Source of the DNA: an uncultured Verrucomicrobiota bacterium
GTDB lineage: Bacteria > Verrucomicrobiota > Verrucomicrobiia > CAZIPW01
Length of the DNA: 64,000 nucleotides
Reading direction: 5' to 3'
Assembly: GCA_964541675.1 (NCBI GenBank)
Contig: CAZIPW010000001.1
Coordinates: 67,493-131,492, forward strand
This document shows positions 1 to 64,000 of the stretch, piece by piece. The translations under genes and the position numbers were made by a program. Every line of letters starts with the position of its first letter. The stretch's first letter is position 1. The notes below the pieces were generated by a model. It had not been told where the DNA came from. It saw only the letters and a program-made list of their open reading frames with translations, and searched no databases.

Positions 1-417
1 GCGAACCCGCCGGTCTGCCGCATCATGGATTTTGGCAAGTTTCGCTATGAGCTGGCCAAGAAGGAAAAAGGCCCCAAAATCATCACCAAACTCAAGGAGA
101 TAAAATTCCGCGTCCGCATAGAGCAGAATGACTATGCGACGAAATTGCGCCACGCAGAGGAATTTCTGTGGGAGAACAACAAGGTAAAGCTGACCCTGTC
201 TTTCCGAGGCAGGGAGATGGGGCACACCGAGCTTGGCCGGGAGGTCATCCTGCGCGCCCTGGCGGATCTGGCCCATGTAGCCACTCCAGACGCGGAGCCA
301 AGGTTGTCGGGACGTGCCATCAATGTGATGCTCTCTCCGCTCCCGCAATCCAAGCGCAAACGGCGTTTCACCGAGATAGAAACCCAAACATCACCGCAGC
401 CCGAACAGCCGGAATAA
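1..417 (+). CDS. infC: translation initiation factor IF-3, C-terminal portion (5' end lies outside the window)
   Basis: The reading frame is open from nt 1 with no stop before the first ATG at 25. The translation KEIKFRVRIEQNDYATKLRHAEEFL...FRGREMGHTELGREVI matches the conserved IF-3 C-domain. Confidence 0.75.
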   Translation, partial: ANPPVCRIMDFGKFRYELAKKEKGPKIITKLKEIKFRVRIEQNDYATKLRHAEEFLWENNKVKLTLSFRGREMGHTELGREVILRALADLAHVATPDAEPRLSGRAINVMLSPLPQSKRKRRFTEIETQTSPQPEQPE

Positions 418-419
418 AT

Positions 420-1397
420 ATGGCGCGGATTCTGCGATTCGCCCGCGTGCTGGCAGCGGTTCTCTTTTTACCGTTTGGTTTGCACGCGCTCAGCATTGGT
501 GGGGAGGACTACCTTCCGTTGTCTTTCGTCGCGCAAAGACTGGGTATGCGCTGCGCTCTTTCGCCGGATGGCAAAGATGCGAGTCTTGCTGGCAATCTAC
601 AGAGTTTCAAGGCGACCCTCAATCAGAAGGGCAGCACGATCAACGGTACGCGCGTCTGGCTCAACTATCCGATAGCGGAATCCAAAGGCAGCCTCTATCT
701 CAGCCGATTGGACTATGAGCATACCCTCATGCCCATCCTGCGTCCCGGGGCGTTCAATCTCTCCCGTTATCACTTGCGTCGTATTGTTCTAGATCCGGGA
801 CACGGTGGCAAAGACACGGGCGCGCGCAATCCGCGTATGCATACCAACGAAAAGACTTTTACGCTGGATGTGGCGGGGCGGGTCAAGCAGCGTCTGGAAG
901 CGCTCGGCTATCAGGTTATTTTTACTAGAAACTCCGATAGATATGTGGAGCTTAAAGATCGTTCCGCCCTGGCCAATGCCGTTCATGCGGATCTCTTCGT
1001 CAGCATTCATTTCAACTCGGCTGCACCCAATATTACCGGTGTGGAGACATACTCTTGTACGCCGCAGGGAGCCCCCTCGTCTTCCAGCGCCGAGCCGGAG
1101 GCCTCGGATGAGGATTTTCAGCCCGGTAACGCCCACGATGTCGCCAGCTTATGCCTGGCCTACGAGGTACAGAGGAGTTTGGTTTCGAGTCTGCGCGCTC
1201 CCGATAGGGCGGCCCGGCACGCGCGGTTTGTGGTATTGGAAGGCCTTCACTGTCCCGGTATTTTGGTTGAGGGAGGCTTTATTACTTCCCCGACCGAGGG
1301 CTCTCGCCTTACCAGTTCGATGTATCGCCAGCAGCTGGCGAACGCCATTGTCGAGGGCATCCGCGGCTACCACAGGAAGATTCTTGGGATGAGGTAG
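420..1397 (+). CDS. N-acetylmuramoyl-L-alanine amidase (Amidase_3/AmiC type), secreted
   Basis: The track ORF 168..1397 overlaps infC; an in-frame ATG at 420 gives the signal-peptide-like start MARILRFARVLAAVLFLPFGLHA. The Amidase_3 core IVLDPGHGGKDTGARN...ADLFVSIHFNSA is present. Confidence 0.8.
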   Translation: MARILRFARVLAAVLFLPFGLHALSIGGEDYLPLSFVAQRLGMRCALSPDGKDASLAGNLQSFKATLNQKGSTINGTRVWLNYPIAESKGSLYLSRLDYEHTLMPILRPGAFNLSRYHLRRIVLDPGHGGKDTGARNPRMHTNEKTFTLDVAGRVKQRLEALGYQVIFTRNSDRYVELKDRSALANAVHADLFVSIHFNSAAPNITGVETYSCTPQGAPSSSSAEPEASDEDFQPGNAHDVASLCLAYEVQRSLVSSLRAPDRAARHARFVVLEGLHCPGILVEGGFITSPTEGSRLTSSMYRQQLANAIVEGIRGYHRKILGMR

Positions 1398-1531
1398 AAG
1401 TTATTGCGACGGGATTATGCAGATAGCCATTGTGCCTTTAGAAAAGAGGCTTCTGCAACAAGACTGCGTGTTCAGGTTTGCTAACATATTGGTGTCCTTG
1501 ATTTTTGGGCTAAAAGAAGTACAATTGATGG

Positions 1532-2092
1532 ATGAGAGGCGTGAGTGACAGAAGGGGAATTCCTTTGAAGCAGAATATGGTCCCTGTTTATGTTCAACGG
1601 ATAGAAGAAAGTTCATCTGGCATCAATACCCATGCCAGCACGATGAAACCGCATGGGGTTTATACGACACCCGCTAATGTCATAAGCCCTCACCAAGAGT
1701 TAGGGGGCAATATCTTTTTCTGGGAATTGAACCCCAGCGCAAGTGTTTTGGATTTGAGCACATCTAGTCCCATACCAATAAGAGAAATGGCAATCGATAG
1801 TGGCACAGGAGTCCATGCTGCCAGTAAATTATTAGGTACTGAGAGATTTCAGCAATTGCTTGGGAGAACTAAAACTCAGTTGATTCAATGGGCTGATGAC
1901 AACCTTACCAAAGCTGACTATGGAAGATATTACGACAATCAAGAAGTATTGGAGGCTATCGGTGGACAATTGGCACGCCAACACGGCTTTGATATCCTTT
2001 ACCGTTACGATCAGACCATGCCAGAGTTTAGCGAGGTAGTCTTGTTGAGTGAAAGGGCAGGAAAACCGATATCAGAAGTGCCTGAGATCTGA
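1532..2092 (+). CDS. hypothetical protein (ORFan) inside a low-GC insertion
   Basis: 186-aa ORF with no recognisable motif. It lies in a ~0.85 kb stretch that is visibly more AT-rich than the flanks (by eye, mid-40s % vs ~57%). Confidence 0.4.
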   Translation: MRGVSDRRGIPLKQNMVPVYVQRIEESSSGINTHASTMKPHGVYTTPANVISPHQELGGNIFFWELNPSASVLDLSTSSPIPIREMAIDSGTGVHAASKLLGTERFQQLLGRTKTQLIQWADDNLTKADYGRYYDNQEVLEAIGGQLARQHGFDILYRYDQTMPEFSEVVLLSERAGKPISEVPEI

Positions 2093-2266
2093 AGTAACAA
2101 GTCATCTTTTTCTGGAAAGAACAGACTTTCAGTCCCCAAAAATATGACTCTATTGCTTTGGCCAAATTGGTACCTTTGACCGGCTGCCCATATGATTCGT
2201 TAAACAAGCTCCATTTTTAAAGGCGGTATAATACCATCATCGTGCAACCCTCCTCAGGAAGCCAAA

Positions 2267-3145
2267 CTACCCTACCAGCCCCTCGATATACTCCTCCAAC
2301 TCAAATCTCCTCAAGTCTTCCAGTCCTTCTCCCAGCCCAGCAAAATACACAGGTAGCTTTAGTTCTTGATAAAGCCCCACAAGGGCCCCTGCTTTTGATG
2401 AACCGTCCAGTTTGGTGATGATGAGCCCGGTAAGTGGCAGCGCTTCAGCAAAAGCTCTGGCCTGAGCGAGCGTATTTAGCCCGAGAGTCGCGTCCAAGAC
2501 AAGCAGAGTATGCTGGGGGGCTGTCTGATCCACCTTTTTGATGGCGCGATCAATCTTGCGTAGTTCCTCCATGAGCCTCTCCTTGGTATGGAGCCGACCC
2601 GCCGTATCGATAAGAAGCGTGTCCATGCTCCGGGCTTTTGCGGCCCGTAGGGCATCAAAGGCGACAGCTGCCGGATCGGCTCCAGTGCGACTCTCAATAA
2701 GCGGTACTCCCGCCCGCCCCGCCCACAAGCTCAGCTGATCGTTGGCGGCGGCGCGGAAGGTGTCCGCCGAACCGATAATCGGTTTTCTTCCCTCTGTCTT
2801 GAATGCGTGCGCCAGCTTGGCGACCGTGGTCGTTTTCCCTGCGCCATTGATTCCCAGAATGAGAATCGTATTGAGACCCTCCTTCCATTCCCAATTGCCT
2901 GCGATGCCCCGCAGCTTCTCTCTAAGGACATTTTTGAGCGTTTCGGCAGCCGAATGGCCTTTCAAATTCTCCTTTGAAAGTTCCTTTAACACTTGTTTTG
3001 TTGTTTCAAGCCCCAGATCTGTCTGAAGAAGTGTTGCTTCCAATTCCTCAAGGTCTTGAGCAGTCGGTATGCCCCGCAATTTCCCAATGGCAGCGGTGAT
3101 GTTATGGGATGCCTTCTCCAGGCCTTTTTTAAAAAAAGAAAACAT
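2267..3145 (-). CDS. ftsY: signal recognition particle receptor FtsY
   Basis: SRP-GTPase NG-domain motifs: GINGAGKTTTVAKLA (P-loop), DTAGRLH, and a TKLDG-type motif. Confidence 0.85.
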   Translation of the reverse strand: MFSFFKKGLEKASHNITAAIGKLRGIPTAQDLEELEATLLQTDLGLETTKQVLKELSKENLKGHSAAETLKNVLREKLRGIAGNWEWKEGLNTILILGINGAGKTTTVAKLAHAFKTEGRKPIIGSADTFRAAANDQLSLWAGRAGVPLIESRTGADPAAVAFDALRAAKARSMDTLLIDTAGRLHTKERLMEELRKIDRAIKKVDQTAPQHTLLVLDATLGLNTLAQARAFAEALPLTGLIITKLDGSSKAGALVGLYQELKLPVYFAGLGEGLEDLRRFELEEYIEGLVG

Positions 3146-3148
3146 ATT

Positions 3149-3586
3149 TTACTTGACGGGTTCTCTCAGGCTTCTGCCCAAGGTCGGGGCAATTTTGTCC
3201 AGGATGCCGTTGATAAACTTTCCCGACTCCTCGTTGGAGAAACTCTTGGCCAGGTCAATGGCCTCATTCATCGTTACAACCGGTGGAATGTCAGGCCGAT
3301 TGTAAAACTCATAGATGGCCAGCCTCAATATGGTCAGGTCCACCTTGTGAAGACGGGAACGATCCCAGTTTTCCAGCCTTTCGTCTATGATCTTGTCAAT
3401 CTTGTCGAGGTTCTGGAGTGTTCCAATGATCAGTTGTTTGCAAAACTCCCTGTCGTCAATGGGCAACTCGAAGGCCTCCCATATTGTTTCCAGAGAGTGA
3501 TCCATTTCGCTCATGGGAAGCTTGTTGATTTCCCAAAAATACAGGAATTGGATGACGGCTTCTCTTAATTGGCGGCGTTTGGGCAT
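3149..3586 (-). CDS. nusB: transcription antitermination factor NusB
   Basis: 145 aa. RQLREAVIQFLYFWE...LDRSRLHKVDLTILRLAIYEF...VTMNEAIDLAKSF follows the NusB family pattern. It sits just downstream of the epimerase gene and upstream of ftsY on the same strand. Confidence 0.8.
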   Translation of the reverse strand: MPKRRQLREAVIQFLYFWEINKLPMSEMDHSLETIWEAFELPIDDREFCKQLIIGTLQNLDKIDKIIDERLENWDRSRLHKVDLTILRLAIYEFYNRPDIPPVVTMNEAIDLAKSFSNEESGKFINGILDKIAPTLGRSLREPVK

Positions 3587-3595
3587 GAGAGTTCA

Positions 3596-4525
3596 TTATA
3601 ACTCATTCTTGGCCCATTCCCAAGTTTTTTTCATGCTCTCTCTCAGGGTATATTGGGGCGCAAAGCCGAGTACCGCGCGCGCCTTCGTGATATTGGCATG
3701 GGTGGCCAGCTGGTCTCCCGGACGCGGGGGCAGTTTTTTGACTTTCAGTTTTTTGCCGCTGATCTGCTGCGCGAACTCAAGGGCTTCAGCCGTGGTGTTG
3801 GTTTTATCATTTCCCAGGTTGAATATCTCGCCCCGGACCTGGGGCAGCTTCTGTAGTGCCAGCATCGTCCCGTTGACGATGTCTCCGACATATGTATAGG
3901 AACGCTCGTGCGACAGGCTCCCCTCATACAGGGGGAATTCCGTGTCTTTTTTGAGCGCGCTGTATAGCATGGGAATGAGCTTGTCCGGCCTCTCTCTCTC
4001 CCCGAATACCGAGAAATACCGCAGGGAGCAAGCCAGCAGACGTCCCTGTCGAACCGCGCTCAACACGGCCTGTTCGCCGGCCAGTTTGCTGACGCCGTAA
4101 GCGGATGCGGGCTGGGGCAGAGTGTTTTCATCCCCGCAGGCCTTAAACCCGTATACGGAGGAGGTTGACACATGAACCATGCCGATATTGGTCCCCGCAA
4201 GAGCCTCCACGAGCGCCACGGTCGCGTGAAGGTTGTTTCGGATATAACTCTCGTATGAGGTCCCAGCACTGTTTCCGGGTTGAGCGGCCGCGTGTATCAC
4301 AAAATCAATCCCCTCTAAAATGCCGGAGAGCGGATCCATGCTCAGGTCGAGCTCGTGGACAAGAATTCCCTCCTTGGAAAGCATTCTGGCGGTCCGGCGT
4401 TTGATGCCAGGGTCGTAATAGGCGTCAAAATTATCGACGATATGCACGCGGTGGCCCCCCTGTTTGGCTGCCAGAGCCAGATGCGAACCGATGAAACCAG
4501 CGCCTCCGGTGATAAGGATGTTCAT
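3596..4525 (-). CDS. NAD-dependent epimerase/dehydratase family protein (UDP-sugar 4-epimerase-like)
   Basis: N-terminal Rossmann motif MNILITGGAGFIGSHL plus SDR-extended features (a YxxxK-like motif). Confidence 0.8.
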   Translation of the reverse strand: MNILITGGAGFIGSHLALAAKQGGHRVHIVDNFDAYYDPGIKRRTARMLSKEGILVHELDLSMDPLSGILEGIDFVIHAAAQPGNSAGTSYESYIRNNLHATVALVEALAGTNIGMVHVSTSSVYGFKACGDENTLPQPASAYGVSKLAGEQAVLSAVRQGRLLACSLRYFSVFGERERPDKLIPMLYSALKKDTEFPLYEGSLSHERSYTYVGDIVNGTMLALQKLPQVRGEIFNLGNDKTNTTAEALEFAQQISGKKLKVKKLPPRPGDQLATHANITKARAVLGFAPQYTLRESMKKTWEWAKNEL

Positions 4526-4579
4526 TCATATCTATTATAGGTTTTTTGCGCTGCTATCAAGACTCTTGCAAAGTATAAA

Positions 4580-4852
4580 ATGGCCTCCAAGAATAGAAGT
4601 ATGCTGGAGCGCAGCTATATAATTGGAAAGGATTGCACACTGCACGCGCGGCCTGCTGCCGCATTGCTCAAGATAGCCAAAACGCACGGGTGCGAGGTTT
4701 CCCTCAAGACGACAAAGGGCTGGGAGAAAGCTGGCATCATGAATCTGCTGCTTTTGAAGACCACGCCTGGCATTAAAATCACGCTGAGAGCAGACGGCGG
4801 CTCGGAAGAAGAGTGTCTGGCAGCCATTAGACTTCTCCTGGAAGGAGTCTAA
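4580..4852 (+). CDS. ptsH: HPr-family phosphocarrier protein (no EI/EII gene nearby)
   Basis: 90 aa. CTLHARPAAALLKIA matches the HPr His15 region (GxHARPA). Overall length and pattern fit HPr; the Ser46 region looks altered. Confidence 0.6.
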   Translation: MASKNRSMLERSYIIGKDCTLHARPAAALLKIAKTHGCEVSLKTTKGWEKAGIMNLLLLKTTPGIKITLRADGGSEEECLAAIRLLLEGV

Positions 4853-4891
4853 TACAAGGTCCGGTCTGGATCGGTTCCATCGAGGCTTGTC

Positions 4892-5644
4892 TTGGACCGG
4901 TTTATGCAATATAAGTGTTTGCAGATGCTTAGAGCCCGCATACTTTTTTGTGCGCTTATGTGCGCGGCAACCCTGCACGGGGCGGTTGACCTGACAATTC
5001 TCCAGCAACAAGGCTCAATAAGCGATTATGCCGGTATCTTCCCTGTCAAGGAGCGCGCGGTTCTAGAAGAACTGTTGGCGGAGCTCAATAACCGTTATGA
5101 TGTTCAGGTGAGCCTCGTGACCCTGCCCAATTTGGGCGAAACTCCCATAGAGCGGGCCACGCAGTCCCTCTATGACGCGTGGGATATGGGACGGGGAACA
5201 CTCAACAAATCAGCCCTGATCCTATTGAGTGCGGGTGATGGGCAGATGCATATATATGTGGGCATGGGATTGCGGGGAGTCCTCTCCACAAAGTGGATCG
5301 ACGCGCGTGCGGCGGAGTTATCTCCATTAATGGAACACCACCGCTACGAGGATGCCTGTGTCAATGCCATCGCGGTTGTTGTGCGCAGAATTCACGATAA
5401 TGCCTCGGATCTTCCAAAACTGAATACTGTCATGGTGCAGAGCCCCGGGATGGCTGCGGCGGCAGTGTCTGATCGCAAGGCTCTTCCCATCGCGGGAGTG
5501 ATCGCCTTGGCATTTGGGGCTTTATTGGTCATTTCCACCCTTATGCAGGCAGGTAACCGTCAGGCGTCTGTCTACGATATGGGCAGGGATTTTGAACGCA
5601 ATCGTACCGGGCCTTTTGGGAGCAAGAAGCCCAGATGGCTCTAA
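4892..5644 (+). CDS. TPM-domain (TLP18.3/Psb32/MOLO-1) protein, membrane anchored
   Basis: N-terminal signal/TM segment, the TPM pattern YAGIFPV...VQVSLVTLPNLGE...LILLSAGDGQMHIYVGMGLRGVL, and a C-terminal TM helix. Confidence 0.6.
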   Translation: MDRFMQYKCLQMLRARILFCALMCAATLHGAVDLTILQQQGSISDYAGIFPVKERAVLEELLAELNNRYDVQVSLVTLPNLGETPIERATQSLYDAWDMGRGTLNKSALILLSAGDGQMHIYVGMGLRGVLSTKWIDARAAELSPLMEHHRYEDACVNAIAVVVRRIHDNASDLPKLNTVMVQSPGMAAAAVSDRKALPIAGVIALAFGALLVISTLMQAGNRQASVYDMGRDFERNRTGPFGSKKPRWL

Positions 5645-5650
5645 TGCTTT

Positions 5651-6382
5651 ATGTTCACGTTTAAAAAACAAACACCAGAAGAATATGCCGCCAAGCTCAA
5701 AGAGATGCTTGGGGGTTGTCTTCGTTCGGTCACTCTCTACGGGTCTGCCACAACGGCCGACCATATTAAGGGAACCTCCGACTACAATGTTCTTGTGATT
5801 GCCGACAAATGGAGTGTTCTGGAACTCAATCAAGTGTCCAAGGTGTCCCAAAGATGGATGCGCGAAGGAAATGCCCCGCCTCTTCTCTTCACACCATACC
5901 GCTGGCAGTCCATGGTAGAGACCTTTCCCATAGAAGTACTGGACATGAAACAGGCTTATCGTGTGGTATTGGGAGAGGATTTTCTCAAGTCAACCAAGGT
6001 ACAGGCCGTACATCTGAGGCTCATGACCCAGCGCGAGATTGGCAGTCTAAAAATACAGCTGCGCCAGGGCTTTCTGTATGCAAACGGCGAGCCCCGCAAG
6101 ATCGCGCACCTTATGGTAAAGACGCTCTCCGCGACACTGGCACTATTCCGCGCAGCTTTAAGGCTGTATGTTGACGCGGTACCCACAAAAAAGATAGAGG
6201 CCTTGCCCATGCTCGCGGAGAGAATCAAGGGCATTGACGTGGAGGCAATTCAAACCATTCATAATCTCAAACACGGCAGCCTGAAAATATCCAAAGTCAA
6301 TCCACTCAACCTTTTCCAGAGATATATTGATAGCCTTACGGTTGTCGGAGACGCCATCAATCCAGATGTTAAGAAAGCGTGA
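5651..6382 (+). CDS. AadA-like (ANT(3'')-family fold) nucleotidyltransferase-domain protein with D-x-N in place of the catalytic D-x-D
   Basis: TLYGSATTADHIKGTSDYNVLVI aligns with the AadA nucleotidyltransferase motif HLYGSAVDGGLKPHSDIDLLVTV. The second catalytic Asp is replaced by Asn. The stop overlaps the start of the next gene by 4 nt. Confidence 0.55.
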   Translation: MFTFKKQTPEEYAAKLKEMLGGCLRSVTLYGSATTADHIKGTSDYNVLVIADKWSVLELNQVSKVSQRWMREGNAPPLLFTPYRWQSMVETFPIEVLDMKQAYRVVLGEDFLKSTKVQAVHLRLMTQREIGSLKIQLRQGFLYANGEPRKIAHLMVKTLSATLALFRAALRLYVDAVPTKKIEALPMLAERIKGIDVEAIQTIHNLKHGSLKISKVNPLNLFQRYIDSLTVVGDAINPDVKKA

Positions 6383-6714
6383 GTATGTCGGAGTGCGTGA
6401 TTCCAGAAATGCGGGTGGGCAAGATTATTGCCGTGGAGGAACCAGAGGGTTTGCGCAATAAAGCCTGGGTGATGACTCTGGATTTTGGTCCCTATGGAAT
6501 CAAAAAATCGGTGGGGCAATTTAAAAATTTCAGTGCCGAAGAGATGATTGGCCGATTGGTTGTGGCTGTAGTGGGTCTGGGGACCAAAAAGGTGGGATCC
6601 TATAGCAGCGAATGCCTGGTACTGGGCACGATGGTTGACGCGGCGGACCATAATCTGGGTCATTACTTCATTGAACCCAGCCCCAAGTCAAAATTGGGAG
6701 ACCTGATCGGATAG
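6379..6714 (+). CDS. csaA: CsaA-like tRNA-binding (Myf/EMAP) domain protein
   Basis: 111 aa. It aligns along its whole length with B. subtilis CsaA (MRVGKIIAVEEPEG...LDFG..GIKKSVGQ...VVAVVGL...SECLVLG). Translationally coupled to the upstream nucleotidyltransferase gene. Confidence 0.7.
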   Translation: MSMSECVIPEMRVGKIIAVEEPEGLRNKAWVMTLDFGPYGIKKSVGQFKNFSAEEMIGRLVVAVVGLGTKKVGSYSSECLVLGTMVDAADHNLGHYFIEPSPKSKLGDLIG

Positions 6715-6720
6715 CGGAAC

Positions 6721-7902
6721 CTAGCCGTTTCTTCGTTTGGGCTTGGGCTTTTCCTGAATGTCGTCAAGAGGCGTCCAGTTGTATTCGAACCCTTCCAGTT
6801 TCTTGCGCTCAATGGATCTTCCAAGAAGCCGCTCAATGGCCCGCAGGGGTTCAACGTCCGCCGCGGTCAGCATGGAGTATGCGTCGCCTTCGGCACCCGC
6901 GCGTCCTGTACGTCCTATGCGGTGAATGTAGTCCTCGGCGTGTTCGGGGATATTGTAGTTGATCACATGGCTCACAGAGCTGATATCAAGCCCTCGTGCC
7001 GCTATGTCAGTAGCCACCAGTATCTGTGCCTTGCCATCTTTGAAATCTTTCAGCGCACGCGTTCTTTCGCTTTGCGACCGATCCGCATGAATGACCGCCA
7101 CAGGGTGTCCCTCCTTCTGCAGCTTCCTGGCCACTCCATCGGAGCCGTGCTTGGTGCGGCAAAAGATGATGACACTCTTGTGATGGATCTGTTTGAGAAG
7201 ATGCTTGAGCAGTTCGAGCTTCTGGCGGTCGTCCACGGGCAGCATATAGTGGCTGATTGTGTCAGCCGCCGAGAGCTTCCGGTTGACGGCGATGGGTTCA
7301 GGGTTCTTGAGCGCCCAGTTCGCGAGCCGGTCTATTTCCTGCGGGACGGTTGCGCTGAAAAGCAGGGTCTGCCGGACTCTGGGCGTCATTTCGACGATTC
7401 GGCGCACATCCGGCATGAATCCCATGTCCAGCATACGGTCAACCTCGTCCAGTACGAGAATCTCAATCTCGCGCAGATTCAGCGCGCGTTCCTCCACATG
7501 ATCCAGAAGTCTGCCGGGGGTTGCGATTATCACGTCGCTGCCGCGCGAGAGGGCTTCCCGCTGGCTGCCGTATCCCACGCCGCCGTGCAGAAGCGCGTAT
7601 TTCAGGCCGACAGTCGACCCCAGTTTGTCAAAATTCTCGATTACCTGGGCAGCCAGTTCGCGGGTAGGCTCCAAGATGAGGGCTCTTGGAGGGCTTTTGG
7701 GGCGATGATTCCAGAGTTTTTGGATAATGGGAAGAGCGAAGGCCGCCGTCTTGCCGGTACCGGTCTGGGCCGATCCGATGACATCGCGTCCGGAGAGTAT
7801 CACGGGAATAGCCTGGGCCTGAATGGGCGTGGGTTCTGTATAGCCCATGCGCGTAATGGCTTCCAAGAGGGGGGCGGATAGTCCTAGATTATCAAATGAC
7901 AT
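6721..7902 (-). CDS. DEAD-box ATP-dependent RNA helicase (RhlE-like)
   Basis: Q-motif (GYTEPTPIQ), motif I AQTGTGKTAAF, DEVD, SAT, HRIGRTGR. Confidence 0.85.
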   Translation of the reverse strand: MSFDNLGLSAPLLEAITRMGYTEPTPIQAQAIPVILSGRDVIGSAQTGTGKTAAFALPIIQKLWNHRPKSPPRALILEPTRELAAQVIENFDKLGSTVGLKYALLHGGVGYGSQREALSRGSDVIIATPGRLLDHVEERALNLREIEILVLDEVDRMLDMGFMPDVRRIVEMTPRVRQTLLFSATVPQEIDRLANWALKNPEPIAVNRKLSAADTISHYMLPVDDRQKLELLKHLLKQIHHKSVIIFCRTKHGSDGVARKLQKEGHPVAVIHADRSQSERTRALKDFKDGKAQILVATDIAARGLDISSVSHVINYNIPEHAEDYIHRIGRTGRAGAEGDAYSMLTAADVEPLRAIERLLGRSIERKKLEGFEYNWTPLDDIQEKPKPKRRNG

Positions 7903-7933
7903 TTTCTCATCCTATCCTATATAAACCCCTCGG

Positions 7934-8980
7934 TCAAACCGCATCCTCTGGTGCTGCCGGCTCCTTTTCGATTATTGGGAGTTGGATGTTGGCCACAAGC
8001 TGCCCATAATTTGGATCTATGGCAGCCATTCGCTTCTCAAGCGGCGGATGGGTGGCCATCAGGTCTATCCCATTCATCCCCGATGTGGCGAAGAAGAAAT
8101 GTGCCAACCCCGCGGCGTGATGATGTTCGATCTGCGATCCGGCTTGTATTTTGGCCAGCGCCATGACCATGGCCTGCGGATTTCGGGTGAATTGAACCGA
8201 CGAGGCGTCCGCCAGAAATTCCCGTTGGCGGCTGATGAGTGCCTGGATGACCCGGCCGAAGAAGAACCCCACCGATCCGATCACAAGGAGCGCAAAACCA
8301 AAGATCATGAAGGCCACGGCCCCGCGCCGACGATCGGAAGAACCACCTCCGCTGGCGCTGTTTAGCGCAAACCGTCCCATGATCGAGACCAGAAAAAGCC
8401 CCCATATCCAGCCTGCCAGCTGAATGTTGAGTTTGCAGTCGCCGTTGAGCAGGTGGCTGAACTCGTGCCCGATGACGGCCTGCAGCTCCTCGCGGTTGAG
8501 ATAATTGAGGGTGCCCCGCGTGACGACCACGACGGCGTCCCTGGGAGAAATGGCCGCGGCAAAGGCATTGATTTCGGGTTCGTCGTCAAGAACTCCGACC
8601 TGGGGAACAGAGTATCCGGAGGCGAGGGACATCTCTTCCACCACGTTGAGAAGTATCCTCTCTTGTTCATCCTGCGTGTTGCGGTCTATGGCGCGCGCGC
8701 CCACGCTTTGGGCCACGGAAAGCCCGCCGCCGGAGAGTTCGGCGACTTTAAAAAAGGTCCCGCCCAAAATGACGGCCACTGTCCCGCCCACACACCAGAG
8801 GAAGGTGGCCAGGTCAAAGCTGTCAATGGGAGCGCGATACCAAAGGGGGCTGTCGTAATGCATGGCCATGGTATAGGCCGCGTAGACGCCCAGAGCGGTG
8901 AGAACGACAGCCAGGACAAAGAGGATAATGGCGATCCCGGTTCTTTGTTTGGCTTGTTCTTGTGCTCCGAAAAAATCCAT
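7934..8980 (-). CDS. htpX: M48-family zinc metalloprotease (HtpX-like), membrane
   Basis: HExxH motif (GHEFSHL), N-terminal TM helices, periplasmic-facing peptidase domain. Adjacent to lemA, as commonly seen. Confidence 0.75.
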   Translation of the reverse strand: MDFFGAQEQAKQRTGIAIILFVLAVVLTALGVYAAYTMAMHYDSPLWYRAPIDSFDLATFLWCVGGTVAVILGGTFFKVAELSGGGLSVAQSVGARAIDRNTQDEQERILLNVVEEMSLASGYSVPQVGVLDDEPEINAFAAAISPRDAVVVVTRGTLNYLNREELQAVIGHEFSHLLNGDCKLNIQLAGWIWGLFLVSIMGRFALNSASGGGSSDRRRGAVAFMIFGFALLVIGSVGFFFGRVIQALISRQREFLADASSVQFTRNPQAMVMALAKIQAGSQIEHHHAAGLAHFFFATSGMNGIDLMATHPPLEKRMAAIDPNYGQLVANIQLPIIEKEPAAPEDAV

Positions 8981-8983
8981 GAA

Positions 8984-9574
8984 TTAGAATTGCACCTTGG
9001 GGGCGGCGCGCTCGGCGTCATTGGTAATTTCAAAAAGCGAGGCATCCTGGAACCCGAACATTCCGGCCAAGACCACGTTGGGGAAGGTCTGACGGGCGGT
9101 GTTGTATTTCATTACCGCGTCGTTGTAAGCCTGACGGGCAAAGGAGACTTTGTTCTCGGTGGAGGTCAATTCCTCGGAGAGTTGTCTCATATTAGCGTCG
9201 GCTTTCAGGTTCGGATAACTTTCGGCGACGGCCATGAGGCGTCCGAGGGTCCCGGTCAGGACTCCTTCGGCGCTTGCCAGGCCAGCCACGGCTGCTGCGT
9301 CCGTTGCGTCGCCGCCGACCTTCTGATGGGCGGTGTAGGCGGTGTTGCGGGCGGCGATCACGGCTTCGAGCGTCTGGCTCTCATGCTTGAGGTAGCCCTT
9401 GGCGGTCTCCACGAGGTTGGGAATCAGATCGTAGCGGCGTTTGAGCTGGACGTCTATTTGCGCGAAAGCATTCTTGAATTGATTGCGGAAGGCGACGAGG
9501 GTGTTGTAGATGCCAATGATAGCGATCACAAGGACGACTACCACGACGATGCCGATTATAAGTGGGATATTCAT
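8984..9574 (-). CDS. lemA: LemA-family protein
   Basis: N-terminal TM helix followed by LVAFRNQFKNAFAQIDVQLKRRYDLIPNLVETAKGY, which is typical of LemA. Its stop overlaps the htpX start region. Confidence 0.8.
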   Translation of the reverse strand: MNIPLIIGIVVVVVLVIAIIGIYNTLVAFRNQFKNAFAQIDVQLKRRYDLIPNLVETAKGYLKHESQTLEAVIAARNTAYTAHQKVGGDATDAAAVAGLASAEGVLTGTLGRLMAVAESYPNLKADANMRQLSEELTSTENKVSFARQAYNDAVMKYNTARQTFPNVVLAGMFGFQDASLFEITNDAERAAPKVQF

Positions 9575-9667
9575 ACGAGGGAGAGTCTAGGGTATTTGAA
9601 GGAGGTTTGTAAGAAAAAAGTGGTGGGGGTGGGGCGGGTCTAATTAATAGGCATATGTTAGTATATA

Positions 9668-9698
9668 ATCACTGTTATTGTCACTGTTTAACAGTGAT
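9668..9698. promoter_or_regulatory. tripartite TCACTG/CAGTGA repeat element (site A), about 95 bp upstream of the lemA start
   Basis: ATCACTG-ttatt-GTCACTG-tttaa-CAGTGAT. Hexamer cores begin at 9669, 9681 and 9692 (11-12 bp phasing). On the minus strand the element directly adjoins a TATATACT -10-like box. Confidence 0.45.
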
Positions 9699-9939
9699 AA
9701 TTGGGTAATGTACACCGTGTTGCACGAAGCTATAGAAATCCCATAAAATGGGCAGTGGGGCTTATTGGACTTATAGGACATATAAGAAGCTGGATTTTTT
9801 TGACTGGTAAAAGATAAAGATTGCTAAGGGCATTATATCAGGTTTTTGGGAGGGGGGTATGAACAAGACCTTCGGGACATTTGCGACTTTCAGGACAGGA
9901 AGGATAAACACCCTGCCTGGCTTCAGTCAGAAGCCGATT

Positions 9940-11220
9940 CTATATCTTCGTGCCACTTGGTACAGTAGTGCCCGCCGTTACCACCAGCACACCGTCACGC
10001 ACCACAATTCCATCCTTGTCGTAGAGATCCGGTTTGCCTTCCGGGCTCAGAACCACATTGTCCCCGATGCGCACATTCTTGTCGATGATGCAGTTGGTGA
10101 AGCGGCAGTTCTTCCCGATACCCATTGGGGGAATGCTCTTCTCGTCGTTGTGCAGTTGTTCCTCAAAAGTCTCATAGCAATCCTGTCCCATCGTGACGAC
10201 ATTTTCAAGCACCGTTCCCTCGCGGATGATGGTTCGCAGTCCTATGACACATCTTTTGAGAGCGGACTTTTGGATGATGGTCCCATCGGAGATAATAACG
10301 CGGTCGAGGGTTGAAGCCGTGACTTTGGAAGAGGGGAGAAAGCGCGGCTGGGTGTAAATCGCGGCTTCCTCCTCAAAGAATTCAAAGGGCGGATGTTCAT
10401 CTGCCAGATCCAAATTGGCGTTAAAGAACGCCGCCACGGTGCCGATGTCCTCCCAGTAATCGTCAAAGATGAAGGCGTACATGGGGACCTTCCCCAAAAG
10501 CGACGGGATAATCTCCTTGCCGAAGTCGGTCGCGTTGTTGTCTAGGGCTTCGTAGAGCGTCTTGCAATTGAAAACGTAAATACCCATGTTGGCCAGGACC
10601 TTCTTCTGGCCCTCGTTGCGTTTGATGCCATCCATGAGAGAGTCGGGAATAACCAGGCTTTCAATGATCTTTGGGTCTTTGGGTTTTTCAACAAACTCAG
10701 AGATCGCCAGGTTGTCACGCACCCGCATGATGCCCAGTCCGGGCGCACGGTTTGCCGGGGTCGGGTTGGCCGCAAGGGTCAGCGCCGCTCCCGTCGAGAG
10801 GTGCTGCTCTATGAAAGAGCGGAAATCCATCCGGTAGAGCTGGTCGGCCGAGATGATCAGAAACAGGTCATCCCCCTTGGCTCCGAAGTGTTTCAGATTC
10901 TTGCGGATGCAGTCCGCCGTTCCCTGGTACCAGTCGGAGGTCTGCTCGGTCTGTTCGGCGGCCAGGATGTCCACAAACCCACCCCCAAAAGAGTCGAATT
11001 TGTATGACTCCCTGATATGCTTGTGGAGCGAGGCGGTATTGAACTGCGTCATCAGATAGATGCGGTTGAGTCCCGAGTTCAGACAGTTGGAAATGGGGAT
11101 ATCCACAAGCATATATTTGCCCGCCAGCGGCACGGCCGGTTTGCAGCGGTTTTTGGTGAGCGGATAAAGACGGGTGCCTCTTCCGCCGCCCATGATGGCA
11201 CAGATGACCTGGGAGCCCAT
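9940..11220 (-). CDS. glgC: glucose-1-phosphate adenylyltransferase
   Basis: N-terminus IMGGGRGTRLYPLTKNRCKPAVPLAGKYMLVDIPISNCLNSGL, plus the left-handed beta-helix C-domain characteristic of GlgC. Confidence 0.85.
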   Translation of the reverse strand: MGSQVICAIMGGGRGTRLYPLTKNRCKPAVPLAGKYMLVDIPISNCLNSGLNRIYLMTQFNTASLHKHIRESYKFDSFGGGFVDILAAEQTEQTSDWYQGTADCIRKNLKHFGAKGDDLFLIISADQLYRMDFRSFIEQHLSTGAALTLAANPTPANRAPGLGIMRVRDNLAISEFVEKPKDPKIIESLVIPDSLMDGIKRNEGQKKVLANMGIYVFNCKTLYEALDNNATDFGKEIIPSLLGKVPMYAFIFDDYWEDIGTVAAFFNANLDLADEHPPFEFFEEEAAIYTQPRFLPSSKVTASTLDRVIISDGTIIQKSALKRCVIGLRTIIREGTVLENVVTMGQDCYETFEEQLHNDEKSIPPMGIGKNCRFTNCIIDKNVRIGDNVVLSPEGKPDLYDKDGIVVRDGVLVVTAGTTVPSGTKI

Positions 11221-11295
11221 ATGGACAAACTTTGACGGAATGAAAGACGCCCGGCAAATCTAATCCAAAGGGATATTTATGCCGTTTAAACATCC

Positions 11296-12990
11296 ATGGG
11301 TCTACGCAAACGTTATCTGGCTGTCTGGCTGGGTGTTCTCATCATGCTGCTTCTGGCGGCGGGGTGGGGAATTCAAAACACCTATGATCTGCTTCTGAGC
11401 CTGCAGTGGCAGAAAGAGGCCGCCTCTTTAAGGCAACGACTGGATCGTACGTTGGTTGACAGGGAACTGCAATTGGGGGTGCTGGCCGAGAGTCTTGGCG
11501 CGCGCCTCAAGGATCCCGGGAGCGACGCCCTCCCAGCGGACTGTTCGAATCTTATCTCCCGCTTGGATATCAGCGAGGTGGTCTGGCATTCCCCGACGCA
11601 GATGCGGGTTCTGTATCCGGCTGCCGCTCAGGCACAGCCGAAAGTCTGGCGTGCCACGCTCTATGATTTTTTTCGTACCTCCACAATGCAGGTGGGTATT
11701 GAGATCACCGAATTTGGCCCGCGCCTTCTGGATATAGAGCCTCTTTTGCAGGAGGGTCAGACGGGAGGGCTGGAAGTCTGCGCGTCCCTGGAGAGGTTCA
11801 TGCGCACTTTTGCGTCCCGCGAGGGAGTGGAGATGGCTCTGGTAACGCAGAAGGGGCAATCCCGCAAGATCCTGTGCGCCTCGGCTCCGCTGCCTGGGGC
11901 GATATCCGAAAGTCCTGTTTATAAACGATATTCGGGCGGGCGCTCCCGTGGACTTTTTGACAAGGGGGGCGTTCTGTGGGGGATTATCATAGCTGATGAC
12001 GTTGAATATTCCTCCGCCCTGGCTCCTTCCGCCGGCAGTCCCACGCGGATGGTGCTGTGGACAAATTATACCGACGCAGCCGCGCAGCTGGCGACACAGC
12101 GCAATTTGGTAATGGGGCTTTCGGCAGTGCCCATAACGCTTCTATGGCTGGGTGTTTTCTATTATTTCTTTTATCATCGCCACAAGCTGCGTCTTCTTGA
12201 GGAGGCCGCGAGGCGGCAGCTGCTTGTCTCCAACATCTCCCTGAAGACAGAAGTGGAATCGCGCCAGATGGCGGAGGAATCCCTGCGCGGAATCTCTTCC
12301 GAGCTGTACGCGGACCACGAGAGGAATCTAGCGCTCCTGGAAAAGATTTCCCATAGAATCAAATTGGACGCCTCTGCTACTCTCGGTTTCCTGGATCTTG
12401 CCCTGGCCGGGGGGGTATCTCTCAGAGAGAACCTGGACGCGCTTAAAATCATGGCAAACCAGCATCTCTTTATGGCTGACAACATTGCGGCCTGGCTGCG
12501 CCGCCGCAAGGGGCCTCTGGCCAAAGCAGATTGTGTATTGCGTCGTATAGCCGAGACTACTTCCCAAAACCTTGGGAAGTGGTACGGGGAGAAAAAAGTC
12601 TCAATCAGCATTAATATCGCTGATACCATCCTGGTGAATGCAGACTCATCGCTTCTGGAGATCCTTCTGAGAAACATCCTTGTCAATGCCCTGAAATATT
12701 CCCCGCCTGGCTCTTCGGTGGAAATAACAGCCCGTGCTCTGCGGTCAGGGGTCGAACTTTATGTGGCCGATGGGGGCAGCGGAATCCCGGGCGAGATCAT
12801 GAAAAAACTATTTGATCCCACCGACAGACCATTAAGCCCGGGCGTGGATGGCGAACAGGGTTTGGGGTTGGGACTGCCCATTGTTAAATGGATCTGCGAG
12901 GCTCATTCAGCGCAGATACGGGTCATATCAGCCGGCGAGCAGGGTTGCCGCGTGGTATTCTTCTTCCCCAGTCCGGAAAAGAAAGATTAG
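11296..12990 (+). CDS. sensor histidine kinase (orphan, no cognate regulator adjacent)
   Basis: N-terminal TM helix, a periplasmic domain, a second TM helix, a coiled-coil/HisKA-like region, and a C-terminal HATPase_c domain (NALKYSPPGSSVEI...DGGSGIP...GLGLGLPIV). Confidence 0.7.
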   Translation: MGLRKRYLAVWLGVLIMLLLAAGWGIQNTYDLLLSLQWQKEAASLRQRLDRTLVDRELQLGVLAESLGARLKDPGSDALPADCSNLISRLDISEVVWHSPTQMRVLYPAAAQAQPKVWRATLYDFFRTSTMQVGIEITEFGPRLLDIEPLLQEGQTGGLEVCASLERFMRTFASREGVEMALVTQKGQSRKILCASAPLPGAISESPVYKRYSGGRSRGLFDKGGVLWGIIIADDVEYSSALAPSAGSPTRMVLWTNYTDAAAQLATQRNLVMGLSAVPITLLWLGVFYYFFYHRHKLRLLEEAARRQLLVSNISLKTEVESRQMAEESLRGISSELYADHERNLALLEKISHRIKLDASATLGFLDLALAGGVSLRENLDALKIMANQHLFMADNIAAWLRRRKGPLAKADCVLRRIAETTSQNLGKWYGEKKVSISINIADTILVNADSSLLEILLRNILVNALKYSPPGSSVEITARALRSGVELYVADGGSGIPGEIMKKLFDPTDRPLSPGVDGEQGLGLGLPIVKWICEAHSAQIRVISAGEQGCRVVFFFPSPEKKD

Positions 12991-13766
12991 CTTTTTTGCC
13001 GGAGGATTTCGTACAAGATGGCGCCTGTAGCCACGCTGACATTCAGGGAGTCTCCGATTCCGCGCATGGGCAGGCTGATCTTTTCGTCGGCGCTGTCCAA
13101 TATTTCCTGTGTCAGCCCCCGTGCCTCGCTTCCGATGGCGACGGCAGTGGGCCCCTTCAAATCGGCCTGCCATAGGCTCCTGGTGGCGGCCGGAGAAGTC
13201 GCCACGAGCCGCAATTTGTGTTTCTTGATCCAGTTCAGTGCGTCGTTCCAATTGGCCGTTGCGTAGGGGACGCTGAAGGCGCCTCCCGCGCTGCCTCGCA
13301 GTACATTGGGATTGAAGAGGTCTATGGAGAGATTGCAGCCAATCACCGCGTCGACGCCGACGGCGTCACAGGTTCTAAGCAGGGTGCCAAGATTGCCCGG
13401 CTTCTCGATATCTTCAGCCAATATGACGAGCGTGGGCGCTTTGACCTGAAGGCGGGAGAGATCGGTGGGCCATGTCCGGGCCTCAACGAGCAGCCCCGCG
13501 GGGTTCTCGCGGTAGCAAACAGCCCCGTAAGCGTGTTTTCCAAGTTCGACCAGTTTGATTCCCCGGTCCAAGATTTTCTTTAGAAGAGGGGTTTCAAAAG
13601 GAAAGGCGTCGCAAAGGTAGGCTGTTTCAAGAACGACTTTTTTGTCAAGGGCACGTTCAATTTCCCGCTGCCCATCAATGAGAAAGAGCCCCGACTCCCG
13701 TCTTCCCCGAGCCTCGCGCAGTTCCTTGAGACGTTTGATGATGGCGTTCTGGCGGCTTTCTATCAC
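12987..13766 (-). CDS. TrmH/SpoU-family RNA 2'-O-methyltransferase (RlmB-like)
   Basis: SpoU motifs LVILAEDIEKPGNLGTLLRTCDAVG and ISLPMRGIGDSLNVSVATGAILYE. Confidence 0.7.
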   Translation of the reverse strand: MIESRQNAIIKRLKELREARGRRESGLFLIDGQREIERALDKKVVLETAYLCDAFPFETPLLKKILDRGIKLVELGKHAYGAVCYRENPAGLLVEARTWPTDLSRLQVKAPTLVILAEDIEKPGNLGTLLRTCDAVGVDAVIGCNLSIDLFNPNVLRGSAGGAFSVPYATANWNDALNWIKKHKLRLVATSPAATRSLWQADLKGPTAVAIGSEARGLTQEILDSADEKISLPMRGIGDSLNVSVATGAILYEILRQKS

Positions 13767-13780
13767 ACCCTTGATTATCC

Positions 13781-13987
13781 CTATTTGGAGGTAAGGTTGT
13801 TGCGGCCCTGCTTGACGAGCCTGGTGAAGCGCCGCTGCTCCTTGGCGCTCAACCCCGTGTATTTGCGGTGAAGAATCCTGCCCGTGTCGGTGACGTATTG
13901 GGGCTGCTTGGAGGCATCAATAAAGTTCATCTGCAAAACATTCTTGGTTTTGACCGGGGTGGGGGAGGATTCGGACTTTTCTGACAT
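13781..13987 (-). CDS. rpsR: 30S ribosomal protein S18
   Basis: 68 aa. YVTDTGRILHRKYTGLSAKEQRRFTRLVKQGR aligns with the S18 core (Y.TE.GKI.P.R.TG..AK.QR.LA.AIKRAR). It is not in the usual rpsF-rpsR-rplI context. Confidence 0.65.
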   Translation of the reverse strand: MSEKSESSPTPVKTKNVLQMNFIDASKQPQYVTDTGRILHRKYTGLSAKEQRRFTRLVKQGRNNLTSK

Positions 13988-14055
13988 AGGGGGGCATTAT
14001 CCCATATCAGGCGGGTGATGGCAAGGCTAAAAAACGCGCTTTCGGGCGGGCTTGG

Positions 14056-15906
14056 TCAGAAGATCGGCTGGAGCATCTCAATAAGGCTGGAGACCAGCCG
14101 CTGGTTGGCGCGGCCCTTCAACTGGGCTTGCTGGGAGATAATCTTGCGGCGGTCCCTGACTAGGGCAAGCGGGGTGTTGTTGCGCATCACAATGCAGTCC
14201 TCCATGACCGTTCCATCACTCCACATATGGGCGTTGTAGCGCAGGAAGGAAATGAAAAAATCCGCCTCACGGGGATCGTAGGTATAGACCAGATTGGCGG
14301 GCAGAAAGATCTCCACAAGCCAGGGCGCCATGGGAGAAGTAACTTTGTATATCCTGGTGTCGTGTGTCTTTTTGAGATGCGCGACCAGCATCTCGACGGC
14401 TTCGCGGTGGCTGGTGCCCCAATAATCGGTGTCAAAGTCGGCGTAAGCCTTTTCCTCGCCGCCCACGAGACTGTTAAAGAAAATATATTGATACGGATGC
14501 AGGAGAAAATCCTCCCTGACAACCAGCAGGCTGCCGAAAAGGATCAGGCATATCAGGGAGGTTCGCAGATGGAACCTTATGAGAACGAAGAGTCCGATGA
14601 GGGCCACCACAAAAGCGGATATTAGGAATCCATCCATATATCCCCGATAGAAAAGCGGCCAGAGAACCGCCCGTTCCATGACAAAAGTGGCGCACATGAT
14701 GAGCAGGATTCCCACGGGAAGACCCAGCAGAATGCGCGTCAGGATGGATGGAGACTTTAGTGAGGAAATCCAGTCAAAAACCGTGCCGACTGCCAGGGCG
14801 TTGAGGACCGCCCAGGGTCCCAGTACAAAGAGAAAATGCCGAATGCCGTCATACAAAGTGGCGTGTTTAATGGCAACAACCACGATTGGAAAGAGAAAAC
14901 AGAAGGCCACCAGGCCAATGGAGAGACGGTTTAGAACAGCTCTTCTGTCAGACTTGATGAAGACCAAACTCCATAAGCCGATGATGCCTCCCAGGATGCC
15001 GATGGCTATCAGAAATATCGGGGTTGTGATGGAGAGCATCTCCGGCATATAGAACCACGGCAGGTGGGTGGCGGGATAGACGCGACCATTGAGTACCACC
15101 GGGCCGTTCCACGGGTATTCGCCGATCCGCATCAGGGTATGGACGATCGCGGTGAGAGGATTCTGATGCGCGAAGGGCCACCAAGGCAGAAGTATGACAA
15201 AGGCTCCCAGAACAACCGTCGTCATCATGCCCGCGTAATGAACGGCTCTGCTCCACGGGAGATCATCCCTGCGCTTTAGCCAGAGTCTGACTGCAAAAGC
15301 CAAGGCCATGAAGGCGAAGAAAAAGGCACCTCCCATGCGGACGCCAAGAGTCAGTCCATAGGTCAGTGTCAGGATGGCGATAAATCCCGGAGTGATCTTG
15401 GGAATGGAGATGACTTTGATCGTCTGGTAAAGCGACCAGATGTACATACAGGCAAAGGGAATGTCCTTCGGGTTGATGAACATATGCCCGTAGAAGTGCG
15501 GAAAGAGCGTCAGAAAAAATGCCGACAGGAACCCCGTGCGCGCTCCGCCAAGCTGTTTGCCGACCTTGTACGCGCCAAAGACGGTCAGTATGCCGAAGAC
15601 GGCGCTCAGCAGATGATCGGAGTAGACCATTCCCAGGCTGCCAGGACCGAAGAGTCCGGTTTTAAACAGCAGCTGGTGAACGAGATCATAGAAGCCAGGA
15701 TAGTTGTCCTCGGGATTGTCGTAGGGCTGCCAGTGCCCCGAGAAGGCGTTCTCGTAATAGGCGAACTTCTTGGCGCCTTCGGTGTTCCGGTAAAATTCAT
15801 CCCAGCTCATCCCATAGTCGCTGAAAGTTTTGAGAGAGATTCCCAGTAGGAGGATCAGCAGCGCGGCGGTGGCCCACCTCCACGGGAATGCGGCTCGGGA
15901 TAACAT
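14056..15906 (-). CDS. GT-C fold glycosyltransferase, family 39/ArnT(PMT_2)-like polytopic membrane protein
   Basis: 616 aa with more than 12 predicted TM helices and the loop/helix organisation typical of ArnT/PMT-type undecaprenyl- or dolichyl-phosphate-sugar transferases. Confidence 0.5.
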   Translation of the reverse strand: MLSRAAFPWRWATAALLILLLGISLKTFSDYGMSWDEFYRNTEGAKKFAYYENAFSGHWQPYDNPEDNYPGFYDLVHQLLFKTGLFGPGSLGMVYSDHLLSAVFGILTVFGAYKVGKQLGGARTGFLSAFFLTLFPHFYGHMFINPKDIPFACMYIWSLYQTIKVISIPKITPGFIAILTLTYGLTLGVRMGGAFFFAFMALAFAVRLWLKRRDDLPWSRAVHYAGMMTTVVLGAFVILLPWWPFAHQNPLTAIVHTLMRIGEYPWNGPVVLNGRVYPATHLPWFYMPEMLSITTPIFLIAIGILGGIIGLWSLVFIKSDRRAVLNRLSIGLVAFCFLFPIVVVAIKHATLYDGIRHFLFVLGPWAVLNALAVGTVFDWISSLKSPSILTRILLGLPVGILLIMCATFVMERAVLWPLFYRGYMDGFLISAFVVALIGLFVLIRFHLRTSLICLILFGSLLVVREDFLLHPYQYIFFNSLVGGEEKAYADFDTDYWGTSHREAVEMLVAHLKKTHDTRIYKVTSPMAPWLVEIFLPANLVYTYDPREADFFISFLRYNAHMWSDGTVMEDCIVMRNNTPLALVRDRRKIISQQAQLKGRANQRLVSSLIEMLQPIF

Positions 15907-15944
15907 TGCGGCATTTTAGCAGACCGGATTGAAAGCGCAAGAGT

Positions 15945-17645
15945 TTGATTTCCCCACCGGGGTTGTGTAGGATCTTTATCATGTCTAATATACTGTCCGA
16001 TGCCACGATTGAGCGGCTTATACCTGGGCGGCTGCCCTCGGTTGAGGAAATCGAGGCCAGGTACCCCGCACGCAAACTAAAGGAGGGGCAGATCGTCACC
16101 CGTCAGGCGCCCAGTCCAACGGGCATGATGCACATAGGCACCCTGATGATGGTCCTTGTGTCCGAGAAAATTGCGCACCAGACGGGAGGGGTGATGATGC
16201 TGCGCATAGAGGATACCGATACCAAGCGCGAGGTGGAGGGCGCCACGCAGGTGATCCTGGACGGCATCAGGCATTTTGGTTTACAGGTGGACGAGGGCCC
16301 GATTTCGGAAACAGAAGAGAAGGGCGCCTACGGTCCCTATACGCAAAGCAGGCGAATCGAAATCTATCAGGCCTATGCCAAAAAATGGCTCAAAGAGGGC
16401 AAGGCCTATCCGTGTTTTGCCACCGATGAACAGATAGAGGACATCCGCAAGGCGCAGGTACACGATAACATCCGTCCGGGTTACTATGGCAAATGGGCCA
16501 TTGGCAGAACACTGACCGAGGAGGAGATCAGCAAGAATCTGGACGAGAAGAAGCCCTTTGTCATCCGTTACCTCAATCCGGCCGATCCCGAGAAGCGGAT
16601 TCGCGTGCAGGATCTTCTCAAGGGCGAGAGGGAATTTCCCCAGTACGACCTCGACATCCCGCTACTCAAATCCTCGGACGGGCTGCCAACCTACCATTTC
16701 GCGCACGTGATCGACGATCATCTGATGGGCACGACCCACGTCCTGCGCACCGATGAGTGGTTCTCCTCGCTGCCGCTGCATATACAGCTCTTCCGCGAGA
16801 TGGGCTGGAAGGCGCCCAAATACGCGCATATGTCCCCGGTGCAGAAGCTCGATAACGGGGACCGCCGCAAGCTCTCCAAGAGAAAAGACCCCGAGGCAAG
16901 CGTCATGATGTATATCCAGAAAGGTTATCCCGAAGAGGCCGTTATTGAATATCTTCTAAACATCGCGAATTCCAACTTTGAAGACTGGCGGAAGGCCAAT
17001 CCTGCAAAGAGCTGGAGGGAGTTTGAAGTCAGCTTCAAGAAGATGGGAGACACGGGGGCGCTTCTGGATATGGTGAAGCTCGACAACATCAGCAAGAATG
17101 TGGTGGCGCGCTTCTCGTCCGAGGAAATTTTCAAACGCGCCTATGCCTGGGCGCAGAAGTACGACGCCAAGCTCAAGGGACTTATGGATTCCCATCCGGA
17201 CTATGTCCGGCAGATCCTCAATATTGAACGTACCGCGCCCAAGGTCCGCAAGGACATTACCACCTGGTCCAATCTTTTTGGAGAGCTCTCCTATTTCTTC
17301 GACGAGCATTTTGAGCTCACCAAAGAGGAGGCGCTCAAACTCCTGCCGGGATTTGCGCCAGCAGATCTTGCGGGAATTGCCAAAGAGTTTTGTGACGGCT
17401 ACAGCGCGACCGACAGCAAGGACGAATGGTTTGCGAAGGTGAAGGCGATCGCTCAAAAGCGCGGCTATGCCGTCAACGCGAAGGAGTTTCAGGCCAACCC
17501 GGCGGCTTTCAAGGGGAACGTCTCGGATGTGGCCAAGATTTTTCGTATCCTCCTGACTGGCAAAGCACAAACTCCGGATTTGCACTCTGTTATGCTGGTG
17601 ATGGGAAAAGACAGATGCATGAGGCGGCTTGAGATTTTGGGATAG
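15945..17645 (+). CDS. gltX: glutamate--tRNA ligase (class I, GluRS family)
   Basis: The HIGH region appears as PSPTGMMHIGTLMM, the KMSKS motif as KLSKRK, and LRIEDTDTKRE is present. The true start is probably MSNIL at ~15981. Confidence 0.8.
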   Translation: MISPPGLCRIFIMSNILSDATIERLIPGRLPSVEEIEARYPARKLKEGQIVTRQAPSPTGMMHIGTLMMVLVSEKIAHQTGGVMMLRIEDTDTKREVEGATQVILDGIRHFGLQVDEGPISETEEKGAYGPYTQSRRIEIYQAYAKKWLKEGKAYPCFATDEQIEDIRKAQVHDNIRPGYYGKWAIGRTLTEEEISKNLDEKKPFVIRYLNPADPEKRIRVQDLLKGEREFPQYDLDIPLLKSSDGLPTYHFAHVIDDHLMGTTHVLRTDEWFSSLPLHIQLFREMGWKAPKYAHMSPVQKLDNGDRRKLSKRKDPEASVMMYIQKGYPEEAVIEYLLNIANSNFEDWRKANPAKSWREFEVSFKKMGDTGALLDMVKLDNISKNVVARFSSEEIFKRAYAWAQKYDAKLKGLMDSHPDYVRQILNIERTAPKVRKDITTWSNLFGELSYFFDEHFELTKEEALKLLPGFAPADLAGIAKEFCDGYSATDSKDEWFAKVKAIAQKRGYAVNAKEFQANPAAFKGNVSDVAKIFRILLTGKAQTPDLHSVMLVMGKDRCMRRLEILG

Positions 17646-17657
17646 GAGTTTGTACCT

Positions 17658-18641
17658 ATGAAAACTACACAATGTCTTAATCCACAGATTGGGTTAGGAA
17701 CATTCTCTTTTTCCAATGTATTCAGCCCAGTTACCCAAACGGAAGCAGCCGGAATCTTGGCTGCTTTTATGGAAATGGGTGGCCACTATATTGAAACCGC
17801 CCCAAGTTATCCGGTGAATGCGGTGAAGCTTGGAGATATCCTCAAGGATCTTGGAAGAGACAGGTTCTTTTTGGCAACGAAATGCGTTGTGGGCGTAGAT
17901 GCCGATGGACATAAGATTACAAGTGGAAAGAAAGAATTTATCCGGCGACAATGCGAAGAAGAACTAAAAAGGCTGGGAGTATCGCACTTGGATTTGCTGC
18001 AGACTCATGTGCTGCCGGATGATACCCCCGTCGCAGAGACCATACAATGTATGGAAGAGTTGAGACGTGAGGGAATAGTTCGATTTATCGGAGTCTCCAA
18101 TGCGACGGAAGTGCAGTTGATAGAGTGCCTGAAATACGGGCGGATGGATTTTGTGCAAAATAGATTGAGCCTGCTCCACAGGGAATCCTTGGGGGATATA
18201 AGGGAATTCTGCGCAAAAGTAGGCGCTATACTAAATCCTTATCAGATACTGGAAAGAGGGCTTTTGACAGACAACCCTACTGCGGCAAAAGGATGGAGTA
18301 GCAACGACTTGCGGGCAAAGAAGCCGGAGTATAATGGCCAGCCGCTGGAAGTTATCCGCTATTGGCTAGATACTGAACTTCAGTCTATTGCGAGAACCGC
18401 GGGACTTTCTCTGGAAGAGATCGCCATTCGATGGATCTTTAGCCAGGTGCCATCGGCAGTACCGGTTTTAGGGGCAACTTCGGTGCAGCAAGTTAGACGC
18501 AATATGCGCACTAGGGCCGTTCCCTTGTCTGCGGAATTACTCGAGCAGGTTGAAAAAGCTTTTGCCAGACTGAAGGCAAAAGTTAGTAAGGATTATTCCC
18601 TCTCTATAGAGAAGTTTAGGGGACTTTCATCCTGGCGGTGA
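17658..18641 (+). CDS. aldo/keto reductase family oxidoreductase
   Basis: AKR (alpha/beta)8 fold pattern, including IETAPSYP, LATKCV, GVSHLDLLQTHV and FIGVSNA. Confidence 0.75.
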   Translation: MKTTQCLNPQIGLGTFSFSNVFSPVTQTEAAGILAAFMEMGGHYIETAPSYPVNAVKLGDILKDLGRDRFFLATKCVVGVDADGHKITSGKKEFIRRQCEEELKRLGVSHLDLLQTHVLPDDTPVAETIQCMEELRREGIVRFIGVSNATEVQLIECLKYGRMDFVQNRLSLLHRESLGDIREFCAKVGAILNPYQILERGLLTDNPTAAKGWSSNDLRAKKPEYNGQPLEVIRYWLDTELQSIARTAGLSLEEIAIRWIFSQVPSAVPVLGATSVQQVRRNMRTRAVPLSAELLEQVEKAFARLKAKVSKDYSLSIEKFRGLSSWR

Positions 18642-18697
18642 TCGTATGGTTTGGATTGTGGGTTGAAAATACTGTGACGGCGGGATAGCCTTGTTTC

Positions 18698-19384
18698 GTG
18701 GAAAGGCTTACGCCCATAGTTGATTCCCGCTACGAGAGAAAAGACCTCTGCGCCTTCCCAACCCTTAAGGCTCTCTACAGGTTTGCCCTTTCCCACGTGC
18801 AAAAGTACCGCGCGCGGGAGTTGGCCGCGACCTGGAGGAGAATAAAGGAGTACGCGCGTTTGCGGCTCACCGAGGAGAGATTCCTGAAGGAGTACCTGTG
18901 GTGCGTGTATGTGGCGGGATTCTCCGCTCAGACGGTCTCCAAAAAGTACGATGAGCTGCTCAAGGCCCACAAAGTGCTGGATGTACGGGGAGCATTCTAT
19001 CCGATCACCCAAAGGGAACTGCTTCCCAAAACCTACTGCAGGGCCCCTCTCAAGATCATAAGAAACCGCGCGAAATGCGAGGCTATCCGCAGGACGCGCC
19101 TTTTGATACTGGAGAAGGGCTGGGTGGCCTTTGAGAAAGAGTTTCTGGACCGTCGTAGTCCGGAGAGTTTGCAGAGGCTTCCGTTCATTGGCCCGATACT
19201 GGCCTGCCATCTGGCGCGCAATCTGGGGAATACCGAGGTGTGCAAACCGGATGTCCACCTGGTAAGGCTGGCCAAGCATTATGGTTTTGGTTCTGTTCAA
19301 CTTATGTGCGAATCTTTGGGACGCCCTGCGGGAAAGGTCGATCTGATACTGTGGTATACGAGCGCGGATAACAGGACGAGATAA
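18698..19384 (+). CDS. HhH-GPD superfamily DNA glycosylase-like protein (monofunctional type)
   Basis: EYLWCVYVAGFSAQTVSKKYDELL resembles the EndoIII N-terminal helix (LL.AVLLSAQ.TD..VNKAT). LPFIGPILACHLARNLGNTEVCKPDVHLVRLAKHYGF aligns with the HhH-GPD segment LPGVGRKTANVVL...VDTHIFRV, including the catalytic Asp; there is no Lys at the bifunctional-enzyme position. Confidence 0.45.
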   Translation: MERLTPIVDSRYERKDLCAFPTLKALYRFALSHVQKYRARELAATWRRIKEYARLRLTEERFLKEYLWCVYVAGFSAQTVSKKYDELLKAHKVLDVRGAFYPITQRELLPKTYCRAPLKIIRNRAKCEAIRRTRLLILEKGWVAFEKEFLDRRSPESLQRLPFIGPILACHLARNLGNTEVCKPDVHLVRLAKHYGFGSVQLMCESLGRPAGKVDLILWYTSADNRTR

Positions 19385-19448
19385 GGTGCCATGCACGGGC
19401 TAAAAAGTATGTTGTAGATATCGAGTATATAATATACTATAAATCGCT

Positions 19449-20759
19449 GTGGATCCTGCCAAGCCCAAGTCCAAGCGTAAGCCAGAACCGTTTAGTCATG
19501 AGATCGTATACTTTATTGTAAACGGAGGCGGCAGGGAGTGTCACAGAAAAATCTATCCCTCAAGGTTACATGCTCTCGCGCTGGCGATCGGGATTAGGTA
19601 TGGCAATTTGGACGAAAATATACGAAAGGTATATGCGCAAGAGCTTGTCAGTCGTATGTCGGGCTATATTGAGCAATCCTGCGCGCAGGCGGGGGTATCC
19701 GCGGCGGCCTGCAAACGGGTCTTCGCCACAAACGCCGGTCAAGTGGTGGGGATAACCTTTAGGAGAAGATACAAAAATCCCAATTACATGGGTGTTTCTT
19801 CGAAAGAGATCGGGGGCGGGACGCGCATACTGACTAGAAGCGAAAAAGAACTTAACGCCAGCATCTTTGTCATGAAACTCTCTCATACGATCCAGTGGCT
19901 TGTTCAGGACAAGAGAACAAGGCGGGTAATAAGAGATTTTCAAGTGATTGGCAGTCTGAGAACTGATCCAGACAGATTTCCCAGAATAGAGAAGTTGGCG
20001 GCTCCTCAACTTGGAAAATTCATGAAATCGGGCATCCGCGGGATTGACAGGGAGTCTCAACTGCAGGAGGGGCGGTTGGCTTTGTGGGCGGCAGCCCGAG
20101 GGTATGAGGCAAGAAACTTCTCAACCTTTGGCCATTTTGCCAGGGTGGCGCTCGATCACAAATTCTGCAATCTGCTTCGATATAGCCTGGCCGACAAACG
20201 ACGCGTCAACCGTTCTTTGGTGCCAATCGGTGGAAATATCGGGGATTCCTATACGGGCAGTCAGGTCGACAGTGTCTCATACGCCCATTGGGAGGCGCAG
20301 CAGAGCATATACGATGCTGCAGATGAAGAGATTGGTCGCAGAATCAGACACAATGGGTTACCCGCTTTGGGCGTGCTTAGAAGCAAACTCGGAGGGGATG
20401 CCGCCGCGGTCAAGCTTTTCGAGATGTTGGTGCACGGCAACCCCGAAAGAACCGTCAGTGGAGCGGATCTAAACGGCGAGGTGCTCCCTGGAATGTCTCC
20501 GTTTGCCAAATGGCTGCTCTACAAAAAGAATTTCGGCCTAAAAGGGTTTGAGAGGGAGGCCAGATTCCGGGGTGACGGTAATGATGGGACGTTCTGGGAA
20601 AAACTGCCGGAGGCGGATGAATCGAATTTCCCACATCTGAATGAAGGGACGGTAGAGGTGTCGGATAGCCTGCCTGACGCGGCGGAGAAATACCTTGACG
20701 AGTATCATGGTGTGGCGCAAGTGGAGATGGGGGATTATGATGCCGACTCTTGGGAGTAA
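19449..20759 (+). CDS. hypothetical 436-aa protein with an internal sigma-70 region-2-like segment
   Basis: ESQLQEGRLALWAAARGYEARNFSTFGHFARVALDHKFCNLLR resembles sigma70 region 2.2-2.4 (LIQEG.LGL.KA...F...FSTYA.WWIRQAI.R). No clear region-4 HTH was recognised. An AT-rich promoter-like stretch (tatataatatactataaa) lies upstream. Confidence 0.35.
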   Translation: MDPAKPKSKRKPEPFSHEIVYFIVNGGGRECHRKIYPSRLHALALAIGIRYGNLDENIRKVYAQELVSRMSGYIEQSCAQAGVSAAACKRVFATNAGQVVGITFRRRYKNPNYMGVSSKEIGGGTRILTRSEKELNASIFVMKLSHTIQWLVQDKRTRRVIRDFQVIGSLRTDPDRFPRIEKLAAPQLGKFMKSGIRGIDRESQLQEGRLALWAAARGYEARNFSTFGHFARVALDHKFCNLLRYSLADKRRVNRSLVPIGGNIGDSYTGSQVDSVSYAHWEAQQSIYDAADEEIGRRIRHNGLPALGVLRSKLGGDAAAVKLFEMLVHGNPERTVSGADLNGEVLPGMSPFAKWLLYKKNFGLKGFEREARFRGDGNDGTFWEKLPEADESNFPHLNEGTVEVSDSLPDAAEKYLDEYHGVAQVEMGDYDADSWE

Positions 20760-20937
20760 ACTGACATAAGATTAGCCCCTCCCCAAACTCTGGTATAATC
20801 TCTTCCGTGCATACCGATTCTTTCCCACTCAGAATAATTCTCCAGGGGCTTCCTATATGTCCAATAGGTACTATAAGTCCTACGGCCTCTCTCGGTATGC
20901 CCGCAGCCCCATATCAAACTAAGGATAACACCCTATC

Positions 20938-21021
20938 ATCACTGATAAACCGTGAGATAGCAGTGATTATGAGGCAAATGCTTCCCTCAAGATCACTGTG
21001 GAGCAGTGATTTTGCAGTGAT
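20938..21021. promoter_or_regulatory. two adjacent tripartite TCACTG/CAGTGA repeat clusters (sites B1 and B2), ~70 bp upstream of rbfA
   Basis: B1 (20938-20967) is ATCACTG-ataaa-CCGTGAG-atag-CAGTGAT. B2 (20992-21021) is ATCACTG-tggag-CAGTGAT-tttg-CAGTGAT. Spacing within each cluster is 11-12 bp for cores matching the consensus; B1's last hexamer follows the degenerate CGTGAG by 10 bp. Confidence 0.45.
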
Positions 21022-21088
21022 TCCCAAACAGGCTCCCCAAGTTTGCTCGTTGCGGTTTCCATGTGTTTGCTGTATGCTTGGAACTCTT

Positions 21089-21475
21089 ATGAACGAACCC
21101 GAAGGCCGCATGACGCGCGTGGACAAGCTCCTATACCAGAGTCTTGCGGAAATATTGCGCGTGCGTTATCCCAAAGAGACGCTCGCCATTACCTTGACGG
21201 GCGTCAAGTGTTCGCCGGATCTTTTCAACGCGCACGTCTCCTACTCGGTGATGAATGACGACAAGAAAAGCGCGGTGGATTTTTTCAGGAAGAACGCGCG
21301 GGAAATTGGCCGAGCCATGGCCAAGGACGTGGCACTCAAGCGCCACCCAAAACTGCATTTTATCTACGATGAGTCGATCAAGAACATGGCCTCTGTTGAT
21401 AGGCTCTTGCACGAGATGATGGATACGCATGAACTTCCGCCGATCGAGATGGAGACGAAGAAGAAGCAAATATGA
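21089..21475 (+). CDS. rbfA: ribosome-binding factor A
   Basis: MTRVDKLLYQSLAEILRV...ITLTGVKCSPDLFNAHVSYSV matches the RbfA pattern (R..RV...I...L....DPRL..VTIT.VE.S.DL..A.VY.S). Start could be 21074, 21089 or 21110. The track ORF begins at 20807, which is too far upstream. Confidence 0.7.
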   Translation: MNEPEGRMTRVDKLLYQSLAEILRVRYPKETLAITLTGVKCSPDLFNAHVSYSVMNDDKKSAVDFFRKNAREIGRAMAKDVALKRHPKLHFIYDESIKNMASVDRLLHEMMDTHELPPIEMETKKKQI

Positions 21476-21733
21476 TAGATTTACTCGACATTGATACAAC
21501 TCCCACCCCCCACCTCCTCCCCGCGGGAAGGGGATATATGGTGGGACTTCAGCCCCAGTGCCCCAGAACCAATACCAATACCGAGAGGGAATTTCATCGT
21601 CTTGCGATCAGTCCTGCCCGATTCCGACGTGTCGGGGTTAAGTGGCAGGGCGGCATAGCTCAGCCGTGGGCGCACTGCTCTAAGTCCACGGCTACATTAC
21701 CCGTAGCGAATAGAAGGGGCAGATATATCATCT

Positions 21734-22732
21734 ATGGCTAAAACAATACCCACGCTCAGAGATCTGGCCCAGACCCTCAAAAAGCTGAAGGGGCCGATAG
21801 TGGTTGTGGGACACGCCCACCCCGACGGTGACTGCGTGGGTTCCACCGTGGGTCTGGTGGAGGTGCTGCGCGGCATGGGCAAGGAGGCGTATGGTATGTG
21901 TCCGGATGCCATACCGGAAGAGCTACGCTTTATCATCGAGGGGACATCCTGGCTGGCGACCGATTTGAAGGCACTGGATGGGAAGACGGTTATTGTGGTG
22001 GACACGGCTACGAGCAAGCTATTGGAGAACTTTTCGGGCATCTCGCCTGCGCTGGTGATAGATCACCACTCCAGCCGGACCGCGTTCGGGGAGGCCGAGT
22101 ATGTGGACGCAGATGCCTCCAGCGTGTCGCAGATCATTGTCGAATTGGCCCGGGAGCATCGCCTCAAAGTAAGCAAGACGGGCCTTTTGGCCCTGTACAG
22201 CGGGATGCTCACCGATACCTACCGGTTTTTGTACGGGACTGAAAAAGATAGTTATTTCAAAACCCTGCAGGCAGCTTCGTGGATCGCCGAGCAGGGGGTG
22301 AACGTGAAGCGTGCCACAGAAACGCTGACGGCCACTTATACGAGGGAATTCTTGAATCTGTTGAGTCTGGCGTTGAGCAAGGCCGAGTTTATGGAGGATG
22401 GCAAACTGGTTTTGGTCGGGCTCTCCGAGGAGGAGATCAAAAAGGCTGGCGGAACCCTGCAGGACAAGGATATCCTGGTGAGCTTCCTGCGTTCCATCAA
22501 GGGAGTGGAGATGTCTGCTGTCCTTATGGAGTCAAAAGGAAAGAGTTTTGGGAGCGTTCGTGCCACGGAGGCCTCCCAGAAGGCCAACAAGCTTTGCGAG
22601 GTTTTTGGCGGGGGCGGACATGATCGGGCGGGCGGAATAAGGAACATGGAGGTCCCCCTGGGCGAACTTTTGCCTCGCTTCCGAAAAGAATTTCTGGCAC
22701 ACTGGAAGGTTTATGGCCCAAAGCAGATTTAG
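21734..22732 (+). CDS. nrnA: DHH/DHHA1 phosphoesterase (NrnA-type bifunctional oligoribonuclease/pAp phosphatase)
   Basis: DHH motif [13 protein letters not shown], a DHHA1 GGGGH motif near the C-terminus, and the conserved rbfA-DHH-truB gene order. Confidence 0.75.
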
Positions 22733-23456
22733 ATTTCCGGAGACTTTCAGCGGGATACTCTTTATTGACAAGCCGATGGGATGCACTTCCCACGACGTGG
22801 TGGACTGCGTCAGGCACACTCTGGGTATGAAAAGGGTGGGGCACGCCGGGACGCTGGACCCCATGGCTACCGGACTTTTGATCATTCTGGTGGGACAGGC
22901 GACCAAGACCTCCCAATTCCTGATGGGGTTGGACAAGACGTACACCGGGACTTTGAAGTTGGGCGAGACGACCGACAGCCACGACGCCGACGGCGAGGTA
23001 ACCCAAACGCGCCCGGTGGAGGGAATAACAGCCGAGAGCCTTACCGCCGTGATGAAGGGATTTATTGGGGATCAGTATCAGATGCCTCCCATGTTCAGCG
23101 CCAAGAAACAGGGTGGACAGACCCTTTACAAGCTGGCTAGGCAGGGCATCGAGGTGGAGCGCGAGCCGAGGTTTATCCGTATCAGCGCACTCAACATTGG
23201 CAGCATCAATCTGCCCTTCGCCGATTTTGAAGTCATGTGCAGCAAAGGGACCTACGTCAGAACCCTGGCTCATGATATCGGCGAGAAGCTCCGTTGTGGA
23301 GCGCATCTGACAGCCCTACGGCGCACGGCCATCGACAAATTTACCGTGGATATGTCCGTGAAACTGGCGGACTTTGAGAACATGGATGAGGTGGCGATCC
23401 GCCAGGCGGTAAGGCCGACCTTCCAGGTGGTGCCAGCAAGGGTGCTGGGATCTTAG
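22713..23456 (+). CDS. truB: tRNA pseudouridine(55) synthase
   Basis: [17 protein letters not shown]...[14 protein letters not shown], including the catalytic Asp motif, and a PUA-less short TruB core. Confidence 0.85.
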
Positions 23457-23505
23457 TTTGGGACTTTCATCGGGCGGGCTTTTGTGAGATCTGATCAATA
23501 GTAGG

Positions 23506-23790
23506 CTACCGCTTCGGAATGTTTTTTTGCAGCAACTCGCGGACTTCGCGCGGGTCGGTCTCTTCAAGTTCGCGGCCCTTGCGTTTCAGATCCTCGCAGG
23601 TCTTGGTAACGCCTTCGGTAACAGCCTCGTGCGAGGCTTCTGAGCCGCCCACAAGCGTGAACTGTTCTGCGCGCGTAATGCGTTTGTGGCCGTCGTCTTT
23701 TTCAATGATAAGACCCAGCAAGTAAGCCCTGCGCTTCCTTCCGGAGGAGGAAGCGCGCCTGCGCGGAGCTGGAGTATCATTGTCTTTCAT
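23506..23790 (-). CDS. small basic hypothetical protein, translationally coupled to scpA
   Basis: The 94-aa ORF begins at an ATG (23790-23788) that overlaps the scpA TGA stop, giving ATGA. The sequence MKDNDTPAPRRRASSSGRKRR... has no recognisable ScpB winged-helix. Confidence 0.35.
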   Translation of the reverse strand: MKDNDTPAPRRRASSSGRKRRAYLLGLIIEKDDGHKRITRAEQFTLVGGSEASHEAVTEGVTKTCEDLKRKGRELEETDPREVRELLQKNIPKR

Positions 23791-24548
23791 ACGGCCACGG
23801 CTTTTTTTTCGATGGAGATCTCTCCAAAGCTTTCGGACTGGACAAGGTCGATCTCTCCAAGTCGGGCAAGCTCCAAAATGGCGACAAACATGGCCGCTAT
23901 CCACCGAATCTCGCGCGGGCCTGTCTTTAGAATGGCCGAGAACTCCATGGTGGGAGTGGCTTTAAGATTCTCCAGGATGCTTTCAATGGCCTGGCTGACG
24001 GTGTATTCATCGAGGGCTATCTCGCCGATGGCCACCCTTTCCAAAAGCCTGCGGATCAAGGCTCCATAGCTGGACATAAGCTCAAAGCGATCAAACGGCC
24101 TGAGGGGTCTTTCGGGGGCCATCTGCGCCCTGAAACACGGATAGGAGAGCGCCTGCTCATGCATCTTCTCCTCAAGCAGGGTGCCGCTCTTTTTGAGTTT
24201 CTGATATTCGAGCAGTTGCCGCACCAGCTCGGCGCGGGGATCCGGCCCCAACGCCGCGGATTCCTTCAATTCCTCGTTGGTGTGTGCCCTGCTCTCGCGG
24301 GGCAGGAGCATCTGGCTCTTGATCCGGAGGAGTTCCGCAGCCATGACAAAGTATTCTCCGATAAGTGGAAGTTCCATTTTCCCCATGGCCTTGAGCGTTT
24401 CCAGGTACTGCCTGGTGATGAGCTCCATGGGCAGTTCCAGGATGTCCACCTCGTTGAGTTTGACCAGATGCAAAAGCAGATCCAGCGGACCTTCAAAGAC
24501 TTCCAAGGCCACCATCGGATCCTCTTCTGGGAGTATGCCGTCTCTCAT
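23787..24548 (-). CDS. scpA: segregation and condensation protein A (kleisin)
   Basis: ALEVFEGPLDLLLHLVKLNEVDILELPMELITRQYLETL...AAELLRIKSQMLLP is typical of ScpA. Confidence 0.75.
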   Translation of the reverse strand: MRDGILPEEDPMVALEVFEGPLDLLLHLVKLNEVDILELPMELITRQYLETLKAMGKMELPLIGEYFVMAAELLRIKSQMLLPRESRAHTNEELKESAALGPDPRAELVRQLLEYQKLKKSGTLLEEKMHEQALSYPCFRAQMAPERPLRPFDRFELMSSYGALIRRLLERVAIGEIALDEYTVSQAIESILENLKATPTMEFSAILKTGPREIRWIAAMFVAILELARLGEIDLVQSESFGEISIEKKAVAV

Positions 24549-24610
24549 GGGTACATTCTAAAGAGAGCCCCGCTGTTAGGCAAGAAATGAAACCTATTTT
24601 GATTATCCGA

Positions 24611-27229
24611 CTATGGCAGGTGGTTGATCCAATCGTTGAATCGGTCGCCTTCCTCCCCGTGAAAGAGGTCTTTGTCATCAAAGGGTTCCACGTTTTTGAT
24701 GTCCATCAGGCGCGAGAACCGCAGGCGCCGGAATGTGCCAATGGAATATTCTTTGATCGGCTCCAGAATTGCGTTGGGATTCATTTGATCGCTGGAAAGG
24801 TCCTTGTATCGGTGGGTGGCCGGTTCATATTCAAGGGACTGCATGAGATAAACCGGCGGATTGTTCGGGGCCCCGATGAAATACTTGGTGGCAGGCAGCT
24901 CGTTATTGATGGCCCGGGTGGGAAGGGCCTCGATGCCATAGACAGTCCACAGCATGGGCATCTCCGCGATGATCATGTAACGCTCATCCTTGTGCTCGTC
25001 CATGAACAGTTTGGCGAATTTGGCCTCCACCATGGGATAGTAAAAGCCCGCGTACTCGCGCGACGAAGCGCACGGGATGGTGTGCCCCACAAAGCCAATC
25101 GCTATGGTGGTGCCCAGAAGCGCATAATAGACCCGTTCCTTGACATAGGCAAAGTAGACAAAGCTCAGTACCGCCAATATGGCAAGACATATCAGGATAT
25201 GCGATAGGTTCCATCCCTTTTCTGGATTATATAGAAAGCCCTGTAGCCAGCCGAAGTAGAACCATACGGCCATGAGGAAGAAAAGGGCGTATCCCAGAAT
25301 TCCTCCTCTGACCCAGCGCGTCCATACGATGCCCGATGTCAGCGCAAAGAGCAGATACAGAGGCAATGTCAGCCTCACGACCATGTAATGGCTCATATCG
25401 AAGGCGTAGCACATTAGCAGCAGGAAATACAGGCCAAAACCCACGAGAAAGGTCCAGAAAACCAGGGTGGGGCGCTCCTCGTCCTCATAGGCCAACCTGG
25501 GGGTTCTCAAAAGCCCTATACTGATCATCAGCCCTGTTAGAGAGAGAGCCAGATACCAGGGCGTCATCTTGGGATCACCGCCATATTGGGACCAATAGTA
25601 AGGCATACTGGAGCAGATAAGAGCCAATAACGCGAAGAAAGGCATGAAAACCCAAGCGGCCCATTTGGGAACATTCGGGGTGGTGGTCAGTATGCGCCAT
25701 ATGGCGCGGCCCAGTACGCCAAAGAGAATAAGAATCAGCAGGGTTTGCGCCAGCGTAACATACCATAATCCATGAAAACACGCGGTGTGATCGCTGATGC
25801 ACAGACAAACTGTCAAGAAACCGGCGCAGCGGATAGAGAGGGCAAGGAAAAGGGTGGAGAAAAGCCACATCGACCATCTGGGCACTGTGCGAATCGTTGC
25901 CAGTATGCCAAAGACGATTACACTCAGTATTCCCAGGAAAGAGACAAGGGGCGCGTTGGGAAACTGCCGGATCCATGCGAAGAAGAAATGCAGCGTCTGC
26001 ATGAAACCATTGTCATAGTAATCCAGACTGAAGGGCTGGGAGAGCCCGACGGAGAAGAGCTCCCAAAAGTCCTTGTCCACCAGGAACGCCCTTTGCTGCC
26101 ATATGACGGGAATCAGCAGCACGGGAACGACCCACATTCCCCATGGAATTATGGCCTTCTTGGATATCGCCATACATGATAGAATGATTGGTGGTATGGG
26201 GACGAGGAAAAGTATCCACAAGAGATTGTGCAAAGTTAACCAGGAAACGATTGTTTCCATGAATATCATTGGGGTAAAGGATATCCTGGAGATTGCCGCC
26301 AGACATGCGAAAGCAAATACCAGCGCAGGGATGGTGCCGATACCCAAAAATATTTTCAGACCAGCATTTGTGTTTTCGGGTGAGGGTTTTTTGTCGGACA
26401 GGCTCCAACCCATGAGGGCGACAATGCCGACAGGAATAAGGAACAGCGCCGACTCATAACGCACCTGGGAGAGCATGATGGCAGTCAGCCAGAGCGCGGA
26501 GAGCATTCTTGAGGTCGGACGCTCCAGATAGTCCATGGCCACCTTGATTGTCAGGAGTATCATGACCAGGTTGAGTATCTCAAACCCTGCCCCGCTGGAC
26601 TGATGCCATATCAGGGGGATACTGGCGAGCAGCCCTACGGATACCAGTCCCGCCGCCTGCCCCGCTATTTTTGAGGCAACCACCCAGGCGAGTACAAACA
26701 TGGCCAGGGTCAGGAAGGAGTTCAGATAGAACGCGTTTTCGACGCGGTATCCAGTCAGATCATGCAGGGTGCAGACCAGGAATGGAAAAAAATTCGGCCT
26801 CTTGTCCACGTATCCTTCGGTAAAGTACACGCCATCCACCTGCTTCGCGTTCGAGACCACATAGACCTCCCTGTGAAAATGCATCATGCGGGAGGTATTG
26901 ATGAGGACAGGTTCGTCTTCCAAAATTTTGAAGTTTTTTTCCTCTCCGAGCTGCATGACCAGCCACGCGCCCAGGATAACTAAGGCAGCCAGCAGATACT
27001 TTCTGTCCCAAAGCCATAGATAGCCTTCCTTTTTCAGAAGGGCGGGGTATGCCCTTATAAGGGAAACCAGCCACAATAGAAAACATCCCAGGATCATCCA
27101 ATAGCCCCAGCAGCGGATCCACAGGATGGCTGTTTGATTGGAGACAAGCTCCAGAGGCCAGGGCCAGCCAATCAGGAGACAGATCGCGGATAGAACGCAA
27201 AAAAGGGTTAGCTTAAGGCCGTTGGACAT
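24611..27229 (-). CDS. very large polytopic membrane protein (872 aa; >20 predicted TM helices plus ~150-aa C-terminal soluble domain), possible GT-C-like glycosyltransferase
   Basis: Hydrophobicity pattern only; no catalytic motif could be confirmed. It lies immediately upstream of the two pseudopilin genes on the same strand. Confidence 0.45.
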   Translation of the reverse strand: MSNGLKLTLFCVLSAICLLIGWPWPLELVSNQTAILWIRCWGYWMILGCFLLWLVSLIRAYPALLKKEGYLWLWDRKYLLAALVILGAWLVMQLGEEKNFKILEDEPVLINTSRMMHFHREVYVVSNAKQVDGVYFTEGYVDKRPNFFPFLVCTLHDLTGYRVENAFYLNSFLTLAMFVLAWVVASKIAGQAAGLVSVGLLASIPLIWHQSSGAGFEILNLVMILLTIKVAMDYLERPTSRMLSALWLTAIMLSQVRYESALFLIPVGIVALMGWSLSDKKPSPENTNAGLKIFLGIGTIPALVFAFACLAAISRISFTPMIFMETIVSWLTLHNLLWILFLVPIPPIILSCMAISKKAIIPWGMWVVPVLLIPVIWQQRAFLVDKDFWELFSVGLSQPFSLDYYDNGFMQTLHFFFAWIRQFPNAPLVSFLGILSVIVFGILATIRTVPRWSMWLFSTLFLALSIRCAGFLTVCLCISDHTACFHGLWYVTLAQTLLILILFGVLGRAIWRILTTTPNVPKWAAWVFMPFFALLALICSSMPYYWSQYGGDPKMTPWYLALSLTGLMISIGLLRTPRLAYEDEERPTLVFWTFLVGFGLYFLLLMCYAFDMSHYMVVRLTLPLYLLFALTSGIVWTRWVRGGILGYALFFLMAVWFYFGWLQGFLYNPEKGWNLSHILICLAILAVLSFVYFAYVKERVYYALLGTTIAIGFVGHTIPCASSREYAGFYYPMVEAKFAKLFMDEHKDERYMIIAEMPMLWTVYGIEALPTRAINNELPATKYFIGAPNNPPVYLMQSLEYEPATHRYKDLSSDQMNPNAILEPIKEYSIGTFRRLRFSRLMDIKNVEPFDDKDLFHGEEGDRFNDWINHLP

Positions 27230-27369
27230 AGATGATTCGAGGAATTCGAACAGCCACTTCTAAAAAATGCGGAGTATATTGGCGAGACAAAACTCAGGAC
27301 AGTTTCTCTGCCGGTAAAAAAAGAACCCCGGGTTATGCCAGGGTTCTCTTTGATTGACTTCAAGGAGTG

Positions 27370-27723
27370 TTATTCGTAGGTGTAAACCACACGATCATTG
27401 CCGGCAGCGGTGGCGACCAGATTGCTGGTCGTGCCCGCATTATTCTGTACAACGGTCAGAGTGCTGTATGTCTCTCCGGCGATGACCTTGATGGGAGCAA
27501 AGCGCCCATCGTGGATCAGCTGGTTGTAAGTGGCCTGCGTGGTACCTTTATCAAGAAGGTATTGCTCGCCAGCCGAGGCGATCTGACGGAGGTTGTTCAA
27601 GATGGTCTTTTCACGGGCCTCTTGGCGTACTTTGTTAAAAGCGGGGATCGCCATGACAGCCAGAAGGCCGATGATGACCACCACGATCATGATTTCAACG
27701 AGCGTAAACGCTTTGTTTTTCAT
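27370..27723 (-). CDS. prepilin-type N-terminal cleavage/methylation domain protein (type II secretion/type IV pilus pseudopilin-like), copy 1
   Basis: MKNKAFTLVEIMIVVVIIGLLAVMAIPAF is a class III signal peptide (G-FTL-E motif). Confidence 0.7.
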   Translation of the reverse strand: MKNKAFTLVEIMIVVVIIGLLAVMAIPAFNKVRQEAREKTILNNLRQIASAGEQYLLDKGTTQATYNQLIHDGRFAPIKVIAGETYSTLTVVQNNAGTTSNLVATAAGNDRVVYTYE

Positions 27724-27812
27724 AGGATATTTGTTTTTATACTCCCCAAAGATAAAATGCGCAACAGAAAAAATCTATGGCGCGCTTTAATAATGGTTTC
27801 TAATATAGGCGC

Positions 27813-28166
27813 CTATTCATAGGTATATACGACACGGTCGCTGCCGGCCGCGGTTGCCACAAGAGTGCTCGTGGAACCGGTGTTGTTTTGAATAACCTTC
27901 AGGCCGCCGTAAGTTTCCCCTGCAATGGCTTTAATGGGAGCAAAGCGTCCATCGTGGATCAGCTGGCTGTAAGTGGCCTGCGTGGTACCTTTATCGAGCA
28001 GGTACTGCTCACCACCCGAGGCGATCTGACGGAGGTTGTTCAAGATGGTCTTTTCACGGGCCTCTTGGCGTACTTTGTTAAAAGCGGGGATCGCCATGAC
28101 AGCCAGAAGGCCGATGATGACCACCACGATCATGATTTCAACGAGTGTAAACGCTTTGTTTTTCAT
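27813..28166 (-). CDS. prepilin-type N-terminal cleavage/methylation domain protein, copy 2 (tandem paralog)
   Basis: Same N-terminus, MKNKAFTLVEIM.... The track ORF is extended to an upstream GTG at 28205. About 85-90% of residues are identical to copy 1. Confidence 0.7.
   Translation of the reverse strand: MKNKAFTLVEIMIVVVIIGLLAVMAIPAFNKVRQEAREKTILNNLRQIASGGEQYLLDKGTTQATYSQLIHDGRFAPIKAIAGETYGGLKVIQNNTGSTSTLVATAAGSDRVVYTYE
28044..28166. repeat. 123-nt block identical (1 mismatch) to 27601..27723, i.e. the 5' coding ends of the two pseudopilin genes
   Basis: Direct comparison of the two stretches. The next ~60 nt are also highly similar, while the 3' halves and the upstream regions diverge. 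Confidence 0.8.
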
Positions 28167-28272
28167 AATGAAAATATCCACTTCCCCTGCTTGAGCGGCG
28201 GGCACGCTTCCACCTTAGAAGATCCATATCCAAGAGCAAGAAGAAAATAAAAGACAATAAGGAGATTTCATT

Positions 28273-29298
28273 CTATGCCTTTATTTTTCCGAAGATCATG
28301 CGGCCTCCAGCGGAAGGAAGGATGGAGAGAACCTCTACCTCAACTGTTTTACCCATCTTGTCTCTTGAGTTTTCCACGACAACCATCGAACCATCACCCA
28401 GATAGCCTACAGTCTGCCCGGGCTCCTTGCCCTGTTTGACCAGTTGGACGGAGAGTATTTCACCGACAACCGTCTCTGAGCGCAGGCTCCTGACCAATGC
28501 GTTGAGATTCAGACATTCCACACTATGGAATTCCGCCAGTTTGGCGAGGTTCATATCTGTCGTAAGCAGCCGTGCCCTGAGGCTACCCGATAGAAAAATA
28601 AGTTTGTCATCCACCGACTGCCCATGCTTGATGTTGCTTTCATGGACACGGATCTCCATATGGGACATCTTCTTGAGTTCAGCCAGGCTTTCCAGTCCTT
28701 TTCTACCGCGCGTGCGTCTATTGGCGTCATCGCTGTCGGCTATCTGATGGAGTTCATCCAATACAAACTGGGGTATGACCAGGATATTGGAGAGGAACTT
28801 TGCCCCGCAGATTCCGACAATCCTGCCGTCTATGAGTGCGGATGTATCGACGACGACCAGGGAATTGTTTGCTTCCTGCGGTACAAATCTGACAAATGGA
28901 ATGATAAAGTTGAAATCGTCTTTGCCCCGGAGTGCCACCACGGCCCCCAGATACATGAAGATTGCGAACAAAGCCAGGCGAATAACATAGATGATTTCGG
29001 GGTTTCCCATCTTGTCGCCGAGCTCCAGGATGGGGGAGATGGAAATAATTTTGGCGGCCAGCCAGCCGATAAAGATGCCCAATGTCAGGCTGGTAAACCC
29101 CCGCAGCGAGAAGCCCCGCAGAAATATATCCACGACGATGACAAGACACGCGATGGATCCGGCTATGTATACGCCGTGTGCAGTACTGATATGCCACTCC
29201 GGAGTAAACAGGCATATCAGATAACCGCTCAGAGTGGCCAATACGAAAAATACGACACGGATGATGAGAAGGTTCCAATTCATGCCTTGAACCATCAT
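28273..29298 (-). CDS. PIN/TRAM-domain membrane protein (YacL-like)
   Basis: N-terminal TM helices; a PIN domain (VVDTSALIDGRI...IPQFVLDELHQIADS); a C-terminal TRAM-like beta barrel (GQTVGYLGDGSMVVVENS...GKTVEVEVLSI). Confidence 0.7.
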   Translation of the reverse strand: MMVQGMNWNLLIIRVVFFVLATLSGYLICLFTPEWHISTAHGVYIAGSIACLVIVVDIFLRGFSLRGFTSLTLGIFIGWLAAKIISISPILELGDKMGNPEIIYVIRLALFAIFMYLGAVVALRGKDDFNFIIPFVRFVPQEANNSLVVVDTSALIDGRIVGICGAKFLSNILVIPQFVLDELHQIADSDDANRRTRGRKGLESLAELKKMSHMEIRVHESNIKHGQSVDDKLIFLSGSLRARLLTTDMNLAKLAEFHSVECLNLNALVRSLRSETVVGEILSVQLVKQGKEPGQTVGYLGDGSMVVVENSRDKMGKTVEVEVLSILPSAGGRMIFGKIKA

Positions 29299-29438
29299 AT
29301 GACAAAGTTTATCCCGTGCAAGGCAGATGTTTCATTAGGCGGGTCGTTGAACCTATGCCCCTAATCATTGGAGTACCAGTCTCCGGGGCACAAAATTGGG
29401 GGATGACATCCGGCGGATATTCCCCCATGATGGAGAAT

Positions 29439-30017
29439 ATGAGTACGTTGCCAAACAGAGAAAACCAACAAATGCTCCCTTTTGCGAACTGCCCTGTTCC
29501 GGTATATCTGGTTCCCCGTGAGCTGGATTTGCAAAGCGCCTGCGCGGCCCTTGCCAGGGAGTCCATCATTGGTTTTGACACGGAAACAAGGCCGGCTTTC
29601 CGACCAGGCGAGCGATATACTCCCGCACTGATGCAACTGGCCTCAAGCAGTGCGATATACCTTGTCCAATTGCATGTGATTAGAAAGCTCAAAGTGCTGC
29701 AGGATCTGCTGTTGCTTCCGGCTTTGAAAGTGGGGGTGGGCATTCATGAAGATTTGCGCAGGCTTATCCCGCATTTCAATTTGAAGGCCGGCAGTAAATG
29801 CACCCAATTTATCGACCTGACGTTGCTGGCCAGGTCGAAGGGGGTGACGTCCGGAAGCCTCCGTGGATTAACGGAAGAACTTTTGGGCAGGAGGCTTTCG
29901 AAATCCGCGCAGCTGACCAACTGGGCCAGACCCGATTTGACGTATGCCCAGCTGAGGTACGCGGCGCTCGATGCCTGGGTGAGCAGGGAGGTCTTCTTGA
30001 AACTGGAGAAACGGTAG
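29439..30017 (+). CDS. 3'-5' exonuclease domain protein (RNase D/DnaQ-like fold)
   Basis: IIGFDTETRPAF...ALMQLASSSAIYLVQLH, plus a later acidic motif (YAALDAWV). The track ORF starts at 29316. The start used here (29439, MSTLP...) is a guess; 29472 is equally possible. Confidence 0.55.
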   Translation: MSTLPNRENQQMLPFANCPVPVYLVPRELDLQSACAALARESIIGFDTETRPAFRPGERYTPALMQLASSSAIYLVQLHVIRKLKVLQDLLLLPALKVGVGIHEDLRRLIPHFNLKAGSKCTQFIDLTLLARSKGVTSGSLRGLTEELLGRRLSKSAQLTNWARPDLTYAQLRYAALDAWVSREVFLKLEKR

Positions 30018-30025
30018 CGGGCCGA

Positions 30026-30772
30026 CTATCTCCACTCTGCGGTGATGCCTTGTTTGGTCAGCTCCTGGATGATGGCACTCTGCTCGTCCCGCGTGGGACT
30101 CTTTTTTAAGGCTGGATTGTTGACATTCTCTGAGCTTCTGAATGCCTGGAGATAATACTTCTCCGTGCTCCTGATGTATGAGCCTATTAGCCTGGGATTG
30201 ATGGGCAGTTCCGGTACGACGGTGGTGCGCCATTCATAGGAAATGCCGCTGTGGCGGATGAGATCCATGGATCGTTTGATGTCTTGGGTCCTGACATCGG
30301 ATGCTGTGACTGTGGCGTAGTGAGCCCACTCGGACTTGAGATCCATCGCTATGTAGTCTGCCAATTTGTCGTGCAGGATTCCCTCCAACCGATCGGGGAA
30401 AACACCATTGGTGTCGAGCTTGATAGCGAACCCAAGCTGACGCAGCCGACGCAGGAAATCGGGAAGATCCGACTGGAGGGTAGGCTCGCCGCCACTGACG
30501 ACAACGCCATCAAGCTGCTTTTTTCTGGACTCCAAATATTGCCATATCTCCGCCTCGGGAATCGTTTTCTCAAACAACTCGGGCTTTACTAGTGATGGAT
30601 TATGGCAGAACTGGCACCTCCACGGACAGCCCTGGGTAAAGATCACGGCGGCGATCCTCCCCGGGAAGTCGATAAAACTGACCTTTTGTAAACCGCCTAT
30701 TTTCATTTGTGGTAGACTGCCTTGGTAACCGGATGGGATCCTCATTATCCACTCAACATTGGTACACACCAA
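30026..30772 (-). CDS. nrdG: anaerobic ribonucleoside-triphosphate reductase activating protein (radical SAM)
   Basis: KVSFIDFPGRIAAVIFTQGCPWRCQFCHNP (a CxxxCxxC-type cluster) immediately downstream of nrdD. The likely start is internal, MKIGGLQ at ~30706. Confidence 0.75.
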   Translation of the reverse strand: MVCTNVEWIMRIPSGYQGSLPQMKIGGLQKVSFIDFPGRIAAVIFTQGCPWRCQFCHNPSLVKPELFEKTIPEAEIWQYLESRKKQLDGVVVSGGEPTLQSDLPDFLRRLRQLGFAIKLDTNGVFPDRLEGILHDKLADYIAMDLKSEWAHYATVTASDVRTQDIKRSMDLIRHSGISYEWRTTVVPELPINPRLIGSYIRSTEKYYLQAFRSSENVNNPALKKSPTRDEQSAIIQELTKQGITAEWR

Positions 30773-30861
30773 AGAGGGTATGGGGGCACTGCCCCCAATA
30801 TGTTTCCCTCCCTGTGGGAGGGGCAGGGGTGGGTGTTGTATGAATGCTGAGTCAAGTTTGT

Positions 30862-33060
30862 TTACGCCTCGGCCTTGAGCAGCTCGGAAGTATCCTCGTT
30901 GGAGATGCTCTCTGCCAGTTTGCCGACATCGGCGGGTCTTCTCATCGTGTACTCGGCCTGCTTGCCGTCATTCCATTGCTGGACCGGACGCAGGTAACCG
31001 ACGATGCGGGAATAAACTTCGCTTTCAGTCCCGCAATGGGGGCACTTGTGGTGCTCACCGGAGAGGTATCCGTGGTTGGAGCATACCGAAAAGGTGGGCG
31101 TCAACGAGAAGTAGGGGAGCCTGTAGCTGGTGGCGATCTTGTGGACCAGTTTTTTTACGACATCCGGATCCTTGATGCTTTCGCCCAGGAACAGGTGAAC
31201 GACCGTGCCTCCGGTGTAGCGGGTCTGCAGTTCCTCCTGATGATCCAGAATCTTGAAGATATCGTCGGTGTGAGTGACCGGCATATGGCTGGAATTGGTG
31301 TAGTAGGGATGCTTGTTGCCCGGATTGGCGCAGACAATGGAATCACCGAAAGTCGTGCGGTCCTTGCGGGCAAGACGATAGGAGGTTCCTTCGGCGGGGG
31401 TGGCTTCCAGATTGTAGTGGTTGCCCGTCTCAGTCTGATATTTGACAAGGCGCTCTCTCATAAAATCCAGCGTCTTGCGCGCGAACTCATGTCCCTTGGG
31501 GTCGCAGATATCCACATTTAACAGGTTCAGACAGGCCTCGTTCATTCCCAACAGTCCGATGGTGGAAAAGTGATTCTTCCAGTATTGGCCGGTCTTCTCT
31601 TTCATGTCCTTCAGGTAATAGATGGTGTACGGATACAGGCCAGCGGCAGTCAGCTTCTCCAGGAATTTTCTCTTCATTTCAAGGCTGGTGGCGGCCAGAT
31701 CCATGACCTTGGCGAGCTTCTCGCAGAAGTCGATCTCATCCTTGGACTCTTTGGCGAGCCTGGGCAGATTGATGGTGACAACCCCGATCGATCCGGTGAG
31801 CGGGTGCGCGCCGAAGAGGGCTCCGCCGCGGCGTTCCAGCTTGGTATTGTCTATACGCAGGCGGCAGCACATACTACGGGCATCCGCGGGATCCATGTCG
31901 GAATTGATGTAATTGCTGAAGTAGGGAATGCCGTACTTGCCAGTCATCTCCCACAGTCCCTTCAGGTTCGGATTATTCCAGTCAAAGTCCTTGGTCAGAT
32001 TGACGGTTGGAATCGGGAAGGTAAAGACCCGTCCGGAGGCGTCTCCCTCGGTGATAACTTCAAAGAAGACCTTGTTGAACAGATCCATCTCCTTCTGGAA
32101 CTCTCCGTAGGTCTCTTTTTGCGGTTTGCCGCCGACAATGACGTGCGTGTTCTGGTAGTGCTTGGGGCACTCCAAATCAAGCGTGACGTTGGTGAACGGG
32201 GTCTGGAACCCGACGCGTGTCGGCACATTCATGTTGAACATGAATGACTGCATACACTGTTTGAGGGTCTTGTAGTCCAGATTGTCGTAGCGGATGAAAG
32301 GAGCCAGAAGTGTGTCGAAGTTGGAGAAGGCCTGGGCACCGGCTGCCTCGCCCTGCAAGGTGTAGAAGAAGTTGACGACGTGCCCGAAAGCAGTGCGCAG
32401 ATGGGAGGCGGGCTTGGTCTCAATCTTCCCGGGTACTCCGCGGAAGCCCCTCATCAGCAGGTCTTCGAGGCTCCAGCCGACGCAGTAAACGGAAAGCAGC
32501 TGCAGATCGTGGATGTGGAAGGAACCCCTTTCGTGGGCGTCCTTGATCTCGGGCGTGTAAATCTTGTTTAGCCAGTAGCTTTGGCTGATGGAGGAGGCCA
32601 TGTAGTTGTTGAGTCCCTGGAGCGAGAAGGCCATGTTGGCGTTCTCTTTTACCTGCCAGTCGAGCTTGCTGATATACTCCTCTATGCGCTGGATGTCGGC
32701 GTTCTCCTGGATCTCACGCAGTCTGGCATGCTGGTCGCGGTAAACAATAAAAGCCTTGGCGGTCTTTTTGTAGGAGCTGGCCAGAAGCACCTCTTCAATC
32801 ACGTCCTGGAGCTGTTCGACGGAAGGAGCGGGGCTGTCGACAAGGGTGAGAGCCATATGGATGGCCTTGGCTGTCAGGCGAATGGCGATCTCCTCGTTGT
32901 ACTCTCCGGTGGCCTCTCCGGCTTTCTGGATGGCGCTCTTGATGCGTTTGGCGTCAAATGGGACCAGTCTGCCATCGCGTTTTCTGATCAAAGTAAAAAG
33001 TCCGGTTTGGGACGCGACGAAGGCCTGCAGGTCCGAGGTGGGGGATGAAGCTTCTATCAT
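30862..33060 (-). CDS. nrdD: anaerobic ribonucleoside-triphosphate reductase (class III, glycyl radical)
   Basis: N-terminal ATP-cone (LIRKRDGRLVPFDAKRIKSAI); C-terminal Zn ribbon CPHCG; glycyl-radical motif RIVGYLRP; 732 aa. Confidence 0.9.
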   Translation of the reverse strand: MIEASSPTSDLQAFVASQTGLFTLIRKRDGRLVPFDAKRIKSAIQKAGEATGEYNEEIAIRLTAKAIHMALTLVDSPAPSVEQLQDVIEEVLLASSYKKTAKAFIVYRDQHARLREIQENADIQRIEEYISKLDWQVKENANMAFSLQGLNNYMASSISQSYWLNKIYTPEIKDAHERGSFHIHDLQLLSVYCVGWSLEDLLMRGFRGVPGKIETKPASHLRTAFGHVVNFFYTLQGEAAGAQAFSNFDTLLAPFIRYDNLDYKTLKQCMQSFMFNMNVPTRVGFQTPFTNVTLDLECPKHYQNTHVIVGGKPQKETYGEFQKEMDLFNKVFFEVITEGDASGRVFTFPIPTVNLTKDFDWNNPNLKGLWEMTGKYGIPYFSNYINSDMDPADARSMCCRLRIDNTKLERRGGALFGAHPLTGSIGVVTINLPRLAKESKDEIDFCEKLAKVMDLAATSLEMKRKFLEKLTAAGLYPYTIYYLKDMKEKTGQYWKNHFSTIGLLGMNEACLNLLNVDICDPKGHEFARKTLDFMRERLVKYQTETGNHYNLEATPAEGTSYRLARKDRTTFGDSIVCANPGNKHPYYTNSSHMPVTHTDDIFKILDHQEELQTRYTGGTVVHLFLGESIKDPDVVKKLVHKIATSYRLPYFSLTPTFSVCSNHGYLSGEHHKCPHCGTESEVYSRIVGYLRPVQQWNDGKQAEYTMRRPADVGKLAESISNEDTSELLKAEA

Positions 33061-33407
33061 TTTCGAAAGGTTTTTGAGGGTTTCTGAGGTTTTTTTACCG
33101 ACTGGGCCTTTTATTTACATTTTACTATAGGTTGTGTGTCTAAACTTTCGAAACCACATTCGGTAGGGGCTTTTATGATCCAAAAGCACGCGGGAGAAAA
33201 GACAATTTTGTCTTTCGGTCTATGGTTTTAGTGATGCTTAAGAGTGGTATAAGAGGACTTTCTAGAGCGTGTTTTTTTAAAAAAATTCCTGGAAAACCAC
33301 AGGGAGCTTTCATTCAGGGCTCTGTGGTCGCAAACCACTGCCTCTTAATTTGTAATTTTACCTTACAGCCGGATGGGGTTGCCAAAAAATATTTTTATCT
33401 CAAGAAA

Positions 33408-34478
33408 CTACGCGGAGCGCGCGCGTCCCTCCTCCACCTGCCAGATTTTCCATTTTCCGGATTCCGAAGTGGGCATGATCGTGCCGCTCGCAAAGACCTG
33501 CAGATTTCCCACGGAGGCCCAAAACGCCTTCTGGCGGGCGGGATCGAGCTCCAAAAGCAGATCGTCGCACACAAGAACCGGCGCAATCCGCAGTTTCTCG
33601 TACAAAAGCTGCAATCCCGCCAGTTTGATGGCCAGGACCAGCGAGAACTTCTGCCCTTCGGAGGCGTAGAGCTCTGCAGACAGCCCGTTGAGCGTGATCA
33701 GAAGATTGTCCCGATGCGGGCCTTTCGAGGTATGCCCCAACGCGCGGTCTTTCCCCTCGCGCAACTCCAGCCATAGTTTTTCCAGCTCCTCGGCGAGGGC
33801 ATTGGGCGCGTAGATGAGCCCGGGGATCTCTTTGGCGGGGGCAAAGGATGCGAAGGCCTTTGAGAATTTATCCATGAGCAGCTCAACGGCCCGCTGCCTG
33901 CTTTTGATGATGCGGCGCGCGGTCGCGGCCATGACGCTCTCAAAGGCCTCGAATTCCTTCGGGGAAGGGAAGGGCTCTGCCTGCAGAAGCTGATTGCGGC
34001 TTCGGACAGCCTTCTCATATTCAAAAAGGCACCCCCGGTAGGCCGGATCCATCTGCGCGATAAGCCGGTCGATCTCCTCACGACGCGACTCCGGTCCGCC
34101 GTAGATAAGCGCGCGGTCGGCAAGAGTCAGCGCCACCACGGGAAAGACGCCGGAGAGCTCCCCGACTGTTTTGATCGGCTCATTGTCGAGGGTGGCGCGT
34201 CTTGACGAGGGGGTGATGGCCACGCCCAGGACAGTCTCCCCGCGTTTCTCATGTTGCCAATGACTGCGAATGACGGCTTCGGGGCGGCCTTCCATGACGA
34301 GAGCCTCGCGCTTTTTGGTGCGGAAGGAATCGAGCGTGCCGGCATAGGCGAGAGCCTCCAGTATGTTTGTTTTTCCCTGGCCGTTACCACCCAGGAAGAA
34401 ATGCCTGTCGCCCTCAAAATCAAGCCGCGCGCTGGCGATGTTTCTAAAAGAGTCCAACTCGAGGCGGGTCAGGCGCAT
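33408..34478 (-). CDS. recF: DNA replication and repair protein RecF
   Basis: MRLTRLELDSFRNIASARLDFEGDRHFFLGGNGQGKTNILEAL (Walker A), plus the C-terminal signature and Walker B motifs. Confidence 0.85.
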   Translation of the reverse strand: MRLTRLELDSFRNIASARLDFEGDRHFFLGGNGQGKTNILEALAYAGTLDSFRTKKREALVMEGRPEAVIRSHWQHEKRGETVLGVAITPSSRRATLDNEPIKTVGELSGVFPVVALTLADRALIYGGPESRREEIDRLIAQMDPAYRGCLFEYEKAVRSRNQLLQAEPFPSPKEFEAFESVMAATARRIIKSRQRAVELLMDKFSKAFASFAPAKEIPGLIYAPNALAEELEKLWLELREGKDRALGHTSKGPHRDNLLITLNGLSAELYASEGQKFSLVLAIKLAGLQLLYEKLRIAPVLVCDDLLLELDPARQKAFWASVGNLQVFASGTIMPTSESGKWKIWQVEEGRARSA

Positions 34479-34542
34479 CTGTCTATCCTATGGGATTGAT
34501 GGGATATTGTCGATTCAACTGTCAAAGAGCGGTTACCCAAAA

Positions 34543-34572
34543 ATCACTGCAGAATCACTGCTCCACAGTGAT
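34543..34572. promoter_or_regulatory. tripartite TCACTG/CAGTGA repeat element (site C), 65-95 bp upstream of the recF start
   Basis: ATCACTG-caga-ATCACTG-ctcca-CAGTGAT; hexamer cores at 34544, 34555 and 34566. Confidence 0.45.
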
Positions 34573-34584
34573 TTTTCCTTAGGG

Positions 34585-34770
34585 CTGGGTGCGTACGCCA
34601 CGGGTTGAAACCCGAGACTCGATCGGGGCTAGAGTACTTCCATAAATTATGTGGTCCGTGATTCCACGCGCCCCCCGTAAAGAGCACCCTCCTTCGCCGA
34701 GGCTTCGGAGGGCAGGCCTCCACCGGGGGCTATACAAGGCAACCCACAAGGGGTTGGGCTGATTGGAAAT
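34585..34770. ncRNA. GC-rich, stem-loop-dense intergenic segment; candidate structured RNA of unknown class
   Basis: There is no convincing ORF here. Local hairpins include ccctcc...ggaggg, ggagg-cagg-cctcc and cggg-ttgaaa-cccg. It does not match the tmRNA, SRP RNA or RNase P conserved regions I can recall. Confidence 0.15.
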
Positions 34771-34941
34771 AACATATGTTTTATGTAAGTGTTCTAACGC
34801 GAGGACACTTTGCGCTTTGGTATAATCAATGGGCTCCGGGATATGCCAGGATACTTTTGGTGGGCCCTTGTTTCCCCAAACAAAACAGCCTGCCGCAACT
34901 GGATGGTTGTGCATGGCGGCATTATACCACTTCCCTTGGTA

Positions 34942-34972
34942 CCCTCTCTTTTACTAGCCCATCTCCTTGTTT
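34942..34972. repeat. ~30-nt remnant of the 3' end, plus downstream flank, of a LivK-like binding-protein gene
   Basis: ccctctcttttactagcccatctccttgtt matches cccctcttttaccagcccatctccttgtt (35482-35510), which is the stop region of the first array gene. The element is otherwise isolated. Confidence 0.5.
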
Positions 34973-34986
34973 TTATCCGAGATTAA

Positions 34987-35265
34987 TCAGTCACCTCCAG
35001 CCCGTTTTAAGGCCTCGGCGGCTTCCTCGGGCTTACCCATTCGCTTCGCGCAGGTCGCAAGGGACAGCCACACTCGCCGCGGGGGAGAAGGCTCGCGCCT
35101 AACAATCTCCCGATATACCCCATAAGCCTCTTCTGGCTCATTATTCCTCAAAAGTTCCTCGGCCTTAGCTATCAAGTAGGAAATGCACTCTTGACGAGAC
35201 ATTTTTGCGGTAATGTGCGAATTGAAGCTATAGTCTTCAGCTCCGTCAGAAAATAAATCTTTCAT
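34987..35265 (-). CDS. small TPR-like hypothetical protein
   Basis: 92-aa ORF with one or two TPR-like helix pairs (EEAYGVYREIV...LSLATCAKRMGKPEEAAEALKRA). Weakly supported. Confidence 0.3.
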   Translation of the reverse strand: MKDLFSDGAEDYSFNSHITAKMSRQECISYLIAKAEELLRNNEPEEAYGVYREIVRREPSPPRRVWLSLATCAKRMGKPEEAAEALKRAGGD

Positions 35266-35489
35266 TGCGCCTTGTTCCAGTTTGCATCTGGTGGATACGC
35301 TGTCAAGATCCCTTCGCCAAAGGGCTGGACGGTGACTCTAGTGGGTACGCCTTGTATCACTCCAACGAGGTTCACTACAGACATAGGTGCCGGGTCCTTG
35401 AGGGACGCGTATTCTTTGTACGTGGTCGGCGTGTTGGCGATGGGCCATGTACCCTAGATTATGTCGGCGTCAGACCACTATCCCCTCTT

Positions 35490-36575
35490 TTACCAGCCCA
35501 TCTCCTTGTTGAGGTCGGCGAAATCGGGCGAGGGTATCGCTCTGCCGTGATCGTATTTTAGAATTTTAAAGGCCATGCGGAAGTTCCGGCTGGGGCCGGG
35601 ATAGATCATGCCCGATGCCCCGCGCCAAGGACTAAGCCCAGTCATTGCTTTTATCAATTCATCAGAGCCGGGTGCCTTGTCGGGAAACTTCTCGAATCCT
35701 TTTATGATTGTCTGCATCTGGTCGTAACCGTAACTGGCATAGAAAGGCGGCTCATGTTTGTATTTTGCCCTGTAGGCTGTGTTAAATGCTTCATCTGGAT
35801 TGCTGTCGCTAATGTAGGATATTCCCTCGGCGATCTTTGGCTCAGGCAAGGCCTCGAAGTACCCTGTTATTCTACAAGTCAATCCCATCTCTTTTGACTG
35901 GCGTAGGATGATCTCCGTTTCCGGCTGGTTCCCCCACACCAATAAAATGTCGGGCTTTGCCTCTTTGACTCTTATGAGCATGGTTCTGAAGTCTTGTACG
36001 GGTACATTATATGTCTCGTGGTAGACGATTGTGAGCGTTTTATCATTTTTTAGGGGCGCGAGGAAATCGGGGACGGCGTAATTGTAGTCTGCCGAGTTCT
36101 CTTGCAGGATTGCAATGCGGCACGCGCTCCACCTCTTGATCATCTTGTATTGGATGGCCGCATAGTCGTCGCAGAAAGGCGCGAGATTGATGGTGTAGTG
36201 ATATTTTTGAGTCCAGTAAAGGTCCCATTCACCGGCCATATGAAGGATCTTTTTTCCTTCCGAGATCGGACAGACCGCCATTGCCGTGGGGCCCCAGATG
36301 CTGCAAATGACATTGACCTTGTCGACATTTGCAAACTTTTGGGCAACAAGAGAAGCCCTTCCAGGCTTGTACTCTGAATCCTCGAAGATCAGCTTGTACT
36401 GATGATGCGTGGGCCCGCATTCGGCCAATGCGTATTGCATACCCTCCCTCATACCTTCTCCAAGAAAGGCGTTCTCTCCGGAGAATGGCAGCACAGCACC
36501 GATCTTAATGACGTCGGCCTGGGCTACGCCCCAAAGCGCGGCGGCCAGCATAAGTGTAAGAAATGTATGCTTCAT
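35490..36575 (-). CDS. LivK-like periplasmic solute-binding protein (Peripla_BP_6 family), array copy 1
   Basis: Signal peptide, then ADVIKIGAVLPFSGENAFLGEGMREG. The pattern aligns with E. coli LivJ (IKVAVVGAMSGP...G...G...AI...N). C-terminus ...FADLNKEMGW. The track ORF extends to 36638. Confidence 0.6.
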   Translation of the reverse strand: MKHTFLTLMLAAALWGVAQADVIKIGAVLPFSGENAFLGEGMREGMQYALAECGPTHHQYKLIFEDSEYKPGRASLVAQKFANVDKVNVICSIWGPTAMAVCPISEGKKILHMAGEWDLYWTQKYHYTINLAPFCDDYAAIQYKMIKRWSACRIAILQENSADYNYAVPDFLAPLKNDKTLTIVYHETYNVPVQDFRTMLIRVKEAKPDILLVWGNQPETEIILRQSKEMGLTCRITGYFEALPEPKIAEGISYISDSNPDEAFNTAYRAKYKHEPPFYASYGYDQMQTIIKGFEKFPDKAPGSDELIKAMTGLSPWRGASGMIYPGPSRNFRMAFKILKYDHGRAIPSPDFADLNKEMGW

Positions 36576-36579
36576 AAAA

Positions 36580-37662
36580 TCACCAGCCCATCTCCTTGTT
36601 GAGATCCGCAAACTCCGGGTCGGGGACAATCTGTCCATCTTTAAATTCTGTCATCCGGTCTCCGATTTTAAGGAGTCTATCGGCCCCAGGCGTTATGTAT
36701 CCTGACGCCCCCTGCCAGGGCTGTAGTTTCCCCATCCGGGTCATGAATTCCTGTGCGGAGGGTTTCCCGTCAAAGCCCTCACAGCTTTTGATAATGGCCT
36801 CCATCTGGTCGTAGCCAATGGCGCTTATGGCAACGGGTTTATGATGAAACCGCTTCTCAAAGCGTTCCGCGAAATCAGGGGTCATGTTGTTAACGCATAC
36901 AAAGCGGATTCCCTCCGCCCGTTGGCGATCATGGATGTCTTCCAGGTATCCCGATAGCTTGCAAGTCAGCCCAAGTTCTTTGGCCTGTCGCAGGATAATC
37001 TCAGATTCAGGCAGTACCGCCCAGATTGCAAGGGCGTCAGGTTTTTGCCCGTTGATCTTTGTCAGCAGGGTGCGAAAGTCGCGCACAGGCGCGTTGAATT
37101 TCACGTAGGCTACCAACTGCATCTGTGGGTCTTTTTTGATGGTCTCCCGAAGATGTTCCACCACGGGCGTCCAGTCGGCCAGGTTGGCCTGGATGACGGC
37201 GATCCTATGCGCCCCCATTCTTTTGAACAGGCGCAGTTGAAGGTCCGCAAAATCATCGCTGGGGGAAGTCAGAGTGGCGGTATAATGATTTTTGGTTACC
37301 TGTTCAAGGTTCCAGGTGTTGGCAAAGTGTACGATGTGCTTTTGTTCCGCCAGGGGGCATATGGCATTGGCTTCCATAGTCCACATGGAAACAATGATAT
37401 CCACGTGGTCGATGTCGATGAGCTTCTTGGCGGCCAGAAAGGAACGGCTGGGAATGAACTCGCCATCCTCATAGATAACCGCGTAGGTGTGTTTTGTATG
37501 CGCGTGCTCTTCCACGCAGAGCGTCATGCCTTCTTTCTTTGCGTTTCCGGCCCAGTCGTATTCCCCGCTTAGTGGCAGCACAGCCCCGATCTTGATGACA
37601 TCGGCCTGGGCGGCGCAAAATATGCCCATCGTTGCGATTAATGTTGCGAATGGTATCTTCAT
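36580..37662 (-). CDS. LivK-like periplasmic solute-binding protein, array copy 2
   Basis: MKIPFATLIATMGIFCAAQADVIKIGAVLPLSGEYDWAGNAKKEG...DLNKEMGW. It lies 4 nt from copy 1. Confidence 0.6.
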   Translation of the reverse strand: MKIPFATLIATMGIFCAAQADVIKIGAVLPLSGEYDWAGNAKKEGMTLCVEEHAHTKHTYAVIYEDGEFIPSRSFLAAKKLIDIDHVDIIVSMWTMEANAICPLAEQKHIVHFANTWNLEQVTKNHYTATLTSPSDDFADLQLRLFKRMGAHRIAVIQANLADWTPVVEHLRETIKKDPQMQLVAYVKFNAPVRDFRTLLTKINGQKPDALAIWAVLPESEIILRQAKELGLTCKLSGYLEDIHDRQRAEGIRFVCVNNMTPDFAERFEKRFHHKPVAISAIGYDQMEAIIKSCEGFDGKPSAQEFMTRMGKLQPWQGASGYITPGADRLLKIGDRMTEFKDGQIVPDPEFADLNKEMGW

Positions 37663-37666
37663 AAAT

Positions 37667-38749
37667 TTACCAGCCCATCTCCTTGTTCAAATCTTCAAAT
37701 AATGGATCGGGGACCATCTGTCCGTTCTCGTACTTCACGTATTTGAAAGCCTGGGCAATCATGCGATCGGGACGGGGTGCGCAGATTCCGGAAGCCCCGA
37801 CCCACGGCGGCAGGTGCGTGGCTTTGTCTATCAGCGCCAGCCCGTCTGGCTTATGGTCAAAACTTTCGTAGACCTTGATAAGGGCCTGCATCTGGTCGTA
37901 GCCCAAGTTGACCCCATAGGCGGGCTCCTTGTGAAAGCGTTCTTTGTAGGCGGCCACCCAGGCTCCCGCGGGATTTGTCGCGCAGAAGAAATGCATTCCT
38001 TCGCCGAGTTTCTTCTCGTTGAGATCCTCGTAGTAGCCGGAGATCCGGTATTTCATCCCCAACTCGCGTGACTGCCGCAGGATGATCTCCGATTCCGGCA
38101 GAAGGGACCATACGACAAGGATGTCTGGACGCTCCTCATTGATCTTGGCCAGCATGGTGCGGAAATCCCGGGTCGGAGAGATGAATTTCTCGTTGGCAAC
38201 AATCTCCAGGGAGGGGTCTTTCCTGATCTCAGCGAGTAGATAAGGGATGGCGTACATCCAGTCAGCGGAGTATTGCCACAGAATCGCCACGCGTTTGCAG
38301 CGCAGGCGTTCTATAATTTTGGTCTGCATGGCCGCCTGAACGTCGCAGGGCTGGGAAATCTTGAATGTATATTTGTGCTTGGGCAGATCGTTGAGATTGT
38401 AATCCTGCGCGAAGTTCGGGATCTTTTTGGCGTCGGCTATGGGCTCCACCGCGGAGAGCTCCACGCTCCAAAGGCTGGTCAGTATATCCACCCTGTCAAT
38501 GTTGATCAGCTTTTGCGCTGCCAGGGACGTTCTTCCCGGGACGAATCCCGTGTCTTCGTATATGACCTTATACTGGTGCTTGGTTTTACCTTCCGCCTCG
38601 GAAAGCGCCATCTGCATACCCTCCTGATTGGCCTTGCCGACAAAGTCGTACTCGCCACTTAGTGGCAAGAGGGCTCCGATCTTGATGACGTCGGCCTGGG
38701 CGGCGCATAGCGCCAGGGTCGCAATGAGTAACGTGAGCGTTCTTTTCAT
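37667..38749 (-). CDS. LivK-like periplasmic solute-binding protein, array copy 3
   Basis: MKRTLTLLIATLALCAAQADVIKIGALLPLSGEYDFVGKANQEG...DLNKEMGW. Confidence 0.6.
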   Translation of the reverse strand: MKRTLTLLIATLALCAAQADVIKIGALLPLSGEYDFVGKANQEGMQMALSEAEGKTKHQYKVIYEDTGFVPGRTSLAAQKLINIDRVDILTSLWSVELSAVEPIADAKKIPNFAQDYNLNDLPKHKYTFKISQPCDVQAAMQTKIIERLRCKRVAILWQYSADWMYAIPYLLAEIRKDPSLEIVANEKFISPTRDFRTMLAKINEERPDILVVWSLLPESEIILRQSRELGMKYRISGYYEDLNEKKLGEGMHFFCATNPAGAWVAAYKERFHKEPAYGVNLGYDQMQALIKVYESFDHKPDGLALIDKATHLPPWVGASGICAPRPDRMIAQAFKYVKYENGQMVPDPLFEDLNKEMGW

Positions 38750-38753
38750 AAAT

Positions 38754-39839
38754 TTACCAACCCATCTCCTTGTTAAGATCGGCGAAATCGGGATCGTCGA
38801 TCATGACGGCGTTGCGGTATCTGACAACCTTAAGCGGTGCGCTGATAACCCTGTCGGAGCGGGGCCTTATGAGTCCACAGGCTCCCATCCAGGGCTTTAG
38901 CTGCGAGGCGGCCCTGATCAACTCCAAAGCAGCGGGTTTGTGATCAAAGCTCTCATAGGCTTTGATGATGGTTGTCATCTGGTCGTAGCCGAAGTTGGTT
39001 CCATAGGCCGGATCGTGTTTGTATTTGGCCCTGTATCTCTCAATCCATTCTCCCGCGTTGTTGGTGAAACAGATAAAGGTTATGCCTTCCGCCAGTTTTT
39101 TGTCCGACATATCCTCGTAGTACCCCGTGATCCGGCAGTTGATCCCTATCTCTTTGGCCTGCCTGAGTATGATTTCCGATTCCGGCATAATCGAGAGAAC
39201 GATGAGGGTGTCGGGGTTGGTCTCCTTGATTTTTGCCAACGTAGTGCGGAAATCTCGGACAGGGGAGTTAAAGCTTTCATTAAAGACCAATTTGATCGAT
39301 GGATCGCCCTTGAGCGCGCTGAGGATGTACGGCACCCCGTACACCCAGTCGGCGGAGTTCTGCCACAGAAGGGCGATGCGCTTGCAACCCCAGCGTTGCG
39401 CCAGTTTGAGGTTGATTTGGGCGTACTCATCGCAGGGGGCCGATAGAGACATGGTATATTTCCACTTCTGGGTCCAGATCAGATCCCAGTCGTTGGCCAT
39501 GTGCGGAATCTTTTTGGCCTCGCACAAGGGTCCCACCGCCGAGGCCTCCGGACCCCACATACTGTTGACGATATCGACTTTATCCACATTGATAAGCTTT
39601 TGGGCGGCCAGAGAGGTCTTGCTGGGCATAAACCCGCAGTCCTCGACTATGAGTTTGTACTCATGTCTGGATTTGCCCTTACATTCATCGAGTGCCATCT
39701 GCATACCATCCAGCGTGGCTTTTCCGGCGAAATCGTACTCGCCACTTAGCGGCAGCACGGCGCCAACTTTGATGACGTCGGCTTGTGCGGCGCACATGAG
39801 CCCCAGGGTTATGACCAATGTTGCGAATGTATTCTTCAT
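38754..39839 (-). CDS. LivK-like periplasmic solute-binding protein, array copy 4
   Basis: MKNTFATLVITLGLMCAAQADVIKVGAVLPLSGEYDFAGKATLDG...DLNKEMGW. The track ORF is extended upstream across the previous gene end. Confidence 0.6.
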   Translation of the reverse strand: MKNTFATLVITLGLMCAAQADVIKVGAVLPLSGEYDFAGKATLDGMQMALDECKGKSRHEYKLIVEDCGFMPSKTSLAAQKLINVDKVDIVNSMWGPEASAVGPLCEAKKIPHMANDWDLIWTQKWKYTMSLSAPCDEYAQINLKLAQRWGCKRIALLWQNSADWVYGVPYILSALKGDPSIKLVFNESFNSPVRDFRTTLAKIKETNPDTLIVLSIMPESEIILRQAKEIGINCRITGYYEDMSDKKLAEGITFICFTNNAGEWIERYRAKYKHDPAYGTNFGYDQMTTIIKAYESFDHKPAALELIRAASQLKPWMGACGLIRPRSDRVISAPLKVVRYRNAVMIDDPDFADLNKEMGW

Positions 39840-39843
39840 AAAT

Positions 39844-40929
39844 TTACCACCCCATCTCCTTGTTGAGGTCGGCGAACTGTGGATCATCAATCATGATGGC
39901 GTTCCGGTATTTGACAATCCAGAGCGGCTGCACCAGCATGCCATCCGCGCGGGGGCGCATGAGTCCGGAAGCCCCCATCCAGACGGGCATCTTTCTGGCG
40001 GCCTGGACCAGTGCCATGCCGTCGGGTTTGTGCTCAAAACCTTCATAAGCATGGATGAGGCTCTCCATCTGGTCATAGCCAAAGTTGGTGCTGTATGCCG
40101 GGTCATGTTTGTACATGGCCTTGTACCTCTTGACCCAGCTCTTCTCGGGGTTGGTAAAGCAGATGAAGGACATCCCTTCACCCAGTTTTTTCTCGGACAG
40201 ATCCTCGTAGTACCCAGTCATTCGGCAGGCAATTCCAAGTTCGCGCGCCTGCCTCAGGATGATTTCCGACTCCGGCAGGATCGACAAAACGATGATAAGA
40301 TCGGGTCTGGCCTCTTTTACTCTCGTTAGAACCGTCCGGAAATCCCTGACGGGGGCGTTGAAGCTCTGGTTGAATACGATGGTGATGCTTGGATCGCTTT
40401 GAAGGGCCTTCTGAACATAGGGAAACCCGTAAATCCAATCGGCGGAGTGCTGCCATAGGAGAGCCACGCGGTGGCACCCCCAACGCTGAACCATCTTTAG
40501 CTGCATTTCTGCGTACAGGTCGCAGGGAGCGGCCAGATCCAGGGTGTATTTGTATTTCTGTACCCATACCAAGTCCCAGTCGTTGGCCATGTGCGGAATT
40601 CTCCTGGCTTCGGCCAGGGGGGCCACCGCCATTGCCCCTGCCCCCCAGATGCTGCAAATACAATCGACTTTGTCGATGTTGAGAAGTTTTTGGGCCGCCA
40701 GAGAGGACTTGCCTGGCTGAAATTCGCCGTCTTCGCAAAAGAGTCTGTATTGATGTCTGGTATTGCCCTGTGCTTCAGTGAGAGCCATCTGCATACCGTC
40801 GAGTTGGGCTTTGCCAACGAAATCGTATTCGCCGGTGAGCGGCAACACCACTCCCACCTTGATGACGTCGGCGTGTGCGGCGCACACCAGCCCTAAAATT
40901 AAGGCCCCTGTGGAGAATATTCCCTTCAT
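39844..40929 (-). CDS. LivK-like periplasmic solute-binding protein, array copy 5
   Basis: MKGIFSTGALILGLVCAAHADVIKVGVVLPLTGEYDFVGKAQLDG...DLNKEMGW. Confidence 0.6.
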   Translation of the reverse strand: MKGIFSTGALILGLVCAAHADVIKVGVVLPLTGEYDFVGKAQLDGMQMALTEAQGNTRHQYRLFCEDGEFQPGKSSLAAQKLLNIDKVDCICSIWGAGAMAVAPLAEARRIPHMANDWDLVWVQKYKYTLDLAAPCDLYAEMQLKMVQRWGCHRVALLWQHSADWIYGFPYVQKALQSDPSITIVFNQSFNAPVRDFRTVLTRVKEARPDLIIVLSILPESEIILRQARELGIACRMTGYYEDLSEKKLGEGMSFICFTNPEKSWVKRYKAMYKHDPAYSTNFGYDQMESLIHAYEGFEHKPDGMALVQAARKMPVWMGASGLMRPRADGMLVQPLWIVKYRNAIMIDDPQFADLNKEMGW

Positions 40930-40933
40930 AAGG

Positions 40934-42013
40934 TTACCACCCCATCTCCTTGTTGAGGTCGGCGAACTGTGGATCGTCGATGAGTTGTCCATTCTTATAC
41001 GTTACCACCTTAAAGGGCATGGTGATCATCCCATTTTTGTGGGGCGTAATGATCCCTGAGGCTCCTACCCAGGAAGGCATAACTTTGGCCCCCCTTACAA
41101 ACTCCTCGGCGCCGGGTTTGTGATCAAACTGCTCACAGTCATGTATAATGGCCGCCATCATATCATAACCGTAGCTGGTGCTGTAAGGAGGTTCTTTATG
41201 GAAACGGGCCTTGTAGCTCTCAAACCATTGACTGGCGGGATTGGTGAAGCAGATGAAAGAGATCCCCTTGACCAGTTTTCTTTCACTGATGTCCTCAAAA
41301 TACCCCGTGATACGGCAGCCGATTCCCAGCTCTCTGGCCTGCCTGAGCACAATTTCCGATTCCGGCAGGATTGTCAGGGAGAAGATCAGATCCGGTTTTT
41401 GCTCGTTGATCTTCATGAGGATGGTCCTAAAATCACGCACGGGTGGATTAAAGGTCTCGCACGCGACAATCGCCATACCGGGCTGTTTCTTTAACTGATC
41501 TATAATATAGGGCATGGTGTATACTGAGAATCCTGAATTCGGGTAAAGAATCGCCACGCGTTTTGTGCCCCAACGGCGCATCATTTTGATAAGAAGAGTG
41601 GCATAGTCGCTGCAGGATTGACTGACGTTAACTGTGTACTTATAACCCTCCACCCATCTAAGCGTCCAGTCGGAAGCCACGTGCGGGATCTTTTTGCTGT
41701 CGCAGATGGGACACACCGCGATCGCCTCATCTCCACCCATGCTGACCAATATATCTGCGTGATCGATGGTTGTAAGCTTCCGCGCGGCAAGCGCGGTGCG
41801 TCCTGGCTTAAGCTCCGTATCTTCGCATATAAGTTTATACCGATGTTTGGTGCTTCCCGCATCGGCAAGCGCCAGTTGCATACCATCAAGGGTTGCCTTT
41901 CCCATGAAGTCATACTCCCCCGTGAGCGGCAATAGCACCCCCACCTTGATGACGTCGGCCTGTGCGGCGGTTGCCAGCAGAGCAAACAGCAGGGTCGGGA
42001 GCAACCTCTTCAT
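40934..42013 (-). CDS. LivK-like periplasmic solute-binding protein, array copy 6
   Basis: MKRLLPTLLFALLATAAQADVIKVGVLLPLTGEYDFMGKATLDG...DLNKEMGW. Confidence 0.6.
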   Translation of the reverse strand: MKRLLPTLLFALLATAAQADVIKVGVLLPLTGEYDFMGKATLDGMQLALADAGSTKHRYKLICEDTELKPGRTALAARKLTTIDHADILVSMGGDEAIAVCPICDSKKIPHVASDWTLRWVEGYKYTVNVSQSCSDYATLLIKMMRRWGTKRVAILYPNSGFSVYTMPYIIDQLKKQPGMAIVACETFNPPVRDFRTILMKINEQKPDLIFSLTILPESEIVLRQARELGIGCRITGYFEDISERKLVKGISFICFTNPASQWFESYKARFHKEPPYSTSYGYDMMAAIIHDCEQFDHKPGAEEFVRGAKVMPSWVGASGIITPHKNGMITMPFKVVTYKNGQLIDDPQFADLNKEMGW

Positions 42014-42020
42014 GCGCGCA

Positions 42021-43244
42021 TTATAGGCCGGGATTGAGCATCCTGCCAAGAAAAAGGATCGAACCGGTACGGTTGTCGCGGATCAGATAGATGAAGGGAT
42101 GGTCGGCACGGAAAACAAATGTTTTCTTGGGCATGACTGGCATACCCATGCACTCCATCATTACCGCCGTGGCCGCCGCCGCTTCGGTGCCTTCCTCATA
42201 GACGTCTATATAGGCCTTGTGGATCACGGCTGAGATGAATAAATCGCGCATACCGTCCATGCCTGAGAAGTCAGCCTCACCCGATATGAAGGCGCGCGTC
42301 ATTCCCAGCGATTCCAGGGCTTCTTTCAGTTGAAAGCGGCCGGTGGACTTGAATTTTGGCAGATAAATATTCACCTGCTCTGGGGACATCTGCGCAATCC
42401 AGGACTCGAGCTTTCGGGAATCAAGCTCTCTTTCAATTTGATTGAATTGGGTGGGATCCTTCGGGAGCAGGATAACCATGGAAGCCGTGCCCCACGCGTA
42501 GGGCAGGCTGATCATTTGAAGTTGTTCGGTCTCCAGATAGGGAACGCGTTCCTCTTCATTCATGAGGCTGACAGAAACGCTTTTGCCTTTCCCCAAGTGA
42601 AAATCTACGGGATGGGTAAGTTCCTTCTGGAAGGGTTTCTTCCAGCCGCCCTTAAAATAGATGGCATTTACCAGAACCATCCTCGTGGACGGGTTGATCA
42701 TACCCGGGGATATCAGGTTTTGTATCTTTTCGTGTGTCTTGTCGCTTACCCAACCGTTGATTTTGACCCCCGTGGGTTCGGCTTGGGTGACGAAATCCGC
42801 CTGGTTTATCTCTGAGTCGAAGTTTTCCTTTATGTTCCGCAGATACTCTGCCAGGAAGGGGTGGTCTTTTTGGGCCCACAGGCCGTTGGCAATCTCAAGC
42901 TCGAGGCCGGGCTGAAGCGATGGAGGCTCATTGGGCGGCGTGAGGGCTTTCGTCAGGGAGCTAAAACTTTTGGGCAGAGCCGCAGGGGTGGCTGCATAGC
43001 GAAGGCCCCCCTTTATTTCCGCGGCAGTCTCTCCTCTGGCTCCCGCGTAGACCATGCCGAGGCAGCTTGAGATGCTGTAGGGCGAGAAAAAGAGATTGCC
43101 GTCCTGCTTGGCCAACCGCTGGTAAAGATCAAAGGCGAACTGGTTGTTGCCTCGGACGAGTGTGGAGGTCTCCTGCGCCATGAGGGGAGTCAAAAGCGCA
43201 CAGTATACCAGTGCGAGAACCACGGGTCGTTTAATGTTTTTCAT
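42021..43244 (-). CDS. secreted serpin (serine protease inhibitor family)
   Basis: Signal peptide; serpin N-terminal helices (NQFAFDLYQRL...NLFFSPYSISSCLGMVYAGARGETAAEI); hinge and reactive-centre loop (EEGTEAAAATAVMMECMGMP); C-terminal FRADHPFIYLIRDNRTGSILFLGRM. Confidence 0.8.
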   Translation of the reverse strand: MKNIKRPVVLALVYCALLTPLMAQETSTLVRGNNQFAFDLYQRLAKQDGNLFFSPYSISSCLGMVYAGARGETAAEIKGGLRYAATPAALPKSFSSLTKALTPPNEPPSLQPGLELEIANGLWAQKDHPFLAEYLRNIKENFDSEINQADFVTQAEPTGVKINGWVSDKTHEKIQNLISPGMINPSTRMVLVNAIYFKGGWKKPFQKELTHPVDFHLGKGKSVSVSLMNEEERVPYLETEQLQMISLPYAWGTASMVILLPKDPTQFNQIERELDSRKLESWIAQMSPEQVNIYLPKFKSTGRFQLKEALESLGMTRAFISGEADFSGMDGMRDLFISAVIHKAYIDVYEEGTEAAAATAVMMECMGMPVMPKKTFVFRADHPFIYLIRDNRTGSILFLGRMLNPGL

Positions 43245-43264
43245 GAAAGAGAAAACGTCGGACG

Positions 43265-44065
43265 CTATGGAATCTTCAGCACCTGGCCGAGTTTGAGATT
43301 CCTCGGGCTGGAGAGCACGTCCTTGTTGGCCTCGTATATCTCCTTCCAGCGGGAAGAGGCGCCATAGAATTTTTTGGCGATCGTTGAAAGGGTATCTCCC
43401 TCCTGTATGGTGTACTGTCTTCCGCTTGCCGCCGACTTGGCCGCGGGTGCCGTCGCAGGGACAGTCTCGCCGATCTTGATCTTGGCTTTGGACTCGGACA
43501 GGATGCCCATGCCGCCGCTGCCGTTGGGGCCGGGACCCTGGGCATCAAGAGCCAGCCGGGCCTGATCGGCTGCTTTGTAATGTTCAATTTCCTCCTGGGC
43601 CTTCTGGAGCTGGGTTTTCAGGGCTGTGTTCTCGGTACGCTCCTTGTCCAGAAGCTCCTTCAAGTCGAGACTGTCCACTTCGCTGCCAAAGGGTCCGGCG
43701 GGGAGACTTCTGGCAAATTCTTTCTTGGCGGTCATGATCAGCTGTTTGACCCGTTCCGCCTGTTCGGTGTTGCCGGAGGTGCGCAGATATTCATGGAAGT
43801 GATAAATGGCCAGTATCGGTTCATTAAAGCGGTTCAAATACAGCAGTCCCACCTCCAGATGGCTCTCGGGAGCCGATTGTCTTCTCTCAATGACGCTTTG
43901 GAACGCCTGTAGGGCCTCGTCCGGGCGTCCTTCGCGCAGGCACTGTTTGCCGCGGCGGAAAGCGCTCTCTTCCTGCTCCGAGAGGAGGGCCCCTGGTCCC
44001 CGTTCGCAGCCGACGACAATAAGTCCGGCAATAACGACGAGTGATAAGATGCCCCAAGCTCTCAT
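43265..44065 (-). CDS. secreted protein with TPR-like N-region, coiled coil and C-terminal LysM peptidoglycan-binding domain
   Basis: Signal/TM N-terminus; C-terminus YTIQEGDTLSTIAKKFYGASSRWKEIYEANKDVLSSPRNLKLGQVLKIP, which is LysM. Confidence 0.65.
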   Translation of the reverse strand: MRAWGILSLVVIAGLIVVGCERGPGALLSEQEESAFRRGKQCLREGRPDEALQAFQSVIERRQSAPESHLEVGLLYLNRFNEPILAIYHFHEYLRTSGNTEQAERVKQLIMTAKKEFARSLPAGPFGSEVDSLDLKELLDKERTENTALKTQLQKAQEEIEHYKAADQARLALDAQGPGPNGSGGMGILSESKAKIKIGETVPATAPAAKSAASGRQYTIQEGDTLSTIAKKFYGASSRWKEIYEANKDVLSSPRNLKLGQVLKIP

Positions 44066-44214
44066 AAGCGCACTTTATATGCGCATTTTGCGTTGGGCTC
44101 AAGCCACTTTTTACCTGTCTTCGCAAAAAGCGTGGTGGTTCTTGGGCGGATTTTTGCCGTGCTCCAATTTCCCCTCGACTTTGAGGATGATCTTCACCAT
44201 GCTGGACCAAAATA

Positions 44215-46278
44215 ATGTACTGGCTTATCTTTCTGCTCCTGCCTTTCTCTCTGTTCGCGCAAAGGAATCTGACGTCGGATCTCCCAATGGAGTTTGACGG
44301 GGTTAACAATGCCCTGGTCGCGCGCCAGAATGCGACCTTTACCGCCAAAGGAGTGGTGCTCGTTGCCGACGAGATCCGCTACAGCAAGAAAACACAGGAG
44401 GCCGTTGCCACGGGAAACGTAAGACTCAATATAAAAGGCATCCGCATGGTGGCGGCCAAGGCCACCTATAAATCTCCGACAGGCTATTTCACGGCGGAGG
44501 ACTTTCGTCTGGGCTTCTTCCCTGTGATGGTCACGGGAAAGTCGCTGGAGGGTACCGTCAAGGAGATAAAGCTCCACCACAGCATTGTCTACGCCTCGCA
44601 GTCCGGGCGTATCGTTCCCAATGTGTGTTCCGGCGAGATGATATTGCATCCGGAGCAGGAGTCGACCCGGGTTGAATTGATCAATTCGCTGTTGCGGGTG
44701 GGTCCGGCCCCTGTTCTTCCTGTGCCCTACCTGAATGTCAATGTTCCCAAAAACGATGATTCCGATATCCGTATTACGCTGGGAGGCGACGGCGCCTATG
44801 GTTTTTATGCCCGTACCTCCAGCCTGTATCCTGTCAGTGACAGCCTGATGGCCGGTGGAAACCTGGACTACTATAGCCGCCGGGGTGTCATGGCCGGCCC
44901 AGCCTACAACTATCAGAGCCCGGGCGGGAATATCCAGAGCACCTTGAACTCCGGATATATCTACGATGACAATCCGGCCGTTCGCGGTGTTGACATTCGG
45001 GGGCAACCCATTCCGGCTGGTCGTGGATTCGTGGACTTCCGTTACAAACAGGACGCCGGTCCCCTGCAGATAACCGAACAGACCCAGTACTGGAGCGACT
45101 CCGAAGTCCTGCGCGACTTTCGTCCCAATCTGTACAGCCAGCAGCAGGCTCCGGAGTCCTACGCGGAGGCCGTATTGCCACTCACGGACAGCTATCTGAG
45201 CGTCTTTACGCGTTATGATCCCAATAATTTTGATGACGTCCCTGAATCCATGCCGGAAGTGCGTTTCGACCGCATGGCGACTCCTGTCGGCGACACGGGG
45301 GCGTATTGGAGCTATTTCAATTCGGTGGCGCACATTGACGAAAGCCCGCTCTTCTACGATCGCTATGATGGGATACTGACGGTGGAGCGCCCCACGGCGT
45401 TGACCTCCTGGTGGCAGTTCAATCCCGTCGTTGCCACGCGTTACACCTATTGGGATAATACCATAGCCGGTTCCCCCAACAGCTCCTACACGCGGTTACT
45501 CGGTGAATTCGGTTTCGACAGCCAGTGGAGCCTCTACAAAATCTATGACATCAAGAATGAGACCTGGGGCATTGACGGCCTCAAGCATACCATCCAGCCA
45601 ATCATCCAGTACCGCTATATGCCGGCTGCAAGCGCCGGAGCAGGGCAGATTCCCGACATAGAAGGCCGCGTCTTCGATACCAACCTGCGCCCCACCGACT
45701 TTTTTTACATGGCAGACGTGGATAATCTCCAGTCGATGAACTTGATGCGTTTTGGACTCAAACAGGCTCTGCAGACGCGCGATGACACAAAGGGTGACTT
45801 CCCGACCCGTGACCTGATGACACTGGAGTTCTATCAAGACTACAACTTTACCGCCACGCAGAACCACCCGCATTGGGATAGCTTTTATACCCTCGCGGAG
45901 ATCTCGCCGAATGATTGGATTTCGATCGGAATATTCACCCGCATGAGCGTGGAGGACCTTACCTGGCAGGAAGACCGGCTTTATGTCACGCTCAAGGATG
46001 GCGACTACCGCTCGATCAACTTCTCCACTCGCTTCCTTCAGGATAATGACATCAACCAGTATCAGGTCACCTACATTCAGAAGCTGACCGACAGGCTCTC
46101 CGTGGTCGGCACTCTGGCCTACGATTTTGATCTGCACAACTTCACAGATGTCATGATCGCCCTCTCGCAGAGAATGCGCGATGGGTGGACGATAGAGTAC
46201 GGAGTCCAGCGGAGGGTTGACGATACGCGGGACTCGGATACGGGGGTGACCGTGCACTTCCACTGGTCGAGCTATTAG
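44215..46278 (+). CDS. lptD: LPS-assembly protein LptD (OstA family outer-membrane beta-barrel)
   Basis: Signal peptide; OstA-like N-domain (ATFTAKGVVLVADEIRYSKKTQEAVATGNVRL); a long C-terminal region rich in alternating aromatic residues, typical of a large beta-barrel. Confidence 0.6.
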   Translation: MYWLIFLLLPFSLFAQRNLTSDLPMEFDGVNNALVARQNATFTAKGVVLVADEIRYSKKTQEAVATGNVRLNIKGIRMVAAKATYKSPTGYFTAEDFRLGFFPVMVTGKSLEGTVKEIKLHHSIVYASQSGRIVPNVCSGEMILHPEQESTRVELINSLLRVGPAPVLPVPYLNVNVPKNDDSDIRITLGGDGAYGFYARTSSLYPVSDSLMAGGNLDYYSRRGVMAGPAYNYQSPGGNIQSTLNSGYIYDDNPAVRGVDIRGQPIPAGRGFVDFRYKQDAGPLQITEQTQYWSDSEVLRDFRPNLYSQQQAPESYAEAVLPLTDSYLSVFTRYDPNNFDDVPESMPEVRFDRMATPVGDTGAYWSYFNSVAHIDESPLFYDRYDGILTVERPTALTSWWQFNPVVATRYTYWDNTIAGSPNSSYTRLLGEFGFDSQWSLYKIYDIKNETWGIDGLKHTIQPIIQYRYMPAASAGAGQIPDIEGRVFDTNLRPTDFFYMADVDNLQSMNLMRFGLKQALQTRDDTKGDFPTRDLMTLEFYQDYNFTATQNHPHWDSFYTLAEISPNDWISIGIFTRMSVEDLTWQEDRLYVTLKDGDYRSINFSTRFLQDNDINQYQVTYIQKLTDRLSVVGTLAYDFDLHNFTDVMIALSQRMRDGWTIEYGVQRRVDDTRDSDTGVTVHFHWSSY

Positions 46279-46526
46279 CCCTTTCGGCGTTGGGCTAATG
46301 TGTGACTTCACGCTCTCACGAGGGGGCATCTTTTTTCTGTTATAATGCCTGCACGCAATACTATGTCCAAAACATCGACATCCCCTCCCATGACTCTCAT
46401 TCGTCCCGGAATTCCGTTGTCCCTCTCTTCTCAATCGGCCTACTCTCAAAGTATGTCTGCTTTCAATTATACACCATATATTGCCTATATTACAGTCAAA
46501 CACAATAATACACAAGTTACCCAATC

Positions 46527-46557
46527 ATCACTGATAAACAGTGACAATAACAGTGAT
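46527..46557. promoter_or_regulatory. tripartite TCACTG/CAGTGA repeat element (site D), about 100 bp upstream of the uvrB start
   Basis: ATCACTG-ataaa-CAGTGAC-aataa-CAGTGAT; cores at 46528, 46539 and 46551. It sits inside a longer 13-nt inverted repeat, ccaatcatcactg...cagtgatgattgg (46521-46563). Confidence 0.45.
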
Positions 46558-46661
46558 GATTGGATATAAACACGCTATTTATAAAAATACTCTGGGAGGG
46601 CCTTCGTACGGTTCCCCCAATCCTCCTTGCCTAATCTCTCCAAATCGCTGAAAAAAGAAGA

Positions 46662-48674
46662 ATGCTCTTTAATCTCCAAAGCAAATACTCCCTTGCCGGC
46701 GACCAGCCCGCGGCGCTTGAGGCTTTGGAGAAATCTCTCAGGGATGGAAACCGCTTTCAGACCCTCTTGGGCGTAACCGGCTCCGGCAAGACCTTCACGA
46801 TGGCCAACCTGATCCAAAAACTCGACCGACCCGCGCTTGTCATTTCCCATAACAAAACTTTGGCGGCCCAGCTTTACGGAGAATTCAAAAACTTTTTTCC
46901 CCAGAACGCCGTCGAGTATTTCGTCAGCTACTACGACTATTACCAGCCGGAAGCCTACATTCCCCAGACCGACACCTATATCGAAAAGGATTCCGCCATC
47001 AACGAGGAGATCGAGCGGCTGCGGCTTTCGGCCACTTCCTCGCTGATGTCACGCCGCGATGTGATCGTGGTGGCGAGCGTCTCCTGTATTTACGGCTTGG
47101 GAAGTCCGGAGGATTTCAAAGAGATGATGCTGGAACTCAAGCCCCGCATGGCGATTTCCCGGCAGAAGGTGCTGGAGCACCTGGCCGAGATCCAATACGC
47201 CCGCAATGATTATGATTTCAAGCGCGGAGTCTTCCGCGTGAGGGGCGAGAGCGTGGACATTTACCCGAGCTACCTGGAGAGCGCCATCCGGGTCAGCTGG
47301 TTTGGCGACGAAGTGGAGTCGCTCAGGGAACTCGATCCGGTGAGCGGCAAGATAGGGGCGTCTCTCGACAAATTTCTGCTTTTCCCTTCTACGTCCCACG
47401 CTACTCCGCGCCATAAACTTGAACAGGCCTTCGGACCAATCCGTTCCGAGTTGGACGGACGCGTGGCCGAACTGGAGGCGCAAAACAAGCTGGTGGAAGC
47501 GCAGCGGCTCAGGATGCGCACCGAGTACGATCTGGAGATGCTCCGCGAGATCGGGTTTTGTTCGGGGATCGAGAATTACTCGCGGCACATTTCGGGCAGG
47601 CCTCCCGGCAGCAGGCCAGACTGTCTGCTCGATTATATGCCCAAAGAAACGCTGGTCTTCCTAGACGAGAGTCACGTCAGCTGGCCGCAGATTCGGGGTA
47701 TGTTCAACGGCGATCGGGCGCGCAAGCAGCGGCTGGTCGACTACGGTTTTCGGCTCCCTTCGGCCCTCGACAACCGCCCCATGATGCCGGACGAGTTTTT
47801 GGGAACCGTGGGACAAATCGTTTTTGCCTCGGCGACTCCCGCCGATTACGAGTTGCAGAACTCCGCGGTGGTGGCCGAGCAGGTGGTGCGCCCGACGGGA
47901 CTGTTGGATCCAGAGATGATTGTGCGCCCCCTTGAAGGGCAGGTGGAAGATCTCATCAATGAGGCGGTGAAAGCGGCAAAGGAGGGGGAGCGCATCCTGG
48001 TCACTACTCTCACGAAACGCATGAGCGAGGATCTGACCGATTACCTGCGTGACCGAAAGTTGAAAGTGGAGTATCTGCACTCCGATATCGACGCGCTTGA
48101 GCGCGTGGAGATTTTGCGCAAACTGCGTCTGGGCGACTTTGATGTCCTGGTGGGGGTCAATCTTCTGCGTGAGGGGCTTGACCTGCCGGAGGTGGCGCTG
48201 GTGGCGATCCTCGATGCCGACAAGGAGGGTTTTTTGCGCTCAACGACGAGCCTTATCCAGACGGCGGGGCGGGCAGCGAGGCATATTAAGGGGCGGGTGA
48301 TCCTCTATGCCGACAACATGAACGACTCTCTGAAGGCCACTCTCGAAATTACCTCCAAGCGTCGTCAGAAACAGGAGGCCTACAACAGGAAGCACGGGAT
48401 CACCCCAAAAGGGGTCAAACGCGCGATAGAAGAGAGCATGAAACAGGCGGCTGTTGCCGAGCCGGAGAGGATCTTCGGCGAAGAAGAGGATATCAAGGAT
48501 GCGATTGCCGAGATGGAAAAGGAGATGCTGGAAGCCGCTGACAGGCTGGACTTTGAGCGTGCCGCGATCTTGCGCGATCAGATAGCCAGGATCAAGGGCA
48601 GTGGTGCCTCCAAGAAATCCAAGAGTTCTTTCTCGCCAGGGGGCATAAAAGCTGCTAGGATGAAGCCGTACTAA
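46662..48674 (+). CDS. uvrB: excinuclease ABC subunit B
   Basis: N-terminus resembles E. coli UvrB (GDQPAALEAL; Walker A GVTGSGKTFT). Also the beta-hairpin region, the helicase motifs and the C-terminal UVR domain. Confidence 0.95.
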   Translation: MLFNLQSKYSLAGDQPAALEALEKSLRDGNRFQTLLGVTGSGKTFTMANLIQKLDRPALVISHNKTLAAQLYGEFKNFFPQNAVEYFVSYYDYYQPEAYIPQTDTYIEKDSAINEEIERLRLSATSSLMSRRDVIVVASVSCIYGLGSPEDFKEMMLELKPRMAISRQKVLEHLAEIQYARNDYDFKRGVFRVRGESVDIYPSYLESAIRVSWFGDEVESLRELDPVSGKIGASLDKFLLFPSTSHATPRHKLEQAFGPIRSELDGRVAELEAQNKLVEAQRLRMRTEYDLEMLREIGFCSGIENYSRHISGRPPGSRPDCLLDYMPKETLVFLDESHVSWPQIRGMFNGDRARKQRLVDYGFRLPSALDNRPMMPDEFLGTVGQIVFASATPADYELQNSAVVAEQVVRPTGLLDPEMIVRPLEGQVEDLINEAVKAAKEGERILVTTLTKRMSEDLTDYLRDRKLKVEYLHSDIDALERVEILRKLRLGDFDVLVGVNLLREGLDLPEVALVAILDADKEGFLRSTTSLIQTAGRAARHIKGRVILYADNMNDSLKATLEITSKRRQKQEAYNRKHGITPKGVKRAIEESMKQAAVAEPERIFGEEEDIKDAIAEMEKEMLEAADRLDFERAAILRDQIARIKGSGASKKSKSSFSPGGIKAARMKPY

Positions 48675-48726
48675 ACAGGAAAAAACAAAAAAGAGGGCAA
48701 TCCGGCCCTTCTGGTTAGGATAGAAT

Positions 48727-51156
48727 ATGCAATTGAAAGAAAAAATGCTCGAGCTGCTTGGACGGCCCGATTACACGCCGCTTGGAGCCAAAGAACTCTT
48801 CGATAAGATTCAGGCCGAAACACAGAACGAACAGAAGGCCGAATTCGATCGGGACCTCAGGGAGCTGGTTGACAGAGGACAGATCGTGGCCATAAAAGAT
48901 GGCCGCTACTGTCTGCCTTCCGATGCCGACCTGATTGTGGGCCGCATACACTTCCGGCAGAGCGGCTCGGCGACGGTTTTTCCGGAGAATGCCAGTGAGA
49001 ACATCAGCATCCCCTCGGAAGAGACGGGAGTGGCCATGCACGGCGACCAGGTGGTTGTCCGGCTCATCTCGCCCAGTGGCGCACGGCGCTACCGAATGGG
49101 TCCGCGCGGCAAGGCTGTCCTTGAAAACAAGGAGAGAACGGGGAAGGTCATCCGTATTCTGCGCCGCGCGCACACGCGCCTGACGGGCACTCTCGCCAAG
49201 GAGAAGCGTTTTTTCAACGTCATCCCCGACGATCCCCGCATCGTGCGCAATATTCTGGTGGCCGATCCGGCCTCCTCCACGGTTGTTCCTCAGCCGAAAA
49301 CCGGCGACAAAGTGGTGGTCGAACTGGAGGAATGGAAACAGAAGCATCTCAATCCGGAGGGCCGCATCACGGCCGTTCTTGGCAGATCCCACGAACCCAA
49401 GACCGAGCATACCGCGATACTCGTCCAGTACGGTCTTGAAAAGGAGTTCCCTCCCGAAGTGGAGGAGGAGGCTCACATTATGAGCGCTCCCGTCAGCGAT
49501 TCCCAGCGCGAGGGAAGGCTCGATCTGCGCAAGCAGCCGGTTTTTACGATTGATCCCGACGACGCAAAGGATTTTGACGATGCCCTGCATCTGGAACGCT
49601 TTCCCGATGGCCGCATCCAGGTCGGCATACATATTGCGGACGCGTCGGCCTATGTGAGGCCCGGCAGCGCTCTTGACAGGGAGGCCGAGCGCCGCGGAAA
49701 CTCCACCTACCTGGTGGGCGAGGTTGTTCCCATGCTGCCGCACTCGCTCTCAAGCGGGATCTGCAGTCTGAAGGAAGACGAGGATCGGCTGACCAAATCG
49801 GTGATAGTAACCTTCAGTCCCCACGGTGAAATCGAAAAGACCGAGTTTGCCAATACTGTCATCCGCAGCATCAAAAGGCTCAGCTACAGGCAGGCCAAAC
49901 TGATCATGGATGAGGATGATTTTCAAAAGATCAGGGAGGCCCCGCAGCCGCCCGATTACATGACCGGTTTCGCGGGCAAGCCGCTCAAGGCGCTTGGCAA
50001 CTCGGAACTGCATCTTCTCCAATCGCATATCCGCCAGATGTGGAGCCTGGCCAGAAGGCTGCGCTCGGCCCGCATGAAAGCCGGCAGCCTCGATTTGGAT
50101 ATGCCGGAGGCCAAAATTTATCTGAACGCTGAGGGTTATCCCGACAGAATCGTGAGGGTGGAGCACGACGAGAGCCATCAACTCATCGAGGAGTTCATGC
50201 TCCTGGCAAACGAGGCGGTGGCAAAGGCCTTCAGCCGCGCGAAGCTCTCCTGTATCTATCGCGTCCACGACAAACCCGATCAGGCCAAACTGGACGAACT
50301 TAGAGAGAGTCTGCTGCTTATGGGGGTGCGGGTCGGGGACCTGAGCAATCAAAAAGAGGTGGCCCGCTTTATTGAGTTGACCCACTCTCATCCCAAAGGC
50401 GTCTACCTGCGGGGGCTATTTCTGAGAAGCCTCAAGCAGGCCTGCTATCGCGCCAGCCCCGACGGCCACTATGGATTGGCCCTTGCGGACTACGCCCACT
50501 TTACTTCTCCCATACGCCGTTACGCGGACACCACGGTGCATCGCGTTTTTGACGCGTATCTGTACAAAAATGCCCTGCCGACAGCTCCGAAAACACAGCC
50601 TGCTGTCTATAACACGGGTGTCCTGGAGCGGATAGCGGAGCATATCTCAAGCACCGAGCAGAACAGTACCGATGCCGAGAGGCAGAGCGTAAAGAACCGG
50701 CTCCTGGAGTTCTTCGAGATCGAGACGCGGAGAAACCCCAAGAATCGTTTTGAGGCGACCATATCCGACGTGAAGAACCACGGAATATTTGTGGAGCTGT
50801 CCGAATCGATGGCTTGGGGGTTTGTGCACGTTTCGACCATGCAAAGCGACTTTTACTCCCTAAGCGACGACGGTCAGTCCCTTGTGGGGAGGAAGACGCA
50901 GCGCAGATTCGCCATTGGCGATAAGGTTTCCGTGGTGGTGGACAAAGTGGACCGTTTCAAGCGTCAGATGGACTTTAGTCTGGCCAAGGAAGGCGGGAAG
51001 ACCCTGCCGCCGATTCCCGCCGCGGTCGTGGCCGACCGGAAGAAAAAGGCCGGTCAGGCCCAGGTTGAGAAGAGACGTGATGAACGCCGCGCCAGCCACC
51101 GACGTCCAGAGCCTCCCCAGGCACGCTACCCATTCAAGAAGAGGCACAGAAATTAG
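48727..51156 (+). CDS. rnr: ribonuclease R
   Basis: N-terminal cold-shock/OB region, an RNB catalytic domain (DPDDAKDFDDALH), a C-terminal S1 domain, and a basic tail. Confidence 0.9.
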   Translation: MQLKEKMLELLGRPDYTPLGAKELFDKIQAETQNEQKAEFDRDLRELVDRGQIVAIKDGRYCLPSDADLIVGRIHFRQSGSATVFPENASENISIPSEETGVAMHGDQVVVRLISPSGARRYRMGPRGKAVLENKERTGKVIRILRRAHTRLTGTLAKEKRFFNVIPDDPRIVRNILVADPASSTVVPQPKTGDKVVVELEEWKQKHLNPEGRITAVLGRSHEPKTEHTAILVQYGLEKEFPPEVEEEAHIMSAPVSDSQREGRLDLRKQPVFTIDPDDAKDFDDALHLERFPDGRIQVGIHIADASAYVRPGSALDREAERRGNSTYLVGEVVPMLPHSLSSGICSLKEDEDRLTKSVIVTFSPHGEIEKTEFANTVIRSIKRLSYRQAKLIMDEDDFQKIREAPQPPDYMTGFAGKPLKALGNSELHLLQSHIRQMWSLARRLRSARMKAGSLDLDMPEAKIYLNAEGYPDRIVRVEHDESHQLIEEFMLLANEAVAKAFSRAKLSCIYRVHDKPDQAKLDELRESLLLMGVRVGDLSNQKEVARFIELTHSHPKGVYLRGLFLRSLKQACYRASPDGHYGLALADYAHFTSPIRRYADTTVHRVFDAYLYKNALPTAPKTQPAVYNTGVLERIAEHISSTEQNSTDAERQSVKNRLLEFFEIETRRNPKNRFEATISDVKNHGIFVELSESMAWGFVHVSTMQSDFYSLSDDGQSLVGRKTQRRFAIGDKVSVVVDKVDRFKRQMDFSLAKEGGKTLPPIPAAVVADRKKKAGQAQVEKRRDERRASHRRPEPPQARYPFKKRHRN

Positions 51157-51162
51157 GGAGTG

Positions 51163-52464
51163 CTAACCGCGCAATCCCTCAATCAGCTTCTCCAGAGGCA
51201 GCTCGATCTCTTTTCCCGTGGTCAGCTCTTTGACCTTGCAGATATTATTCGAGAGTTCGTCATCTCCCAGGATAAGAACTTTCCGGGCTCCGGCCTTGTC
51301 GGCGGCCTTCATCTGTTTGCCAAACCCCAGGGACTTAAGCGAGATTTCCACCGAGAAACCCGCGTCGCGCAGTTTTGGCAGCAGCTCCAGCGCCTTCGCG
51401 CGTGTGGTCGGGCTGGTATAGGCCAGGTACAAGTCGCAGGCGTCGACAAACTTGGGCAGAAGACTGCGTTCCGCCAGCGGTACCAGCAGCGTGACATCGC
51501 TCATCCCTATGCCCACGGCGGGCATATCGGGCCCACCCAGTTTCTTGACGAGGTCGTTGAATCTTCCTCCGCCTGCAAGAGCCCTTCCCGTGAGCCCCCC
51601 CTGGTCATCCTTCTCGAACACTTCAAAGACAAATCCCGTGTAGTAGGCCAGGCCGCGAACGATGCTAAGATCAACACCGATGTAATCGGAGAGCCCCATC
51701 GTTGCCAGATCGGCCAGCAGTGCCTTCCAGTTGTCGAGGCGTGCGGTCAGAGATTCGGAGTTCTTTCCCTCCAAAAGCTTTTCCAGCGCATCTAGCGATT
51801 TGATTTCGAGCATACCTTTGACAGTAACGGTAAGCCCGGGCTTAATGGCCTCCAGTTTTTTCTTTATTTCGGCAGGATCCTCACGTTCCCATTTGTCGAT
51901 GGTCTGCAGGACGATCATGGCGTTTTCCAGAGAGATCCCAAGGGTAAACAGTAGCTCCAGCCACAGGGTGCGGTCACTCAGACGCACCACGAAATCTTTT
52001 TGTGTTAGTCCAAACGCGCGGAAGATATCAATGGCAAACGAGATGATCTCAACCTCGGCGGTAGTGCCGGGCTCATCAAAGATGTCGGCGTTGAGTTGGT
52101 AGAACTCCCTGCCGCGCCCTTTTTGCATACGCTCGTAGCGGAAGCATTGGGGTATACTAAACCACCGGATCGGACGCTTGAGACTGGCAGCCCTGGCGCC
52201 TATCATAACTGCCGCATAGGGCGTTATTTCGGCTGGAAGAGTCACCTCCCGGTCTCCCTTATCCTTAAAGTTGAATAGCTGGCCGACGATCTCCGGTCCG
52301 GATTTGACGGTGAAGAGTTCTGTGGGTTGCAAAGTGGGGACGACATATTCCACGAAGTTATGAGCACGGCAGACCTGCCTCCATTTGGCGAAGATGAAGT
52401 TGCGTACCTGGCACTCTTCAGGGTAAAAGTCCCGGAAGCCGGGGAGGGGATCGAAGTTTGGCAT
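51163..52464 (-). CDS. hisS: histidine--tRNA ligase
   Basis: Class II aminoacyl-tRNA synthetase motifs (MPNFDPLPGFRDFYPEE; the LRYDLTVP-type signature appears as VTLPAEITPY) and a C-terminal anticodon-binding domain. Confidence 0.9.
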   Translation of the reverse strand: MPNFDPLPGFRDFYPEECQVRNFIFAKWRQVCRAHNFVEYVVPTLQPTELFTVKSGPEIVGQLFNFKDKGDREVTLPAEITPYAAVMIGARAASLKRPIRWFSIPQCFRYERMQKGRGREFYQLNADIFDEPGTTAEVEIISFAIDIFRAFGLTQKDFVVRLSDRTLWLELLFTLGISLENAMIVLQTIDKWEREDPAEIKKKLEAIKPGLTVTVKGMLEIKSLDALEKLLEGKNSESLTARLDNWKALLADLATMGLSDYIGVDLSIVRGLAYYTGFVFEVFEKDDQGGLTGRALAGGGRFNDLVKKLGGPDMPAVGIGMSDVTLLVPLAERSLLPKFVDACDLYLAYTSPTTRAKALELLPKLRDAGFSVEISLKSLGFGKQMKAADKAGARKVLILGDDELSNNICKVKELTTGKEIELPLEKLIEGLRG

Positions 52465-52585
52465 GGAAGGAGTCTAGTTCATTTAGCACTTTCTTTCAAG
52501 ACTCTGCGCACGATTCTCTGTGACGGTGGGCAGTCCCATCTTCTTCAGTTCCTCGTCCGTAATGACCTTGATGTCTAGTATGATG

Positions 52586-53206
52586 TTATCTGTTTCCAAA
52601 TCCTATTCCCCTCGATCGCTGACTGGTGAGGCTCTGTCCATCCACGCAACGATTGCGAAGATGCACAATATCTTCCACAGGCTCATTCTGACCCAAGTTG
52701 CTATAGACGGATATGGCTATACTACTGCACTCAATATAGGCCGAACAGTGGTAACCATTGATCATCGCCAAAGGAACAAGACCGAGGCCTTTTTGAGAAG
52801 AAGCGTTGACCAACAGTGCTTTGGCTGCGTTTGGCCCTGCCACCAGAAGCGATTTCTGGGAGATTGCCATAAGGCTTGATCCAAGACCTGTGGCTGCCTG
52901 TGTGAGTGTGTCGGGAGAGCTGACCTCCAAGAGAACAATGGGCGGTTCTTCAAGGCGTGCGATCTCGGGAAAGTTGGAAATGTCTACTCTTCCGTAGATG
53001 TCAAGGCCATGCCGGCCATAAAACTCCACCGTCTGCCGGAGTTTTGGCGTTGGCTTTGGGCTGCCAGGGTCTTGTGTGGAGTCCGCGAGGACAATATTCC
53101 GATCATGCAATCTGCGGCGCAGGCATCGAATAGTCTGTAGGACCTGGGCGCAGGGAGCGTCCAGGGAGGTGGTAAGGATGACTTGGGAGAGAGAGGAATT
53201 TTTCAT
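52586..53206 (-). CDS. CoA-binding-domain-like protein (YccU/YneT-like Rossmann core plus ~60-aa C-terminal extension); function unknown
   Basis: The segment ISNFPEIARLEEPPIVLLEVSSPDTLTQAATGLGSSLMAISQ...AGPNAAKALLVNASSQKGLGLV aligns in pattern with the YccU CoA_binding_2 core (TLADVPEKVDMVDVF...AIAIGAKTLWMQ...AREAGLSVV). The call rests on weak similarity only. Confidence 0.4.
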   Translation of the reverse strand: MKNSSLSQVILTTSLDAPCAQVLQTIRCLRRRLHDRNIVLADSTQDPGSPKPTPKLRQTVEFYGRHGLDIYGRVDISNFPEIARLEEPPIVLLEVSSPDTLTQAATGLGSSLMAISQKSLLVAGPNAAKALLVNASSQKGLGLVPLAMINGYHCSAYIECSSIAISVYSNLGQNEPVEDIVHLRNRCVDGQSLTSQRSRGIGFGNR

Positions 53207-53222
53207 AAAGATATTTTTGGGG

Positions 53223-53254
53223 AAACAAAAAACCGCAGCGTTTTTGCTGCGGTT
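53223..53254 (-). terminator. intrinsic terminator (attenuator) in the leader of the 52586..53206 gene
   Basis: On the minus strand: AACCGCAGC-AAAAAC-GCUGCGGUU followed by UUUUUUGUUU. This is a 9-bp GC-rich stem plus U-tract, ending 17 nt before the ATG at 53206. Confidence 0.5.
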
Positions 53255-53272
53255 TGGAAAGACCTGGAATCG

Positions 53273-53344
53273 CTATGCGCGAGCACTCGGCCTTTGCAAA
53301 ACCGCAAAGGTCCAATGCCACCAGGCGCAGAGATTCATTAACAT
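53273..53344 (-). CDS. candidate Trp-rich leader peptide (23 aa: MLMNLCAWWHWTFAVLQRPSARA)
   Basis: An ATG lies 12 nt after a -10-like box. Codons 8-11 are UGG UGG CAU UGG. The stop codon is 18 nt before the terminator stem. The leader segment UUGCGGUUUU can pair with the 5' arm of the terminator (AAACCGCA). Confidence 0.35.
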   Translation of the reverse strand: MLMNLCAWWHWTFAVLQRPSARA

Positions 53345-53355
53345 AATGTTGATGA

Positions 53356-53385
53356 ATACTATCACACTATCCTGTAAGAAGTCAA
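53356..53385 (-). promoter_or_regulatory. sigma70-like promoter (TTGACT-18 nt-TAGTAT) driving the leader and the 52586..53206 gene
   Basis: The minus-strand sequence cTTGACTtcttacaggatagtgtgaTAGTATtcatcaacattATG shows the two boxes; their spacing was counted directly. Confidence 0.3.
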
Positions 53386-53424
53386 GAGGTTTGCAATTAA
53401 AACCCCGTTTGGTAGGATAAAGCC

Positions 53425-54258
53425 ATGTTGGACCTTAAAGAACTCCCCCAGATTGGCGCCACGCACGCCGCCCTGAAGGACTATCTGGCCTACCGCGACA
53501 ACCTGCATGGCAATCCGGAAAGGCTTCTGCCGATTGAGGGCCTGTGGGCGCATGAGGTGGCCATCAAGCAGCACGTGGAGATCCGCACGGCCTTCATCTG
53601 TCTGGAACTTCTCAAGAGCCTTGAGTATGAGAGCATGGCGCAGGCGGTGGCGCAGAAGGCGGGTAGGACTTTCATAGTCTCGGAGAAGGTTTTCGAGAAG
53701 ATCTCCGAGCGGGAGGGACCTTCGGGAGTTGCCAGTATCGTGAAGCCAGTCAACTTTTTTGAGAATGATTTTGGCCCGCTTTCCAAAGTCAAACGCATCG
53801 TTATCATGGACGCGGTCGAGATTCCGGGCAACGTGGGGACGATCCTGCGGGCTCTCGATGGGCTGGGGGAGAGCGCTCTCGTTCTGACCAATAGGCGCGT
53901 TAGACTGACCCATCCGAAAGTGGTGAAGGGGTCGTTGGGCGCTGTTTTCACCGTTCCTCTTATTACAGCCGGAGTGCCGGAGGTGCTTGCGTACCTTGCC
54001 CAGAACAAAATCCTGCTTTTTGCCGCCGATAGCAGTAATAAGGCAAAGGTCGTTGATTTTTCCGCGGCCAGTATTCCCGAAAAATTTGCGTTGGTCCTGG
54101 GCTCGGAGAAATACGGCATCCCGCAGGAGATCTATGACGCCAAACCGACTGGCATCAGGATCCCGATGTCGGGGGTCTGCGACTCGCTCAACGTTTCAAT
54201 TGCCGGTGCGATACTGCTCTACGGACTGGTGATGAGAGGGGAAACTAACTGCTCTTGA
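53425..54258 (+). CDS. TrmH/SpoU-family RNA methyltransferase (second copy in window)
   Basis: IVIMDAVEIPGNVGTILRALDGLG, IPMSGVCDSLNVSIAGAILLYGL, and an N-terminal substrate-binding extension. Confidence 0.7.
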   Translation: MLDLKELPQIGATHAALKDYLAYRDNLHGNPERLLPIEGLWAHEVAIKQHVEIRTAFICLELLKSLEYESMAQAVAQKAGRTFIVSEKVFEKISEREGPSGVASIVKPVNFFENDFGPLSKVKRIVIMDAVEIPGNVGTILRALDGLGESALVLTNRRVRLTHPKVVKGSLGAVFTVPLITAGVPEVLAYLAQNKILLFAADSSNKAKVVDFSAASIPEKFALVLGSEKYGIPQEIYDAKPTGIRIPMSGVCDSLNVSIAGAILLYGLVMRGETNCS

Positions 54259-54886
54259 TCAACCCCTGCTCCATCGCAAAACGCGTAAGGGAGGCCGCGT
54301 TGTGGAGATTCAGTTTACGCATCAGATTGGAGCGGTGATTGTCCGCCGTCTTGACGCTGATATTGAGCTTGGCGGCGATATCCTTGGTGGTATTTCCCAT
54401 CGCAATAAGCCGCAGTATCTCCAATTCGCGGCGGGTCAGATCCTGAATGGACGGCACGGCCTGCGCCGGAACCGCCAGCGCGTCATGGACGATCTTTGTC
54501 ACCTCCGGGCCGAAGTAGTTGCCGCCGTTGCCCACCGCCTGAATGGCGTTTTTGAGCTCCGAAAGCGGGGCCGTCTTCTCCACAAAACCATGCGCTCCCG
54601 CCTGCGTCATCTCGCGGACAAGCTGGGGGGAATAATAACCCGAGAAGGCCAGAACGCGCGTGGATGGCAAACCCTTGGAGATTCTGCGCATCAGCTCCAC
54701 CCCTCCGGTGTCGGGAAGCATAATGTCCAGCATAACCAGATCTGGCTTCTGCTCGGCGCAAAGCTTCCACGCCTCTTCGCCGCTGCCAACTTGGGCAATC
54801 ACGGAAAATGTCGGATCGGAATCGATCACCTGCGCGATCATCTCCCGAACAGCGGTCTGGTCTTCAACGATGACAACCGTTTTCAT
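54245..54886 (-). CDS. two-component response regulator, NarL/LuxR family (orphan)
   Basis: REC domain (VIVEDQTAVRE...DLVMLDIMLPDTGG) and a C-terminal LuxR-type HTH (LTRRELEILRLIAMGNTTKDIAAKLNISVKTADNHRSNLMRKL). Confidence 0.8.
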   Translation of the reverse strand: MKTVVIVEDQTAVREMIAQVIDSDPTFSVIAQVGSGEEAWKLCAEQKPDLVMLDIMLPDTGGVELMRRISKGLPSTRVLAFSGYYSPQLVREMTQAGAHGFVEKTAPLSELKNAIQAVGNGGNYFGPEVTKIVHDALAVPAQAVPSIQDLTRRELEILRLIAMGNTTKDIAAKLNISVKTADNHRSNLMRKLNLHNAASLTRFAMEQGLIKSS

Positions 54887-55186
54887 AAATTCCCATTGTA
54901 TAGGGGGAAGACCCTAGAAGTCAATGACATTGAAAGGATGCCGGTTTGAGAGAAAAAACTGGCATTAAACTCCACTCGCTCAATGCCCCAGCATTGAAAT
55001 ACTGGGCTGAGGGTCTTTCAGACGTTGCGTCGTTTTCCTTTCCCGATGAATCGGGATCGCCACGACGCCAATAATAATGTTTTGAAATTGATTATCGGCG
55101 TCACGGCGGGATCGCAGAGCACGGATAGTGACGCAATCCCCGACTTGTCGGGGCACAGCCAACCATTTCAATGGCGGGTCAAAGAC

Positions 55187-55744
55187 TTACGCTCTGCCCT
55201 GGTAGGATCCATCTTCCGTCGACACCTTGACCTTCTCTCCAACCTTGATGAACAAGGGAGCCTGAACTGCCAAACCCGTCTGCAGAATGATCGTCTTGGT
55301 TGGCGAGCTGGAGGTGTCCCCACGAACGGCATCGGGGGCCTCTTTGACGACCATCTCAACGCTGGCGGGAAGCTCAACGCGCACAGCCTTGCCCTCAACG
55401 AAGAGCACATTGTACGTGGTGCCCTCGACCATGTACTGGCGCAGATCCTCAACCATGCGGGTCGGGATAATACTGTCTTCGTAGCTTTCGGGGTCCATGA
55501 AGTGGAAGCCCATGTCATCCACGAAGGAAAACTCCATTGGCTTTGTGTCGGTCTCCATGAAGGAGACGGTGTCGGAATTCATAAACTTGTATTCCAACGT
55601 GGAACCGTCCAGGAGGCACTTGAGGCCAGCCTGCACAAAGCTTGGGCGGCGTCCCGGCGTGCGGTGATCGATGGAAGTGACCGCGTAGGGCTTGCCATTG
55701 TGGTTTATGACTTTGCCTTTGCGAAGTTCTGTGGGAGTTGCCAT
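55187..55744 (-). CDS. efp: elongation factor P
   Basis: 185 aa. MATPTELRKGKVINHNGKPYAVTSIDHRTPGRRPSFVQAGLKCLLDG resembles the EF-P KOW/OB N-region. Confidence 0.9.
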   Translation of the reverse strand: MATPTELRKGKVINHNGKPYAVTSIDHRTPGRRPSFVQAGLKCLLDGSTLEYKFMNSDTVSFMETDTKPMEFSFVDDMGFHFMDPESYEDSIIPTRMVEDLRQYMVEGTTYNVLFVEGKAVRVELPASVEMVVKEAPDAVRGDTSSSPTKTIILQTGLAVQAPLFIKVGEKVKVSTEDGSYQGRA

Positions 55745-55829
55745 GGGAGAAAATCATAGCAAAAGTTCCCGAAGACGGTCAACAGCCAAAAAGCTTGCCT
55801 GGGAGGGCTGATTTCCCAACGATAAACGT

Positions 55830-56318
55830 ATGGAATTTGAGAAGAAGATACTCAAAACGCCCCAGGAGATCAAGAAGTGGCGGGAATCCCTGCGCCAGTC
55901 CGGGAAAAAACTGGTCGTTACCAACGGATGCTTCGATCTGTTGCATCTGGGGCACGTTACCTACCTGCAGCAGGCACGGAATCTGGGAGATGCGCTGCTA
56001 GTGGGGCTTAATAGCGACAAGAGCGTCTCCGAGCTCAAAGGTCCGACCCGTCCGGTCAATTCCGAGCATGATCGCGCGGCGGTGCTGGCCGCCCTCGAGT
56101 CTGTCAACGGCGTATGCGTGTTTACGGGAGCGCGTTGCACGGAGCTTTTGAGGCAGGTTGAGCCGGACATCTACTGCAAGGGGGGAGATTACACGATTGA
56201 GAGCCTGAACGCGGAGGAGAGGGGAGCCCTGCAGGCGATGGGCAGCAAAATTGTCATTCTGCCGGTGGTGCCGGCGAGATCGACGACGGAGACGCTCAAA
56301 AAGATCGCGAGACTTTAG
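55830..56318 (+). CDS. D-glycero-beta-D-manno-heptose 1-phosphate adenylyltransferase (HldC / RfaE domain II-like cytidylyltransferase fold)
   Basis: LVVTNGCFDLLHLGHVTYLQQARNLGDALLVGLNSDKSV is the HxGH nucleotidyltransferase motif; 162 aa. Confidence 0.7.
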   Translation: MEFEKKILKTPQEIKKWRESLRQSGKKLVVTNGCFDLLHLGHVTYLQQARNLGDALLVGLNSDKSVSELKGPTRPVNSEHDRAAVLAALESVNGVCVFTGARCTELLRQVEPDIYCKGGDYTIESLNAEERGALQAMGSKIVILPVVPARSTTETLKKIARL

Positions 56319-57325
56319 CGGAGGGTGGCGATGGAGGCTTTACCCCTCTTTGTCGAAAGTATCTCCCGCCAGAGCGCGAAGGTCTTCCTGATATCGTAGT
56401 TCTCGCGTACGCTACGGAGAGCCGCTTCGCTGTAAGTGGCATACACCTCTTCGTTTGTCAATTTCTCTAGGGAGGCCAGCCAATCAGCATCGCTTTCCGC
56501 CACCATGACACCCCCGTGGCTCGCGATCTCCGCGGGGCCGCCCTGGGACATATTCCCCACGATTGGAACCCCGTGCGACATGAAGAGAAGCGCCGTGATG
56601 GAGTATTTTCCTTTGGCAAACTCGTCGGAGAAGTCCAGAGGAACAAGGCCAACTGTGAGCCGGGAGAAAAACCCAGATTCTGCCTGCGGTGACCAGGGGG
56701 TATACTCAAAAGGCAGGTGCAGAACCGGTCTTTTATTGCACATGACGCGCAACCGCGCCCGCGGATATTTATTCAAAAAATTGGCAAGAGGCTCCTGGCG
56801 TGCCTCAAGATATTGTAGACTGCTGGCGGAGCCCGACCAGCCAAGAATGAATCTAGCATCGGAGGGAAGTGTTCGAGGGGAGGGCTCTGGTTGCGACAAT
56901 GCCAGTCCTGTAGGAATGATATGTACTCTCCTGGCATAACGCCGGGCATAGGCGGCCAGATATTCGTTGGTACAGCTGACCTCGTCGGCGCGCGAGAGCC
57001 ACCAATGCAGCCGGGAGTCGACGCGCCACTGGGTCAGGGCATTATAGGGGCGTCCCTGACGCAGCCAGAGAGCATCATCAAACTCAAACACGAGTTTCTT
57101 CGCGAAGGCTCTGATAAGCCATCCCCAGGCAACAGGCAAGAGACACTTTTGATTGATGACCACGTCAGCCTGTCGGCAGTGCCTCAAATGGGAGAATCGC
57201 AGATCCCTTTTACTGACGGACTCAAAAGCATCTCCGGTGGCCTTATGCAGGGGCGCGTAATTCAAGAGCCGCCAGCGGGTGCTGGGAGCCGTTGAATCTC
57301 CGAAGGTAATGGCAAAGAGCTTCAT
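56315..57325 (-). CDS. glycosyltransferase (GT-B fold, GT1/GT4-like)
   Basis: Two-lobed length; C-terminal nucleotide-sugar-binding-like region (ILGWSGS...RLRVMCNK...LVPLDFSDEFAKGKYSITALLFMSHGVPIV). Sits within the glycan cluster. Confidence 0.45.
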   Translation of the reverse strand: MKLFAITFGDSTAPSTRWRLLNYAPLHKATGDAFESVSKRDLRFSHLRHCRQADVVINQKCLLPVAWGWLIRAFAKKLVFEFDDALWLRQGRPYNALTQWRVDSRLHWWLSRADEVSCTNEYLAAYARRYARRVHIIPTGLALSQPEPSPRTLPSDARFILGWSGSASSLQYLEARQEPLANFLNKYPRARLRVMCNKRPVLHLPFEYTPWSPQAESGFFSRLTVGLVPLDFSDEFAKGKYSITALLFMSHGVPIVGNMSQGGPAEIASHGGVMVAESDADWLASLEKLTNEEVYATYSEAALRSVRENYDIRKTFALWREILSTKRGKASIATLR

Positions 57326-57339
57326 GCGGGGACTCTATT

Positions 57340-58212
57340 CTAGAATAGTTCCGGGTCGTTCTCGTGGGACTTGAGTTCAGCCAGAAGCTTTTCCTCGTTT
57401 ATGTTGCGATACTGTACGCCGGCATTGCTTATCCAATTGTTTTCACTGAAGCGATCGCGCCTGTCGCGCACGCAACGTAAAACGCAAAAATGGTCGGCCT
57501 TGCTCCAATGGACACCGCGCCACACTGTGGTACCCTTTTGGTGCTTGAGCAGGCTGTGGCAGCCCCGGGCGAACTGCGCGCCGCTGCGGGGCCTGACAAC
57601 GCAGGGCTTCGCGTAGTCCTTTATACCAGCCTCTCCGTGACGGCGTTGGAACAGCGGCGGCTTTGTCCGGTCTATGTCGGTATCTGTCGTATGACGGTAG
57701 GATTGGAACATTTCACAGGTGATCACATTGCCTTTTTCCCTGGCGAGAGCTTCCCGCGGATTTGCGTTTTCAAACGGCCAAGGATAGACGAACTCGTCCG
57801 CGTCCACGCATATTGCAAAATCAGCGGATGATCTCCTTACGGCTCGGTTCATCTGGTCTATTTTGATCATGTCGTCGAACCCGTTGGGAAACTCGAAGGG
57901 GATAATGTCAAGCCCCTTGAAGCCGCACTTTGCCGCCGTTTCTTCCAGTTCACGGCGCGTGCCGTCAGGGGACTCATTGTAAAACACAGTGATTTTATCC
58001 ACCCACGGGGCGTAATGCCTTACAAACAATGGTGCGATGAACGCCTCGTTGTACATCATCGTGATGACCTCTATCTTTCCCGTTGCAGGACGCCTGAAGA
58101 TGGCGTATTTAAGCCATGTAAGGAAACCGAGCAGCCGTGTCTGATGCTTCCAGAGAGAAGTCCTCATATGGAGCCAACGACGCGTAAAAGCTAGTTTAAT
58201 GTCTTTGATCAT
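57340..58212 (-). CDS. glycosyltransferase, GT2/GT-A-like (DxD-containing)
   Basis: EVITMMYNEAFIAPLFVRHYAPWVDKITVFYNESPDGT...AICVDADEFVYP. The start is placed at MIKDIK (58212) to avoid a 155-nt overlap with the methyltransferase gene; the track ORF runs to 58407. Confidence 0.45.
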   Translation of the reverse strand: MIKDIKLAFTRRWLHMRTSLWKHQTRLLGFLTWLKYAIFRRPATGKIEVITMMYNEAFIAPLFVRHYAPWVDKITVFYNESPDGTRRELEETAAKCGFKGLDIIPFEFPNGFDDMIKIDQMNRAVRRSSADFAICVDADEFVYPWPFENANPREALAREKGNVITCEMFQSYRHTTDTDIDRTKPPLFQRRHGEAGIKDYAKPCVVRPRSGAQFARGCHSLLKHQKGTTVWRGVHWSKADHFCVLRCVRDRRDRFSENNWISNAGVQYRNINEEKLLAELKSHENDPELF

Positions 58213-58252
58213 ATGGTCTAGATATCCGCCATGAGGCGTTTGCCGAATGGGT

Positions 58253-58975
58253 TCACGATCGTCTGAGGAGCCCAATCCCAATTGAACGGTCATTGGAAGA
58301 GGTATTGAGGAATTCGCAGGCTGATCTATCTTTCTTCTTGAGTTCTTCCCAGAAACGCCAAACTTCCATTCCCAAATCGAGGGCACCGGGGGAAACAAAA
58401 ATATCATGAAAGGCGATGATTCCCCCGGTCCTTACAAGCGCAGAGTATTGTTCATAGTCCCGTTTGACACCTTCGTAGCAATGATCACCGTCGATAAAGA
58501 GAAAGTCCACCTTCTGGCCGTTCAGAATCTTTTGGACTTTCAGAAGAGACTCCTGCCTGTGTGAATCGTCGCGCAGCAAGTGCAGTTTCTGCCCAGGCGC
58601 GGAAAAGCATTGGTAAAGCTTGGTTCTTTTGTCATGGTAGCCGCCGCCGAATTTCCCGCCTGGCAGATCCAGACTTATAAGGGTGGCGTTGGGATCCGCG
58701 ACCTGGCACCACAGGTAAAGCGAACCGCCGTGGCACGTGCCGATTTCCAGAACGACCTTGGGCTTTAACGCGCATACTTCCCGATATAACGCGGCGATTT
58801 CCTCGTGGGACTGTATGGGCGCAATTCTCCTGTAATGTCCCTCGCCCTTGTATATAAAAGGGATGGCCAAACGGGTCGATGGAGTCTTTAGGCTCCTTTC
58901 CAGTTTGCGCAAGCGGCGTTTGGAAATGGCAAAGCAGAATGGATCCAGGAGATCCTTAAGGAAGGATTTCAGCAT
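58253..58975 (-). CDS. class I SAM-dependent methyltransferase, CmcI/Methyltransf_24-like (sugar O-methyltransferase type)
   Basis: VLEIGTCHGGSLYLW...LISLDL...FLFIDGDHCYEGVKRDYEQYSALVRTGGIIAFHDI. The start is taken at the internal Met MLKSF (240 aa); the track ORF upstream extension has no support. Confidence 0.6.
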   Translation of the reverse strand: MLKSFLKDLLDPFCFAISKRRLRKLERSLKTPSTRLAIPFIYKGEGHYRRIAPIQSHEEIAALYREVCALKPKVVLEIGTCHGGSLYLWCQVADPNATLISLDLPGGKFGGGYHDKRTKLYQCFSAPGQKLHLLRDDSHRQESLLKVQKILNGQKVDFLFIDGDHCYEGVKRDYEQYSALVRTGGIIAFHDIFVSPGALDLGMEVWRFWEELKKKDRSACEFLNTSSNDRSIGIGLLRRS

Positions 58976-59044
58976 CCAATAATGCAATGCTTTTTGGAGC
59001 CAATTGACAAGATATAAAAGTCGACAGCTGATGGGTGTTCTCCT

Positions 59045-60130
59045 ATGGTTTGTGGTATGCGGGGAAGAAGGATAACAACTGTTACAATGGTTAAGAATGA
59101 AGCAGACATAATAGAGTCGTTTATCCGATACCATGCCGCGATTGTGGATGAAATGGTCGTTGTCAATCATTTTAGCAGCGACCGAACCGTGGAGATCCTG
59201 GAGAAGTTGGTGAGGGAGGGGTTGCCGGTGCGGATCAGCCATGCGAAAGAAGTGGAATGGAACCAATCGCAGGTGACCACCCGTCTTGCGTATCAGGCCA
59301 TCGAAGAATGGGGCGCTGACCTGGTTCTGCCCTTGGACGCGGATGAATTCTTGGTGGCCGCAGACGGCTCGGTAAATCCCAGGATGCTGTTGGATCAGCT
59401 GGAAGAAAGAGCCCTGCACATTATACTGTGGCGAAATTATTTTCCCCACGCTTCCGACAACCCCCGGGAACCGGTGATTCCCCGGAGACTTGTTTATCGT
59501 GTCGATGACGGGGTTGAGCAGAGGGGCAAGACGATGTTGTTCAAATCGATGGCGCAAGAGTGTTCTCCCGCCATATCAATGGGAGGGCATGGTCTGGTGA
59601 TGAGCCGCCGCTCCAGAAAGCGTTTTCCACAGCGGATCGCGTCCGCCTTGCGCATGGCGCATTTTCCCGTTCGCTCCATCCACCAAATTATTTCAAAAAT
59701 CTATGTCAGTCATCTGACATTGCTCAGTCGTTATGACGCCAAGCTGGCGCAGGGGATCCATGTCCAAAAGCTTTATGCGGAGTTGAAGAAGGGTGGATCT
59801 GTGGACGTGGAAGATATGCAGAGGATGGTGGCCGATGCGTACTTGGTTGGGAGTCCCCGCCAATTCAAGCTCATCAAGGACCCGCTGACGGCTCCATTCT
59901 TGCCGTCACTGGAACTTCGTTATACTGCCGCGGATGAAATCAACATTCTGCACAATGTTCTGGAATGCAGCGAGGACTTGGCGGTGAAATATGCGAAGTT
60001 GAAAAAAGATGAGCATTCCGTTTCCAAAACGGCGGCCCTGTTTGTCAAAACCCTGGGAGGATATCTCTGGCAGACAATCTTGCGTACCTTTCTGGGAAAC
60101 AAACGGGAAGTGGACAGCTACCATCCATAG
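59045..60130 (+). CDS. glycosyltransferase family 2-like protein
   Basis: ITTVTMVKNEADIIESFIRYHAAIVDEMVVVNHFSSDRTVEIL...LVLPLDADEFL (DxD motif). Confidence 0.55.
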   Translation: MVCGMRGRRITTVTMVKNEADIIESFIRYHAAIVDEMVVVNHFSSDRTVEILEKLVREGLPVRISHAKEVEWNQSQVTTRLAYQAIEEWGADLVLPLDADEFLVAADGSVNPRMLLDQLEERALHIILWRNYFPHASDNPREPVIPRRLVYRVDDGVEQRGKTMLFKSMAQECSPAISMGGHGLVMSRRSRKRFPQRIASALRMAHFPVRSIHQIISKIYVSHLTLLSRYDAKLAQGIHVQKLYAELKKGGSVDVEDMQRMVADAYLVGSPRQFKLIKDPLTAPFLPSLELRYTAADEINILHNVLECSEDLAVKYAKLKKDEHSVSKTAALFVKTLGGYLWQTILRTFLGNKREVDSYHP

Positions 60131-60161
60131 CCATTTTCTCCGCTTGCGTATGTAGCGCTTT

Positions 60162-61211
60162 TTGTTGAATTTCAATGTAGATATGACTAGGATAGGGAGA
60201 GTGAAAGTCCTATTTATAAAGCTCAAGCATATCGGGGATGCGCTCATCATGACGCCGGCCCTGGCTGCCGCCAGAAGTCTGTGGCCGGATGCCCGGATCG
60301 ACGCGCTGGTAAGAGGGTCCACGGAGGGAATCCTGAAGGGATGCCTGGCGCTGAACAATATCTACACAACTGCAGTTCCTGAAAAGCGTCTGCGCAAGGG
60401 GGTCCAGTTCATGAGGGATGTCCGCCTTATCAATAAGCTGCGCCAGGAGAAATACGACTGGATTTTTGAGCTTTCCGGGAACGACAGGGGCCGGTTTATG
60501 GCGGTGGCCATAGGGGCGAAGAATCTCTGCGCGAATACCCGCCGGAAGTTTCCCGTCTGGGCGCGTCCTTTCTTCAACAGGAAGAGCACGGCGGATTATA
60601 CCGGCACGCACTGGGTCTTGCGGGATCTGGATCTGGTAAAAACCTGCGCGGGCTATGAAGGCGAGGCGCCCTCCCTGCAGTTTGACAGATCGTTTGCCGA
60701 CTGGAGCTGGGTGCAGGGGCATCTGAAGGACTCTCCCATTGTCTTGCATCCGGTCACGCGCTGGAAACGGAAGATGTGGCCGCTCGACAAGTGGAAGCTC
60801 CTGGCCCAAAAGCTCTCGCAGATAGCGCCTCTGGTCATCTCGTCGGGGCCCTCGGCTGAAGAGATCGAGTTTGCCGGGCAGATCGCGCCAGCGTGCCCAC
60901 AGCGGGTCATAGTGACCGAGGGAGCCCTTGATTGGTCGCAGATGGCGGGGCTTCTCTATAGCAGCCGGATGCTCGTGAGCCTGGATACGGCCACCATGCA
61001 TTTGGGTGCGGCCTGCCAGATCCCGCTGGTGGCTATCTTTGGTCCGGGCGATCCGGTGGAGTTTGGTCCCTGGCAATGTCCCAGCGAGGTGGTGCGTCCG
61101 CCGTCGTCGGCACTCTTGGAGCCATCGGAGAGTGTTATCGCCTCCATAGGGGTGGAGGATGTTTTTGAAGCCTGCCAGAGAGTGCTGACGGAGAAGGAAG
61201 CCAGAGTGTAG
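60162..61211 (+). CDS. ADP-heptose:LPS heptosyltransferase (GT9 family)
   Basis: VKVLFIKLKHIGDALIMTPALAAARSLWPDARIDALV is the hallmark GT9 N-terminus; the C-terminal domain has GPGDPVEFGPW. Confidence 0.7.
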   Translation: MLNFNVDMTRIGRVKVLFIKLKHIGDALIMTPALAAARSLWPDARIDALVRGSTEGILKGCLALNNIYTTAVPEKRLRKGVQFMRDVRLINKLRQEKYDWIFELSGNDRGRFMAVAIGAKNLCANTRRKFPVWARPFFNRKSTADYTGTHWVLRDLDLVKTCAGYEGEAPSLQFDRSFADWSWVQGHLKDSPIVLHPVTRWKRKMWPLDKWKLLAQKLSQIAPLVISSGPSAEEIEFAGQIAPACPQRVIVTEGALDWSQMAGLLYSSRMLVSLDTATMHLGAACQIPLVAIFGPGDPVEFGPWQCPSEVVRPPSSALLEPSESVIASIGVEDVFEACQRVLTEKEARV

Positions 61212-61213
61212 CC

Positions 61214-62308
61214 CTATTGTATTATTTGAGAGCCTTCTTTGGTTACCAAGCGGACACTTGCGGGCGAGAGGAATACACCCTGTGGTGTGCACTCAATGTG
61301 TCCCAGCAGGGAATTGAAATCCCTCTTTTCGAGGAGGACCCTGGCGGCGTCCCGTCCGGTGGGGATGCCTGGGCACTTGGCGTGTTCAAAGCCGTAAACC
61401 ATCAATTTGAGATAGTCATAGGAATTTAGCAGGTCGTTTTGCGGGGCTTCATGTCCATAGGCGGCCCTGTATTTAAGTAGAAACGGGCGCTCAACGGCTC
61501 CCGTCGAAACATAGTAGGATCCGACAAAAGGTGTCCTGTCTCCCACGATATCGAAGGACCAGACGCTTGTGAGAGGAATCTTTGGCTCTTGTTCCCGAAT
61601 CTGCCTGCCCAGGATATCGACCTCCGGCAGGAGTGTCATGATAAACACGGCGTCGGGCTTTGCCTGGCGTATTTTGAGGATGAAGGTCCGGAAATCCCTC
61701 TCACCGGGAATGACCTTGAAGTCGCGTATGAGGGTAATGCCACTGCCAGTCGATTCTTTCTCCATGTCGTCACACGTTTGCTTGCAGGCTTGAAAGACTG
61801 CCTCGACGATCGCCACGCGTTTCCATCCCTTCTCTTTGGCCAGGGACACCCATTGCCTGGCCAGTACTTCCGGAGGAGTGGTATGCACAAAATTGGTTTT
61901 GCCATCGGCAATCGAGGTGTCAAAGGAGTCGTTAAAATGCAAGACACCGGACTTGGCGGCCAGTGGCTTGATAACATTGCCCGCCACGCTGCCGACAGAG
62001 GACAAGGCGCTTACGTGATCCTGGCTGATAAGCTTTTGCGCGGCCAAATTTGTAAGTCGGCCCTGATACTGGTCGTCTTCAAAGATAAATTCATATCTGA
62101 AGCGGGTGGGCTGAGACTGAATATCGCGTATGGCGAGGTCTGCCGCTTCTTTAAAGGTCTTTCCGAGAAAGCTGGAATCTCCGGAGAAGGGTGCTATGAC
62201 GCCGATCTTGATGACCGGTCGGGTATCTCCAGGACCGGAAGCGGCTACCAAGCGAGTCGCTACCAGCAAGCACGACAGCATGAGCAAAACGAGACAGTCT
62301 GTCTTCAT
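61214..62308 (-). CDS. LivK-like periplasmic solute-binding protein (Peripla_BP_6), seventh paralog in window
   Basis: Signal peptide, then PVIKIGVIAPFSGDSSFLGKTFKEAADLAIRDI. It is more divergent than the six array copies. Confidence 0.6.
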   Translation of the reverse strand: MKTDCLVLLMLSCLLVATRLVAASGPGDTRPVIKIGVIAPFSGDSSFLGKTFKEAADLAIRDIQSQPTRFRYEFIFEDDQYQGRLTNLAAQKLISQDHVSALSSVGSVAGNVIKPLAAKSGVLHFNDSFDTSIADGKTNFVHTTPPEVLARQWVSLAKEKGWKRVAIVEAVFQACKQTCDDMEKESTGSGITLIRDFKVIPGERDFRTFILKIRQAKPDAVFIMTLLPEVDILGRQIREQEPKIPLTSVWSFDIVGDRTPFVGSYYVSTGAVERPFLLKYRAAYGHEAPQNDLLNSYDYLKLMVYGFEHAKCPGIPTGRDAARVLLEKRDFNSLLGHIECTPQGVFLSPASVRLVTKEGSQIIQ

Positions 62309-62347
62309 GCCTTCATTCTTCCCAAAGGTACAGGTCTGTCAACGCTG

Positions 62348-63979
62348 TTACTTGAATTGCTCCTGTATCCACCCCCGCAGCACATCTGCGTCCTTGTCGG
62401 GTAGGGCGGTGGCAATGATGGTCAGTGCCTTCAGAATCTCCTCCTTGTTGTCCAGCAGCTCTTTGGGGAAGGGCTTGGAGACAATCCCGTACATTTTCTT
62501 ATAAAAAATATCCCTGGCGACTTGTGCCTTGTTATGCTGCGTCTCGTAGGCGGCGTAGCGGATGAGCCCGCGGAGCCTTATATCATCTTCCGGACGTTCG
62601 CTAAGGGCCAGAAACTCGCCTTCCGCGGCCGGGTCAGCCGTGATTTCATCTATAGTTGCGCGCAGAAACTCTATCTCCTGCGCGTCCTGAACGCCCAGCG
62701 TGCTTTCTTTCAACGCCTCAATGATGGTGCGGGCCTTTTCGGGGTGGCCGATCAGGGCCCAGCGCTTTGCCATAAGAATCAACGGCCTAATCCTTTCTCC
62801 CGGCGCGAGGCTCTCAATGGCTTTCTGGTCCTGGGCCAGCAGCTCTGGCGGGTTTCCCAGACTTTCGGCATCAATGAGCATCAGTCTGACGCGGTCGCCA
62901 TTTGGCAGGTCGCCTATTTTGGGGGCTATCTCCATGGCGGTTTCGCCGCGCCCTTCAATGAGCGCCTGTTCAAAGCCCAGCAGCGCGAACTCTCTGGAAA
63001 CTGTCTTGCGACTTAATATGCCGTCCAGCATCTGTCTGGCCTCGTCGCGCCTGCCCAACTGCATCAATAGCTGGTACTTCTCCATCTCGAAGTAGTCCTT
63101 ATATGGAGCTTCATTGGAGACGGCCAGGCCCTCAAGCTTTGATAGCGCCGCCTCGGGCTTTGTGGCGGAGAGGGAATCTATCCGCAGATAGTCAATGGGC
63201 CAGCGCTCTTGGGACTGGATGCTGTGCCGCTCAAACGGCTTGTAGGCGTCCTCGACGTTGCCTTCGTGGTCGCGAATGTACAATAGATAAGCCAGGAGCG
63301 CCTGGGAGAACTCGGCGGAATTCTGCTTTAAGAGCGCCGTACGGGCATCATCGGGTCGGTCTGCCTTTAAGTAGGAGAGGACTGTTTGCAGAAGGTGGGA
63401 AGGATATTTGCTATAGGCGATGGCGGCGTCAGAGTAGTCGCCATTCTGATACAAGATATCGCCGATCTGCCTGGAAATCTCGTCGGATTCGGCTTTGGTT
63501 GTGGACGGGAGCGCTCTCCACTTGGCGAGCGCGTCCGCGGCCTCCCTCCTTCTGGGGGTGGGCAGATTTTCCGCTGCCACGGCAAGCGTTGAGTAGTAGA
63601 CCGACCTCCATGATGAAGCTATTGTTTCGCCGCTTATGGCGGTGAGCAGCTTGTAGGCGTGGGAGAACGCGCCTTTTTGAATGTAATTTTGGGCCAGGAG
63701 CATGGCCACGGTTGGCTGCGATTTTCTCTGTTTGATCTGATCCTCCACGTCTGTCATATTGATGACGGTTTCGCGCGCGCACAGTCCGACCGCGAAAGAG
63801 AGCAGCTCTGGCGATTCCAGGTCTGGAAGCGCCTTCATCAGGGCAGTGGCACGTTCCGGCGTCTGCGCGGGATAGCTGTATGCGATAAGAAGCTCGCTCT
63901 CCCCTTTGGGCATCGCGGATGTGTTGCCGAGGATGTACGTGCGGGCGGATGTGCCCTGGCCGGAGCAGATCATTCCCAA
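62348..63979 (-). CDS. TPR-repeat protein (5' end probably outside window)
   Basis: Multiple TPR-like helical repeats. The frame stays open from the TTG at 63979 to the window edge at 64000; the first ATG is at 63973. Confidence 0.5.
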   Translation of the reverse strand: MGMICSGQGTSARTYILGNTSAMPKGESELLIAYSYPAQTPERATALMKALPDLESPELLSFAVGLCARETVINMTDVEDQIKQRKSQPTVAMLLAQNYIQKGAFSHAYKLLTAISGETIASSWRSVYYSTLAVAAENLPTPRRREAADALAKWRALPSTTKAESDEISRQIGDILYQNGDYSDAAIAYSKYPSHLLQTVLSYLKADRPDDARTALLKQNSAEFSQALLAYLLYIRDHEGNVEDAYKPFERHSIQSQERWPIDYLRIDSLSATKPEAALSKLEGLAVSNEAPYKDYFEMEKYQLLMQLGRRDEARQMLDGILSRKTVSREFALLGFEQALIEGRGETAMEIAPKIGDLPNGDRVRLMLIDAESLGNPPELLAQDQKAIESLAPGERIRPLILMAKRWALIGHPEKARTIIEALKESTLGVQDAQEIEFLRATIDEITADPAAEGEFLALSERPEDDIRLRGLIRYAAYETQHNKAQVARDIFYKKMYGIVSKPFPKELLDNKEEILKALTIIATALPDKDADVLRGWIQEQFK

Positions 63980-64000
63980 CAGGTAGTTTCTGACTGTGGG

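Follow-up and report, generated by a model that had tools for sequence, protein, structure and literature searches.

Background

Leader-peptide attenuation is a long-known type of mechanism, and the described system closest to the locus considered here is the trp leader of Escherichia coli, trpL (RF00513). In trpL, a short leader ORF carries tandem Trp codons in the 5' strand of the first hairpin, three structures (1:2, 2:3 and 3:4) are mutually exclusive, and the terminator stands just before the first downstream gene. All of these features recur on the minus strand of the DNA that we analyzed, a 64,000-nucleotide stretch (the window) from an uncultured Verrucomicrobiota bacterium. In the same footprint model, stalling at Trp codons (W8 and W9 here) favors the antiterminator in both leaders, and some 100 nt separate the Trp codons from the point where the U-tract ends, compared with about 87 nt in trpL. 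There are also differences. Our leader has neither a sequence nor a structure match to RF00513 and lacks a Shine-Dalgarno motif; its first hairpin, hairpin 1, is much more stable, at -31.5 kcal/mol, and its 'segment 2' spans an apical hairpin of its own; the third Trp codon falls outside the permissive window; and the downstream gene is an orphan rather than a trp gene, in a Verrucomicrobiota host whose relatives do not conserve the element.

Three other systems offer partial parallels. For Deinococcus deserti, a species rich in leaderless mRNAs, one report describes 14 putative attenuation leader peptides encoded at transcript 5' ends (PMC4007540). Our leader resembles these in the position of its putative peptide and in the pervasive use of leaderless mRNAs, but in the cases described there transcription starts at the AUG or 1 nt before it (PMC4007540), whereas we predict a 5' UTR of 4-6 nt. 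Our target gene, moreover, is not one for a synthetase or for biosynthesis, and hisS has its own promoter. In antibiotic-responsive attenuators of the bmrB-bmrCD type from Bacillus subtilis, as that system is presented in PMC4191407, stalling of the leader ribosome from whatever cause leads to read-through, and a leader ORF with a terminator and antiterminator controls a gene outside amino-acid biosynthesis, as it would here; nothing points to a drug-related target in our case, where the downstream gene encodes no transporter, ABC-F or methyltransferase domain. Finally, rnTrpL of Sinorhizobium meliloti is described as an attenuator-derived small RNA (PMC6614838), and a terminated, structured leader RNA of approximately 125 nt such as ours could likewise act in trans, although we found no sequence relationship between the two.

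Results and discussion

A putative promoter and an intrinsic terminator bound a short leader

The original prediction placed a sigma70-like promoter, TTGACT-18-TAGTAT, ahead of the leader. The site is present on the minus strand at 53356-53385 (-35 box TTGACT at 53385-53380, 18-nt spacer, -10 box TAGTAT at 53361-53356), and a TG at 53364-53363 moreover makes it an extended -10 promoter (TG-n-TAGTAT, 53364-53356). It is close to the type used by the genes of the window, which is TTGnnn, a spacer of 16-18 nt and TAnnnT with an extended TG. From the position of this site, we predict that transcription starts at approximately A53350/A53349, that the RNA begins 5'-AACAUUAUG, and that the 5' UTR ahead of the first AUG is only 4-6 nt long. 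The promoter lies back-to-back with that of the TrmH-family gene on the plus strand (TTGCAA at 53391-53396, TAGGAT at 53413-53418), in a hisS-TrmH spacer of 960 nt (52465-53424) that contains the leader and a single downstream ORF, which we call ORF206. GC content drops to 0.425 over the leader.

At its other end, the leader is bounded by an intrinsic terminator (53223-53255, minus strand) with a perfect 10-bp stem (AAACCGCAGC/GCUGCGGUUU, 53255-53230) that is closed by a 6-nt loop and followed by T6-G-T3 in the U-tract UUUUUUGUUU. The stem-loop has a folding energy of -16.3 kcal/mol and is the best of 85 terminator-like matches in 60 kb, a set that barely outnumbers the matches found in shuffled sequence. 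Scans for promoters and terminators pick out exactly this terminator and the promoter described above. The strong terminator of the original prediction is real as a sequence element, and the spacings given for it were about right: the stop codon of the leader ORF precedes the stem by 17 nt rather than 18, and the U-tract ends 16 nt rather than 17 before the ATG of ORF206 at 53206.

Three mutually exclusive structures

Between the promoter and the terminator, the RNA can form two further structures. The first, which we call hairpin 1 or the anti-antiterminator, spans 53267-53336 on the minus strand; it is imperfect, with approximately 30 bp and the energy of -31.5 kcal/mol given above. Its 5' arm carries codons 3-14 of the leader ORF, including all three Trp codons. 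The local hairpin noticed originally (CCUUUGC-GGUUUU-GCAAAGG, formed by CCUUUGCG and UGCAAAGG at 53310-53291, -9.0 kcal/mol) turns out to be the tip of this longer structure. The second is an antiterminator (53247-53307, minus strand) in which 53307-53289 (UUGCGGUUUUGCAAAGGCC) pairs with 53264-53247 (GGUCUUUCCAAACCGCAG). The alternative pairing first proposed, UUGCGGUUU with AAACCGCAG, exists and extends to these 17 bp, with an energy of -26.2 kcal/mol when folded as a hairpin. The antiterminator excludes hairpin 1, and it also excludes the terminator, whose 5' arm it overlaps. Trp codons W8 and W9 fall in the only segment that is unique to the anti-antiterminator. The full anatomy of a trpL-type layout is present: a terminator close to the gene, an antiterminator overlapping it, and an upstream 1:2 hairpin that contains the candidate regulatory codons.

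We compared these structures with expectation by chance. The antiterminator duplex has an energy of -22.2 kcal/mol, against -12.8 +/- 2.5 kcal/mol in shuffles (p = 0.0015), and an equally good duplex occurs in 26 of 7,520 natural 85-nt segments of the window (0.35%); like all chance statistics in this study, these values concern an element that had first been singled out by eye. A repeat finder independently recovered the same pairing. The leader as a whole folds more stably than its shuffles (z = -3.7), and the first 14 nt or so of the RNA are unpaired in the minimum-free-energy fold.

Ribosome stalling in a nascent-transcript model

Folding the leader under constraints for its alternative structures was the check suggested with the original prediction. 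In its simplest form, equilibrium folding of the full-length leader with ribosome blocks, the check is uninformative: the terminator is kept in almost all states, and the same is true of E. coli trpL. Because this positive control behaves identically, we dropped equilibrium folding as a test and used instead a model of nascent-transcript folding with a ribosome footprint, validated on E. coli trpL, where no A-site position other than Trp11/Arg12 lets the antiterminator form.

Applied to our leader, the nascent model gives the antiterminator a probability of 0.06 in free RNA, approximately 0.8 when codons 4-9 occupy the A site, and 0 for codons 12-20. The two tandem Trp codons are the last codons, at the 3' edge, of this permissive window: a ribosome stalled at W8 gives 0.82 and one at W9 gives 0.66-0.82. 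The third Trp codon, W11, lies outside it (0-0.43). With the ribosome at the stop codon, the probability ranges from 0.01 to 0.55, varying with the footprint assumed.

Taken together, these elements suggest the following mechanism. The strong extended -10 promoter would start an RNA near 53350. By default, the long hairpin at 53336-53267 would form and leave the terminator at 53255-53223 free, and most transcripts would end as an RNA of approximately 125 nt. If the 5' arm of hairpin 1 were occupied, its 3' half (53307-53289) could pair instead with 53264-53247; this pairing would sequester the 5' arm of the terminator and allow the polymerase to read through into ORF206. The most concrete candidate for the occupant is a ribosome on the leader ORF, pausing at the tandem W8-W9, in which case read-through would report the charging of Trp-tRNA much as in trpL. 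A ribosome that had moved past codon 11, or that stood at the stop codon, would block the strands of the antiterminator and thereby cause termination.

An attenuator function is plausible and unproven. We consider the arguments for and against some attenuator switch at this leader to be evenly balanced. Our preferred reading, in which the 5' leader of this lineage-specific orphan gene acts in cis to attenuate transcription, falls somewhat short of probable; that the ribosome drives the switch is a more tentative proposition again, and that it senses Trp specifically is doubtful. The case is built on the anatomy and folding statistics of one invariant sequence without relatives. If the switch is real, leader-peptide attenuation would extend to a Verrucomicrobiota lineage that is uncultured and appears to use largely leaderless mRNAs, a leader that senses an amino acid could control a gene with no part in biosynthesis, and an orphan protein would be placed in the response to Trp starvation, giving a handle on its function. 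A non-systematic search of the literature returned no report of leader-peptide Trp attenuators in Verrucomicrobiota.

The leader ORF and its Trp codons

The leader ORF, MLMNLCAWWHWTFAVLQRPSARA, occupies 53273-53344 on the minus strand (ATG at 53344, TAG at 53275-53273). It has 23 codons and a stop, with the run TGG TGG CAT TGG exactly as first described; the TGG codons lie at 53323-53321 (W8), 53320-53318 (W9) and 53314-53312 (W11). Codons for the amino acid that might be sensed are clustered in this short frame. The cluster had been called unlikely by chance. Runs of three TGG in four codons are not rare in this DNA: the six frames of the window contain 7, against 1.4 +/- 1.2 in shuffles. A G-rich 5' hairpin arm can yield TGG-rich runs without any coding role. 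Among dinucleotide shuffles of the transcript, 10% contain a 5'-proximal ORF that has 15 codons or more and ends ahead of the terminator; such an ORF has at least two TGG codons in 1% of shuffles, and any one amino acid at three of four positions in 1.6%.

Signals for translation are scarce. We found no Shine-Dalgarno motif ahead of either in-frame AUG of the ORF, the one at 53344 or the one at 53338. Its ATG lies 11 nt past the -10 hexamer, while in the promoter-proximal genes of the window this distance is 6 nt (n = 6) or 7 nt (n = 1) and in none 8-14 nt. With this spacing and no Shine-Dalgarno motif, the ORF is neither leaderless nor Shine-Dalgarno-led; as far as sequence signals go, it has neither of the two features of which one is expected in an efficiently translated ORF, namely a Shine-Dalgarno motif and an AUG at the very 5' end of a leaderless message. 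Its codon score is also poor, at -0.49 per codon. The peptide, if made, would consist of a hydrophobic, aromatic stretch of approximately 15 residues, MLMNLCAWWHWTFAVL, followed by the positively charged tail QRPSARA.

These observations bear most directly on the strongest rival to an attenuator, namely a stand-alone gene for a trans-acting small RNA of approximately 125 nt, in which the ORF with its Trp codons would be a by-product of a G-rich hairpin arm and ORF206 would be expressed by leak-through or be silent. We consider a small RNA of this kind somewhat unlikely, yet nearly as likely as the attenuator. Between two divergent genes, the promoter and the best terminator of the window mark out a short transcript, the fold is stable (z = -3.7), and the unpaired, A/U-rich 5' end of approximately 14 nt is a candidate seed. 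The weak translation signals (no Shine-Dalgarno motif, a spacing that is not of the leaderless type, the poor codon score, and the ease with which an ORF of this length arises at the 5' end of shuffles) fit as well. However, a terminated attenuator RNA would equally show a promoter of its own, stable folding, a U-tailed Rho-independent terminator and a position between genes, so that these features do not discriminate between the two. What a small RNA gene leaves unexplained is the 17-bp pairing over the 5' arm of the terminator (p of approximately 0.002-0.003) and the placement of a terminator approximately 16 nt before an ORF that lacks a strong promoter of its own. Nor did we find an Rfam family match, a homologue or second copy in anything searched, or a target that could be named. 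The two readings can be reconciled, because an attenuator RNA could also act in trans; the precedent is rnTrpL, which is presented as a small RNA of attenuator origin (PMC6614838), and a small RNA here could have the same origin.

Alternatively, the switch could be real and its trigger something other than a ribosome. Hairpin 1 would be bound along its 5' arm (53336-53308), which is rich in UGG and GGA, by an RNA-binding protein, a tRNA, a small RNA or a ligand, and this binding would free the antiterminator; the leader ORF would then be a coincidence. The three-structure architecture and its statistics apply to such a switch unchanged, and an ORF without initiation signals favors a trigger independent of translation. 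On the other hand, we found no known binding motif in the arm, and with only two (G/U)AG triplets it is not TRAP-like. A search of Rfam at E-values up to 10 over 53100-53500 gave chance terminator-like matches only, with no T-box, riboswitch or other cis-regulatory family. T-box leaders are typically longer than the roughly 95 nt available ahead of this terminator, and we set aside both the T-box and the TRAP readings as unsupported. A trigger of this sort would also give no reason for the exact match in extent between hairpin 1 and an ORF that contains a Trp cluster (1-1.6% in shuffles). Overall, we regard it as rather improbable.

The downstream gene

ORF206 (52586-53206, minus strand, 206 aa) lies directly downstream of the terminator. 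It had been taken for a CoA-binding-domain protein, an annotation that finds no support: searches against Pfam, NCBIfam, PADLOC, PHROGs and PDB sequences gave no significant match, and in particular no transporter, ABC-F or methyltransferase domain was found in Pfam, NCBIfam or PADLOC. A comparison with 5.8 billion proteins returned self-matches only. Among 1.84 billion proteins, a single doubtful repeat match was found, and we reject the Ig-like (Big_5) assignment that it suggests, since the match is weak, with 26% identity to a 4,280-aa protein and a score inflated by six repeats. A single-sequence AlphaFold model had a pLDDT of 37 and no usable fold. ORF206 is, in short, an orphan.

ORF206 is a putative gene. 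The open frame, at 228 codons, is longer than expected by chance (110 +/- 25, p = 0.0013). Public gene callers place its start at 53206, 53110 (TTG) or 53029 (GTG), giving proteins of 206, 174 or 147 aa. GC3 is 0.54 compared with 0.67 for the genes of the window, and the codon score, 0.012 against 0.28 +/- 0.105, is at the bottom of the range of real genes. The best promoter candidate of its own scores 5 of 12, and is not strong. The protein would contain no Trp (P = 0.046), which is the only hint of a functional link between the gene and the amino acid that the leader might sense. In the most far-reaching form of our hypothesis, a leader-peptide attenuator sensing Trp-tRNA, translated from a very short 5' UTR with no Shine-Dalgarno motif, would travel together with the Trp-free ORF206 as a 0.9-kb lineage-specific cassette between hisS and the TrmH-family gene, and ORF206 would be a new Trp-starvation response protein. 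We think it unlikely that every part of this is correct.

A lineage-specific cassette

We looked for the cassette by scanning genome and metagenome collections with hisS and by searching proteins with TrmH, together with look-ups of nine contigs. The nearest relative that shares the RNase R-hisS/TrmH synteny (78% identity in TrmH, 62% in hisS) has a hisS-TrmH spacer of 48 nt and lacks the cassette. At the other extreme, the cassette is 100% identical in each of the four contigs compared (L081, L162, L163 and L175); further contigs encoding an identical TrmH protein are known as similar places only, and the identity of the cassette covers these four. Absent from the relative and invariant across the samples compared, the cassette shows no variation by which conservation or covariation could be judged. 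Searches of the spacer against 173 loci with blastn and tblastn returned identical copies only, and a covariance model run over the window and 98 loci of relatives detected no second copy of the leader. A second match of this model, at 8189-8314 (18 bits), is spurious; it lies inside a gene for an M48-type peptidase and has no terminator. At the gathering thresholds of Rfam, the whole 64 kb had no matches, the Trp leader (RF00513) included, and we found no viral or plasmid match.

Such a distribution raises the question of whether the segment is a relic with no regulatory role, that is, 0.9 kb of horizontally acquired or decaying DNA in which the terminator and hairpins are leftovers, such as a lost gene's 3' end, and do no more than insulate the divergent promoters, and in which ORF206 is dying or was never functional. 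The absence of the segment from the nearest syntenic relative, with its 48-nt spacer, agrees with this, as do the atypical composition (GC 0.43-0.50), the low GC3 and codon score of ORF206, its orphan status and the disagreement among callers over its start. The promoter, however, is close to the type of the window genes, the open frame is significantly longer than expected, chance does not account well for the switch-like pairing, and the flanks of the segment contain no mobile-element genes and no convincing terminal repeats. We judge a relic slightly more improbable than a switch with a non-ribosomal trigger.

Two toxin-like layouts were also considered. A type I toxin-like or small membrane-peptide gene, in which the 23-aa peptide is the product of a highly structured mRNA, would account for the hydrophobic stretch, the positive tail, and the short structured message with its strong terminator, but is very improbable, given that there is no antisense or divergent antitoxin promoter on the plus strand across 53200-53350, no PADLOC match or homologue and no translation signal for the ORF, and that a membrane span would usually need a longer hydrophobic stretch. 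In type III toxin-antitoxin (toxIN-like) loci, a promoter is followed by RNA antitoxin repeats, a terminator and a toxin gene of approximately 170 aa. Our locus resembles this arrangement in its promoter, non-coding RNA, terminator that would limit read-through, gene of approximately 150-200 aa and lineage-specific distribution. We rejected it nevertheless, as 52380-53480 contains no tandem repeats and ORF206 matches no Pfam family and no ToxN, CptN, TenpN or other PADLOC model.

The gene hisS, which follows ORF206, had also been thought to depend on the leader. This was not borne out. A promoter-like site of its own lies at 52471-52499 on the minus strand (TTGAAA, 17-nt spacer, TAGACT), with the -10 box ending 6 nt before the ATG at 52464, the geometry of the leaderless type. 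With this promoter, hisS has no need of an upstream leader, and we rejected it as the regulated gene. The same promoter geometry is retained ahead of hisS in a relative (L167).

Leader components

The promoter, mini-ORF and terminator named in the original prediction are present on the minus strand, so its observation is confirmed, while its interpretation as a trpL-type attenuator is partly supported. The sigma70-like promoter, located by sequence and a consensus scan, consists of TTGACT (53385-53380), 18 nt and TAGTAT (53361-53356), with the TG of an extended -10 two bases upstream of TAGTAT. The mini-ORF has 23 codons, from ATG 53344 to TAG 53275-53273, with the product MLMNLCAWWHWTFAVLQRPSARA; its TGG TGG CAT TGG codons, which include Trp codons W8, W9 and W11, lie at 53323-53312. 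The intrinsic terminator (53255-53230) is a perfect 10-bp stem, AAACCGCAGC/GCTGCGGTTT, followed by T6-G-T3, and is clearly the best among 85 terminator-like sites in 60 kb. The first ATG past it, at 53206, starts a 206-codon orphan frame (ORF206, 52586-53206).

Intrinsic terminators of the canonical type seem rare in window positions 1-60000 (85 sites versus about 61 expected from shuffles), and the sites there are mostly weak and inside genes. Another decent hairpin with a T-run, of 10 pairs (54987-54961, minus strand), lies just 5' of the promoter of a response-regulator gene (TTGACT-18-TACAAT, 54924-54895, minus strand), in which 8 nt separate the -10 box from ATG 54886; this hairpin may stop transcription arriving from the EF-P side. 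Scans of the window for tRNAs and against Rfam gave no matches, and a permissive Rfam scan at the leader locus returned terminator look-alikes only.

Predicted competing structures and modeled ribosome stalling

The 144-nt leader is more stable than its shuffles (z = -3.7) and folds into a single long hairpin, imperfectly paired (53336-53267, -31.5 kcal/mol), whose 5' arm holds the Trp codons, plus the terminator (-16.3). The predicted alternative pairing against the 5' arm of the terminator is real and bigger than had been described: 53307-53289 (UUGCGGUUUUGCAAAGGCC) pairs with 53264-53247 (GGUCUUUCCAAACCGCAG) over 17 pairs, at -26.2 kcal/mol as a hairpin, and rules out the long hairpin as well as the terminator. 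A repeat finder gave identical arms (I6). When the 85 nt upstream were dinucleotide-shuffled, 0.15% of the shuffles gave a duplex at least as good as the -22.2 kcal/mol of this antiterminator; among natural segments of 85 nt from the window, counting those that overlap the locus, the share was 0.35%. Pairing to the terminator 5' arm alone reached only p = 0.07. Together, the two hairpins and the non-random duplex give the leader the three parts of a regulated attenuator: an anti-antiterminator, an antiterminator and a terminator.

When the full-length RNA was folded at equilibrium with a 28-nt block, the terminator was retained in nearly all states. It was likewise retained with the E. coli trpL sequence from the literature; equilibrium folding with a ribosome block is therefore uninformative. 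We instead truncated the RNA before the terminator 3' arm and folded this nascent transcript, a model that recovers E. coli trpL, where the antiterminator forms solely with the A site at Trp11/Arg12. For the leader, the modeled probability of the antiterminator was 0.06 in free RNA; A sites at codons 4-9 raised it to about 0.8, the last permissive codons being W8 and W9. It dropped at His10, was 0-0.43 at W11 and was 0 at codons 12-20; with the ribosome at the stop codon it ranged from 0.01 to 0.55, set by the assumed footprint. In this model a stall at W8-W9 would favor the antiterminator, which free RNA does not; the tandem W8-W9 is therefore well placed while W11 is not.

Both the layout of the leader and the placement of W8-W9 match a trpL-type attenuator well, and coincidence is an unlikely explanation for them. 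We consider the chances about even that the leader is a putative cis-acting attenuator of some kind. That it would be ribosome-driven, through putative translation of the mini-ORF, is less likely than not, and Trp specificity is unlikely. The mechanism class has long been known; if the reading is true, what is unusual is the orphan target and the phylum.

Translation signals and promoter geometry

The Trp run had been thought unlikely to arise by chance. Of shuffled transcripts, 10% had an ATG within their first 15 nt starting an ORF of 15 or more codons that stops before the terminator; 1% had such an ORF with two or more TGG, and 1.6% had one with any single amino acid at three of four positions. 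Set against these figures, runs with TGG at three of four codons number 7 in the six frames of the window, with 1.4 expected.

No Shine-Dalgarno-like motif was found before the mini-ORF. Its ATG lies 11 nt after the -10 box, so the predicted 5' UTR is 4-6 nt, which fits neither a leaderless nor a Shine-Dalgarno-led start. The putative attenuation leader peptides of Deinococcus deserti, which is also leaderless-rich, instead begin at the transcription start site or one nucleotide further on (PMC4007540).

Among 45 long ORFs, 16 have TTGnnn, 16-18 nt and TAnnnT with the -10 box ending 6-7 nt before the start, compared with 2 of 745 internal start-like codons. Spacing among long ORFs with the motif was 6 nt in 10 cases and 7 nt in 5; under a stricter promoter definition, six cases had 6 nt, one had 7 nt and none had 8-14. 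Examples are at 52499-52464 (hisS), 53391-53425 (TrmH), 24583-24548, 15906, 34478, 62308 and 42013. Only 17 of 48 ORFs in the window have a Shine-Dalgarno-like motif. This pattern points to leaderless mRNAs as a large fraction of the total in the host's Verrucomicrobiota lineage. Two adjacent 361-codon ORFs (36579-37662 and 37666-38749, minus strand) look like a tandem gene duplication; they share near-identical upstream sequence, ...AACAAGGAGATGGG(C/T)TGGTAAATTT-ATG, and, unlike most window genes, have a clear Shine-Dalgarno motif.

The downstream genes

ORF206 matched no Pfam, NCBIfam, PADLOC or PHROGs family and no PDB relative, and the label 'CoA-binding-domain protein' is therefore unsupported. 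Searches of 5.8 billion proteins returned self-matches only, called as 174 or 147 aa; among 1.84 billion representatives, we found itself and a weak match to Ig-like repeats of a giant protein, rejected as a score inflated by repeats. The open frame exceeds chance length (p = 0.0013), while its codon score (0.012 per codon versus 0.28 +/- 0.105 in real genes) and GC3 (0.54 versus 0.67) are at the bottom of the range. Trp is absent from it (P = 0.046), and a single-sequence AlphaFold model was unusable (pLDDT 37). A 13-nt inverted repeat, 85% complementary (GTTATCTGTTTCC / GGAAACAAAAAAC, 52585-52597 and 53221-53233), flanks ORF206 near-exactly, from its stop codon to just past the terminator U-tract; this may be chance.

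The gene after ORF206, hisS, has its own promoter, TTGAAA-17-TAGACT, with the -10 ending 6 nt before the ATG, and so does not need the leader; a relative's hisS keeps the geometry (TTGCCC-17-TAAACT-6-ATG). The leader may alternatively be a stand-alone or attenuator-derived sRNA, a reading that we regard as somewhat unlikely.

Relatives and the origin of the cassette

The closest genome with RNase R-hisS/TrmH-response-regulator synteny (TrmH 78%, hisS 62% identical) lacks ORF206, leader and terminator. Its divergent hisS-TrmH spacer is 48 nt (L167 2178-2225 / L168 372-419) versus 960 nt here (52465-53424), through insertion here or deletion in the relative; in those 48 nt the promoters of its hisS and TrmH must overlap. 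Further relatives have other neighbors upstream of TrmH, and the host's hisS shares no more than 46% identity with that of Chthoniobacterales MAGs. A JGI metagenome supplied the source contig. An identical TrmH protein occurs in 11 contigs. In all contigs whose spacer was compared (L081, L162, L163 and L175) the 960 nt are 100% identical. At the DNA and protein levels, the spacer matched none of the 173 fetched loci and no viral contig or plasmid. When the leader was searched as a covariance model, no second copy turned up; an 18-bit match inside a peptidase gene was spurious. That the leader is a relic is quite improbable. Judged by sequence, the leader-ORF206 cassette looks lineage-specific and was possibly acquired, given a GC of 0.43 over the leader and atypical codon usage. 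One fetched contig of 1131 nt (L174, JGI Ga0215011_10138941), probably either a gene fusion or an assembly chimera, carries no upstream information; its 241-aa product has Pfam matches to HMGL-like and SpoU and aligns to TrmH residues 119-271 only (84% identity).
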